From Lepidodermella squamata (taxonomy: Eukaryota > Animalia > Gastrotricha), in contig JBLDXI010000038.1 in the NCBI GenBank assembly GCA_047495785.1, positions 310,001 through 374,000 of the forward strand: DNA of 64,000 bases. The letters are read 5' to 3'. Below the pieces are notes generated by a model. The model ran no database searches and was not told where the DNA came from. It saw only the letters and a program-made list of their open reading frames with translations. Made by a program: the position numbers and the translations under genes. Positions 1 through 64,000 of the stretch are shown here, one piece after another; the first letter of the stretch is position 1; each line of letters opens with the position of its first letter.

Positions 1-310
1 CACTACCCCACAGTGGATTCCAAGCGCGCCTGCTTTGTTAAGAATTATCCAAGCAACTGAGTTTGCAGTCGCTCTCCGCCCTCTGCCCAGAAAGGAACGC
101 ATCATCCAACGAAATCGCGTTTCGACCCCAGAGACCGCGGAAACCCCAGAGAAGAAGCCGCCTAAAATAGTACGGTCAAGGTGAGAAAAATAAGTGATTT
201 CAAAATGTTTTTACAATAAAACTTCAACATTTAGTTAGTTTTAAAATATTTTAAAATATGAGATAAATTAATGTTTGCAGCAGGCGTCGATGGCTTTTTG
301 CTGAGAGCTG
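1..310 (+). CDS. Possible 3' end of an unidentified gene entering from upstream
   Basis: Frame 2 is open from 2 to 180 (TTPQWIPSAPALLRII...KKPPKIVRS), followed by donor GTGAGA at 181, acceptor TTGCAG at 280 and a stop shortly after. No recognisable domain. Confidence 0.3.
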
Positions 311-342
311 AGAGCTGAGAGCTGAGAGCTGAGAGCTGAGAG
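300..342. repeat. (GCTGAGA)6 heptamer tandem repeat
   Basis: Directly visible perfect tandem array. Confidence 0.95.
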
Positions 343-550
343 TTTCCAAACTTCAATCAGAATCCCGAGTGTTTTTCGCTGCCCATTTGCTGACGTTAGA
401 CCAGAAGCTGTCGTCTTCAATCAATTTAGTATAAATGTACCCACCCTTAGAATCTGTCCATTAAAGCTGACTTGCCTCAAGTCTTAAGTTACGTCCATGC
501 GTTCGCCTAACCGATTGCACGGAGCTGCGCAGCGGGACCTGGAACAAATC

Positions 551-1240
551 ATTTATTATTTATTTATTTAACGATTAAATCCAGTAAGGGAGTCCGAGGA
601 ATGATAATAAGAGGAAAAGGGCATTTCACAAGTGTCAGGTCAGGGTCTCGAAGATCTGTATTCTGTATCAGTTCCGTTTCATATTCCGTTTTACATATTT
701 TTAACGTTGGAAAAAATAAATGGCAGGCTGAGCAGGTGGTTGCACATTAGCTGGAGACAGGCGTGATCAGTTGGTGCATTCTGCGCATCAGGCGGCAGAT
801 AGTTGAATAGCACCGCTCCTCTGTATATGCAAGCGTCTTTTGAGCTTGCTGCTTGCTGCGATTATAAGGCGGGAACGGATAGCCAGTCATTGAAGAAAGT
901 GCGAGTCAGGCGCTGGTTTGCCTCGAGCGATTCAAGGCATTGCCGCTGGCGCTTCCCCATTGATTGAGCGCTAGGCCAGCGTTGCAAGATGCAATTTTCG
1001 TTTGTTGCAAAGCGAAAGCCATTGGAGCTTTTTCCGAAGGGGTTCGGCAACAATATGTCTGGGCGCCTTCATGATGAAGGCGGAATGCACTATCTTGTAA
1101 CGATTGAAGCATGATTAAAGTGGTCGCAGATTAGTGTCGGCTGATTGGCGAGAACACTGTCGGCGTATCCGAGATGGCTGTACACGATTCCATTTGCCAT
1201 CATTTTAAGCGTATTTTTGTCTAGGTGCTTGTCGGTCAGT
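551..1240 (-). mobile_element. Decayed 3' end of a non-LTR retrotransposon (L2/CR1/Crack-like)
   Basis: Minus-strand peptides KHLDKNTLKMMANGIVYSHLGYADSVL, EKLQWLSLCNKRKLHLATL and GAVLFNYLP align by eye with the RT C-terminus of the LINE at 29658-30476. Frameshifts and stops are present, with a (TAAA)n-like tail at 551-571. Confidence 0.75.
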
Positions 1241-1253
1241 TTCAAGCCGGAAA

Positions 1254-1610
1254 TTTCTCTAATTTAACAGACTTGTCCTTAATCAACTTAGCTAGCTTCT
1301 TCTCATTTTCAAGGGGTTCATCATTATGTTAATCTCTGGATTTAACCGCTTGGAAAATGAGAAGAAGCTAGCTCAGTTGATTAAGGACAAGTCTGATAAA
1401 TTAGAAAAATAGCCACTCTTAATTGTCTTGATACCGAGTTGTGCTGAATCGTGATGATGACTTCATGTTGTGTGCTTTTCATTTTGACACTAAATGTTTT
1501 ATCTTTTGTTGTTTAGCCCTGATGCTGCTTTTGCATCGAAACGTCGGCGTTTAACTTTTGGAAAATAAAGATTCATCGTGGTGATCCCGAACAGACTTTT
1601 ATTGCTTAGA
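1254..1610 (+). mobile_element. Penelope-like element remnant: ~65-bp inverted repeat plus hammerhead-like motif
   Basis: Arms at ~1254-1318 and ~1344-1410 are near-perfect reverse complements. Downstream are GCC-CTGATGC-TGCTTTTGCA-TC-GAAACGTC-GGC (1516-1548) and AATAAA, an arrangement typical of PLE pseudo-LTRs. Confidence 0.5.
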
Positions 1611-1765
1611 TACATATTAGAATAATGTTTTTCGATTTATCTCGAAAATTTACGTGGACATGGCATTTTTCGGCGCGAAGTATTATTTCTGTCTAGCGTT
1701 GGTAAAATTTGAATGCGGAAATCTAAAAAGTTTATTAGGAAGACAAAGCGGTTATGAAACAGTTA

Positions 1766-2875
1766 TTAATCATGCATTGGAGCTTCACATTCGATTCCCA
1801 TGTGAGAAGGGGCAAGTTTATAAATGTCCAAAACCTTCAATCCGCAACGCTCAAGGCGCTCTCGCCAATTTTCAGGTGAGCGGATCTTACCACCAAGAAG
1901 CGTCAGCATCAAAATATCAAGACCGCGTTTGAACAAGGATGGCTCATGCAGTGGCAGATCAGCAATGTCCGGCTCGACAATCAACAACCGAGCTGGTTCT
2001 TTTTCCGACCTTCTGTCTGCGTTTCGGCGTGACATTGCCTTGCCAATATTCCGGACTATAGTCAGCGAGTCGCTGTCGTCGAAATCAATCAGTACATTGC
2101 AAATCAAGTACAAATCGGCGTCTACTTCAATTTCCGACAAGGCGTTTCCGACAAAAGCTTTGAACCGACTAAGGACGGACTCGTCAGAATAAAGTTCTTC
2201 CATGATGTTCGGAATTACAGTCGGTCTTTCGTACAAAATAGCTTCTCTAACATTGTTGTTTTTCTTCAAAATTCGGTACAATAGCCCGCCTTGACTTCCA
2301 CCTATTTCGACAATGCGTTGGAATCGCGAAAAATCGTACCTGTCAACCAGTGCGTCTTGAAGACCTTTGCTTATGTTAGTCATCGCAAAATCGAAGACGC
2401 GCTCGCTTTCAGGGTGATCTGTTAAAAAGTCGTAGATAGAGCAGCCGTGGATGTAATTGTATGCTGCATTTCCAGTTTTCAACGAATGCTCCATAGCCAT
2501 GATAGCTAGCTGATTCGGTCGCGAAGCCAATTGATGCCGAATCATGTTCGCTTGAGACAATTCATGATCATCTCGAAGCAGATCCGAACGCTCAGTGCCA
2601 GCAAAACTTTCACCATCTTCGAATTCGTAGAAAATATCGAAGCTTGCAAGGAAGCTGAGAATTCGTTTCAGGTTACCTGCGTCCAGACCAAGTCGCTTAG
2701 CCAAATCAGAGACTCTGACAGGCCCGGATATGGACGAAATAGCATTGGCAATGTTATAGTTAACAAGAAGCTCCATGCATTTAGGGAGAAACGCCAGGTT
2801 GTAGATAGAGATGAGATAAGCCTCTGGCTTTAAATGTGAGCTATCGATTCTTAGAGTTTGCATAGCCTCTGTCAT
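1766..2875 (-). CDS. SAM-dependent O-methyltransferase (COMT/ASMT-like, methyltransf_2 with N-terminal dimerisation domain), intronless, 369 aa
   Basis: N-terminal wHTH (VSDLAKRLGLDAGNLKRILSFL), FDFAM, YDFSRFQRIVEIGGSQG SAM-binding motif, RLLIVE, LDILMLTLLGGKIRS. Confidence 0.9.
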   Translation of the reverse strand: MTEAMQTLRIDSSHLKPEAYLISIYNLAFLPKCMELLVNYNIANAISSISGPVRVSDLAKRLGLDAGNLKRILSFLASFDIFYEFEDGESFAGTERSDLLRDDHELSQANMIRHQLASRPNQLAIMAMEHSLKTGNAAYNYIHGCSIYDFLTDHPESERVFDFAMTNISKGLQDALVDRYDFSRFQRIVEIGGSQGGLLYRILKKNNNVREAILYERPTVIPNIMEELYSDESVLSRFKAFVGNALSEIEVDADLYLICNVLIDFDDSDSLTIVRNIGKAMSRRNADRRSEKEPARLLIVEPDIADLPLHEPSLFKRGLDILMLTLLGGKIRSPENWRERLERCGLKVLDIYKLAPSHMGIECEAPMHD

Positions 2876-3024
2876 TTTCTAGTTAGGAAACATCGAAAAT
2901 GCAGTTGCATAGGGAACCAAACGTCATGCTTTAATTCATTCGCCACTGAATTGTTTATCAACAGCAATCGCGAGAATCTTAATGTTGCGCAATGCTACGC
3001 AATATTGTAATATGTTTGAATCTA

Positions 3025-3581
3025 AGGTGCGTTTTTTATTAAAACCGAGGTGCTATTGTTCAGCGCTGTGATCAATTTTTCGGTGAGATTCGCAACAGAG
3101 AAATCACAATCGGCACGTCTATCATGAACTGACCGGCTCGAATTGCGGTCAAGGCCGGTCAGAAAAGACAAATCCCCGCGCGGATTAAGAACATTTGGCC
3201 GCGGCTAAATCGTGACATGGCTGTAATTAATTTACGACCATGCAACATGTGACCCTCGTTAATTTCTGACCGCATGTCTTAAGAGCTAATTTTATCAAAA
3301 CTACGCAGAAAAGGTTTTTTATTTTCTCCGCAATTATCGAACATGAAATCGATTTTAAAAAAATCGATCAATTTGGTAAAATTTATGAAAATCCAAAGCA
3401 TTTTAGGCGATTTCTGACCATTATTTTGAATCCAAACTTGCCGACAAGTTCGAATTTCATCATTTTCAATTTTTGAGTTTTTGATTGGGTTTGAAAAGCT
3501 TTAACTTTCCGTGTGTGTCATCTGGTGTTAATAGATGTAATTAGTTTTAGGCACACCACGGTTTTAATAAAAAACGCACCT
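3025..3581. mobile_element. MITE / non-autonomous DNA transposon, 557 bp
   Basis: Perfect 23-bp TIRs AGGTGCGTTTTTTATTAAAACCG; CTA flanks both sides (3022-3024, 3582-3584) as a putative 3-bp TSD; no ORF. Confidence 0.85.
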
Positions 3582-4238
3582 CTATGAGCTTTTTCGATTT
3601 TTAGAATTTCCGACTTTCAACATCCGGGGCTAGCTCTGGCGGGTGGTTAAAACGATGGTAATGGATTTATTTGCATTTTTCACTCATCAGCGATCGGGCT
3701 ACTGATGCATCTCCATGCCCACGTGAATTCCTGTTTGTCTGTGTTTAATGCATCTCTCTCGTCACAAGCTTAATCATCAGGCGATGAATGCTGAGGTCAC
3801 GGACAGCGAATCGTGTGATCGTTGTTAAAGATGAACATCACGCAGCACTTAGGCCACGTCTATTCGAAGGTGTTTTCGTTTAATTATATACGCTTTACGT
3901 CATTATTTTCGAGAAAGAAGCGGCTTTGGATGCATGAATCGTCCGTCTTGAACCTGTGTTATACTTGTTGTAGTCACGAATCCTGGTCGCATGATAGTAT
4001 TATCATAAACCGCATACTTTTAGAAAACTTTTTCAACGGTCAATAACAAATGCTATGTAAAATCAAAAACAAGATTTTTCAATAGCAAAGACGTGCTTGA
4101 CAATTTTATGGTTTTATGGCACGAAACGTGTAGGCGCCTGTATCGAGCATCTGTTTAGAACCAACACGAACGAATAAATCAACTACACAAACAACAATAC
4201 TCTTAATTTGCCCTATTTGGATAAAGCAATGTCAACGG

Positions 4239-4246
4239 TATAAAAG
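4239..4246 (+). promoter_or_regulatory. TATA box of TEP1
   Basis: TATAAAAG 75 nt upstream of the ATG at 4314. Confidence 0.6.
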
Positions 4247-4313
4247 GCAGCCAAGCTCTTAAATATTCTTGCATATAATTTTTCCTAGCGAAAATTACCT
4301 GTAAAAGTTTGAA

Positions 4314-7300
4314 ATGATATCAGCCATACAATTGTTGGCTATAGTTTGTACATGCCTGCCGGCAGTCGTTCATATGGTGGACCCTAGTCAAGCGGAACCG
4401 GTCAAGTAAGATTTGAATAGAAGCTAATGCAGTTTTGCTATAAGCTGGCAATCATTTTCCAGATTCGTCTTATCTTTCCCGAGAATATGGAGACCGAGCA
4501 AGGACTTCGATTTTCATCTTGTCCTCTTCGAAAACTCGAACTATTCTCTTCCCGTCTCATTCACAGCCAATTTAACGCTGAATGATAAAAGCCTGGCAGT
4601 TCAGGACTTCGTTCAAAATAGCTGTAATTTTTACATTTTTTTACTTACAAGGGTAAATGACAATTTCTTCCTTAATAGATGGATATCAAAAGCACACATT
4701 CAAGGTTTGCTTCAAAATTTCAAGCTTTGATAGCAAATGATTTATTTTTCAATAGAATATCAGAGAAGCTGTTTCGAGGGCCACCGGCTCCGACGACGAG
4801 CAGTATATTTCGCCCTTCGTCTCGATTACATTCACGACTAACGGCTTGAAAAACTACACCGACTTGAACTCTTACCAAACAAAACTTGCCGAGCAATTTG
4901 TCTTTATACAAACTGACAAGTCGGTTTACAAGCCTTCGCAGAATGTTAAGATTCGCGTTGTTGCTGTTGATCGCGATCTCTTGCCCATTTCTGCTTCTGG
5001 AGTAACGGTTACCGTTCAAAATCCCAACGACGACATTTTGCAGCAGTGGACTGGAGTTACGCTACAGAACGGCCTGTATGCGAATAATTTTTCACTGTCG
5101 GACTTTACTGCGTTCGGAAACTGGAAAATCTCGGTTAAGGGCGACGGTATACCTGACACTGAGAAAACCTTTCTAGTACAACAATACGTACTGCCCAAGT
5201 ACGATGCAAATTTCGAGTTTCCACCGAATAGCTATTGGTTGGCCACGAAGGATGGTGACTATAAAGGATACGTAAAAGCTAAGGTGATCATAGATAAAAA
5301 TCTAAAAAGTATTCGGGAAATAATGCTGATGATTTCCTTTTATTACACAGTATACGTTTGGCAAACCTGTCAAAGGGAAGGGCTACGTCGTGTTGTCGAG
5401 CACGGGAGGTTGTCAATGGCGGTACGATTCTCAGTATATCTACGACCTACCACCCATGCCAGTTGACGTTGTCGCCGTCGACGCTGTCGACGCCGCCCCA
5501 GCGATTGGAGCTGGTAAAATGGTCGCGAGACCGTTCTTCCCGCCCGGCGGAAATCCACCAAAGAAGATGAACATTTCCTTCACTCTTGCTGGTGATGGTT
5601 CAGCTGAGGATGGAGCTTTTGTTATCAAGGGCCTTCGCAAAGATATACTGTTCTTTGACCGTCCAACTGCCATGGACAGTGAGTTGCTGCCATACAACAA
5701 CTCTCTTTGCACACTCACGTTCGAGGCTAATGTGACCGAAGAATTGACTGGCGAGGTTAGTTCGATTGTCTTGAAATATCGAAAATTCATTTTTTAACTG
5801 AATTCATTTGTATTGCTAGGTGATCAAAGCTTCCGGCTCTGTGCCACTTTACGGGGCTGCTTACGCCATCAAAACACACGAATCAGTTCAGAAAACTTTG
5901 AAACCAGGCCTTCCATTCACGATGCGATTCCAAGTGACCCGGCCCGATGGCTCGCCAATTACCGGGAACGTTGCTGTTTCAGTCAAGGTAAGCAGAGATT
6001 GCAATATAATTTCTCATTCGCATCCATCCATCGATTGATCTTCCCAGGTTTACAACGAAATGAAGGTTACTACAACCCCAAGTCCACCTGAAGTCGATAC
6101 GGGAGTGGTATCTTCTAGTTTCCGGAGACCTTTCATTACTCCCTATTACTCCGGTATTAACTGCTGGAGCATTCAGCAAGGCTCAGTTGACGAGAAGCAG
6201 CTGACGCCTCAGACATTTAGCCTCACTACTGATTCGAATGGTATAGTTAGTGTTGACGTCACTCCACCGGTTAATGTATCGAACGTCTACTTCCTGGCGA
6301 GCCTTCCATCGGCACCTAATGTCAAATTTTGCGACAACCGATCCCCGCCTCAGTCAGTTAGCAACCAAGCTCTGAGCATTCGTATTGATCGACCCATTTC
6401 CGCACAATCATCTATTCCTAAGGTTTGAAAAATGAAAGCTCAATTTTTACCTATTCATCGAAATCTTACCATCAACAGGTCAATGATAAACTAACATTCA
6501 AGATCACCTCGACCTCTCAGGTTCCATTCATCTATTTCATCGTAAGAGAGCTCGAAACGTTTTGAGGCCGTTAAAATTGAAGTTTCCTTATTTCAGCTGT
6601 CGCAAAACGGGCAGGTGCTTGAATACCGCAAGGTTACCCAGTCCCAAGCCGCTGGAAGTGGTCTTCTGTTCACAGTCGATGTCGCGCTGCCCAGCGGAGC
6701 GGCGCCCCGCGCATCCGCCTTGGTCTGGACCGTTATCAACACGCCGACCAATGTCAGCGAGGTCCTCGCCGATGCTATCGATTTCAAAGTCGATGGATTG
6801 TTGAAGCTTAACGTTACGGCATCGTTTAGCCCGAGCTCAGCTCGTCCCAGGGACCCGGTTCAACTTCGTGTGAAGACCAGCGAGCCTAATGCAACCGTCG
6901 CACTGCTTGCCGTTGATAAAAGTGTGAAACTTCTTGGCAGTGGCAACGATATCACGCTCGATGACGTCCTTGGAACTGTTGATGCCAATGAAGGCGGACC
7001 TATTGTATCGCCAATGTTCATGCGTTGTTGGGCGTGCGATTGGTGGCCTAGGTGGATTGACAGCTCGAACGCAGACAGCGTTTTTAACGTAAGTATAGTT
7101 GAGTTACTTTCTCATTTGCTTATCCAATGTGTTCCTCTTATAAATGACAGGGCGTTGGAATGACGGTCAAAAGTAACGCGATAACATCAGCGGTAATTAC
7201 TCAATTAACAAATTTCCGGGTGTGATTGAATTGGTTTCTTTGTTTTCTTTGTAGCAAATGATATGGTTCCCGTACATGCGTTTCCAGCCAATGCCTGACA

Positions 7301-10023
7301 TGGTCGCAGATCGCGCCGAAGCTGGTAATGTACCCATTATGGCAGCTAGGATGCCTGCCCCGCCTGGCATGCCCATGCCTATGGCAGTTCCAGCTATGGC
7401 GGGCACTGCAAGCGCAAAGGTTGGCTCAGCTGGTCCACAAGCAACAGCCCAACCCGAGCCCGTTGTTCGCAAGAACTTTCCCGAGTCATGGATATGGGAA
7501 ATCGCTCAAACCAAGTAATAATCGACTAGCATACCGTTCTGACTTCCTATATATCGCAAACTTAATTTTTAGTGCCGCTGGAGAATTGGTGAAGAGCTAT
7601 GACGCGCCTGACACTATTACAACGTGGGTTTTGTCCGCCATGGCCGTTGGGAAGACTGGCTTCGGGGTATTGAACAAGTCTGCTGAGGTATAGAAAATAT
7701 TGAGAGACCTTAGCAATAATATTTTAAAATGCTTTTCCGAACAGGTTACAGTCTTCCAAGACTTTTTCGTGAACATCGATGTCGCGCAACCGACAATTAT
7801 TCGAGGCGAACAGGTGCAGATCAAAGGCGTCGTGTTCAACTACCAGCAATCGCCACTCAATGTCAACAGCCTTCTGAAGCAGTCGCCTGATTTCGACGTC
7901 AGTCTCGATGACGGTAAAACTTACAGCTCGAGCAATTTCACCCGATCGGTTCAAGTTCCGGCCAACGGCGGCTCCTCAATCCCGATTTGGGTCAAGCCAA
8001 AGACACTAGGCAACATTAACATGGAACTGAGCGGGGTGGCTCAAAATAACGCTAAATCAGGAGATGCGCTTCGCAAACAGGTCATGGTCGAAGCCGAGGG
8101 TGAAGTTCGTTACGCCAACCGTCCTATGCTTATTCGCCTGGGCAACACGGCATCTTCGATGAAGCAGAGCATAAACGTTGATGAGATGCTAGGAGCTGCG
8201 GCTAATCTTGTCGTCGATGGGTCAAAGTTCTTCCAGCTACAAGGTATGATATATTTATTCGCCCACATTTTGAAAGTCATCAACGAACCTTTTTCCTAAA
8301 GCTATGGGCGATATTCTTGGGCCAGCTCTTACAAATCTTGGCAAGCAAATTAGGTTGCCGACGGGTTGTGGCGAGCAAACCATGCTAACATTGGCGCCAA
8401 ACGTCTACATCACCAAATATCTGCGTTCCGCCAACAGCTTGACCCCAGATCTTGAAGCCAGAGCAAAGCAGTTTGTACAGGACGGGTACCAGCACGAGTT
8501 GACGTACCAAAGAGAGGATGGTGGTTTCAGCGCTTTCGGTGCTAGCGATAACAGCTCGTCGACATGGCTTAGTGCCTTTGTTGTCCGCTGCTTCCATGCC
8601 GCTGCTAAGCACATGCAAACTCCGATCGCTCCTGAAGTGTTCAAAAACACGTGGAATTTCCTGAGACTCCAGTCCAAATCTGATGGGCTTTTCTCAGAGC
8701 CTGGCCGTGTCATCCACTACAGCATGAAGGGAGGCGCAACAAGTGACATCAACCTGGCTATTTACATCTACACGACGTTCGCTGAAGCTGGTGGGCAAGA
8801 TCAGTACAGCTGGCCGGGTCTGAATGCAACCCGAAACATCGTGGTGCAAAGTGCGACAAATGCCGCAAATCGCGACGCTTATCAACTCGCCCTGGCTGCT
8901 TACGCCTTATCCATTCTTCCCGCTGATCGACCAATCTCTGCTAAGGTCCTTAATCAACTGATGTCCCTGCCAAGCGCAACTTCCAAGTAAGCTTATAGAT
9001 TTGAATAAATTCAATTAACAAACCTTCTAAATTATAGGGACGGTGTTATGTTTTGGCAACTGAATTCAACAACTTCTTCGAATCCTTGGGCAGAGCAATC
9101 TGGTCCTACGCAGATTGAAACGGCCGCTTACGCTTTGCTAGCGATGGTTAACAATAATCTGACCGACAGCGCTATTCAAGTCGCCCGCTATTTAATCTCG
9201 CAGCGTAATTCGCTCGGCGGCTTCCACTCGACGCAAGATACCGTCGTTGGCCTTCAGGCCCTGTCTGAAATCGCTCCGAGTCTCACGTCGACTAACACAG
9301 CCCTTAACATTGCCGCAACTTTCGTTTTCGCCGACGGCAAGGGCAATCTCTCGGCTACGATGCAGATTAACCAGGGCAACGCCCGCATTTTACAGTCATT
9401 CGACCCAGACCGACTTCGCCAGGCCTTGAAATCGGTTGAACTCGCGATCAACGGAACTGGCGTTGGGCTTGTTCAGCTCGCGGTCAAGTACAATGTTCAA
9501 AATCAGAAGATCCTGGATTCCGGTGACTTTACTCTCAACGTCGTGCGTGATATTTCCGTAAGACGAAAACGCCAAAGCACCAACGACTCCTTACCTGATG
9601 CCAGTGTTCAGCTCAGAGCTTGCACCCAGTAATTACTACCGAAATATTCATGTTTGAAACAATTTGTAACATATGTGTTTTTAACCTAGGCCTGTGACGC
9701 CAAAGGGTAGCCGCGGTATGGTAGTCATGGAGGTCGGTGTTCCAACTGGTTTCGACCTTGACCTTGCCGGAACTCAGGCCGCAAATCGCAAGGGCGGTTC
9801 GTCTTACACGGCGCCTCTGAAAATGATTGAAGCCGGTGATCGCAAACTTGTTTACTACTTTGATTCATTCGAAAGCAGCCCCAGTGGCACCTGTGTTGCG
9901 GCCAAAATTTTGCGAACGGCTGCGGCGAAGAATGTTCAGCCACCCATTGCAAGGGTCTACGCTTACTACGCCCCCGATGTTAGAAACGCATCAGCCTATA
10001 CTTTCCGAGGAATGTCATTGTGA
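4314..10023 (+). CDS. Thioester-containing protein 1 (iTEP/CD109-like, alpha-2-macroglobulin family), multi-exon, secreted
   Basis: Signal peptide MISAIQLLAIVCTCL; FIQTDKSVYKP, YVLPKY, LLAVDKSV, RKNFPESWIW, PDTITTW; thioester GCGEQ (8364-8378); catalytic PGRVIH; GGFHSTQDT; receptor-binding domain ending VYAYY; AATAAA at ~10124. Confidence 0.95.
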
Positions 10024-10175
10024 ACTTGATGACTTGTCATTAAGCTTCAAAACATGATTTATTCTTGCATAATACACGGTGGTTAGGTTTAAAATTTACA
10101 AATATTTTTCATATTTTCGACTAAATAAAAATTGAAAAAAGTTTTAAATTCAAGTCATTTTCACTTTGGCGACGT

Positions 10176-10451
10176 TCATTTGCCTTCAGCTGCTTGGCTT
10201 TGAAGCGTATTTCGAGGCTGCGTTGGAATACCCGGGCCTAAAATGAGGAAGATTTTAAGTATTGGTATTGATATTGATATTGATATTATGTCTAAGATGA
10301 ACACACCTGTAACGCCGCACTCTTGAGGAGTCAGGTAGCCTTCTTCCGGTAAATCGCGCACAATCGCACCTTTGTAAGTCACTGTGTTTTCAGGACGAAG
10401 CTGCAATTGCTCAGAGACTTGCTCTGTTTGTGATCTACCGCTATCAGACAT
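10176..10451 (-). CDS. Small orphan protein (~68 aa, one intron 10238-10306)
   Basis: The ATG is preceded by a strong acceptor. A GTGTGT...TTTTAG intron removes an AT-rich low-complexity stretch and keeps the frame. No known domain. Confidence 0.5.
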   Translation of the reverse strand: MSDSGRSQTEQVSEQLQLRPENTVTYKGAIVRDLPEEGYLTPQECGVTGVFILDIISISISIPILKIFLILGPGIPTQPRNTLQSQAAEGK

Positions 10452-10578
10452 GATGTTAGAAATCTAAAAGGAAAATTCAGCATCCATTTCCTGTGAACAT
10501 GGAAATGATATTACACTTGGTATGATAAAAAGTTGGATAAGTTTGAAAAAACATGAAAAAATCAATGTCTTGCAAGCT

Positions 10579-10929
10579 TTAAGGCTTGTCCTGATTAGCC
10601 TGCGAAGACGGCATTCCGATCTTCGGCCCAGGGCGCAATCCGCCACTGCCCGGCTCGTGAGGAGCGTTTTTCGCGCCACCTTCTATCGTCGAACACGAGG
10701 AATCGTCGGTGCCTTTTCCGAACTCGGGCACTGAAATAATACAAAAGTAAGAAGCACTTCATTCATGGCGTTGGCAACAAGCTAATTTACTCTTGTTTTC
10801 GGGCTCCTTCCACCCGATATTTTGCTGCTCAGGAACCGGCTTGTGAATCGTTGCATGGGCAGATCGATAATCGGTGTTGGCCGGATTCAGCACGTCGTTA
10901 TCGTCGACAGCTCTTGTTCCAGAGGACAT
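10579..10929 (-). CDS. Small orphan protein (~96 aa, one intron 10731-10790)
   Basis: MSSGTRAVDD...WKEPENK is joined by a GTAAAT...TTTCAG intron to MPEFGKGTDDSS...QDKP*. The exons are GC-richer and coding-like. Confidence 0.55.
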
Positions 10930-11953
10930 TTCAATGGTAAGATCGATTAAATGTTGCACAAATTGAAAATTGAAACTGTCTGAAGAGTTTTGTTGATACG
11001 CGGCGCTTCAACAACACACAATCGAAAGAGTTTTGCGATTGTTAGCTATTTTGTTGCACAACGCGTCGAACGCCTAATTGTTGCATAAACGAGGCTACAA
11101 TTCATTTAACAATCAAAATATTGTCGACCTATCATCGTGTGTGCTTTTCACGCCGAACGATCAATGAAAACCTGAGCAAGAAATGCATTCAAATCTATCA
11201 ATAACCGAAACCCGATTCAAAAAATCGTAGCTTTGTCAGTTTCAAGTCATAATAACTGCTGTCTCAGTTTACTGGCCAAGCTAATACTCATGCGGTTAAT
11301 TACGGTAAAGACTTCACATCCGTTTTTCAGGAACCTGAGGAAAATGAAAAGCCCTGACACCATTCGTAGGCGTTTGATGAAATTGGCGAAAGAAAACCTA
11401 AATTCCGCCATCACATTTGTCACATTTTTTGACTGCTCAACTTTTGCATCAAGCACCCTGCGAGGAACCAATCCTTGAAAGGTACATAATTTCATATTCA
11501 AATCAACGACATTATCATGTGTTGTGAAACGTATAAATGTCAACACCTGGAGCGTGACGAAGTGGCAAAAAAATGTCTGGCTTTATTAGCAGCAGCATTA
11601 GCCACACATGAATGGACTGCCTACATGTAAAACTTACGCCATTATTTACCTTGGCTGTTTTTTTCTTGAGGAGGAAGACATGAAGCATTATTTTTTACGC
11701 TTGGCTGACAGCACCAACTACGCGCAATCACGTTCTCGTTACTGACGGATGCAGCAATTTATAGTCTGGAGACTTTTTCCTGTTATGACCCGCCTTAAGC
11801 AAAATATTTACTCTTACGCCTCGTCGTAAAGGCGAAAAAAGCTATTTTGGCGCATCTAATGACGCTAGGCCACTAGTCCTTTACGAGGCCTGAGACACTC
11901 GAATTTCCTCGGTGCATAACGCAATCTATTACTCTGATTTTTGATGTTTATAG

Positions 11954-14900
11954 ATGAAATTTTTAGCAGAGGCTTGTTTAGTTGCATTCATAGCCTCTTG
12001 CGTCGTCGAGGCTCAGTTCGGCCGCCCTGGAATTTGGCGACCTGGCGGCTTCCGGCCTAAAGACAACAACGAGACAGTCAAGTAAATTTAAAAAAAATAT
12101 TTCTTTTGACGGTGAGACCGAGTCGGTGATGTGAACAGATATGTCATAACCTTTCCGTCGACAATACAACGCTCGAAAAACTTCACGTTCGACATGATTT
12201 TATTTGAGGAAAAAAGCTACCGATTACCCGTAGCTTTCACGGCTAACCTAACAACTGACGGTGTTCAATTGGCTACGCAATCATTCACCCAAAATAGATG
12301 TGAGGCCCTATATCTTTTCGATAATATAGCATCTAAATAAATAATTCCGTGTTTTACAGTTGGCCTCCAGCGGCACGTTTTCACCGTAAGAGATTTCGGC
12401 AATTCTTAAATTAGATAGAAATTATTTCCGTGTAAACAGAATCTGAAGACGGCTAGATTGTTAGACGATAGCTACCCTTCAATTACGGTAACCTTCAACA
12501 CGGATGGCTTCCAAAACTATACCGACGTCACAGGTTTGTTTGTAATTAAGTCTCGTTCCTATAACCTACCTATTGTAACCTTAAGGTCAAGAATCAATCA
12601 TGGCCGAAACATTTGTCTACATTCAAACCGATAAGGCGATGTATAAGCCAACCCATTTGGTTCAGTTCCGCACTGTAGTCGTCAACCGCCAGTTAATGCC
12701 CCTTGATACCGTTGTCAATGTCACCCTTCAAGATTCAAAGAGTAACCAGCTGAAGACGTGGACAAACCAACGGCTGAATTCTGGAATATTCGGAGCTAAC
12801 TATCAGCTATCCGAATTCGTTAGCCTTGGTGATTGGTCAATTATTGTCAGCGGACGTGACATTCCAACTACGACAAAAACATTCACTGTTCAGCAGTACG
12901 TACTTCCCAAGTACGAAGTTAAGCTGGACTTCTCGCAGGCGAATAAAAACGGCTATTGGCTGTTCAACGCCGATGATGAAAGTGGCTACCAAGGCTTTAT
13001 TCGAGCTCGTTACACTTTTGGCAAAAACGTCAAAGGCTCCGCTGACATCCGGCTGCAAACCACTGGCGGTTGCAGTTTTGCCTATGACTATCCTGATTCA
13101 TACGGAACTGACGTAAAATCAAAGGTAACCAAGGTTGCTATTACAGTTCCGCTGTCAGGCGACGGATCTCCGAACGATGGGAAATTCACTTTTACCGGAA
13201 CAAACACAGCTGTAACATTCAGTCCGTTTCCCCAGCTTAATTTTGTCAACTCTGAAGATAGCGATGAAACTGAAATGACATCGACAACAAAACGCCCAGG
13301 AAAGCCAAGAATGACGTCTACGGAATGTCAGCTGTCGTTCCAGGTGAATGTAACAGAGGAATTGACCGGGGAGAAGATTGCTGCGGAAGGCAATGTTATG
13401 TTGTACCGGGAAGCATTCGCCATTTCCGCTCACGATTCAGTGCAAAAAACGCTGAAACCAGGCCTGTCATTCACCATGCGGTTTCAGGTGAGCACCCCTG
13501 ACAGCCAGCCTGTCGCTGCCGGCACTAGGGTCGCCCTTGAAGCTTACTTCTTCAACGAGACAACATTGGAGAACTATGGCCAAGTTGCTTGCGGCTCTCG
13601 GCCTTGGAGGCCCGGTCATAAGACTCCGCCTGCACCTGATGCAAAGACGACAGTTGTCACAGACTCCGATGGCCTGGTTCAAATTAAAGCTGTTGTACCA
13701 AAAAACACAACATCTGCCTTATTCAAAGCGACACTTGTAGACAATGCGGATGTCGAGTTTTGCGATACGAAATCTCCGCCGCAGAGCGAAAGCAAGCAAG
13801 CTATCTCGATCAGCATCGATCGGCCAATTACCGATAAATCAATGCCGAAAACTGGCGATCGCTTGACGTTTAAAATCGAGACAACTTTTCAGTCGCCAAT
13901 GGTATACTTCTTGGTTGTTCAAAACGGAGTCGCTTTCGACTACCGCCAACTGACGAATCCGACGTCGATCAGCGCTCTTGGAACAACTTTTTCGACCCAG
14001 TTCTCGCTCCCACGAGATGCAGCTCCTCGTTGCTCTGCTGTTGTTTGGACTGTTGAAAACAGTACTGGCGAAATTTTAGCTGATGCTGTCGAGTTCAAAG
14101 TAGACGGACTCATGAAGCAGAACGTTAGCGCTGTGTTCGCTCCCAACAATGTTCGCCCGCGTGCCAACACTACTCTTACGCTATCGACCACTGATCCCAA
14201 CTCAGTTGTAGCACTGCTTGGTAATAGCTTCATACTTTTTGTGTCATTTCCCACAGAGCATCTTTTTTATTCCTTTATCAGCTGTGGACAAAAGCGTCCG
14301 CCTGTTGAAATCTGGAAATGACATCACACTTGATGATGTTCTTAGCTCGGTGGGTGAAAGCAGCCCGCAGTCTCGCGGCGGCTACAGACCAGTGATGCCA
14401 TTGTTATGGAGGTGCTGGAAATGCGGCTGGTGGCCGTCTTGGATCGACAGCTCTAACGCTGAAAGCGTTTTCTCAGTATGAAGCAGGCTCGATTCCGTCA
14501 TGAAGTTATAATTTGTTGTATCGCAGGGTGTTGGAATGATCATCAAGAGCAATCTTGAAACCAGCTCCGTGAGTTGTTTTACATTGAAATTCGCTTGTTA
14601 TTAACGGCTTCAAACTGACGCTCCTCGATTAATGCCTACCCTTCTATTAACCTCTGATTTAGATGCCTATAATAATGGCTCGCCTCGGTGGAGTTCTGGA
14701 AAGATCACTCGTCCTCCCTATGGCTGCATCATCAGCAGGTGACCCTGATGCTTACTCGCAAGGAGGGGCATCAGCCGAGCCGAAAGTTCGAATGATTTTC
14801 CCTGAAACTTGGCTCTGGAATGACACCAAGACAGAGTAGGTTGCAATTTCTATTCGTCGTAGTTGAAACCATTTTTCAAATACCCAACTGACTCCCTAAA

Positions 14901-17691
14901 TTAGCCGCGCTTTCATGACTAAATTTTGTTTTCATTGAATCTTATTTTATTCCAATTTAAAACTCGAATACTACAGCCAATTATAGATTTATACTTCACA
15001 ATGGCCGCCCGACCTGACTTCGCAGCAGGAGCTGTCAATGATATGCCAGCGCCATTGCCAGGACCACCCGGCTCAGCGCCGCCGGTGTTCGACAAAGGCG
15101 GAAGCAGCGAAACTAATAATGAAATTGTTCGACTAATCTTTCCTGAAACCTGGCTTGCGAACGACACCGTGACCGAGTACATGACTTTGCCATTACCTTA
15201 AGGATACCGTTTTTTCCTTATCCTTTCCTGTCCCAAAACCCTCCCCGAACTTAAGACATTGATTTTGCTATTGAATCAATTGCATAAATTCACGTTTCTT
15301 TTTAATTATTCAGCTCTCGGGGTAGGTTGGTCTGGCAATTGACAGCTCCGGATACCATCACTACTTGGGAATTAACGGCGTTTGCCGTAGGCGGTACAAG
15401 TGGCTTTGGTGTCATGGAGAAGCCAGCTGAACTGACAGTTTTCCAAGACTTTTTCGTCAACATTGACATCTCGCAGCCAACAATTATTCGAGGCGAGCAG
15501 GTACAGATCAAGGCTGTTGTCTTCAATTACCAGGCTGAAGATGCGCAAGTTGACCTCGTCCTTCGTCAATCACCAGATTTCGAGGTCAGCACAGATGGAG
15601 TGACTTACTCGCGGGTCGATTTCAAGAAGACAGTAAACGTTCCAGCAAATAATGGCGTCGCGATCCCTATTTGGGTGAAACCGAGCCGTTTGGGCACAAT
15701 TAAAATGAACCTGGTCGGCTATGGCAAGGGCACTTCATCCTCAGATGCAATGATCAAAGAGGTTCTAGTTGAGCCCGAAGGTGAGGTACGTTATGCCAAC
15801 AAACCTGTGTTTGTTCGCCTTAATGCTACAACCGGCGAGCTACGCACCACTATCGAAGTCGCAAAAATGTTGGGCGAAGTCGCTAACAGCGAAATCGTTG
15901 AAGGGTCGAAAATGATCCAGCTCCAAGCTATTGGCGATATACTCGGGCCAGCATTGTCGCAATTGGGCTCGCAAATCAGATTACCGACCGGATGCGGTGA
16001 GCAAACGATGGTCATCTTGGCGCCGAATGTGTACATTTACAAATATTTGACATCTGTCAATCTGCTGACGGATGAGCTCAGGTCCAAGACCATCGGATTC
16101 GTTGAGCAAGGCTACCAGCGAGAGTTGACTTACCAGCGTAAAGATGGTGGATTCAGTGCTTTCGGCGAGACTGACGCAGAGAGTAGTACTTGGTTGACAG
16201 CATTCGTCATGCGGTCCTTTGCAGCCGCCAGAAAGTATGTTGGAACTCGCATGGACGATGCTCTGATTGAGAAAGCGTGGTCATTTTTGCGGCAACAAGC
16301 TCAGGCTAACGGTTCTTTCGCCGAACCCGGTCGTGTCCTTCATCATTCGATGAAAGGCGGTGCTACTAGCGAAGTTAACTTAGCAGCCTACATCTATGCC
16401 ACTGCAGCAGAGGCTGGGATCCCGCTCCAGCCATTTGAATCGGCAAAACGATTGATCGTGAAAAGCGCTAGAGACCCTGCTACGAAAGATCCGTACCAAC
16501 TAGCCGTAATTGCATATGCTTTATCCGTAAGAGCCGAGGATCGCAGCACTGGCATTGAGGTTATGCGGCGTTTATTGAGCCTCGCTTCGAATGAAGGTGG
16601 TATGACCTACTGGAATCCGGAGAACGATCAGTCTGGAGTAAACGAATATGAACAGTCGGGTCCGACGAAGATCGAAACTGCGGCGTATGGTCTTCTGGCG
16701 CACCTGAACCTTTACGGCATGACAGATGACGCTGTCCCTATCGGCCGCTGGTTGATGAGCCAGCGCAATTCTCTCGGCGGCTTCGCCTCAACTCAGGACA
16801 CGGTTGTTGGACTCCAAGCGCTATCCGAACTTGCCGCCCTTTTGCGAGCTGACGGTCAAACTTTCTCAATTGATGCTACGCTCTCGTTTGACGACGCTAA
16901 AGGTCCGATCAAACAGTCGTTTAGCATCAACAGTGCCAACGCCCAACTTCTGCAATCGTTCGATCCGCCGAAAGACAGGCAACAAGCACTGAAGTCTGTT
17001 GAGCTGAGTGTGAAGGGGGTCGGCGTCGGTCTTGTCCAATTAGCGATGAAGTACAATGTTCAGAAATCGAAGGTGCTTGATTCCGGAGACTATACCATCA
17101 TTATCAGTCGGGAAGCTATGGCTAAACGCAAGCGTCGTGCAGCTGACAAGGATGAGGGAGAGCTCGTCAGCAACGATAAGGAAGTCATTCTCAAGGTTTG
17201 CGCCAAGTAAGTACGATTTTTATCAATTGGTTGCCAGTAATTTATTATTCATTCTCGCAGGCCGACAGAACCTTTTCCAGGTATGACGCTCTTAGAGGTT
17301 GGCATTCCAACGGGCTTTGAGGTGAGCATTTTTAACTGAATTCATAGCTCGCATAAACATGTTTATTCAGGCTGATCTTGACGGAACTCAGCAGGCTAGC
17401 AAAAAACCAGATGGCAGCTACCGAGGAAACCTGAAGAGAATCGAGTTGGGTGACCGAAAAATGGTTTACTACTTCGACAGCATGGAGAATACGAAAATCA
17501 TGACGTGTGTTTTCGTTAAAATGACCCGAACCATGGCTGTGAAAAATACCCAGCCGCCGACAGCTCGCGTTTACTCGTATTACGAACCATCCAGGATCAA
17601 GGCGACCGAATACACGTTCCTCGGAATGGCATCTGACGATGCGCGTCCTTGCGAAGATGTGCGCCTGAATATCAAAAACTGTCCCCCGTGA
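11954..17691 (+). CDS. Thioester-containing protein 2 (paralog of TEP1) with two alternative bait-region exons
   Basis: Signal peptide MKFLAEACLVAFIASCVVEA; YIQTDKAMYKP, YVLPKY, FPETWL twice (exons 14663-14835 and 14977-15176), GCGEQ (15990-16004), PGRVLH, GGFASTQDT, VYSYYEP. Confidence 0.95.
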
Positions 17692-18111
17692 AATGACTTT
17701 CGTTTTAGAGTAAGACAGCAATCATCACAATATCCAAGATTTCAGAAAGAATTTTTATTACATCACAGTTTTTGCTTCATTTAAATGTATATATGCGACC
17801 CTACTACTACGTCGAAAAGCAAAAATAATGTGAATACGAAAATATATATTATTTTTAACATCGGCTTCTTCGTGACTAAAGGTTCGGATTATCACAGTGA
17901 TTTTTAGAGATTGACGTGATTCTATGTAAGACAGCTTCTGCAAAGCGTAACGAAGCTATATCGCAATCACTTTAACTATAAACATGCAATAAAGGGTTAA
18001 AGAATATTCTGCGTCTTTGATTTGTTGAAATGAAGATATATTGCCGCAGTAATACCTGCTTCTTGGAACGAGGGCGTTTTTTTACACAAATATTTTCAAC
18101 ACGACAAATGT

Positions 18112-19888
18112 TTAGTGGTTGTAGCCAAGCAGGCGAGTTGTGGTCGGATATCTGGATCGATAATTAGCAGCCTTCTCTCGGTCAATCATCAAGCTATTCT
18201 TCTTGATGGCGATTTCCTTTTCGAGTGCCATTCGCTGTTCGGTCAAGCACTGAAGGCTATTTTCCGCGTCCTTGAGTTTTTGTAGCAATTGCTCGATGGA
18301 ATTATTTATATCGTTGACTTCATTGATCAATCTGAATTAAATTCAATTAGAAAATTATGATGATTATAACCCTATAGTTACCCATATTGAGGAGGATCGG
18401 CGCACAGCTCTACTGATGGCCTGAAGCTGCGATTATGTAACCTGGTCTGAGCTACTTTCAGTGGGGCTTCCTTGTCGCGGATGGCTTTTTTCAACATGTC
18501 AATGTTGCGCTCTTGCGCTGCCAGTTCATCGACAGTCTGTTAACATTGATAATGTTAAAATTAAGGAAAAATATTGGCTTTGATTTACTTTTTTCAATTG
18601 ATCCGCTAGTTTTTGCTTAGCCTCTTCAACTTCGGCAATACGCTTGTGAAGGGCCCGTTCAACAATGTCGGCTTGCTCGCGCATATCCCGAGCGGTATCC
18701 TCAAGAATGTTTTCAATAAGCTGGCGAAGTTGAATCGATGCCATCCGCTCGTTTTCAGCACGGCAAATAGTATCGTGACTGAATTGTGCCCATGATTCCG
18801 GAGTGGACATTCTTCGCAAAAAAGGAACATAAGAAAATAAAAATTTCAGAGTTATCGTTAATACTTTTCGGCCAGTGTTGCGGCACCCGGATAAAACTGC
18901 TTGTTGGTATCTTCATTGCGAAGCATTTGATTGCGTTTGTCAATCTCGAAGGCTTCGCTTTTGTCGCTCCAGTCAAACTCCAATTCCTTTTTCTTTTGAC
19001 GATTGGCACTAAGCACGGCAAATTAATGCACAACCAAACGTTTAGTCATTCTACTTACGCTATTTGTTTTTCTGACTCGAAAATTGTCTTCCTGAGAAGA
19101 TCTTGTGCATTGTTGATTATTTCGATTTCCTAAATATAGAGGTTAGTCTCACACGCTGAAAATCAACGAACTAGCAGAATTACCTTCAGCAGGGCGCATT
19201 CAACTTCGTCTTGGACTAGATCGAATCCCAGGCGACGCTGACGGTTATTCAAGCATTCCGTAGCGATATGCAAAGGAAATTCAGTTGTGTATAATGCATT
19301 CTCCAAACGCCTTTTCTGTGCCAACAGTCTATCAGTCTCATCGATCATATCTTTAATTTCTCGTTCAAGTTCAACTTTCCAAAAGTTGATATCATGAACT
19401 CGCTGCCCCAGCTTCTTGGTATTTTCATCCTGATTCCTGTTTGTAGTCGCCTCAGTCTCAGCAGCCGTTTTCTTTGATTCATTCCTAATACGTTCAGCAG
19501 TGCTACGATCAAGAAAAGCTTGATAGTATCGGGCGTAATTGCTGTTATGCCATTCCTGTGGTGTGTATTTGGCGGAACGAAAGCCAGCAAGTGATACACC
19601 AAGATTATTTCCGGTGTTTCCTTGCAGAACTGGTCCCATCGTATTGGAATTGCAATAATCTGGGGCGGTAACTGGCCTGTCTGGTGGAAGCTCACTACCC
19701 GACATGGCAGCTTTCTGCGGCGCGTCAGACGAGTATTCAGGTTGGAATCTTACAGACTTGCTATTGTAGGAGCTTCCAATACGCCTATCCGTGTTGCAGC
19801 CATAAACCTCTTCAAAAGAATCCCTTGATTTCTTTTCCAAACCATTTGATCCACTTGGTAGATAACCGCCTTGAGTAACGGTAGCCAT
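18112..19888 (-). CDS. TEKT4: Tektin-4 (ciliary microtubule inner protein), multi-exon
   Basis: RSAKYTPQEWHNSNYARYYQAF, LGQRVHDINFWK, DLVQDEVECAL, STPESWAQFS; signature nonapeptide present as RPSVELCAD; IAIKKNSLMID; C-terminal RLLGY. Confidence 0.9.
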
Positions 19889-20220
19889 TTTAAACCTAGA
19901 GATACCGTAAAAGAAAATCGGTTAAACATTTACAATAAAATTGTAGTCCACAGAGAACTCGCATGTGCTAAAGAGTACAAGTTTTGATGACGGAGGGTAG
20001 TATATGCTTCTAGCAATGAGTTAACAGTTAAAGGCTCGTGATAGTATGTATTATGTCGCACTCAAGTAGCGCAAAAGGATTTTAGAGAATCAATTAAAGA
20101 AAATTCGTTAGCGCTAATTATTGCCAACACAACACGAATATGCCATGAATTGGCAGAATCTCCTTTACGGGTTTACATTCCATGCGATACCTAATTCCAC
20201 ATCAAGTAAGTAAGCCGGCG

Positions 20221-20246
20221 GTGGCTAAGGAAATGACCATAGTAAC
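20221..20246. promoter_or_regulatory. Tandem X-box (RFX)-like motifs in the divergent TEKT4/CCP110 promoter
   Basis: GTGGCT-AA-GGAAAT overlapping ATGACC-AT-AGTAAC resemble GTNRCY-N2-RGYAAC, between two head-to-head ciliary/centriolar genes. Confidence 0.5.
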
Positions 20247-20791
20247 GTCGTCGTTGAGAAGGACGCTCATTTTTAATATTTAATAATAATGTTGTTTAAA
20301 TGATTAATAAAGTAACTATTATCATTATCGTATGGAATGCGTGAAAAATGTTTTTTGGGTGGCGCCAAATTTTAAAAGTTTCAAAGCATCTTTCAAAGCG
20401 TTTTCTGGATTTCTCGGTTGGAATGAGTCATGCCCTTCTCACTTGTCTTGCACAGTCAGGTGTGTCGGAGATGAGATGATCAAAAACCATCGACACGGAT
20501 GTACCAGCAGCGATCACTGAAGGTTGCAAACGTGTTCTGTGGTATCGCCAACCATCGTAGGCTCGGGGAAAGATGAATAATATATACTATTACTACCATT
20601 ACTACTAGCATCTAATTATGCGGTAGGATCAAAACTTGGCCATAGGAGTTGCTGTTAGGTAATATTTTTGACGATTTTCATTGAATTCATCCCTTGATTG
20701 GTTGACTAATTGACATGAGAAGTAAACTGAGGATTCGTTCTATTTCTCTTTGATGATTCCACATTTAGTTGTTTTATGTTCTATTATGAAA

Positions 20792-23456
20792 ATGATCGAT
20801 AATACAACGTCGATTTCCTCCAATTTTGTATCTATGATAAAGATCGATGGTTTACCCATACCTGTACCTCCGTTGGTAAGTGACCAACCATATAATGCAA
20901 TATTTGGCTAATGATCCTTGTTTCATTCTCGAAGATTACAGCGGAAGATCGCAAAATTATTGGAGAATGGAGGAGGCAAGCAATCGCGGTCGAAGAACGG
21001 CTGCAATTAAAGCGAAATCTTCTTCAACGGGTAAATTACCGTTATTACATTCCTGTTATCTTAAATGTATCGTATGCTGTTTTGTATATTTCCTAGTCCA
21101 AGTTGCAAAGCAGCAAAATGGGCGCAATTCCTGCACGCTCAGCGAACTTCGAGGAACGGCCTCAGAGCAGAAGCATCTCTGGTGAACAAGTTGTGCGTAA
21201 AGCTCTTAACAGTGCAGGTGAGTGATTGCTCTTGGTTTAACGCGTGATGTGTCATATGTCATATTTAATAGCATACAATGAAGAAAAGGCCTTAGCTGGA
21301 ATGCTTCAAAGAGTTGCACTTAGCGACGTTTCGAAACACGACGATCAAGGTTAGCCTTGGTTGAAATTCTCCGCATTTTTAATAATTATGGCTTGCAGAT
21401 GAGTCGATAGTAAGTTCTACAGATGAAAATGGACATAACGGCTCTGGCTCCAACAACTCCGTTCCCGGATCTGCAAACTCAGCTTTGCCTATACCGAGTG
21501 CCTCTTCTACCGATCTCGAGCCATACCTCAGCCGCTCTTCCTCAAGTTCCGAATCAACGGGCACCGTTCGACCTGAAATTAATTCTGCTGAAATGGCCGA
21601 AAATCAGGCTGATTCTAACCAAGTAAGGGCCGTTTTCATATCTAGGATATTTAGATGATAATTTTTAAAGTGAGCCGCATAGTTGAAAAACAACGGTTAA
21701 GGTACTTCGGACACATTGTTAGATCACGTGACTACGACGAGGAAGGACTAATTAACAAAATTTATATTTGGACGCCTCCGTTGGGATGGTTTGCACCTAG
21801 AGGACGACCCCGAACTAGATGGATCCACGGAGTGCATAGAAGTTTGATTAAGAGAAAACTAGCACTAAGAATGAGGCCAAGGATAAGAAGGGCAAAACGC
21901 CAAAGAAAAAATGTAAGGAAAAAACCGGCGAAAAGGAGTTTGAAATCAAAATTATACCCGATTTTCAACTAGCTGAAATGATGTCTTTTGAAAAAGATGA
22001 ATGGCGCATGATTGTTAACTCGATTGAAAACTATGAACTTTTCGGAAAAAGCAAGATCTTCAACTGTGGGGGTGGGTAAGAATTTCTCTTTGCCTGCCTT
22101 CGCCCTCTTCAAAACCGGAAACGGTAAATGACGCTCAGTCTAGAAGAGGTTTAAATAAAACTATTATTATTATTATTATTAATTTTTAACATATTTCAAG
22201 TTCGTATCTTTGCGTAATACTCGCGCTTCGTACACTATCGACAACCCATCCACTGCTTTACTAAAACATGACCAACAAGATTCTGCAGAAAATAGTGAAT
22301 CTAGAGCTGGTAACAATAAGCCACAGTTCGGCCATCTCGGATCTATGGTAGCACGTTATCTCACTGAGCAACAGCGGGCTAAAAACTTATCTGAGTTTGT
22401 AAAATTGCAATCCATTCTTCAAGAGGTATGTTCCACAAGTACCCGTTTCGTAGCAAGTTTTAGCGTGATCCTTTCTCAGAATTCACGTGAATCCCCCGAA
22501 GCGCCGGAGAAGCCGTCTGGTGACGTGATAAAAAACCAGCCAACTTCACCAGCGAAACGCGTTCAGATCGCGCCGATTTCTCACACCTCGCCTAGCGTCG
22601 CTGGGATCAAACGCAGGCACTACGTCGAATCGCACAAGACTACTTCATCTGCATCTGATCGGTTAGTCGCAGTTGTTCGCGGCTGCTTGGTTCGCCGTGT
22701 TTTGCAAACCGCAAAAGTGCAGCATTGGATTCAGACCATTCGTGATTGCTTACGGCTGTTGACCACAGAAACCTCACCTGGTGTTGTGGACTGGCGGTCT
22801 CTTACAGACACTAGATTCCGTGAGCAAGTCACGTCTCAACTAGCCGCTGCTCGCCTCGAATTTCATACGATTATGTTCGATTGGCCTCTCGCTGATCGTC
22901 TGGGCCTTATTGCTTTAGATGACATGCCTCGAGGAGCTACTCCAAGGGCTGGCAATGTTAAGAATATTGCTGGAAAAGTGGCGTCAAAGCCTCGTTCACC
23001 AGCTGCTCAGATTGCAGCTCAAAGGGGCCGATCTCTCTCGGCGTCCTCAATTCAGCCCCACCACAATCCATCTCAGAAAATTGTCGATGCAACGAAGCGA
23101 AGGCGCGTGGGAGCTGTCACTCCGCCAAAACATGGTATGCCGACTGGCCATGCGAACTTGAAATCAGCCGCTAACCGTCCATCTACATCATCCGCGGTTC
23201 GATCTCCCGGAGTTACACCTGCCGTTCGCTCTGCTAGCGGAGCAAATTCTCCACGAAACGCCAGGCCTAACACGGCAGCACCCACCGTGCCATCTGGTTA
23301 AACCTTGATCAAATTGTTATCAATATTTTAAAGCTTTTGTTTGCTTCAGATATTCGCACGCGAAAACCTGACGTTCAACCGCCGGTTCCTGCTCCTCCAA
23401 GTGTCTCTTCGGCCTCGTCCCGTCGCTCGGCGGCTACTAACTCGGCTCGCCGCTAA
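20792..23456 (+). CDS. CCP110: Centriolar coiled-coil protein CP110-like, multi-exon
   Basis: N-terminal IKIDGLPIPVPPL|ITAEDRKII...AIAVEERL; calmodulin-binding domain RLVAVVRGCLVRRVLQTAKVQHWIQTIRD...QLAAARLEFHTIMF...RLGLIALD. Confidence 0.8.
21669..22179 (+). mobile_element. 5'-truncated RTE-clade LINE inserted in a CP110 intron
   Basis: QRLRYFGHIVR...PRGRPRTRW and frameshifted EKDEWRMIV; AATAAA plus (TAT)n tail at 22161-22180; flanking direct repeat TAATTTTTAA (21659-21668, 22180-22189). Confidence 0.85.
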
Positions 23457-23818
23457 GCGCTCTCCCAACATTGTTGATCCATCGTGCACGTTCACTGACA
23501 GAAAATAATTACAACTCCCGTTGAGTGACATTCACTTTCACTTTTTCACCGCGTTATTTCGGCTATAAATTTTTCTATTCAAAATAGCTAGCGTTATTCT
23601 TGAAACAACCTTGATGACACGTTTTTGAACTTTGCTGTATTTTTATTCCGTATAAATCAAAATAAAAATTGTCAAATTATTTGCACCTTTTGAGACATTT
23701 TACCAAACCAGTATTTGTGTGCTATTTTGCAAACGTTATGCAGCAGCTTTTTAAGCTCTTCCGTCAATCAACGGCGCATGAAACGATCATGAAATGATAA
23801 GCAGGTGATAAAACAAGT

Positions 23819-24683
23819 TCATTTCAGGTTGATTTCTTCGTCCTCATCTGCACGTTGCCTTGTCGAGCCGTAGTAGATTTTTTGAACGTGTTTTCTACTG
23901 GCGAGCAAAATGAAGAAAGCGCCCAGCACAAACGAGCCGAAGCCAACCCACGCAACATAGTAACCATAGCCATATTTGCCTTCAAGTCGTAAAACAAACA
24001 AGATGCATAGCACACTTCGTTCAAAATATTTTGCAATATCGAATACCTGCATTGTCTTTGGGTAAATTGGCTTTCCATAACGTCTCAGTTCCCAGCTGGA
24101 TCCAGCCGTAGAAAACCTTGAGGGTGACGATTTCGCACATGGCTGTTAGACCCAACATAGCACCGGCTAGTCTTTTGAGCAAATAACGATTGTGAAATAC
24201 GCAATAGATCGAAAAGGCGAATGAAATAAATCCAATGATTAGAGTTATTACTGTGAAGGCTTTCATCGATCGAGTAAAATCTAAGTGTTGATGAAAAATT
24301 TTTCGAATTAAGGTGATTTGCGGTATAATTTGTGTACCTTTGCTCTTGTCGAAATATTCAGGCTCGACATTATCCTGAAATTTACATGGAATGTCTATTG
24401 GAAAAAATTGTAGTGAAGAGTCGAATTTCAAAGCAGTAGACTCACCTTTCGTAGATTTTCCGTCTTCGAATTTTTCATTACATGAGCTATCCATAGCCCA
24501 GATATTTACGATCAATCGAGTAATGCGAATATTTGCCGTCGAGGAATCAGGAGCTGTTTCCAGGTGGTACCAAGTCTCCGCTGACATGCTGACGATGTGA
24601 GCAATCAAACCGATCATGGTCAGAACTATGCACACTCTGACTAAGCGACCCTGTGTGTCGGGTTCTCTCAGTGACTCGCACAT
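23819..24683 (-). CDS. Claudin/PMP22-superfamily four-TM protein (TMEM178/CACNG-like), intron 23980-24046
   Basis: TM1 followed by ETWY, NIW...C, further TM segments and terminal YGYGYYVAWVGF. Confidence 0.8.
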
Positions 24684-26900
24684 TCGATGATAGAAAGCTG
24701 AAGTTTCTTATTCAAAATAAACCCTGCCGTCTAATGAGAACCGATCCAATTGAACCAGACAATAAAAAAACTATTACACGCTCATTTTGCGAGTTCTCTA
24801 TGCCGCTTATCAATAGAAATAATCGAATGGATTAGCATAAGTCTAGCTAAAGTCCAAAATGAAATATTAACATTGATGACTAAGACTGTTATCGTTTTTT
24901 TTCTATCCTATTTCGACAAAAAATTCTGGGAAATTTCATGCCGTGCAACCACGTAGCGAGTAGCGAGTTGTAATTAACTAAGGTAAACAAATCTTGCAAT
25001 CAATAGATAAATAGAAAATTGCATTATGCATAAGCATAGCGAGAAAGCGATAAACAAACTCCGAGGGTATTATACCATATTCCCGCGAAGTTTACATGTA
25101 CTACTCCGAAATTATGATCGGTCATAACATCATAATTGAATTGGAAAGATTTTGAATCGACCCGATGTCGCCCTGCAGTGTGGAGCTCTATATGGAATAG
25201 AGGTATCGATTTTATTCCCACGAACGTGCGTCTTATTGGTGTCATTAAAGGTTCGGGAAAACACCGCCACGTGGAGTGGAGGAATAAGTTTGCTATCGCA
25301 TATCGTTCTAAATATATCTGTTTCAATGCCATCATGATTCGTGATAGCATTCGTTTTTCTGCCTGCGCTTGGAAATAAAATCTTAGCTAAACCAAACCTT
25401 TACATATTTGCCCTGCGGGACGTAATGTTTTCTTTTCGCTATTTCTACAGCTTGTAAGGTGTGTACGCAAAGCGCAATCGAAAACAGTGAACATTTCCAC
25501 GATATCAATGCGGCAATAGTAGTTATTGTTGTATGTATTTACTGCAGCCTGTAGTAGGAATACCTAGTACCTATCGCTGCATCAGACTCGTAAAAACGCT
25601 TGCGCCGTTCGCCATTATCCTGGTACGCAGCAGTCATTTCGCGGACCTAAAACACCACGGTCTACACCTAACGCAGACCTCTCTTCGATTGCTATTTCGC
25701 AGAGATAAGGCGCGTCCGTGTTTTGCGAAATGAGCCTTTTCGACTCCGGATACTGAGTAAAGATTGGCTTTATTGCTGCAACGAAGTAAGGCGGCTGAAT
25801 AATGGCATCACGTACGTAGACTTAAGATGAGTCAGCCGGGAAGGCTATGCCAAGGGCTGTCAAGAAACGCATATTTACAGCTACTCATCGGTTACGATTT
25901 TCCGGAAACCAGAAGATATATCAAATTCTCGTTTATGGAATAAAAACATGAAAAGGCGCTACTGTCTGAACCGAAAAAATTGCCAATATAATACCGAGCT
26001 GTGAATACCAGGCACCTGTGTTGAAACCACAGTAGAAACGTTGCTATTGATGGAATTGATACGAATTGCGCATGGGTTGTGCGTAAAATATTGAATGTCT
26101 TTATCGACTTCATTATTTATCAGCTTCTGGTTAATAAAATTACCATGCGTGAGTGCATCTGTAGTGGTAGAAATGCGATAGTCACTTGCTTCCAAATGCG
26201 TTAATCAAATTCGTTATATTGTAAGGCGTAAAACATGGCAGCTCGTGTTATTCGCCGGCTTTATTTACATACAAAATTGGAACTATGCTATGAAAAACAC
26301 AGGATTTACGATACTATAGCATATAGCATATAGATTATTACAATAAAATTTGCATCGTTTGCTTCATTCAATTATTTGAAGATAGATCAAGAATTAAAGG
26401 CACTGACTGACCAATTGCGCTCAAAAACCGCAACCCCACGTTTTTCTTGCGTCCGTTCGCCCGAAACCCATCGAAGATATGATACAGATAGTCCCAAATA
26501 ATTCCGTCGAAATTCACGATTCGTAAAACCCCAATTGGGTACAGGGTTCCTAATGGGTCCACCTATCAGGCTCAAATTTCGGGCGCATTTAGTCGAAGTG
26601 CTTGATCATTGAAATGAGAATTGAATATGCATTCCAATTAACAGGCGAAATACATTATAAATGAAGTAAACTATTTCTACACGGATATTCAAGATCATAA
26701 GATGATCACTCTGGCACAACTCGCAATGCAAAAGTCCATATCGCAGAAAATAATCAGCAAGGCATCACTATTATTTGATTTGGCAGCAAACGAGGGAACC
26801 CTCAATCAGTCTTTGACAACAAATATAAATTTCACGAGGAAAGTTAGCAAGCTTTGCGCGCCTATTGGATGACGCGGAACAATGAAGTCTGATCAGCTGG

Positions 26901-28813
26901 TTAACTTGACTGATTATTTGGTGTCTGAGGAGTGCTAGCGGAAAGCATCAGCATTGATTGACGATTACCGGCATTTGCGGCGTTGATCGACCGGGATAAT
27001 ATGCCTGAGTTATTACCACTGTTTCGCTGGTTATTGCCTTGTTGATGAGCACCTGTTGATCGCCCAGCATTGCTGTCACCAGATTTTCCTGGAAAAATTA
27101 GACAACAGTTAATTTTTTCAATCATTTTCCTAAAGCGCCATAGTTGAATCAATCGCAAGATATTGCGATTCGACAAAGGTCATGCTGTATCTAAAAGTCA
27201 AGTTTACCATTCATTTCCGCTCCCGAGATCGAGCCAACTCCAGACACTTGATTTGAAGCTCGATATTGCCCTCCATCGGCGGCTTGATTCGTTGCTTCAT
27301 GTCGCCCATTTCTATTCATATCCACTGAGTCATCGCCTGATTGGGCTTCGTCTGAAACTTGATGCCGAATAGGAGGCTCTGTCGAATGAATGTCGCCAAT
27401 GTTCATCCTGGGGCGACCAGTGTTTGGTTGTAGCTGGTGCTGAGCTTGAATAGCCGTCTGCTGATGAATCAGAGCACCGTTTTGTTCCGTAGCTCCGAAC
27501 TTCATCATATTCCAATCGAACATCTTAATACGAAGTAGTTTTGAATTAATATCATGAATATTTTGATTACAACGGAATTTACGTAGTCGTAAACGAAACC
27601 CATGCGATGAAACAGCGATCTAAACAATCCGCGTAAGTAAGTATAATCCGGCCGGTCATCAAACCGCATCGATCGAGCATAGTTCAAGTAGGTGCCGAAT
27701 TCAGCTAAATTTATGTTCTTTCTTAAATCCCGATATATCCAATAGAATATTCAACATACGAGGATAGCCGTTGCACAACGTTTCTACAGTAGTTGCCATC
27801 TTTTTCTCGCTGATTCGTTCATACTTTTGGCGTTTTGTAGCAGCTTTAAGACCTTGCCAAGGTAGCGAACCACGCAAAAAGTACATCAAAACATATCCCA
27901 GTGACTCCATGTCATCTCTTCGACTTTGCTCTGCATTTATTTCAAAATTTGAATAAAATTGATAAATACCTACAGAGACATACCGATTCCAAGATGAGTG
28001 TTAATGGAAGCGTATCGAGCTGTCCCGGTGAGATTCTTATTCTCCCGATACTAATAAAGCAGTATTTACTCAACTTCCATGTGGTGGATGTGCATCAAGT
28101 GAACCTACCGGTATATGCTGATGCGTGCGAACGTCTCTGTACTTTTTAGCCAATCCAAAGTCAATAATGTAAACGATGCTCCCTTTCTTGTTCAAGCCCA
28201 TCAAAAAGTTGTCAGGCTGTAAGATCACAAAAAAATCATAAGATAAGAAAGAAGAATTTCTCAGTTAGCAACCTTGATGTCCCGATGGATGAAGGATTTT
28301 GCGTGAACATATTCAACACGGCTTATCTGACATATTTAGAAATTTGACAGATGAGCTAAAGGTACGCATTTTTATTACCATCTGATCAGCAAGGAGTAAG
28401 ACTGACTTCAAAGAAAATCGCCGTGAGCAGAAGTTGAACAAATCTGTTATAATATAACAGTTGGGATTAATGAGTCGACCAAAATTCAAACCTTCGAGAG
28501 AAGGACCAAGCAGCTCCATGACCAGGCAGTTGTAGTCACCCTCCGTGCCACACCATTTGATAATTGGAACTCCCACGCCACCTTGGAGGATTTTGTATAT
28601 CTTACTTTCTATGTGGAGCTGTGGATGTTTTTTCTTGGTGCATTCCAGTTTGATCGCCACCTCTTCGCCCGCAAAAATATATTGACCTATTTACAGGTTA
28701 ATAACGCATTTTAGCCACGAGCATTAATTGAGCAAACCCAAATATATATCTCCAAAACTACCACTGCCGATCTTTCTGCCCAACCGGAATTTGTTACCGA
28801 CACGAAGTTCCAT
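26901..28813 (-). CDS. CSNK1D: Casein kinase I delta/epsilon, multi-exon
   Basis: [70 protein letters not shown], then a low-complexity tail. The delta/epsilon distinction is not resolvable in invertebrates. Confidence 0.95.
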
Positions 28814-29199
28814 TAATTTCGTTTTGAATGCAACAGATAAGCGATTTCACGATTCCATAGCAAACAGTTTCCAGTTTAGGTAAAATCGTGTCCGTCAGTA
28901 TGAGGTAAATCCTTGAATGAAGAAAATATAACACAAAATTAAATGAAATAAAGCAGCGGGTTTAGTGAAAGACAAAAGATAGAAAGAAATGACAAAACTG
29001 ATGCCATCACAGATCACAGAACACAAAGCAAGGCAGTGATTACAACGGTAAATTTAGTCAATGACATGGAAAGCGCAGTGTCAAATAGGCTCGGAGCTTG
29101 ACACACACACTCCTTTTTTCAAAAATCGACAAGTCTCTGTACCAGATATCAGATATGCGTTGAGACCTGAAGAAGAGCTGTTAAAGGTCCATGGGTTTT

Positions 29200-30477
29200 G
29201 GATCAGGATCAGGATCAGGATCAGGATCAGGATCAGGATCAGGATTTACGATTTCTCCTCGCCCTGACGGACTCAAGCTTTCACCATAAGGCGGAGCTTG
29301 TGAGAAAATCGCGAGCTTACGCTCTAGGAAAGTTTGAACTGGTTTAATAACTACATAATTGAAATCCCTACCCCTGGTACTCCAGTTATTGCTGACTGTT
29401 TCTCCAGGGCCCAGGCATTAGTGCCCAGGTGGCTTTTCCACTCACTCAGCGAAGCCTACAAACGCCGTCGTAGCAAGAAAGCTACCAAAAGACTAGTTTG
29501 GAGGAATATTTACAAGAGTAGAGATAATTTACAAGAGGTAATTCACGGAGCCAAAATATAAGATAATTTAATGACGGAGCTATAAAGAAAATAAAGTATA
29601 TTACATTTGGTTTAGTATAGGCTTTGAAAAATATAAATAGAAATTTGGAAAACTCATTTAGTTCGGCACGTAGTTGTAGACGAAGGCGGCTTTGGAGTAC
29701 GGATTTGACGCGACCTGCGGCTGCAGAGAGGCTGCAGTGAGTTCCTTCTTCTTTCGCTCGCTCTTCGCCTTGATGATGGCGTCGTGTTTGGCCTGTTCGC
29801 GTAGGAATTCGAGCGTGGCTTGCCGGCATGCCTTTGTGGTAGCAGACAGCCTGATCTTCGCTGGCAGCTGGTTCCACCACTGGATGGCCTTGGTTGGGAA
29901 CGAGCGCTGGCCTGCGGCGAGCTTGCACGATGGCTTGACGTACTTCCCGGTGGCGGCGCCTCGAGTGTTGTGGTCATGCTGTTGGTTCATCGGCTTGACT
30001 AGCGACGAGAGTGCCTCGGGGGTCTCAGGATCCCTGCTGCACTTCCACATGGTTGTAGCCAGGTGGACCAGTCGTTTGCCTTGCAGATTCACCCATCGCA
30101 ATCGCACGAGAACTTCATCGGCGGGCACGTCAGGACTGACGTCGAGAACGGCACGAACGGCTTTGTTTTGCGCGTGTTGAAGTCGATCCAGCTGGGTCTT
30201 GCAGCCCTGATCGATGACGGCGTCGCAGTAGTTGAACTTCGACCCGATGATGCCGTCGTACATCATTGTTCGAGTCTTCAGGTCGGTGTGCCGAGCCGCT
30301 TTACGTAGTGCGTAGGTACCACTTCTTGCGGCTTTGATCAGATGATCGACGTGCTTTTCCATGGTGAGCTTTGAGTCCAGATAGACTCCCAGGATCTTCA
30401 CGTGGTCAAGTGGCGGCAGATCGACTTCACCGAATCGAATTTCTGGAGCAGAAGCCTGTTGGTTAGACAAAAACAAC
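29200..30477 (-). mobile_element. 5'-truncated non-LTR retrotransposon (CR1/L2/Crack-like) with intact RT C-terminal ORF 29658-30476 and hexamer tail
   Basis: VKILGVYLDSKLTMEKHVD...LDRLQHAQNKAVR...HDHNTR...QRSF...WNQLP; 3' tail (TCCTGA)7 at 29200-29245; TGGGTTT on both flanks (29192-29198, 30478-30484). Confidence 0.9.
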
Positions 30478-31181
30478 TGGGTTTGGGGCTTTGATGGGTC
30501 TACATCCCAACGTTGTCAGTATCTATGAATTTATAAAACAAAAATTTAATGTTATTTTTGCATAAGGTATTTGAATATGACAATTTACTAATTAAATGTG
30601 AAAAATTTTTGTTGCGAAAAATAGGCGTCCTTGGATATAGGAAGATAGCTCATCTGAAGATTCCGTATGATTGTGTTTGGTTGTATCTGCCCCGACCAAC
30701 TTGAGCACGGTGAGCTCCGATGAGCCTTCCATGTAATGTATTATCTAATTATGATCGATATTCTATGAATACCGCTTCTTTAGCAATAATTTTTGCGCCC
30801 ACCCGTTAGAAAACAAGGGCGGCTTGTTGAGCGGAATAACTTGTATTTTTCCAACTAATCATGTCCATCACGTGTCTATTGACCTAGCTGGCAAGCAGAA
30901 AGACTATGCCCTTAAACTCGATAGCGATATGAAAGATGAACATGACATCTTCGCGTTCTCTTCATGAACTCGTAACGAAACTTACTCGAGTTTTTAACAG
31001 CCCACAAAAGTACTGACTTCATAAAGCTTGCTGCATAGAAACTCGAATCCGCTCTTGAAATATTCTTCTAATCTAAATTTGATTCTCGGGACTGAATAGC
31101 ATCCAGCGTAAAACTTTCAAGTTCACTAATCCTACATCCTGCGTTAATGGACATTTTTTGGCGACTAGCTGTAGATTAGTA

Positions 31182-34100
31182 ATGTCATTGTTTAAACTAC
31201 GCGACTGGTGGTCGGCAAAAAGTGGTGATGTTAATATTGGAGCTGAGCATTACAGTCCTTTTAGTCTCTGCGTCGGCAACATAGACAACAGTACAGAGAA
31301 AACAGGTAACAGTTTGTTACTATATTTTATTGCTGACTCTTAATTGTTCTAATAATTTAGACAAAATAATTGTGGGAAGTCTAAATGGAGTCATTCGAAT
31401 ATACAATCCACACAAACCGGGTGCTCAAACTCAGAAACCGGAAAATCACATGGAATATCGACCGAGTGACTTGATTCTAGAAGCGCAATTAAAAGAGCCA
31501 GTTTTGCAAATTTTGTTTGGAGCATTTGTCAGGTAAGGGTAACATTGTCCTCGGCGTTTAATTTCACCATGCTTTTCAATGTAAAGCACTTCAGCGTTGT
31601 TTGTGAATGTGGTTAATGTTTCGTGTCTGTCTTTGAAATTAACAGCCCTGGTAATCATTCAAGGTGAGCCAATTACTTATTTTTGTTTGAAGTTCGCTAC
31701 TATTAACCCCGATTTGTTGAAATTTCTTGCGGAAAGTTGATTGTTTATCGATAATACTATTGAAGGCCTTGAAATATTTTTATTTGCATCCATCCTACAC
31801 GTTGCGGTGTTACGATTTGACATCATAAACCTACCATTCATGTGATACTGATTTTTGAATTTTCAGCGGCAATACTCCAAAGGGTAATCAGCTGGCGATT
31901 TTGCATCCTCGGCGCTTGGTTGTTGCTACTCTTGCCAGTGAGTTGGAAGATTAATGCCTTACAGTTACGAGCATTTGTATTCAACAGGTGCAAAGGGAGC
32001 TGTAGATCACGGTTATCAGTTTCAGCTCGCAACCCTCTATGAGCATCCTCTGGAGAGAAGTGCTTTCAACATGTGTTGTGGCCCTTTTGGCGGAGTGAAA
32101 TGTAACCAATACATTTGGATGCATTGTGTGTGCTTAAATATTTGAATTTTTTTTAGCAAAAGACCACATCGCAGTTCAATCAGTTGATTGTACAATTACG
32201 ATTTTCGAACACGAGCACATGCTGTTCTCACGATTCTTGCCAAACTCGCTCCTACCGGGCCCATTGGCTTATTGGCCTGTTTCGAATAGCTTTCTAACCG
32301 TGTCGTCTAGTTGGTCATTAGAAAGTTATCGATTCGAAACTCTAGCCGTCGCTACAGATGCTAAAACGAAAGAAGAATCTCAAGCTGTCAACACTGCTAA
32401 AAGAATCACGGTATTTTTAATAATAACATAATATAAAATTAATAATCATGAGTACCTTCCTCTTCTCAATGTAGCCGGATTGGACTTTGAACATAGGAGA
32501 AAGTGCGATACAGATTGAAGTGACACTGCTATCAGCTGGAGCGTCGACAAGTCGCGCGTTAGTGCTAGGCGAGCGCGACTTATTTTGTGTCAACGATGTT
32601 GGGGAACTGATATTTTCACTAAAACTTGACTACAATCCCGTCGCGCTGTTCGTAACTAAATGTGAGAGAATGACTCTTAGCCGCAGTTGATACTGAATCT
32701 GAGCTTTGTTTCAGCTTCTCGAGAATCCATCAACTTTATTCTGGCGAATCATTTCAACTCGCTGATGTTTTACGAGAACGAATTTCTTCGATGGTCAGCT
32801 CACGCATCTTTCACTCCGACGACAATAGCAGTGGCAAATTTGAAGTAAATTTGAATACCTGGCTTTTTTCTATAAATAGCTGTGCTTAAAAAGGTCTCTC
32901 CGTGGTGCTATTGTGCTCTTGAGCTCTGAAGGTCAGCTAACGATTGGCTACCTAGGGACGGATCCGACGTTATTCTCAGTGGCACCTCCTGCTGCTGGTC
33001 GAGACATCAAATGGGACGATTATGAGAAAGAAATGAAAAAGCTCGATGATAAAATTCGCGAAAGCTCTAAGCCGATAGGTGCAAGTCAATCGAAAGCTGC
33101 TGTTTCCGAGGAAGAAGTCCTCCTCAAGGTTAACCTGCTGAAAGATCAAATTTCAACATCGGTATGTACTTGAAAACATCGTTGCGAACAATTCTTGACA
33201 TTTTGGGCGGTTTTAGTCGCGAAAAATCAAAGTTCCTGGCCAAGTGGTCCTGTCAGTGAAGAGATCGGATGTCGATGACGTCAGGTTACACATTCTTTCA
33301 CAAGCGCCGGTGTCTGTCGATCCAATAAGCACTAAAATAGGAAAATTAGGTACGCATGTGAAAATCTGTCGTAAAACGTGTATTTCTATTGGGCATTGCC
33401 ATTTTTCAGAATCCTCATCTGCTGCCACAATAAAATTCAACCTCACTATTGACAACTCCATTCTTGTGTCGACCTTATCAGTGAAATTCGCAGCCTCTTA
33501 CATGTTCAAAGGATCGCCGCGACTTGTCGCAGCTAGCATAGAAGTGCCTATTCGATTGGTGGCAAAACCTCGGGCTCTTGATATCAAACCAGCATCAGAT
33601 CCTACTGCGACCTGCAAACTAACCATCGACTCGAGCATGGCGCCGGTTCCTATCAACGAGCTTTTTCCAGGTTTGAAATTGAAGCCCTTAAAATTTGGCT
33701 TTATCAAGTTTGATTTGCTCAGATTATGCGACGGAGGTTGCAGCGTCAGACTTCCTAACGACTGAAATTGCGGGTTCTAACGTCAGTATATTAGCTGCTA
33801 AAAACTCGAGTAAGTTTTGTTGCGAGTTTGTGGTGATAACGGTGATGGCGTGTTCATCTTTCAGATCGCTATCGAGTTCAAGGGCCTGGCCTCTCTTCTT
33901 GCTCACTGCTTTTATCGGAATTGGCGAATCGGTTGATCCAACGGCGCGGTCAAGTACTTACCTTCACGGATGCGTTTCCTCTCGACGATTTAGCTCTCGC
34001 AATCGAAACCCATCTAGCTGCTCGAACTGAGTTAGCGACGGCCGAAAGTCGCCTCGCATCGGCCTCAACGCAGATCATCGCCGTCGAGAAGCGGTTGCTG

Positions 34101-35052
34101 TCTCGCGTTCGCGATAAGACACCCGTCCAAATCGACGACATGCACATTTTACTGACGACCTGCCAGACCGAAGTGAATGCAGCTATCGATGACGTCGAAA
34201 AGGCGAGGGCTAAGGAAATGTCTACGGGCGCTGCTCTTGCGGCGGCTGTTCGCGCGTTCTGCCTCCTCGTCAGGCTGTGGCGCCAGTTGACTGAGGAGGA
34301 GAACGCGGTTCTGATTGCCGCGCTTCAGCCCGATAGCTTGAGTTCGAATCTCGACGGTCGAGGAGGCATGCAGCACGGCTGGGAAGAACTTGCCGATGCG
34401 GCGATAGTGTACCTTCTTCGGTCCGTTCTCTCGCCTCGCAGCGAAAGCAACCGCGATGCCGTTTTCAACCCTCCTCCCCTTGCTCAGCCAACAGATCGCG
34501 GTGACGGCTTGGTTAAGCACATCAAGACGCTTTTGGATAGATTGGCGCGAGGCGGCCGGTTGGTCAACGTTGAAAACCATAACAATGCGGCAACAGCGGC
34601 GACTGCGACTCTCAAATTGGCTAGTCGGCACCCACTTCAAGACCTTATGGATGAGTCGTCAGCTTCGAATCAACTGGCTGTTTCCAAATCAGAAGCGCCC
34701 ATAGATCAACAGGTTTGTAATTCGGGTGGTAATTAAGGCGAAAATTAAATTATTCCTATTTAAATAGCTTCCCAAAGCTACGATAAAGAAGCCGAAACAG
34801 TTCAAGAAATCACCAGCCGTTGAAAATACTGATCAGCAGAATAATTTGAAGCAGTTTACCACACCGGCGCCGGTCATGATGGCCGGGTCTTTCTCGGCCA
34901 ACACAACAGCGGATACAAGTCTGCCGGACTTGAACTCGCTACCGGCCCTGCCAAAAGTAAAAACAACTCCAGCAGCCCGCCAACTTCAACCAAACGGTTC
35001 ACCGCCATCGTCGGGTGGCAAAAGTGACATTCCAGATCTCGATTCGATGTAA
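31182..35052 (+). CDS. BBS9: BBSome subunit PTHB1/BBS9, multi-exon
   Basis: MSLFKLRDWWS, DKIIVGSLNG, LYEHPLERSAFNMCCGPFGG, LLPGPLAY, GYLGTDP, QIIAVEKRLLSRVRDKTP, GWEE. Confidence 0.95.
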
Positions 35053-35637
35053 ATTTCATCGACATTTTTGCTGTCAAATCCAGTGTTCTTTCTGTATAGT
35101 ATGCATTGTCACATTTTTTCGTTCAATTTCGAATGTTGACTAAAAAATACCTATGTTACGGTTTCAGTGTGACTCATTCATTATAACCGAATAATGATGT
35201 GAAAACCAAGTGAAATTATTTTACTATTATACCTTGGAATCGCATAAAAATGGTTAGAAATGCGGCGACCTTCGCGTAATCACGCTGCAATGACTTGTTT
35301 TGAACAAATATAACTGCTCGGTTGTGATTCTCTTTCTGCGCGCCGATGATGAGAATGCTGACTCTTTCGAATCTATGCGGTATCGCCGTCCAAATAATAT
35401 AAAACAGCTGATTTTTGCTTGGTAAAACATGAATACACCGTGAGTTTGATGACAGGAACTATGGAAAATTATGTCGTGTAGCGATTTGTGTATAACGAAT
35501 GAAATGAACGATCCTCGAATGTGCAAGTTGATAATATTTGTTGAATATTATTTATTATATTGAACTGCTATCTCAATTTCAGATAATAAACGAAGGCATC
35601 ATATTTCATTCGAGTTGCGTATTAGTTTTATTCAAAA

Positions 35638-37218
35638 TCATTCAGGTATATCTGACTCGTCCAAATCCTCATCTGTCACGCTATCAGACTCGAGCTGGTT
35701 GTCGGCGTTCGCTTGCTGCAGGATAGCATCGATTTCACTTTGAATAAATCGCTGATCCTCGTCAGATTTCTCATTGCTTATCTCACTTGTTGACGCCTGC
35801 TCATTAGCACCCTGTGCTTCGTGCTGATTTTGAAGCTGGTAGATGTATTGAATAGCCTGCAGGAATCCTACCTGGCGCCCGCGCTCGAAAGCAGGCACCC
35901 GTTCCCGAACTTGCCGCTCGCGAGGCGTTTTTTGTGCGGCTAAAATTCTCTGCACAAAACGCCTGTTAGCTTCTTTCGACGGAAGATAGGCCTCGGCACC
36001 TTCGGGCAAGTCCGATATCGCAGCCGCAACGATAGCATCAGTTGATGGCCGAACGTTCGATTGCAAGGCCTGTTTAGCCGCAACTGTCATTCTCTGGCGG
36101 GCGATTCTGGTGTAGATGTCTCGACTCGTGAGGCGCTTGTGCTCGTCAGTGTGGACAGGGTTTTGTCCGGGCCGGGGTTTCCCATCTTTCTCTACCAGAA
36201 CACGAGCTTTGCAAATGTTAGATTCAGCACAACGATACATCGCCGTCTCGTCGCCTGAAATCTTGTATCCGTACCGGAATCGACAACCTTCAACTACGAC
36301 ATGAACTTTGCCGTGATGTGAAACCAGAGCAGATGGGTTATCAATTATGCTGCCCGAGCTATTCGGCAACTGCCCAATTCCGGGAAAGTTTGGAGAAGCC
36401 TTGGACAGCAAGCCAGCCGGCAAAGACAGCCCCTGTAGAGGCAAGCGGGGCAACCGGTCGGGATTTAGCAGTGGAAGAGGTAAGGGAAGATGCAGCGACT
36501 TGTCGGAAGATTCGGGCTGAGACAACGAGCTTTGAGCACCATCGCTTAACAACGGCTTTTTCGTTTGCGGCTCGTCGACGTTCGCAGCAGATTCTGGACC
36601 TGAAAAATAAGGATTTACTATTGATCCTGGCAAAATTAGCCACTACTCTAGGTCTTTATTCATCAAAAAATTATTACGCGATGATTCGCTCATTTCTCCA
36701 TCTGCATCTGTCAACCATTGGAAGAATTCTTGGGAGGTGTTTCCTTCGTTACTTGCTGTCTCTGCGACTTTATTTTTCCGGCGACCTCTGCCAGAAGAAG
36801 CTGTACCAACGGTCGCTGCTGGGTCTGAATTTACATTTTTAGATTGGATTCGACCGCTCGCCCCACGTCCAGCCCCACGGCCACGACCACGGCGGGTTGC
36901 TGATGGAGCACGGTCGGCTGGAACTTGTAAAGTAGATGGCAAGCTCGAGAGAGAAGATGATGGAGATTGCTCCGGGAGGTTAGAATTAGCACCATCCGCC
37001 GTCTCAAAGTCAGGTCCTGATGATTCATCTGTTTCACGCTCTTTCAATCCTTGTAAAGCACGAATGTGGCTGTATCGGACTGGAGCTTCGCAAGCTGGGC
37101 ATTTCGGCGGGTAACTTAGGTGAGTAGCTTGGTAAAGGCAGCGCTTGCAGAAAATATGGCCGCACTCGGCAACCACCGGTCTGAAAGCCAGTTGATTGCA
37201 ATCAGCACAGTTGGCCAT
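35638..37218 (-). CDS. RING-finger protein fused to a FLYWCH/Mutator-transposase N-terminal region (one gene, intron 36600-36677)
   Basis: C3HC4 RING (CADC...CGHIFCKRC...CPAC). A phase-1 intron GTAATA...TTTCAG joins the two listed ORFs in frame. Exon 2 has MYRCAESNICKARV...HTDEH and AYLPSKEANRRFVQR. Confidence 0.75.
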
Positions 37219-38070
37219 TTTTTTTAAGAATACAGAAAGTCTGTAGAAAAAAGCAAAGTCATAGCAGCAGTTAGAGATGACAGAGAGCGAGGCACGCGAC
37301 TAGCTTTTTTCGAAGCTTATCAAATAAAACCGAATATTACGGATAAGAAAACAAACGGCCGCGCACATTACATCACTTGATCCGTCAAGAAATGAGGTCG
37401 CGTGGCTGTGTTTTTCGCCAACTTTTTTTTCATGTCGTCTGAACACAATGCTGTATTGACTATGCTCATTCGCTGTTGTTTCAATGGAGAACTGGAAAAC
37501 ACAATAAATGTGGCAATAAATGAATGAGATTGCGATCAGGAAAATTTGATTATGCACACCACTAAACGTCCGATAATGAATGATACCTAGCGGTGCAATT
37601 GGTGATTTGCATTGCTGTTTGTCGAGGGGTCAATGAGCAAACGACAGAAGCGCAGACTAGTAAAATACATGCATCGCCAATTGAGAGAAGATTCAACGTG
37701 CAACTATGGATATTGATTCAAGCATTTCACGTTCAAACATTGTGACATAACAATTCACCTCTATTTTCTGCGACAGTGCTGTACGGCCATTCATCCTGCG
37801 TTCAAAAAGACGATAGTTTATTAAATTCATTTTCATTCACGGTTTGAATTCTCGGAACTCCGTGGATCCATTTCTGTCGGCCTATTAATAGTCGCGGCTC
37901 AAAAAAATATGATCATATTTCACCCTACGCCACCCATCTGACCATGGATCTGCTACAAGCTCAGCATTCAGTGCGTAGACTTTGGGTGTCTCCTGGAAAG
38001 CGAGTGTAAAATTATCGTTGGTTTCAGCAAATAGTCAAGCTTCAATATGAATCAGACTGGTAATAATATC

Positions 38071-38317
38071 GGTTCTATGCCAATTGAGCAAACGAAAATT
38101 GAGCAAGGGCTTTTGAGCAACGATATGAGAGCAAACGAATTTAGAGCAAAACGACACAAGAGCAAATTGTGTTTACAATAAATAAGAGCTAAACATAATT
38201 ATTAAATTTGCTCTCGTGTCGTTTTGCTCTAAATTCGTTTGCTCTCATATCGTTGCTCAAAAGCCCTTGCTCAATTTTCGTTTGCTCAATTTTCGTTTGC
38301 TCAATTAGCATAGAACC
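38071..38317. mobile_element. Foldback-type non-autonomous DNA element with long modular inverted repeats
   Basis: GGTTCTATG...CATAGAACC termini; ~100-bp arms built from ~14-15-bp GAGCAA subrepeats, one extra unit in the right arm; flanks ATAATATC / AGAATATC (8 bp, 1 mismatch). Confidence 0.85.
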
Positions 38318-38550
38318 AGAATATCATTATGAAAATGCCAATTTTTCAATATTTTCAATTTCACCAATTTCGGCAGGCTGAGGAAAAGAAGCCTGCCCTA
38401 TAGCCGATGTTTACAGCAAGATCGACCTGGAATAATAACCCGAACTTCAAAATCAACTCCACATTATTTATTTACCCAGTGATAAGTAGAAATTAAGGTC
38501 ATCGGCGCAAATGATTGGTTATAGTTAAAGCTCTTGCTGAATAAAATTTT

Positions 38551-41500
38551 TCACACGAAATTTTGAGATTTTGGAAGTTTATCAAGGTGTAGATAGATGT
38601 TCTCGTGGCAAATGATTTTATCGCGAGTTTCAACATGCTCAGCTATGTCCTCAAGGCGATCTTCAATGCTTTTCATTCGACTTCTCAAGCTAGAAAAAAA
38701 CAATTGTTTTCAAATGGGTGTTTAATTTGAACTTATTATTACCTTTCAACTGAATTCTTGCTGCTTTCAGCAAGGTTCTGCTGATCTAAAGATATTTCCA
38801 CCGCGTTACGCTCAAACATTTCCAGCCTCCTGTATTCGAAATCAGCGATATCGTTACCAATGAAATACTCCTCTGGAAAACAGAATGTTTACGTATAGTT
38901 GAAAAAGCCACTGAAAGCTTACTGAAATCAGTTTTTTGAGGAATCCCAGGTTTAGGCTTGCAGTTATTGTTCAAATGAACAAATAATCGATAGATGAGTT
39001 CGAAAATCATCAGCGGACTTGGCAAAACAGGTTTGTTGTAGAACTCGTAGACGTATCGATAAGAACCGAAACGCCACCTTTTACCAGCAACCGCCCGGCT
39101 CTCTTGCATTGTTCCAACAAAGAAAGCGATCAACATTTTCAGCAGTAAGATGTTGGTGAACAGCAGGAAGAAGATGTACAATATTATGGCGACGATATTG
39201 CGTTGCGAACAACTTGTGGTCCTGGAGATAAGGTCATCGCTAGCGACGTCGGATGACACGCCATCAGTCAGGCTCGCTACTATCGACTTGACCGCTGGGT
39301 TGTTGTTAGGAAAGCGGCACGTGCCTTCGGTATCTCTTCGAGTTTCATCTAGCGATGTGATGAAAATCTGCCACATTTTGTTGTAGGAAACGTCGAGGAG
39401 GAGGTGCAGAAAGCTCCATGTTGAGTCGATCGGAGCTTCTGGATACAGCAGGGCGTAAATTGGCACGGCGAAAGCCAAGACAACGATGGAGTACATCAGA
39501 ATGAAGAAGATCAAATCACGGAACTAAAACGACAAAAATTCAAGCTTTTGCAAGGCGAATGTATCAATCGGTTTACCATCAATGTTGCTACAACAAGTTT
39601 CGGCCCAACGCTTTCGATCATGTAGAAGAAACGGAAGGCTTGAAACCAGTATAGGAGGCAAGCAACGGCGTAGGTTGATCTCGGGAAGATGAAATCATCC
39701 GGAGCCATGATGAATCTCTGAATCACTGCGGTGACCGTTAGCAGAAACGCAATCGTCTCCATTATTATCCAACTATCGTTGAAGAAACTCTCAATTTTTT
39801 CCGTGAACGATAAAGAGGTCTCGGTAGTAATCTAAGAAAGACTGAATAACGCATCGTTATATAAACGGATACTTAAGATTACCATTCTCAGTTTGTCCAT
39901 AATGAATACGACAGCCCAGATCCATATAACGATCTCAACTGGTGTAACCTCATTAGGCATGGCCCCGGCAAAGATGAAGTACGAGAACAGAAGGAGATAG
40001 ATCAGCAAAAACAGAGAATGAACCATGAATTTCGCGATTGGTGAGCTGTACAGATAGAAAATGGCTAGAAAGAAGGATATAGTTTTGTTCTTCTTGTCAG
40101 TTGCGAGACCGGCTCTCAACAGGACAAGATCAGTCGGAGCGTTCTTGTTCGACGAGGCCAAGTTGTAGGTAGATTTTCGCCTGTTGTGATGATGCCCTGA
40201 GGGTGCCACTGTCTGTTTGCTTGGGCAACAGCCACCCTTCTCCACATCATCTTCTCGCGGAATAATCGAATCGCGTCTATCCATGCCGAAAGTCAAGTCC
40301 AGATTCATAGGCTGGCCGCCTGCACTGGTGACCTGCCTCTCCTCGACTATCGAAGACTCCTCGAATCGTAGTAGGAATATGAGGCCAGGGGTTAAAATCG
40401 GGATCATAGTCAGGTAAATTAGCGATGTTCGCGTGAATGTTGCGATCCTCCCTAACCAAATCATATTAAGTTTCGTTTGAACCTAGTCAGGAATAATTGA
40501 ATATAACAATGAAAAGGATTTGAAATGCCTACGGCAGGTTCGTCCATGAAATCAGCCTTTCTCCCGTAGTATGCTATTTCCAAAACATTCAGCCCTTGCC
40601 ACATGTGAAGACTTCTTGTTAGCAATTGAAAGCATCTATGCTGATCTTGATCATAGCAGACCGATAACAGGCCAATTGCCCTGTTTTGCCAGTCCCTTTG
40701 AAGTCGGCAAATTAAAATACAAAAACTTTCGTTGAGAAAGCAAACTTTGAGTGATTCGAGTATGATGTCGCAATATCCATCATATCTAAACGTTGGGCTT
40801 CTTTGGATAGAGATTTCAGAAAATTCGAAGCCATCAAAGCTGATCCCATGTTATCCCCGCCAATAGTCCACAGCCGCTGAGCCATTTCGCGTCGATTCAA
40901 GATCAAGCAAAGTAGGAAAATGTCTCGAACTCCTGCAATATTGCCAAATATATTCGAAAATTTAATTTCTGACTGCTCACTCACCGCAGTCATATTCGAC
41001 TGCTTTGCGGTGCTTATTTTCTTCGTGACGAGCCAATTCAGCTTCGCCAGTGAAGGTATTGTCCATATAACAGCCTAATAGCTCGGCCAATACCTGACCC
41101 AAATTTCGGTCGAGCTTCTGATTGCTCTTTTCCAGCACAGCTTCATCGTTGGTCGAATTAACCAACAACGTTCGGAAAAGCTTAGCATACACCTGAACTG
41201 ATTTGACGTTGAAATCGATGAAAATCTATTATATAATTGGGATTACGCTATTATGGGCGTCAAGTTTTATAGCTCCAAACCTTGGTGTAAAATTTCTTAA
41301 CCAAATCGCGTTTCAAGAATTTGTTCAGATCGATTCTGCCGTATTTGAGGTAAATATTGAGAAATTTTGGTTGATCCTGTTCAATCGCTCGAATTATCCC
41401 GTCATGAATAACCGATTTAGAGCAGATCGCTTTGTGATTGTCGTACAATATGCTCGCAGCTACGTCGGCTCTGTTCCACAGCTCGGCAATCGTAAAATAG

Positions 41501-43206
41501 GTTTGCGAGTTTCCAGTACCAGACTTTACAAGGGCGTCCATGATGGCGCGGTCGAGAGTGGGTCGCTCTTCGTTGTTACTGAACATGTCAACAATTGATA
41601 TCTGAAACAAATCACGTAAATATTTACCGCTTTTAACTAAGATTGATCTTCTTACAAAGTTGCGATTGGTACCCAAAATGTTTCGTATCTTAAGAAGCGT
41701 CTCTTTTTCACGTTCTGAATGCCCCTTGCTCGCTGAAGAAAAGCATCGCTTGAATTCTGGATGCTTTCGAATTCTCTCCTCAAAATCAGCATGAAAATGG
41801 CTGTTTGGCTCAGCAGATGCGGCACTGAATCAAGTAGAAACCTTTTAAAATGTCCGAAATATGGTAAATATATTTTACCTGTACGTCTCAGAATTGTTGC
41901 CGTAGTACAGCCTGGCATCTCGATCTTCAGGAGGGGATGAAATTAGGTAGGCAAAAGCCAAAACGTCACCTATTCCGCCAAATCCTGGAAGAATGATGAC
42001 TGGACGGCGATACGACTTGATAGAGCCTTCATTCTCTAAGTTTTGACCCTCTTCAACGCACACAGATTCGGCCACCGTCTCCAGTGTATTCGGCCCGCCC
42101 CCGACCACAAGCAATACAAGAGGAGTTAACGAGGTCGATTCGCCCTTCTCAAATAACGGCTTGCTTGCGATGTAGTGAAGAAGTCTGGAACGAAATTTAA
42201 TCTCTTCGCCAAAGCGTTTGTCTCTAGCATTGTCGATCAGAAGGAAACAGTTGTGGCCAGGGTCGAGAGATGGGTAATTGCCGGCTTCTGCAGCGTTTTC
42301 GACGAAATACTTAGCCGGCCATTTTCCAGTAGCATCTTCGTAACTTATAGTCGAAACGGCTGATTCGTTATCCCCGACACCGGTTGAAATCCGCCATTCG
42401 TCATTTTCGCCATCTCGCCCGCTTACTAAAACAGATCTGTTGTGGATAACGCCCCACGATGCTACCCCGATGCAAGTTATCATTTTGTCGCGGTGCGTCA
42501 GGCGGTACTTGGTGACCGCATCGCCGACTAGTTTCATAATACCAGCATGGGTGCCACCCGTTACCAGCCACGCATTAGCATTCCTAGCTGCATCAATCAA
42601 AGATCTGTTGAATCGATCAATCGCTTGCTTATCGACGTGAACGAATTCTGATGCGGATCCGGTAACCTCGATTATCAGCTGAGGCTTGGGTATTCCGAAT
42701 AACCGACGCTCGGTTAGCAAATGATAGACGCGTTGCAAATAGACCTCGTTGACTGATCGGCCGGTTAGTCGGATGTATTTAGCTGAGGAACCCGGTACGA
42801 CGGTCGTAGGGTCGACTGATTTACCGGGGTAGAATTTTATTTTGCCAAATGTATCGCATGGATAGGGCGCTGTGTCGCTGTCCGAGCTCCATTTTTTCTC
42901 TTCTTTGGCCTCATTTTTAGGCCGAAAGACCCGTTCGTCTATGTGCCACTTCAGAGGTTGGCCGCACTCGCAATCGTCCCTTTAACAAATAGCCACTTGG
43001 TTACCTAAAGATATAGGGAACTGTTGTCTTACGGTTTCAGAAATTTGTTTTTCGCGGCATGTTTTTCGCCGATTTTGACGTAGCGCTGGCATTTTCTAAG
43101 CTCGAAATGGTCTCTTACGTAGCGTGCTATATGCTCTTCGATTGGCTAGAAAAAACTGTCTTATAGGCTAGTGAACTATCAATCAAATCAAACTCACCTC
43201 ATCCAT
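38551..43206 (-). CDS. TRPM-family cation channel, divergent, multi-exon
   Basis: SLOG/MHR region (PKPQLIIEVTGS, AWLVTGGTHAGIMKLVGDAV, LDPGHNCFLLID, VGGGPNTL), ELWNRADVA, LNRREMA..LW, YSSPIAKF, VGPKL, S6 NILLL.MLIA, KPVLPSPL, terminal coiled coil. Confidence 0.9.
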
Positions 43207-43666
43207 GGACCAAAAATATTTATTACAAAATCACTATTGCACCTGAGCAACAAATTCCTCCGAGTATATTATTACTGCTCACGGTTCATTTTCGTGAATG
43301 GCTTCGTGGATACCATTCAGCCACGTTTTCATCAATGAAAGGGTAAATGAAAGAATGACCTTTAGCAAATATTCGCGTTTTATTAGGAAAATTTAAAAAT
43401 TTCAATCATTCGCGCAATCAACATTATTTTCATTCCTCACATGTTGCAATAAGAGTCTGCGAATGGCAGTGTCTAAAATCGTTCGCATAAAAATTCAGCA
43501 ATCGGAAATCGAATCAGCAAGCTTGAACGGGTTCACAAGATAGTGCCGGGCCGGTCTACGTATACAACGGGAGAAATAGCAGGCCGAAGAAATCAGTGTA
43601 GCAGCATCGAACGTCGGTTTTACATAGATATAAAATATTTGAAATTTCACAACAAGTGGCGAGCTG

Positions 43667-45091
<1,425 letters not shown>

Positions 45092-45747
45092 GATGTATCG
45101 ACGTTATCCAAACAGTTGAACTAAAATGACCACGTCAGCTGATTCTGCGAATACGGACTATACAAGTTTTCGTGAGAACTATTGATATTAATATATTTGC
45201 TTCAGTAGGTACCTTCAGTCAGTCGGTCAGCTATCAGCTGGAACCAAGAGGCGCATATATTTGTTCCATAAAAAAACTTTCCCCAATCTGTGGCCCTTGA
45301 CACCCTCTGTCAAAGATAAAAAACAATAACAATAATTGTTTATAAACCATCAGATATTAACAGAATTATGCATAACAAATAAACATTGATTCTTTTAAAT
45401 GATTATTATGTCAAAAATTAATGAAAAGCCTCGTCGTGCAAGTGTTCTCATCATCGTTGGGCGAGGGCTGTCGTGTCGCGTTGTCGTGTCGTGATGTGCA
45501 ACAGACGAATTGGGAAATCATTTCTCTTGTTGTTATAGCTTGGACTGGCAGATATGTCTGCAGTAAATTTCTAGCTCAGTTGGATATTTTCTACAATGTC
45601 TCAAGTCGCCTAAAGTTGGCAAAGGCTCCTTAGGCTTGAAGAGGCGGACTTCTTTATAACTACTATAGAACAATTTTACATACTTCCTACTTTTCCCTAA
45701 CGATAATTCTAACTTATTTATTTTGATATTTATCCTTTAGGGATTGA

Positions 45748-46851
45748 ATGGCTCGTAACGGAGGGACTGACTGCAAGCTCTACATTGGTGGTCTTGAGAA
45801 AGATACCAATGAGCAAGAGCTTGAAGATGCTTTCGCGAAATTCGGCACCGTTTCTGATGTTTGGATTTCTCGCGATCGCCCAGGTTTCGGTTTTGTTACA
45901 TTCGACAGCGCCGATTGTGCTGACGAGGCTGTACGAAATCTGAATGGAGCTACTGTCGCCGGCTGCAAGATCCGCGTCGAAGTCGCTGGCCAGAAGCGTC
46001 CGGGAGGCGGAGGTCGCGGAGGCTTCCGTGGCGGACGTGGTGGATACGGCGATGGAGGTTGTTATACCTCTTCATATTGGAGCATTACTTGATGATATTT
46101 CTGTCTAGGCTATGGCGGCGGTGGATTCGGCGGTGGCTATGGTGGTGGCGGAAGCTATGGCGGTGGTTCGTTCTTTTTTATTATGCTCGATCATTTTTAC
46201 GTATTATCTTTCAGGTCGCGGTGGTGGTGGCGGCGGCGGTATTAGCAGAGTGCTTTGATTTGATGCCTTTTACCAGTTTGTCTATTTTAGGAAACTGCTA
46301 CAACTGCGGTGAAAGCGGCCATTTCTCGCGCGAATGCCCTAACGGTTAGTTTTTTTATGTAATATTTTAAAGAGTTATGTTGACTCATCGAAATAATGCG
46401 CGTTATCCAAATTGTAGTAATATTTCTTGCGCTGTAAAAATTCAAGATTTTTTGATGTGTTTTGATGTGAATCTATTATTTCACAAGCTAATTCAAGAAT
46501 GTGATGCTTTGCATTGTTGTTAAAACTAATTATCCATATTTTTACAGGCGGCAGTGGTGGTGGCGGTGGTCGTCCGGGAGGCCGTGGCGGTTTCGGCGGA
46601 GGTCAGTTCATTTGCGTTTGTTTCTGAAATTGAAATTATACTGTGGAATTTTAAAGGCCGTGGTGGACGAGGAGGTGGTGGCAACTGCGTAAGTCGAAGC
46701 CAGTCTTAAAACAATGCGTTTTTTCAAGAAGTTTTTTTCCTTGTAACAGTACAACTGCGGTGAAAGCGGCCATTTCTCCCGAGAATGCCCTAACGGTGGC
46801 GGTGGCGGCGGTGGCGGCCGTTCAGGCTATGGTGGTCGTGGAGGATTCTAA
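45748..46851 (+). CDS. Glycine-rich RNA-binding protein: RRM + RGG repeats + two CCHC zinc knuckles, many mini-exons
   Basis: KLYIGGL and RPGFGFVTF RNP motifs; CYNCGESGHFSRECP twice; RGG tracts; no RS domain. Confidence 0.85.
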
Positions 46852-47381
46852 ATCTTTCCACTCAGCTGAACCAGTGATCGGCACATAGTATCGCGCACGC
46901 ATACGTACTCAGACTGAAGCATAATGTATTATAATAGTTCGAAACATTTCGCCACCGTCAATAGTTCATGAATAATAGAGCCAATATTTTTACACACAAA
47001 AATCGTTCAGCCTGAGAGGTTATACGATTGAGCCACGATTTTTGTTGTGTTTCTCCTTGTTCGTCTTATTTACTCGGTATTCACAACTGATGGGAATTGC
47101 GTGTGCATAATTGCTCATTTGCACTTCATACTTTCACACGTGATTTTTGCTCTTACGATATAACTTAATTCGATTCATCAGTGTTTGGGATTGAACGGAA
47201 ACATGTATCATTGCTAGTCGCTATTTCGCGATTTTGGTGTCTGTCGTAATCTTCTTGAAACAAATCAATCGCCACCTTTTTTAAGGAAATTGGAGTTCGG
47301 ATTATCTGGGTCAATAAGTAAGGTGATTTTTTGTCTGTTTTAGATTTTATTTTATCCTGAGAAGTTGATGGCTGACTGACA

Positions 47382-50300
47382 ATGTACCAAACACCGCCAA
47401 ACGGACCTTTCAACCCGAACGGACCGACCTACGGGGCACCCACTGCTCCGTTTCAACAGCCTCCTTCGCAACCTGCTGCTGCCCCTCCAGTTTTCAACGC
47501 TGCTAACGTATGGCCGCCCGTTTCTGGGCCCTCGCGGTTTCCACCTCCTCCGACTAATGGCAGCCAGAACACTCAGCAGCCTCAGCAATACCCGCCTCAA
47601 ACGAATTATGGGGCACAACCCTATCAAAATGGTATCGGTCAATATCAGCCTCCTCCCCCGGCTCCAGTACCCGGTCAGCTACCGCCATCTCAGTCGACCA
47701 CTAAACTCGATGCTACCGAAGGACAATACACCCCGAAATCGACTCCTGCTTCGACCCCGGCAGTGCCACAAGCCTTTCCGCCTCAATCCTTTCCCCAGCA
47801 GCAACCGCAACTGCAACCTTTCGGTCCACCCAGCGCGTTTCCTCCGAGACCAGCTGCGGGTCTGAATCAAACGTTTGCTCCGAATGCTCCACCGCCCTCT
47901 GCGACCAGTTTTCCGCAACAGCAAGCACCCCCTCAACAAAACCATGTGATGGCAAACGGCGTTCACGCTCCTCCTCCGCCGATGCCTGGTCAGCAGGCAC
48001 CACCCCCGGTCCCCCCTCAGTCTTTTCCAGCCCAGTCGTTCCCACCCCAAAATTCGTATAATAATCAACAGCAGCAGTACTATAACGGTCCTCCGCAACA
48101 GAATCAACCCAATTCAGCTGCTGCCGGTCTTCGAACACCTTCAACGCCCGACCCGTTATCGCTATCTGCGAGTTTCAACCGGCTAGCTGTACAAGGTGGT
48201 ACGCAACAAGATCAAATGTCCGCTGTCAACGTTCTACAGTTCGCTAGTCCCGCCGATACAAGACTGCTGCCTCTCGAAGGTGTGCATACCGAACACGTTC
48301 GACCGCCGCTATCGAGTGACCTACGTCGTATGAACGCTTCACCCGACGTGGTACGCTGCACCCTGAATTGCATCCCTCAGACTGAACAACTGCTTCGAAA
48401 GAGTCGACTACCACTCGCGCTGGTCTTGCATCCGTACAAGGATCTTCAATCCCTCGCGCTGATTCAGTCATCCGTGATTGTGCGGTGCAAAACCTGCCGC
48501 GCCTATATCAACCCGTTTGTTCAGTTCCTCGACCAGTGTCACTACTGGCGGTGTAATATCTGCGGTCGGACGAACGAAGTGCCGGATGATTTTTTCTACG
48601 ACCCTGTCAATCGAAATTCTGGCTCGCCGATGAATCGACCCGAGGTGAAATCGGCCACTATCGAATTTATCGCCCCTCAAGAGTACTGCGTCCGACCTCC
48701 TCAGCCTGCTGTCTACGCATTTTTACTGGACGTTTCGGCGACCGCGCTGCAAACCGGCTATCTGTCGGTGGTTTGCGAGGAGGTCAAGGCGCTTCTAGAC
48801 CGGTTGCCTGGCGATAAGCGGCGGCAGATGGCGTTCATCGCCTTCGATTCAAATCTGCATGTTTTTAGTCTTGATGCCGAATCGATGAGCCAACCACGTA
48901 TGATGACGATTTCCGAATTGGACGAAGTTTTCCTACCTGAGCCGGATGGCTTGTTGGTTAATTTCGAAGACAATCGGGAAATGATTATTCAACTGCTGGA
49001 TAACTTGCCATACACCTTTGGCCAGACAGGAACTACTGAGGGCACTGCAGCTGGGGCTGCTCTACTTTTCGCTCAGAAGCTATTGGTTAGTGCCGATCAA
49101 TATAATTGAAATATTTTAAGGAGGATGTTTTTAATTTTAAGGCATCGACTGGTGGTCGCATCACTCTCTTCATGAGTCAACGGACAACAACAGGTCCTGG
49201 TGTGTTGGACGAGCGAGAAACCCAGAGTTCTGCTGCTCAAAATCAGAAGCAAATACAAAGCCTGATTGTTGAAGCAACTGATTTCTACAAGAAGTTTGCT
49301 CTCGATTGTAATAGCCAGCAAATAGGCTGCGATCTGTTCCTGCTCAGCCGCAACTATTCTGACCTGGCGTCGCTTAGTAAGTGAAACAAAATATGACTGC
49401 GTTTAAAATAATTTTATCTATTTTAAGGTGGCGCATCGAAATTTTCCGCTGGTTCGGTTTACTATTTCCCTGGCTTTGATATCGCGAAAAACCCGCTACA
49501 GCTGGAGCGATTCAGAAGGCAGCTACATCGCTATTTACTACGAAAAATTGGCTTCGAAGCGGTTTTGCGAATTCGATGCGCGAAAGGCTTGGCGCTCAGC
49601 TCGTTTCACGGCAATTTCTTCGTCAGGTCCACCGATTTGTTGTCGCTGGCTAATGTCAATCCTGACGCTGGTTACGCAGTTACGCTGAGTTACGACGAGT
49701 CCCTCGCCGATTCTCCGACCGTGTGTTTCCAAGTTGCGATTTTGTACACTTCTAGCAAGAGTGAACGCCGAATCCGGGTCCATACTCTATGCCTGCCGAC
49801 TACAAACCAGCTTACTGACGTGTTTAAATACGCCGATGAGCTGGCTATCACTTCATTGCTCGCTAAGTTGGCGGTCGATCGTTCGGTCAGTGATTCGCTG
49901 ACTGATGCGAGGGAAGCGTTAATGAGCGCCTGTGTCGACCCACTGGCCTCTTTCGCCAGCACCCTCACATCGGCTCATCGAAGCGACGTCTTGCTTGTAC
50001 CTTACTCACTGCGGCTTTTGCCAATATTGGTCTTGGCATTGCTCAAACATGTGAGATTTTAATGAATTTCGCTGATCTGTACTTATCCCCTGTCTTTTTA
50101 GCCTGCCTTTTCGACCGATGGTTTCATTAAGGCGGATGACCGAATCTATTCGATGGAGCAGTGCCGCAATTTGCCCCCGACTCAATTGTTGCTGAAAATC
50201 TACCCTAATCTATACAACTTGAATGTCCAACTCGATCAGGTGTGTTTAGCTGTTTTCTATCGATTTCTCTGGCACTTGTGTCTTCGATTCCTGCTTTAAC

Positions 50301-51077
50301 GAGCAGGGCAACACATGGGTGCAAAATTAACGTTCCAACCGCAATTTAACCATAGTTCGCATTTTCTAACGCGTTTTCGTTATTCACTTGACCGCGAATT
50401 TAGGGAGTCAAGTGGTTTACATTTTTCGTTTGCTTTTACAGAGCTCGACATGGAAGAGCTTTCCATTGCTTCGTCTTTCCTCGTCCAGCATTCAGCGGCA
50501 CGGACTGTACCTGCTTGACTGTTTCGACATAATGATGATTTTTGTCTGCAACGGCATTTCCGACGAAGTAGTGCAAGCGGTCTTCGATGTCCCGAGTTTC
50601 AATCACATTGTGGATGGAAGCGTAAGTCTTGGTCGATTTTACTTAATTTTACCACACAAATCCGGTGAGATTCCAGTATTTTTATGACTGGCGTCAGATC
50701 TTTTTGTGTGAAATTAAGGTAGCAAACTATTACGCTGGTTTAGAATTTTTCCGATTTCTCGATCAGTGGTACGTCCAACTTACATTTTTCGCATTTATTT
50801 TTAGCTGGAACTGCCGAGTCTACAAAACGACTATTCGCGGCTTATCAAAGAACTAATTGATCACAATAACAGCCAGCGCCCTGTACCTGCTGTGTTATTC
50901 GTTATCAAGTGAGTTATTTTTAGTGATAATTGTGGTCTTGATATATTTTTGAAAATTTCCAGGGATAATAGCATAAATAAAACGGCTTTTGTCCGTCGCC
51001 TCGTCGAAGACAAGTCCGAATCAGGTGCATCGACGGCTGAATTTCTGCAGTATATTCAAAAAGAACTCTCGAAATAA
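47382..51077 (+). CDS. SEC24B: COPII coat protein Sec24A/B
   Basis: Pro/Gln-rich N-terminus, RCKTCRAYINPF...WRCNIC zinc finger, RPPQPAVYAFLLDVS, RKIGFEAVLRIRC, FHGNFFVRSTDLL, ERRIRVHT. A versus B is not resolvable. Confidence 0.95.
50271..50424 (+). ncRNA. Box H/ACA snoRNA candidate G in Sec24 intron 50240-50441
   Basis: Hairpin GCACTTGTGT/ACATGGGTGC with upper stem TCCTGCTT/GAGCAGGG; H box AAATTA 50324-50329; second hairpin AACCA/TGGTT; ACA 50419-50421. Pocket strand GAGTCAAG, 14 nt before ACA, is complementary to 28S CUUGACUC. Confidence 0.7.
50652..50787 (+). ncRNA. Box H/ACA snoRNA candidate H in Sec24 intron 50622-50804
   Basis: Stem CACACAAA/TTTGTGTG immediately followed by H box AAATTA (50711-50716); second long hairpin; ACA at 50782-50784, near the acceptor as in the other candidates. 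Confidence 0.55.
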
Positions 51078-51786
51078 GGTTATAATATCAAGTGGACTTT
51101 TTGGTATATTTATTCTTCTTATCCATAAACATGGGGTTCAATGTTTGAAATGGAGAAAATGCAACAAATATTTTTAGGAACAGTTGTGGGTTATATTTAT
51201 CTGCCTATTTATGCATGTTTGTAAAGTAATAACCTAGTGAAACGACTTTCTTGCTTTGTCTCTTGAACCGATGATTTGTTTCTTTTTGATGGGCTCTATT
51301 ATCTATTTCCGGCGGTTTACTCTCGCTAAGGTATAATACGTCGAGTGTCAACTTGACCTGTATTCGATGAGAAAAATTATGATATTTAGTCTTGTGAAAT
51401 TTTGCTTCTCGTTCTCGAGGGCCATATTAATATTTATTCTTACTCTGTCACACGCTTTTCTATTCGTAACAAAATCGCTTTTTGTGATGCACCTTGTATA
51501 TCCTCTGCAACCCCGACGTACGTTGATGAAACCTAAAATTGATGCGAAACGGAGAAATTGAACGGAAATTATACGACAACCAAAAAGTGTTTTATTTAAG
51601 CAAATTACTGATTACGATCGTCATAATTTTGATTTGCTTGAATGAAAAAGTACAATTCGATCGTTAATTAACTAATGAGTCAAGCACGCATACTGCTATT
51701 CAAATAAATGACAGTGCAATCTTGATAATTTATTTCCAATTTTAGATATTTTAAATGAAAATATTCTCGGTTTACTCAAGACACGT

Positions 51787-51831
51787 CAGCCTCATGAATA
51801 ATTCATGAGGGCTGGAAATTTCTATCTTTTC
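51787..51831 (+). promoter_or_regulatory. Putative promoter of the snoRNA host: palindrome plus TCT/5'TOP-like initiator
   Basis: CCTCATGAAT-A-ATTCATGAGG inverted repeat, then the pyrimidine tract TTTCTATCTTTTC (candidate C+1 at 51826), 61 nt before the first donor. Confidence 0.45.
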
Positions 51832-51924
51832 GGGAAAATCGATACAAAGGGTTGAATGAAGTGCGTCGAAATCAATATTGTTTGAGGTAAATTTATATTT
51901 TTCTATTGTACTTGCTGGCTACCC

Positions 51925-52062
51925 TTGCGCATTTTCTTGACGCCGTTCGACTTGACTTGATGAAAAATGGCACGAGAAAAAGCGCAAAAATGAAATGAAA
52001 TTCAATCAACTTGTACAACTAAAACTAAAGTGTTGTATCTTGTGAGTTAATTGTCGACATTT
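51925..52062 (+). ncRNA. H/ACA-like RNA, family E (single copy)
   Basis: TTGCGC/GCGCAA-closed hairpin, H box AAATGA 51988-51993, second hairpin (GTACAAC/GTTGTAT), ACA 52057-52059. Pockets are unclear. Confidence 0.5.
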
Positions 52063-52151
52063 TTTATTTCAGATTTGGCTGATGAAATCGGAAAATGGGA
52101 ATTTCTGCAAAACTGCAAAAGGTGTGTAAACGTTCGATTCATTAAAAATTG

Positions 52152-52285
52152 GTGCACGGAAATTCCAAGGATTGCCATATGTTATACCATGGGCGATTCC
52201 GGATCCGTTGCTAGAGCTTTCAGAAGTATTTTCAGCGAAAGCGCCTTCTTAATGACGCTCATCGTGTAAACGACTTCAAATATTT
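52152..52285 (+). ncRNA. H/ACA snoRNA C1 (divergent copy)
   Basis: Same pockets as C2/C3 (ATTCCAA/CGGA and TTTTCA/GTAAAC) with different stems; H-like AGAGCT; terminal ATA. Confidence 0.75.
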
Positions 52286-52366
52286 TTCTTGTCCAGACTA
52301 CGCTCATGCCGATCATGCAGTTTGCTGCTACTTTATTAAGGTGGGTGTTTAGTCATGTCAAATAAG

Positions 52367-52512
52367 TTCACGCCTAATCCAGAGGATCACCACTAACGTA
52401 GGTGTGGTAGTTACCTCAGCGTAGCGTGTATATTGAAGTTCCGGAGCGACGATAGCTCTGACTAGGCATTTCTCTCGGTTGCATCGGTCAGCGGGAAATT
52501 TCTCCGACAATA
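52367..52512 (+). ncRNA. H/ACA RNA, family D (single copy, target not identified)
   Basis: CACGC/GCGTG and GAGG/CCTC stems; hinge ATATTG; CGGAG/CTCCG stem directly followed by ACA 52507-52509; pocket strand GGGAAATT 14 nt from ACA. Confidence 0.7.
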
Positions 52513-52619
52513 AAGTTTCGTTTATTCATTTCAGATTCTTCATCCTGCGAGCTTCAGCTGGTTCGGCAATCGCGATGCATCCCTTGATGTGAGTTGATTT
52601 CCTACATTTATTCTTGCTG

Positions 52620-52767
52620 GTGCACGTAAATTCCAAGAATTGCCGAATTATCGGTCTCAGACCGCACACTTGGTGATTTCCGGAGCCGTTGCTAGAGAAC
52701 AACTAGTTTTTTCAACGATCCATCTTAATCCTTGAAAGATTTGTCGTGTAAACAGCCAGTAACAATA
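52620..52767 (+). ncRNA. H/ACA snoRNA C2
   Basis: H box AGAGAA, ACA 52762-52764. The 3' pocket TTTTCA/GTAAAC pairs with 18S GUUUAC-UU-UGAAAA at a 14-nt distance. Confidence 0.85.
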
Positions 52768-52864
52768 TTTTTCTCTTTAGAATTCAATCGAGTGATCCAT
52801 GGCGCTGGCGAATTGAAGAAGCCGTTTGAAAAGGTGAGTTCTCGAGCAATGTTTAAACCGTTGA

Positions 52865-52998
52865 ACCACAGCTTAGCTGCGTACGTCCGAATTCCGTTGG
52901 CACTACGCCTGTTCCCGCTAGTGGATATTGAAATAAGATGCATCTATACGTCGTTTTCTTTGTTGCGAAAACTGCCGTACGCTTGGTATCTAACATCT
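52865..52998 (+). ncRNA. H/ACA snoRNA A1
   Basis: 5' pocket TTAGCT/TGTTCCC pairs with 28S GGGAACG-UG-AGCUGG; 3' pocket CTAT/ACGCTTG pairs with 28S CAAGCGU-UC-AUAG; ACA 52993-52995. Confidence 0.9.
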
Positions 52999-53102
52999 TG
53001 CTTTTTCTAGATTTTCGAGGGGCCAATAAATCAAATCCTGAATTGGTGAATCGAAGAATCCGTTTGAAACAGTGAGTTCTCTAGCAATATCTCAACGATT
53101 GA

Positions 53103-53236
53103 GCCACAGCTTAGCTGCGTACGTCCGAACCCCGTTGGCACTACGCCTGTTCCCGCTCGTGGATATTGAAATAAGATGCATCTATACGTCGTTTTCTTTG
53201 TTGCGAAAACTGCCGTACGCTTGGTATCTAACATCT
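53103..53236 (+). ncRNA. H/ACA snoRNA A2
   Basis: Near-identical to A1; ACA 53231-53233. Confidence 0.9.
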
Positions 53237-53366
53237 TCCTTTTTCCAGAGTCGATCCAACAATGGCCGAACGATCGAATTTGAAGAATTTGAGCCATAAG
53301 GTAAGCTCTAATTTCATTTAAAGGGAACTTTTGTCGGAGGTTAAACGGAATGGGGCAGAAATTCTC

Positions 53367-53504
53367 TACACAACATCCTGGGGTCGTAGCTCGGGTTCGC
53401 CCTGTGCAAAGACACCGTTCAAGTTGTGTAATAGTATCAGAGGAATTAGCACTGAGTGGAAATTTTACCGTTCTCGCATTCGGTGGGACATTTCTCTTAC
53501 ATTT
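53367..53504 (+). ncRNA. H/ACA snoRNA B1
   Basis: TACACAAC/GTTGTGTA stem, H box ATAGTA, AGAGGA/TTCTCT lower stem, ACA 53499-53501; pockets TCCTG/GTTCA and TTAG/GGGACA. Confidence 0.9.
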
Positions 53505-53621
53505 CTTTTTCTGTTCCAGATTCGTGTCCCAAACCGGAATACTACTTTCTGCAGCCTCTGGACTGGTTTATTGGTTATCAGGTACGTTATTCTAGAATTT
53601 TTTTATAGTTGTTAGTTTGTA

Positions 53622-53757
53622 GCCACAGCTTAGCTGCGTACGTCCGAATTCCGTTGGCATTACGCCTGTTCCCGCTAGTGGATATTGAAAATTGATACAT
53701 CTATACGTCGTTTTCCCTTCTCATCGAAGACTGCCGTACGCTTGGTATCAAAAATGT
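53622..53757 (+). ncRNA. H/ACA snoRNA A3
   Basis: Family A copy with a different apical loop, GATAC/GTATC stem and terminal AAA in place of ACA. Confidence 0.85.
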
Positions 53758-53856
53758 TATTTTATTTTCCAGATCTCCGCCTTCTGTTCGTTATTGGCTT
53801 TGATCGGCTCCTATGAAATGAGGTATGTCAGATGTTTATCTTTACCTTTCTTAATT

Positions 53857-53996
53857 TACACGACATCCTGGGGTCGTAGCTCGGGTTCGCCCTTTGCAAA
53901 GACACCGTTCAAGTCGTGTGATATGATCATGCAAAATTAGCACTGAGTCGAAATTTTATTTGTTCTCGCATTCGGTGGGACATTTTGCTTACATTC
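53857..53996 (+). ncRNA. H/ACA snoRNA B2
   Basis: Compensatory stems CACGAC/GTCGTG and GCAAAA/TTTTGC; H box ATATGA; ACA 53991-53993. Confidence 0.9.
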
Positions 53997-54095
53997 TGCT
54001 CTTCATTTCAGAATAAATTCCAACAAGCAGGATCAAATGGCATCGGCACCATAACACAAACAGGTATGTATCGAGCTGTAATAATAATTTTCGAG

Positions 54096-54240
54096 GTGCA
54101 CGTAAATTCCAAGAATTGCCTAATTCACGGTCTTAGACCGCACACTTGGTGATTTCCGGAGCCGTTGCTAGATTAAATACTTGTTTTTTCAACGGATGTC
54201 TTTTTCATAAGATTTTTCGTGTAAACGACTTGTTACAGTG
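54096..54240 (+). ncRNA. H/ACA snoRNA C3
   Basis: 5' hairpin near-identical to C2; H box AGATTA; ACA 54235-54237. Confidence 0.85.
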
Positions 54241-54343
54241 TATATATTTTAGAACTGCCACATTTTGCTGAGGAAATTTTACCTGCCTACTCCGCTGGCT
54301 GTACTGATAAAGGTTAGTGACTATATTTAGTAACTCTAGCCTT

Positions 54344-54477
54344 GCCACAGCTTAGCTGCGTACGTCCGAATTCCGTTGGCACTACGCCTGTTCCCGCTAG
54401 TGGATATTGAAATAAGATGCATCTATACGTCGTTTTCATTGTTGCGAAAACTGCCGTACGCTTGGTATCAGACATTT
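54344..54477 (+). ncRNA. H/ACA snoRNA A4
   Basis: Family A copy; ACA 54472-54474. Confidence 0.9.
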
Positions 54478-54617
54478 TTCTTTGTTTTTCAGGCAAAATA
54501 ATCCGTTGCCTTCGACTCCGTTCTGTGCACCTCATGACATCAGGCAAGTGTTTTCTCTTTTATACAGAGCCTACGATTAGATTAAGGAGGAATTTCTTGT
54601 TTCATCGTTTTTTCACC

Positions 54618-54755
54618 TACACAACATCCTGGGGTTGAAGCTGAGCAAATGCTTGTGCGTAAACACCGTTCAAGTTGTGTAATAGTATCAGAGGAATTAG
54701 CACTGAGTGGAAATTTTACCGTTCTCGCATTCGGTGGGACATTTCTCTTATAGTT
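54618..54755 (+). ncRNA. H/ACA snoRNA B3 (in a GC-AG intron)
   Basis: Compensatory upper stems (GTT/AAC for GTC/GAC; GAGC/GCTT for GGG/CCC); H box ATAGTA; terminal ATA 54750-54752. Confidence 0.88.
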
Positions 54756-54858
54756 TTCTTTTCATTTCAGATCTTCTCCCAGTCTGAAACTGGCAAACGT
54801 TGTGTTTATCGATCGTCTTTCTATCAGGTTGGTTGATTTATATTTTTGCCGGTTATTA

Positions 54859-54992
54859 GCCACAGCTTAGCTGCGTACGTCCGAACCCCGTTGGCACTAC
54901 GCCTGTTCCCGCTAGTGGATATTGAAATAAGATGCATCTATACGTCGTTTTCTTTGTTGCGAAAACTGCCGTACGCTTGGTATCTAATATCT
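54859..54992 (+). ncRNA. H/ACA snoRNA A5
   Basis: Family A copy; terminal ATA 54987-54989. Confidence 0.88.
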
Positions 54993-55092
54993 TCCTTTTT
55001 TCCAGGTTGATTGAGGGTGCCCGTGAATGGAATCGGTGAATCGAAGAAGCCGTTTGAAAAAGTGAGTTGTCTATCAATATTTCAACCTTTGA

Positions 55093-55229
55093 GCCACAGC
55101 TTAGCTGCGTACGTCCGAATTCCGTTGGCACTACGCCTGTTCCCGCTAGTGGATATTGAAATAAGATGCATCTATACGTCGTTTTCCTATACATATCGAA
55201 GACTGCCGTACGCTTGGTATCTAATATGA
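55093..55229 (+). ncRNA. H/ACA snoRNA A6
   Basis: Family A copy; terminal ATA 55224-55226. Confidence 0.88.
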
Positions 55230-55414
55230 CTTCTTTATTTTTAGATTGGTGTATACCACGACTATCTCCTGGCGGTTGGTTTAATTTGTTGATCCTCCTT
55301 ATTTCCTAGATGCGAGAAGATATAATGACGAAAAATTGCTATATTTTCTAGATTTGTTAAAATGATAATTTTTAACCGATTTTGATTTGACACAATCGAT
55401 TCCTGGTTAAAGTC

Positions 55415-57818
55415 ATGGCAACTGCCAATGAGTCAAAGCTGGCCGATTTGCTTACTAGGGCTACCACTCTTTTCGGTACTACTTCGACAGGGTCAAGCTC
55501 GATTGATGAGTTCTGCGCTCTAGTCAAGTCGGAACCTGAAGGCCCTCAAATCACCCTCCGTCTCCTCGCTCACAAATTACAATCACCAGTTGAAAGTGAA
55601 GCAATGGCTGCGTTGGACGTCCTTCAACGTTGCGTCGAGACATGCGGTCCAACTTTTCACGCCGAAATCGGAAAATTCCGGTTCTTGAATGAAATCGTCA
55701 AAGTCATTTCGCCAAAAGTGAGAATAATTGCCAATTATTGATTCCATTCAGCCCATAATTTCCATGAAATCTTCGAAGCATGCCACCTTTGATAGATTTA
55801 CAGACAGTGGGCAAAATTAATTAAGGAGGATGTGTATTTGAAAATGATCCCATTGTGAATTTTCGAGAATTTTTCCTTGAACAGAACCTGTATTTTTCAG
55901 TACTTTGGAGTCTATACCTCAGCTCGCGTCAAAGATCGGTGTATCGAAATGATGTATGGCTGGACGAAATCGTTGAAAAATGAGCCGAAAATCGCAGAGG
56001 CATACGAAATGCTACGGAAACAGGGTTTACTGCGTATCGACCCGGCCGCTCGTGAGCTCGAAGCTGAGGCAGCGAAAAAGGCGGCCGAGGCTGAAAAGCA
56101 ACGGTTCAGCGCAGCCAGTGCCGGTTCAGTCGCGCTCGGTTTGCCTGAAGCGCCGAAGCGGTCAACACCTCGAAAGCCGATTTTGGACGATGATCGTGCG
56201 AAAACGTTGAAAATGCTACTCGCCAGTAAGCGGCCGGAAGACCTTCAAGCAGCGAATCAGTTGATCAAGGAAAGTTTGAAGCAAGATGAAGAGCGGGTGG
56301 AGCGGCATTCGAAACGGCACGCGGAGCTGGAAATAGTTCGAAATAACATGACCCTGTTAACCGATATGTTAGACCACTACGAAGAGTCATTGATGGCTCA
56401 AACCCCGGACGCGAGAACGCCGAAAAACTCGACCTCGGACTCGGATACCGACACGGATGTTATGGCTGAGCTGTATATGATGTTGGACAAACACCGGCCC
56501 GCCCTATTCCGCATGGCCTCGGAGGTCGAAGAGACCGAAGACGACATGCTTGCGGCGTTGTTACGAGCTAATGACGAATTGCTCGAAGTTTTAGCGAGGT
56601 ATCGTCACCTAGTGAATGGCGAGCCTATGATGACCAGCCAACCTCGTCCTCAAAAAACGAAGAGCAGCACGAATAGTGCTCAAAAAGGCGACTCGAATTC
56701 CTCGTTTTTGGTCGACGTAGCCGATCTGTTAACATCACCTCAACAGCCGTCGAATAACACGTCTCCAAAGGGGGGCCAAGGTATCGACTTACTCAGTCAA
56801 GAGCTGGCAGCAGTCGGCCTTTCCCCGCCAACTTCGACTTCGAGTAATAACAAATCGCAGCTGGAAGAAGCCAAGACTGCTTTTAAAGAGTTTTCCACAT
56901 CGAACAGTTCTTCCCACGGCCTCGATTCTGAATTAATCAGTCTCGACCTGCAATCAGCAGGCAGCAACGGCAATCTTCCGAACAACTCGGTTCAGAAAAT
57001 TCTCGACTCCTTATCGACCTCGCAGTCTGGCGGTGCTTCTTTGATGCAGAATGACCCTGTACCACGAAGAAATACGCCCCAGGCGAAGCAGATGGACGCT
57101 CTAGATCTGCTCGGCCAAGAAGTGATTCAGAAACACCTGCCTGATAAAGCGCCGAAACCGGTTGTTGAAACGAAACCAGCTCAACCGCCAGTCCCAGCCG
57201 CTGCTTCAACCTGCCTCCTCGATTCAGATGACATGCCGAGTGAGCCACCGTCAAAGCCTGCCGAATCCAATGGTAACGGTGTCGCCGAAGATCATACTAA
57301 GAAATCTCAGTCGTCCACAGTTGATTTGAGCGAGTTGACGTTCTCCCTCGATCGTTTTCGCCCGCTCTCTTCAGCCAGCCCTATTTCGCTTTATCAGCGT
57401 AACGGTATTAACGTCCTATTACTACTTAATGCCGACTCACCGCATCCAAACGTGAAAGTATTTCTCGTCTCGTCCTCCTCAATGGCCGCAGATCCGATCA
57501 CAAATTTCAAAATGAGCTTCTCCGTGCATGCGGTAAATGTTGCTTTCGAAAAATATTAAGGAGGAATTTAAAATTTTTTATTTTTCACAGAAACAAGCCA
57601 AAGCTTGTCAAATAAGGCCTCTGGATGCCTCAGCTACATCACTGGCTCCGTTCAACCCAATTATGGCGCCATCTGTTGTGACTCAACTTATTTTCGGCGC
57701 GTTTACTGCCCCGTTCCCCGATTCGTTGAAGTTGCGTTTTGAAGTGAGCTATCGTCTTCGCGATACCTGCTACAGTGAGTCGGGAATTGAAGAAGTTCCT
57801 CTATTTTTCGAGTCATAA
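55415..57818 (+). CDS. GGA: GGA (Golgi-localised, gamma-ear-containing, ARF-binding) adaptor
   Basis: VHS (EPEGPQITLRLLAHKLQSPVESEA, EIGKFRFLNE), GAT (LLASKRPEDLQAANQLIK, RPALFRMASE), hinge, GAE ear (SLAPFNPIM); introns 55718-55900 and ~57533-57590. Confidence 0.95.
55751..55886 (+). ncRNA. Box H/ACA snoRNA candidate F in GGA intron 55718-55900
   Basis: GCCCA/TGGGC lower stem; AAATCT-TCGAAG/CTTTGA-AGATTT upper stem; H box AAATTA 55814-55819; TTAAGGAGGA/TTTTCCTTGA stem then ACA 55881-55883. Both pockets lie 14 nt from their box. Confidence 0.75.
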
Positions 57819-58468
57819 TACCAAAAAAATTCGACCAGTATGCGCCGTAAATATTATTTATATTATATCTTGCGAATGAATAAAAGTTCTGAGTCCAGCA
57901 GCAATGACGTGTTGTGCGAATATAAAGTAAAGCCTAAAAGTTTCGTTTATTTGGACATTCAGTCCTGTGAAAAAATGGCAAAAGTGATGTTATATTATAC
58001 AATTTTGGTCTTGCTTTTTGGTATGCTATTTTTCTTATTTCATACCTATTTCCACGTTGAAATATCCCGAATAAAAATGCAGCGCTTAGTCAAAATAATG
58101 CATCGTTTAGTCACCTGAAAATTTTACTTTTTGTCTTCATTATTATTAAATATTAAACTGAAAAATGTCTACTTGCGATATAAAAATCTAATGTCCGTTC
58201 GCTTCTAACGCGCTCTTATGTTCTCATAATTTTTGTGTGCGGTGATGCATGTCTTATTTGTGATCAAGATGAGTCATATCGACTGATGACTCATCAACAC
58301 GACAACATTCTGTCCATCTTTATGAATGTAAATTATTGCTATTATTGACCGAGGATTATTGTCATTAAATAACGTGCTACACGCATTATGTCGTGTAAAA
58401 TTTGCAAATCTAAGGTGTCTTTTTCTCAACCTAGTAATTATTGTTTATGAAAACATTGATTTTTCATC

Positions 58469-59445
58469 ATGGCACAGTCAAGAAACACAGAAAGTGTCAT
58501 CGCACTTGCAAAGTACGTGCTGTTGTCAACACAAAGCTGTTTTATTCCGTCATAATGTTTTAAGGCGGCTCGGCGCTTTGCAAGAAATTCGGCTGAGTTC
58601 ACTTGAAGATTTGAAACCGCGTGTTAGAAGACAACCGCGTCGTTCCATAGCTGATCAAGATCTCCAATTCGCCTTTGTCCTCGACTTCGAATCAACCTGC
58701 TGGAATGACAAGGTTACCCGCACGCAGGAAATTAGTAACAATTATTAAATTTCGCAATACGGCTATTCAACGTCACTTATTGTTTTCAGTCGAATTCTCA
58801 GCGGTCCTGTTGAATCTTTCCTCTGGCAAAATCGTCGACGAGTTCCAGTCTTACGTTGAACCCCAAGAACAACCTAACCTGAGCAATTTTTGCATGGAAT
58901 TGACCGGAATTAAACAAAGCGATGTATCTGCTGCCATGCCGCTGCGTTACGTCATGCGTTCATTCAAAACCTGGGTTGAGAAAACTACGGATGAATATAA
59001 TTTACGATTAGTCGTACCAACTGATGTCGGTCAAAGTGAAGACAAGAAAAAGTTGAAAATCATCAAGCAAGAGCATGAAATGGCTAAAAAATGGGCCACT
59101 TTTATCACGTGGTCAGATTGGGATCTCAACGTTTGTCTTTATTACGAATGCAACCGCAAACAAATTTCCCGTCCACCTTATCTTAACTGCTGGATCGATC
59201 TACGAGCTGTTTATTCGGTTAGTTTCTAGTTTTTTCGAGGAGATCTTTGACAACCTTTATTTTTTAATTAGGAATTTTATGAACGCAGGCCAGCTGGTTT
59301 GAATGGTGCGCTAAAAGAGCTAGGGCTTTCATTTGTTGGTCGAGAGCATGCCGGAATCGACGATGCTAGAAACACTGCTATTTTATCATATCGATTAGTT
59401 ACTGACGGTTGCCATTTGTGTGTTACGAAAATTCGAGCCAATTGA
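58469..59445 (+). CDS. ERI2: ERI2/Snipper-like DEDDh 3'-5' exoribonuclease (short form, no GRF zinc finger)
   Basis: LAKRLG N-terminus, VLDFESTCW, EFSAVLLN, FCMELTGIKQ, TWSDWDL, WIDLR, GREHAGIDDARNTA. Confidence 0.88.
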
Positions 59446-59518
59446 TATTCTCGCTCAATTCATTCATAAATTTTCACATTTTTATCAATATTTAATGTTT
59501 TCTCTTAGATTTTTAAAT

Positions 59519-60075
59519 ATGCCAAAAGTTAATCATAAAGGCAAAGCTCGTCACTTCACAAATGAGGAAGAGCTAAGGGCTACGAATTTGGATGAACCGA
59601 AAAAGGACGAAGAAGAAACGGGAGAAGCGGGTCCTTCTGCTCTTCCGGTGCCGAAAAACCCCGCAGATGCAGAAGGTGACGAAGAAGATGAGGATGAGGA
59701 TGCTGAGAGCAAACGGAAAGGGGTCAGTCATTTGATTGAAACTGTCAATCCGAACCGGGTCGCTCGCAAGCCTAAAAAAGCCTCGGAAATAAGCTTGGAT
59801 GTGAAGCCAAGTTCGAAACCAAAAGATCAAGTCGATGCTGATAAGTTGCGACAACAGGCCGAGCGGAGGCAGTTGGAAGCAGACTTGGCTCGACTCGCAA
59901 TCGTTCGGAAGCAGCGCGAAGAAGAGGAGAGGTATGACAGTTTTTCATCGGTAAAAATTACCTTGAAACAATCGAATTTTTCAGGAAAATGGCTGAGGCT
60001 AAGAAACTTAAGGAAATGATGAGGGGTGGTGGAGCTTCTTCCACCTCGCCGACTGGTCAGACAGGCAAAAGATGA
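59519..60075 (+). CDS. PDAP1: 28-kDa heat- and acid-stable phosphoprotein
   Basis: HKGKARHFT, KRKGVSHLIETVNPNR, ADLARLAIVRKQREE; intron 59932-59984. Confidence 0.88.
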
Positions 60076-60511
60076 ATCAATAGCTAAGTAAAACCGGCTT
60101 GTTATTTGATCCTCTTGCCTGGTCTCCGGTTTCTCAAGCGGCTTTCTATAATATGGAGCAATCATTATTGCTTTTCGAAAACGCAGTTTTATGTCCGAAA
60201 AACTTCAATTATCCCTGTGCTTCTAGGATTCTCTGTTTAGTCGCTGACGCAAAAGCTTGTTTGGGTGCCCTTGTCCTTCTATGTATATGCCGATATGTCT
60301 ATCTATCTAGTATTATGAAGTTTATTTCTCTGATTTCTTTCGTTTTTCTATTGTAAAATTGCTGCTTGTCAAAAGCCGATTAACATGTCGACAAAGAAAT
60401 TATTATTTGTTGTGTGCTCAAAACGCTGGAACTAAAATAAGAAATTGAAGTTGAAAATTTTGAACGGTTGTTCAATTTTATTTAGATTTTTATTTCATAT
60501 TGGTGCAAAAC

Positions 60512-61548
60512 ATGGAAGCGATTGTCGCGAATGTCGATGACATAAAATTCGACGTAGAACTTGCTGTCGAGCAGCAAGTTGGTGCTCAACTGATGCCTTT
60601 CCCCGGCATGGATAGTAAGTTATTACGCTTTATTATGTCTTCGTGAAAATTGTACATTTGAATATTGTTAAGGTGGGTTATTCAAATTTTTCATCTTTTC
60701 CAGAATCAACTGCTGGTGCTTGTTCTTACTTTCTGCGAGGAAACTGCGAGAAAGGCAATAATTGCCCGTTTCGTCATATTCGCGCCACCACATCAGTCGT
60801 TTGTAAGCATTGGTTGCGAGGTCTTTGCAAAAAAGGCGACGAATGCGAGTTTTTACACGAATACGACATGACGAAAATGCCTGAATGTTACTTCTACTCG
60901 AAATTCTCCGAATGCGGTAACAAAGACTGCCCATTCCAGCACATCGACCCTGAAAAGAAAGTGCGTGACTGCCCGTGGTACGATCGAGGCTTCTGCCGGC
61001 ACGGTCCTCAGTGTAAGAATCGGCATGTTCGCCGAGTTGCGTGTCCACCTTATATGGCTGGTTTCTGCCCGGAAGGTCGTAAATGCAAACACATGCATCC
61101 GCGATGGGAGTTGCCTACTCAGATCAATCCTGGCCCTATGCGGCCGTCAGTGTGCTATTTCTGTAACGAAGCTGGTCACAAGTTGCAGCAATGTGATAAA
61201 ATTGACAAATCAACGCTGGAAAATATGCAACAATTCCCGCGGAGACCGTGGCAGCAGCAACAACATCACCAGCAAAATGATGCGGATGGTGATGGCGCTG
61301 GTCACGGCTCGGAACAAAACAAACCTCCGATGATGATGAACCAAATGCGGCCTCGGAGAGATATTTCTGAAATCACGTGTTTCAAATGCGGGCAGAAAGG
61401 CCATTACGCTGCTCGGTGTGAAGCTAGCGGTGCTCCGGGTGGCGGTCAAACTGGCGGAATCCAGACTATCGGAAGTACGGGTGGTGGATACCGCGGCGGC
61501 TTTCGGGGCGGATTCCGGGGTGGTTTCCGTCAGAATATGGACATGTAG
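60512..61548 (+). CDS. CPSF4: Cleavage and polyadenylation specificity factor 30 kDa
   Basis: MEAIVANVDDIKFDVELAVEQQ...PFPGMD, five CCCH fingers (VCKHWLRGLCKKGDECEFLHEYDMTKMPECYFY) and two CCHC knuckles. Confidence 0.95.
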
Positions 61549-61854
61549 TCATTTTTACTTCGTCTTATGGTGATTTGTTCAATGTTGCCCATTTTGAAAC
61601 AAGCCTTTCCATCTCAAATGAAAACTGCGAGACATATTGAAATTTTGAATAAAAAAACATTTTTCAATTTACTGTTGCAAGTATTAATTTTCAAATTTCG
61701 TTGGTCTGAAAACAATTGAACACTTGGATGACATTGATGCTTTTATTTAGCAGCTGATACAAATTTTTTAAATATACCAATCAACTAGTCGAAGAATATC
61801 AATTCTTAAAAGCTGAAGGTGAAAAAATAAAGCCAGTCAATAAGTATTCTGAGT

Positions 61855-63692
61855 TTAATAGTCGCTGTTCAAACTGGTTCGAACCGGCGGCAGAATCGTG
61901 CCACTGCTACCCATGAATGATGGCTGATGAGCAGTCGGGTGGGCATGATCGAATTGAGATTGAGATTGGGGTTGCGTACCTTCGAGATCTGCGCGGCGAA
62001 CGTGTCCAATCAGCTGGAAACGAGCCCGCCTTGAAAGACCGTCCATCGCCTTAATCTTACTGGCCATCGATGGCGGTTGCTTGGCTGGAATCTTACCACC
62101 AAGGAGATAGCTAGGCAGATCCACGGTCGGTGGGCTGAGGTCCCGAGGCACAAAGCCTAGATCACCCGGCTTATAGTGAGGCAGAACCGCGGCTAATTCA
62201 GGCAAGTTTCCAGTCCTGAGGTACGCAGACTGAGCACGGCTAGTTGGGCTAGCCATTGACATGGATCGCGTAGTTGCTTCAGTTCCCCAAGCTGTAGGTG
62301 GCGGCATCCGCTTGATGTTATCAAATTGCGGGCCTAACTTCAGGTCAGCGGCAGTGCCAAGAACTTGCATCAAACTGAAGAGCAGAGAATTTCTTGACTC
62401 AGTTGCTCGCATTTGAACTGCCTCGTCGCTGAGACCAGCGAGCGGCTCGGAAAGAACAGACGACACGCTATCAGCGCATTGACGTAGGACAGATCTAAGC
62501 CTGTCAGCAATAACTCGCTCATCGGCTAGTTGCCTCTGAGTTTCTGCCAGCTGACCGCACACTGACTCATGCCTATCCAGCAGCTCTTCCATCTTTTCAC
62601 GTACACCCGAAACTTGATCTGTGAGGACTTCGCGGTCTTTTTGAATCTCTTCTAGCGAAGCAATCTTCTGTTGAGCGTCCTTGAGGGAAAACTCCATATC
62701 CTTGCAACGCTCGGTCATCATTTGGAGGACCTCGGCACCACCTGCCAGTTTTCGTGCCATCAATTTTTCCTGCTCTTCCAAAATTCCAATCTTCCGCTTG
62801 TGCTCCTTCTCTTTTTGCCTCAAATCGTCGTTTTCGGACACGAGCTCTAGTGCTTTATCACTGAGTTTCTTAAGCTGCTCTTGCATAGCAACGTTTTCAC
62901 GAATCGTTCGTTTCGTGGTTTCAGCCATTTGTTTGTTTGAGACCCGGCGGAATTCTGCAGCCATTTCGTTCACTTTGACTGAAATTTCATTCTTCAATCT
63001 GTTTTTATCTTCGACGTTCTTGCGTTCAAGCAAATAGATGACTTCTTTCTGATGTTCTTCCTGGCGTTTCAAGTCATCCAATAACCGCTTGTTTTCGCGT
63101 TCATGCTCCTCGCGCTTAACCTAAAATTGTTCATATGCTTCATGAAATCCCTCGATTATTTAATCGAACCGTACCTTGAATTCTTCGAGGGCGTCCAGGT
63201 TATTTTTAAGCACCGTGTTCTCGTGAGTGAGCCGACTGACGTCTTCTGAATTTTTCTTACGCATCTCGGCCAGCTGCTTTTCATAATTTTCTTTTTCTGT
63301 ATCGCGCTCCTGTTTGACACCGACGATTCGATCCAATAAATCAGTGATCTCATTTTCTGAAGAAAACATGCCGTCATGTGAATATTGGTTGTCAAAAGAT
63401 GCTTACCCTTTTGAACCAATGCCGTTTTGTAGTGTTCGATGCGTTCCTTCATCTCATCTTTTAGCAGATGAATCGAGTCGACTTCACCTTTCCGGCCAAC
63501 TTCAAGTTCATAGCATTTTTCTTGATAGCGGCCAAGCTGTTTCTCCAAATCTCGAACCTGAACGAGAAAGTATTCACGGGTGTTCTCCGGTGGCGGCTTT
63601 TCGAGCTCAGTTTCCAAGACTGGGTCCTGCTTTTCCTTCTTTTTCTTGCCCTTTTTATCACCCGCCGACTTTTTTGCCTTTTTCGGCGGCAT
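61855..63692 (-). CDS. CFAP157: Cilia- and flagella-associated protein 157, multi-exon
   Basis: MPPKK Lys-rich start, EYFLVQVRDLEKQLGRYQEKC, LDALEEFK, AAEFRRVSNKQMAETTKRTIREN. Confidence 0.85.
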
Positions 63693-64000
63693 TTCTTATT
63701 TGATGTAACACTATAACAAACAGTATAATGGCATTTATAAGCAATAAAAATACCTATGAAAATGTTTCTGTTGGCAAATTTTCTATGCGGAGATTATAAA
63801 GAAACCGCCCAGATATGGCATTCTATGCTATCGCATCCATGAAAGTCTCGACTGAAGAAGCAAGTAGAGAGGAAACCCAGAGATTTGTGATGTTTTCCAA
63901 GCTTCATATATTGAGACTTGAAACGTCAGTTTACGTCTACAGTCACATCGTTTATTACGGCTTGCTTTTCAGAGAAAGATGCGCAGCTAGCCAACTAATG

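Follow-up and report, generated by a model that had tools for sequence, protein, structure and literature searches.

Organization of the host locus

Between a Sec24-like gene on one side and a GGA-like gene on the other, the window (the whole 64-kb stretch of DNA that was analysed) carries a multi-exon locus of ~3.4 kb on the + strand. It is built of 14 introns with GT/GC-AG borders, each 175-227 nt long, separated by exons of 44-62 nt; both size ranges given in an earlier note on this DNA were confirmed. Every intron contains one two-hairpin unit of 133-149 nt. Repeat analysis returned the family order already proposed, E-C-D-C-A-A-B-A-B-C-A-B-A-A, with six copies of A, three each of B and C, and one each of D and E. 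The units start 27-74 nt (about 30 nt in most) after the 5' splice site, and the distance from their ACA+3 end to the AG acceptor is only 10-15 nt (22 nt for unit D). The features are the following:

51810-51886, + strand: host exon 1; X1 RNA contig (51810-61) and a joint across I1
51925-52062, + strand: unit E in intron I1 (51887-52072); two hairpins, hinge AAAUGA, ACA+3
52151-52285, + strand: unit C in intron I2 (52122-52296); non-canonical hinge AGAGCU, AUA box, 3' pocket matching an SSU site
52368-52512, + strand: unit D in intron I3 (52341-52534); hinge AUAUUG, ACA, fold drawn by hand
52619-52767, + strand: unit C in intron I4 (52589-52780); H box AGAGAA, ACA, 3' pocket matching an SSU site
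52866-52998, + strand: unit A in intron I5 (52834-53010); predicted dual guide, LSU peptidyl-transferase region
53104-53236, + strand: unit A in intron I6 (53072-53248); fold, intron splicing in RNA
53367-53504, + strand: unit B in intron I7 (53301-53519); H box AUAGUA, ACA, covariation, RNA splicing
53623-53757, + strand: unit A in intron I8 (53582-53772); pockets intact, AAA for ACA, hinge changed
53857-53996, + strand: unit B in intron I9 (53823-54011); H box AUAUGA, ACA, covariation
54095-54240, + strand: unit C in intron I10 (54064-54252); H box AGAUUA, ACA, 3' pocket matching an SSU site
54345-54477, + strand: unit A in intron I11 (54313-54492); fold
54618-54755, + strand: unit B in intron I12 (54544-54770, GC donor); AUA box, covariation
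54860-54992, + strand: unit A in intron I13 (54828-55005); AUA box, fold
55094-55229, + strand: unit A in intron I14 (55062-55244); AUA box, fold
55245-55351, + strand: last host exon and spacer, up to the AG acceptor 55350-55351, where a GGA mRNA contig starts

Exon 1 contains a pyrimidine run (51826-51832) downstream of a 21-nt palindrome; the start site and the 3' end of the host fall outside the contig coverage. Precise splicing was observed at 8 of the 14 introns in RNA contigs from one public low-depth run. Splice joints at I1, I4, I6, I7 and I10 lie exactly on the predicted GT-AG borders, exons 6, 7 and 8 being joined in one 77-nt contig, and at I2, I3 and I8 loose contig ends continue into the following or preceding exon. 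The splicing proposed earlier is borne out for these eight, and the other six introns have no RNA support because coverage is low: the depth of the host RNA is 2-9, compared to 167-200 for the neighbouring genes. In I10, an alternative acceptor is seen at 54238, directly after ACA.

The spliced RNA measures 808 nt, and its longest ATG ORF is ~58 aa. A reading as a coding gene was rejected, as stops close all three frames. Most pairs of paralogous exons show close to random identity, and the description of the exons as mostly unrelated and free of an ORF holds. These observations support a spliced, ORF-free host transcript with one H/ACA-like unit in each intron.

Introns elsewhere had been put at ~45-80 nt, which is only roughly supported. 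Three well-formed introns of 51-55 nt inferred in the Sec24-like gene agree with this figure; they come from greedy chaining that is partly trustworthy (these three with good splice sites, the remainder without). Nearby, RNA proves just one other intron, intron 1 of GGA, which at 183 nt departs from it and seems to hold a snoRNA-like unit.

Structure and conservation of the intronic units

A two-hairpin structure was obtained as MFE or consensus fold for A, B, E and the copy of C in I2 (C_I2), whereas the MFE of C_I4, C_I10 and D departs from it. Unit E folds with a z of -3.6 versus shuffles, and its 5' hairpin (E-HP1) is a closed stem with no canonical open pocket. In unit D the lower stems are CACGC/GCGUG and CGGAG/CUCCG; its fold is not more stable than those of shuffled sequences (z +0.67). 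As modelled, both D and E would be H/ACA-like by shape only.

The H box is canonical (ANANNA) in B (AUAGUA, AUAUGA), C_I4 (AGAGAA), C_I10 (AGAUUA) and E (AAAUGA). Beside the 5' stem, A and D carry AUAUUG rather than ANANNA, and C_I2 carries AGAGCU. In most A copies AAAUAA/AUAAGA follows 6-8 nt beyond AUAUUG; A_I8 has lost this motif. The 3' box is ACA in nine units, AUA in four (A_I13, A_I14, B_I12, C_I2) and AAA in one (A_I8). Judged by its letters, A_I8 is likely a degenerate copy, and the boxes of C_I2 are perhaps degenerate too. Of the hairpin-hinge-hairpin-ACA+3 layout once ascribed to each unit, the two hairpins appear in the folds of A, B, C_I2 and E and, for D, in a hand-drawn fold; AUA or AAA takes the place of ACA in five units. 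A covariance-model scan against Rfam at the gathering threshold matched no snoRNA family. The best sub-threshold hit (scan at E ≤ 10) was SNORA63 on two A copies (19.8 bits versus 90 needed, E about 6), and snoR134 reached 15.3 bits on C_I10 versus 40 needed.

Paralogous units are 87-98% identical in A, 78-88% in B and 68-83% in C. In comparison, most 5' flanks and upstream exons of the A paralogs share an identity of 0.43-0.63, the random level being 0.50; the I5/I6/I14 pairs stand out, with flank and exon identities of 0.72-0.83. In family A, none of the 24 variable columns falls among the 26 columns of the guide pockets (P=0.0035), which shows for this family that the pocket strands are fixed, as had been claimed. 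The consensus of family B comprises 39 pairs with 99% of the cells paired and 6 compensatory pairs (0-1 in slid controls), and the covariations quoted earlier for this family are all real. The structure of B is supported by this compensatory evolution. Tandem duplication of exon-plus-intron modules is visible (repeat family D1), in agreement with the proposed amplification by duplication.

Multi-copy, hairpin-bearing units of ~135 nt that match no Rfam family might also be regarded as a locally amplified non-autonomous transposon (SINE/MITE), or as a plain tandem repeat with no RNA function. Such an origin is extremely improbable. The copies all share one strand and each has an intron to itself, with the acceptor at a constant distance of 10-15 nt (22 nt for D), and the same architecture is common to five unrelated families; the compensatory changes in B, and an rRNA complementarity that exceeds that of shuffles (see below), also speak against it. 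Copies outside introns, a possibility raised in the earlier note, were found nowhere else in the 64-kb window, and the summed DNA depth of the units does not exceed about 3.7x single copy. A TE/SINE identity was rejected on this absence of window-wide copies, on the lack of a depth excess and on the invariance of the A pockets next to mostly randomised flanks.

Predicted rRNA targets

An unbiased enumeration of the pockets was carried out on eukaryotic rDNA, with 300 dinucleotide shuffles as controls. The rRNA used is that of other eukaryotes and not the animal's own: at least 120 rDNA loci were retrieved from metagenomes by a sequence pattern, and the viral collection yielded one truncated locus. 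The top matches were those of the 5' hairpin of A (A-HP1) and the 3' hairpin of C (C-HP2). A-HP1 forms 7+9 bp at 15 nt from the hinge box (13 bp within the pocket, 16 with stem opening); the match is present in 14 of 14 long rDNA loci, and its score is reached by 0/300 shuffles. For A-HP2, 9+4 bp (11-13 bp) are formed at a distance of 14 nt, in 10 of the 14 long loci and with 3/300 shuffles. C-HP2 pairs over 8+9 bp at 14 nt from ACA (13-17 bp across all three copies) in several long rDNA loci, again with 0/300 shuffles reaching the score. Together, families A and C, whose guide complementarity occurs at the correct pocket-to-box spacing, represent 9 of the 14 units.

In one rDNA locus (L002), the target sites correspond to Rfam-annotated LSU nt 2911 and 2810 and to SSU nt 751, the last a conserved site matched by all three C copies. 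The A pockets match two uridines of the LSU peptidyl-transferase region (domain V) that lie 101 nt from each other, A-HP1 being complementary to GGGAACG-U-G-AGCUGG. By our own numbering, we take this A-HP1 site to be U2944, the target of yeast snR37 and human SNORA10; U2944 would presumably precede the first U of GGGUUUAG by 9 nt. The published U2944/U2953 spacing fits that placement.

B, D, E and C-HP1 gave no recurrent or significant rRNA target in 120 heterologous rDNA loci. The only match of B-HP1, 10 bp to 5.8S (UGAAC-UG-CAGGA) in 3 loci, is not significant. These results would fit a role of B, D and E as scaRNAs, guides for the pseudouridylation of snRNAs, or as H/ACA-shaped RNAs devoid of guide function, a reading we consider rather unlikely; heterologous rDNA, however, may simply lack lineage-specific target sites. 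For the unit in the GGA intron, no recurrent rDNA target was found in a search with an ACA index off by 2 nt. The earlier view of an all-H/ACA host is thus backed by rRNA complementarity for A and C and by compensatory changes for B, and reaches D and E through their shape only.

Proposed function and comparison with known hosts

The locus is confirmed as real and is probably unannotated. In all probability, it represents a non-protein-coding host gene with 14 intronic H/ACA snoRNAs, located on the + strand between the Sec24-like and GGA-like genes. RNA polymerase II would transcribe the chain of ~50-nt exons, and splicing, observed at eight introns, would free all 14. Dyskerin/Cbf5-Nop10-Nhp2-Gar1 may assemble on every two-hairpin unit, after which debranching and exonucleolytic trimming would yield a mature guide ending 3 nt after ACA/AUA, with the spliced exon chain as a presumed low-abundance by-product. 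Family A (six copies) is predicted to direct the pseudouridylation of two LSU uridines, GGGAACG-U-G-AGCUGG and CAAGCGU-U-C-AUAG, and family C (three copies) that of one SSU uridine, UCGUUUAC-U-U-UGAAAA; B (three copies), D and E would be H/ACA RNAs with no assigned target. The array might have grown by tandem duplication of exon-plus-intron modules, and later selection or gene conversion would have preserved the snoRNA units as their flanks and the exons decayed.

The GGA mRNA contig begins at the AG acceptor 55350-55351 with 15 non-genomic letters, TTTGATTTGTGTCTA. These are not present anywhere in the window; for their 12-nt core, a literature search that took in tardigrade and annelid SLs gave no match. 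Such a start, at an acceptor and with a leader that is not genomic, suggests a link through an operon or outron: the mini-exon chain might form the leading portion of a polycistronic or outron transcript common to it and GGA, possibly also Sec24, in which SL trans-splicing at 55351 would free the GGA mRNA and the whole unit would drive the snoRNA output. Sec24, host and GGA share the + strand. In two runs the Sec24 mRNA stops at 51686, the first host RNA contig following after only ~124 nt, and the last host acceptor is only 106 nt away from the GGA acceptor, at which the leader-bearing contig starts exactly. Intron 1 of GGA likewise seems to contain an H/ACA-like unit, with a 14-nt spacing to its acceptor as in the host units. 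However, no contig bridging host and GGA was seen among the RNA contigs, host exons 13-15 have zero coverage in X1, and the 15 leader letters, matched to no described SL, could be a contig artefact. A shared transcript is proposed tentatively, as a possibility; it concerns the host only and is compatible with the units being snoRNAs.

A more specific proposal, which is doubtful, sees the array as the outron or first "cistron", spliced and located upstream, of a polycistronic SL-trans-spliced unit that produces the GGA mRNA and perhaps follows Sec24. With snoRNPs only 10-15 nt from the acceptor (22 nt in D), the ACA region, which reads U-N-ACA in most copies, would then double as, or displace, the branch site. 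If true, snoRNA production would be coupled to operon transcription, with an unusual splicing geometry.

As an intronic H/ACA host, the locus would enrich the annotation of a little-studied small animal by a host gene and as many as 14 unannotated guide RNAs in 5 families. Of the three rRNA pseudouridines predicted, two would lie in the catalytic centre of the ribosome, and the guides are strongly preserved in a host that decays. The tight snoRNA-acceptor spacing and the leader-bearing neighbouring mRNA make this a locus for the study of snoRNP assembly, branch-site choice and operon processing in compact genomes.

The gene itself is an ordinary host of the UHG/SNHG/dUhg type, with a layout well known from flies, mammals and fungi. 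Its description as hidden or novel was overstated, because non-coding H/ACA hosts and arrays of one snoRNA per intron are already established. Through A-HP1, family A resembles snR37/SNORA10 in its complementarity to the site equated with U2944. It shows no detectable sequence or Rfam-model similarity to them, is compact (133 nt, without the extra helices of snR37) and carries in its 3' hairpin a second guide, for a uridine 101 nt upstream.

Mammalian non-coding snoRNA hosts include UHG/SNHG1 and GAS5 and, for H/ACA snoRNAs, U17HG/SNHG3, U19HG and SNHG12. Like these, the present host is a low-abundance, spliced multi-exon RNA without meaningful ORF, with one snoRNA per intron and exons poorly conserved compared to the snoRNAs. 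It differs from them by packing 14 H/ACA units into 3.4 kb, one guide being present in as many as 6 copies, by introns reduced to about 30 nt, the snoRNA and about 13 nt, and by being possibly tied to the downstream gene through an operon or trans-splicing. In Drosophila, H/ACA snoRNAs often lie several to an intron. Drosophila dUhg and the UHG-like clusters of Neurospora (PMC2780460) are likewise multi-intron non-coding hosts with tandemly duplicated snoRNAs and with alternative splicing of the host; here, too, an alternative acceptor is seen, in I10. Those arrays are mainly of the box C/D type, whereas the array described here is all H/ACA, strictly one per intron.

The spliced non-coding exon chain

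The host gene occupies a 3.4-kb stretch flanked by Sec24-like and VHS/GGA-like genes, all three on the + strand, and no long ORF was found on either strand of it. It is a chain of mini-exons joined by splicing into a non-coding RNA: the 808-nt spliced product has stops in 3/3 frames, in line with the absence of an ORF claimed in an earlier note. Fourteen introns (I1 to I14) were placed, with GT-AG borders except at I12, and the placement reproduced exactly the intron (175–227 nt) and exon (44–62 nt) lengths given there.

54544, + strand: predicted donor of I12, GCAAGT (GC type), from the sequence only

The public sequencing run X1, labelled as guessed RNA, is RNA, because its 2.8-kb GGA contig skips the GT-AG intron at 55718–55900. 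Contigs of X1 skip I1, I4, I6, I7 and I10 at the exact predicted borders, contig ends cross from exon 2 to 3, 3 to 4 and 8 to 9, and exons 6-7-8 are joined in one 77-nt contig. In X1, splicing is RNA-supported for 8 of the 14 introns proposed earlier; the other six are without contig coverage, which is zero over exons 13–15. Depth in this run is 2–9 for the host vs 167–200 for the neighbouring genes, which fits an unstable by-product RNA.

A 21-nt palindrome (51790–51810, CCTCATGAATAATTCATGAGG), made of two 10-nt arms and a central A, directly precedes the first RNA contig of the host and occurs once in the window. It could serve as a promoter element or form a hairpin at the host 5' end.

Conserved two-hairpin units

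Each intron carries one conserved two-hairpin unit. The proposed order of five families, E-C-D-C-A-A-B-A-B-C-A-B-A-A, is confirmed by direct-repeat search, alignment and blastn, by which no additional copies were found in the whole 64-kb window. With the 3' end set as ACA(AUA)+3, the units are 133–149 nt long and begin 27–74 nt from the donor (~30 in most). A hairpin-hinge-hairpin-ACA structure had been described for every insert. The hinge-separated two-hairpin fold was recovered for A, B, C_I2 (the C copy in intron 2) and E, and not for D, which folds no better than shuffled sequence; the 5' hairpin (HP1) of E is a closed stem without pocket. B, C_I4, C_I10 and E have a canonical ANANNA as hinge (H) box; its position is taken by AUAUUG in A and D and by AGAGCU in C_I2. 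As terminal box, nine units have ACA, four have AUA and A_I8 has AAA. None of the units was recognised in an Rfam check.

The 39 base pairs of B are 99% kept over its three copies, with six double-sided changes that include all three covariations listed earlier; slid-partner controls gave 0–1 such changes. The A units are mutually 87–98% identical, and for their flanks (30 nt before the unit) and upstream exons likeness is 0.43–0.63 in most pairs, random 30-mers giving 0.50. Flank likeness is retained only among I5, I6 and I14, a pattern in the sequence that points to recent module duplication. The fixed pocket strands noted before were borne out for A: its 26 pocket columns contain none of the 24 columns that vary (P=0.0035). 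The contrast between the A units and their mostly near-random flanks, together with the invariant A pockets, points to constraint on the units and speaks against a plain repeat or transposon. DNA word depth, summed over the units, does not exceed ~3.7x single copy. The H/ACA snoRNA host gene is real and probably unannotated; support for H/ACA identity is good in families A, B and C, while D is plausible and the case for E is weaker.

Predicted rRNA targets

The target set was eukaryotic rDNA from metagenomes, retrieved by a conserved LSU motif and distinct from L. squamata's own rRNA; one locus, L002, was annotated with Rfam (SSU 1045–2849, 5.8S 3132–3286, LSU 3650–6955). Blind enumeration of every pocket position 13–17 nt upstream of each box returned two outstanding matches, A-HP1 and C-HP2 (the 3' hairpin of C), whose scores were attained by 0/300 dinucleotide shuffles. 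A-HP1 is complementary to GGGAACG-UG-AGCUGGGUU (7+9 bp, 13 bp within the pocket), 15 nt from the hinge box; the site, LSU nt 2911 of L002, is present in 14/14 long loci. C-HP2 is complementary to UCGUUUAC-UU-UGAAAAAAU at SSU nt 751 (up to 8+9 bp, 14 nt from the ACA box), and this is kept in all three C copies despite differences elsewhere. The hand-read pocket of A-HP2 is complementary to GCCAAGCGU-UC-AUAG (9+4 bp, at 14 nt from the ACA box). This site lies 101 nt upstream of that of A-HP1; it was found in 10/14 loci, and its score was attained by 3/300 shuffles. In nine units, complementarity is of the guide type and its geometry is correct. B, C-HP1, D and E had no recurrent target among the eukaryotic rDNA loci; a 10-bp match of B-HP1 to 5.8S (UGAAC-UG-CAGGA, three loci) was not significant.

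From its position in the sequence, we take the A-HP1 site to be yeast U2944, the site of snR37. U2944 corresponds to human U4521, which SNORA10 is predicted to modify, and the site sequence agrees with the U2944/U2953 spacing (bioRxiv 10.64898/2026.03.20.713187).

Neighbouring genes, maturation and known hosts

Sec24-like ORFs extend to ~51000, and the mRNA ends at 51686, the same last base in contigs of the independent runs X1 and X3, with an AAUUAA-type signal ~15–20 nt upstream. The host RNA follows after ~124 nt on the same strand. The abundant GGA mRNA contig (GGA-like ATG at 55415) starts at the AG acceptor 55350–55351 after 15 non-genomic letters, TTTGATTTGTGTCTA, absent from the whole window. 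They probably constitute the 3' portion of a spliced leader, presumably one unlike the nematode SL1, rotifer and Ciona leaders. This leader and the short gap make an operon or outron link possible: Sec24, host and GGA may together be an operon resolved by SL, or else the array may represent the outron of GGA.

Intron 1 of the GGA-like coding gene (RNA-proven, 55718–55900, 183 nt) contains a unit at ~55751–55886 with a predicted two-hairpin fold, hinge AAAUUA and ACA. Its geometry is that of the array, with 14 nt between ACA+3 and the acceptor. This unit may be a 15th H/ACA snoRNA; the search of eukaryotic rDNA gave no target for it.

The array units do lie shortly upstream of the acceptor, as first noticed. 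Only 10–15 nt (22 nt in D) separate the ACA+3 end from the AG, pyrimidine tract alone, and a branch site does not fit in between. Mammalian C/D snoRNAs reportedly lie ~70 nt from the acceptor (Hirose and Steitz, in 2001). Most copies of A, B and C have U-N-ACA/AUA as CUAAC, CUUAC, GUAAC or GUUAC, which resembles a branch-site consensus over the box itself (at 52993, 53231, 53499, 53991, 52762, 54235 and others, 15–18 nt from the AG). D, E and the GGA-intron unit are without such a context at ACA. An RNA contig also uses an alternative acceptor within I10 (ACAG/TG, 54238) adjoining the C_I10 ACA box, with which the excised intron would end 1 nt past that ACA.

An H/ACA RNP would assemble co-transcriptionally on each unit, which would be freed by splicing, then debranching, then trimming, for pseudouridylation at two uridines in LSU and one in SSU. 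Known H/ACA hosts include U17HG and U19HG. The present host is most simply a gene of the UHG/SNHG/dUhg type; that hosts can be non-coding and that each intron carries one snoRNA is already established (e.g., PMC2780460).
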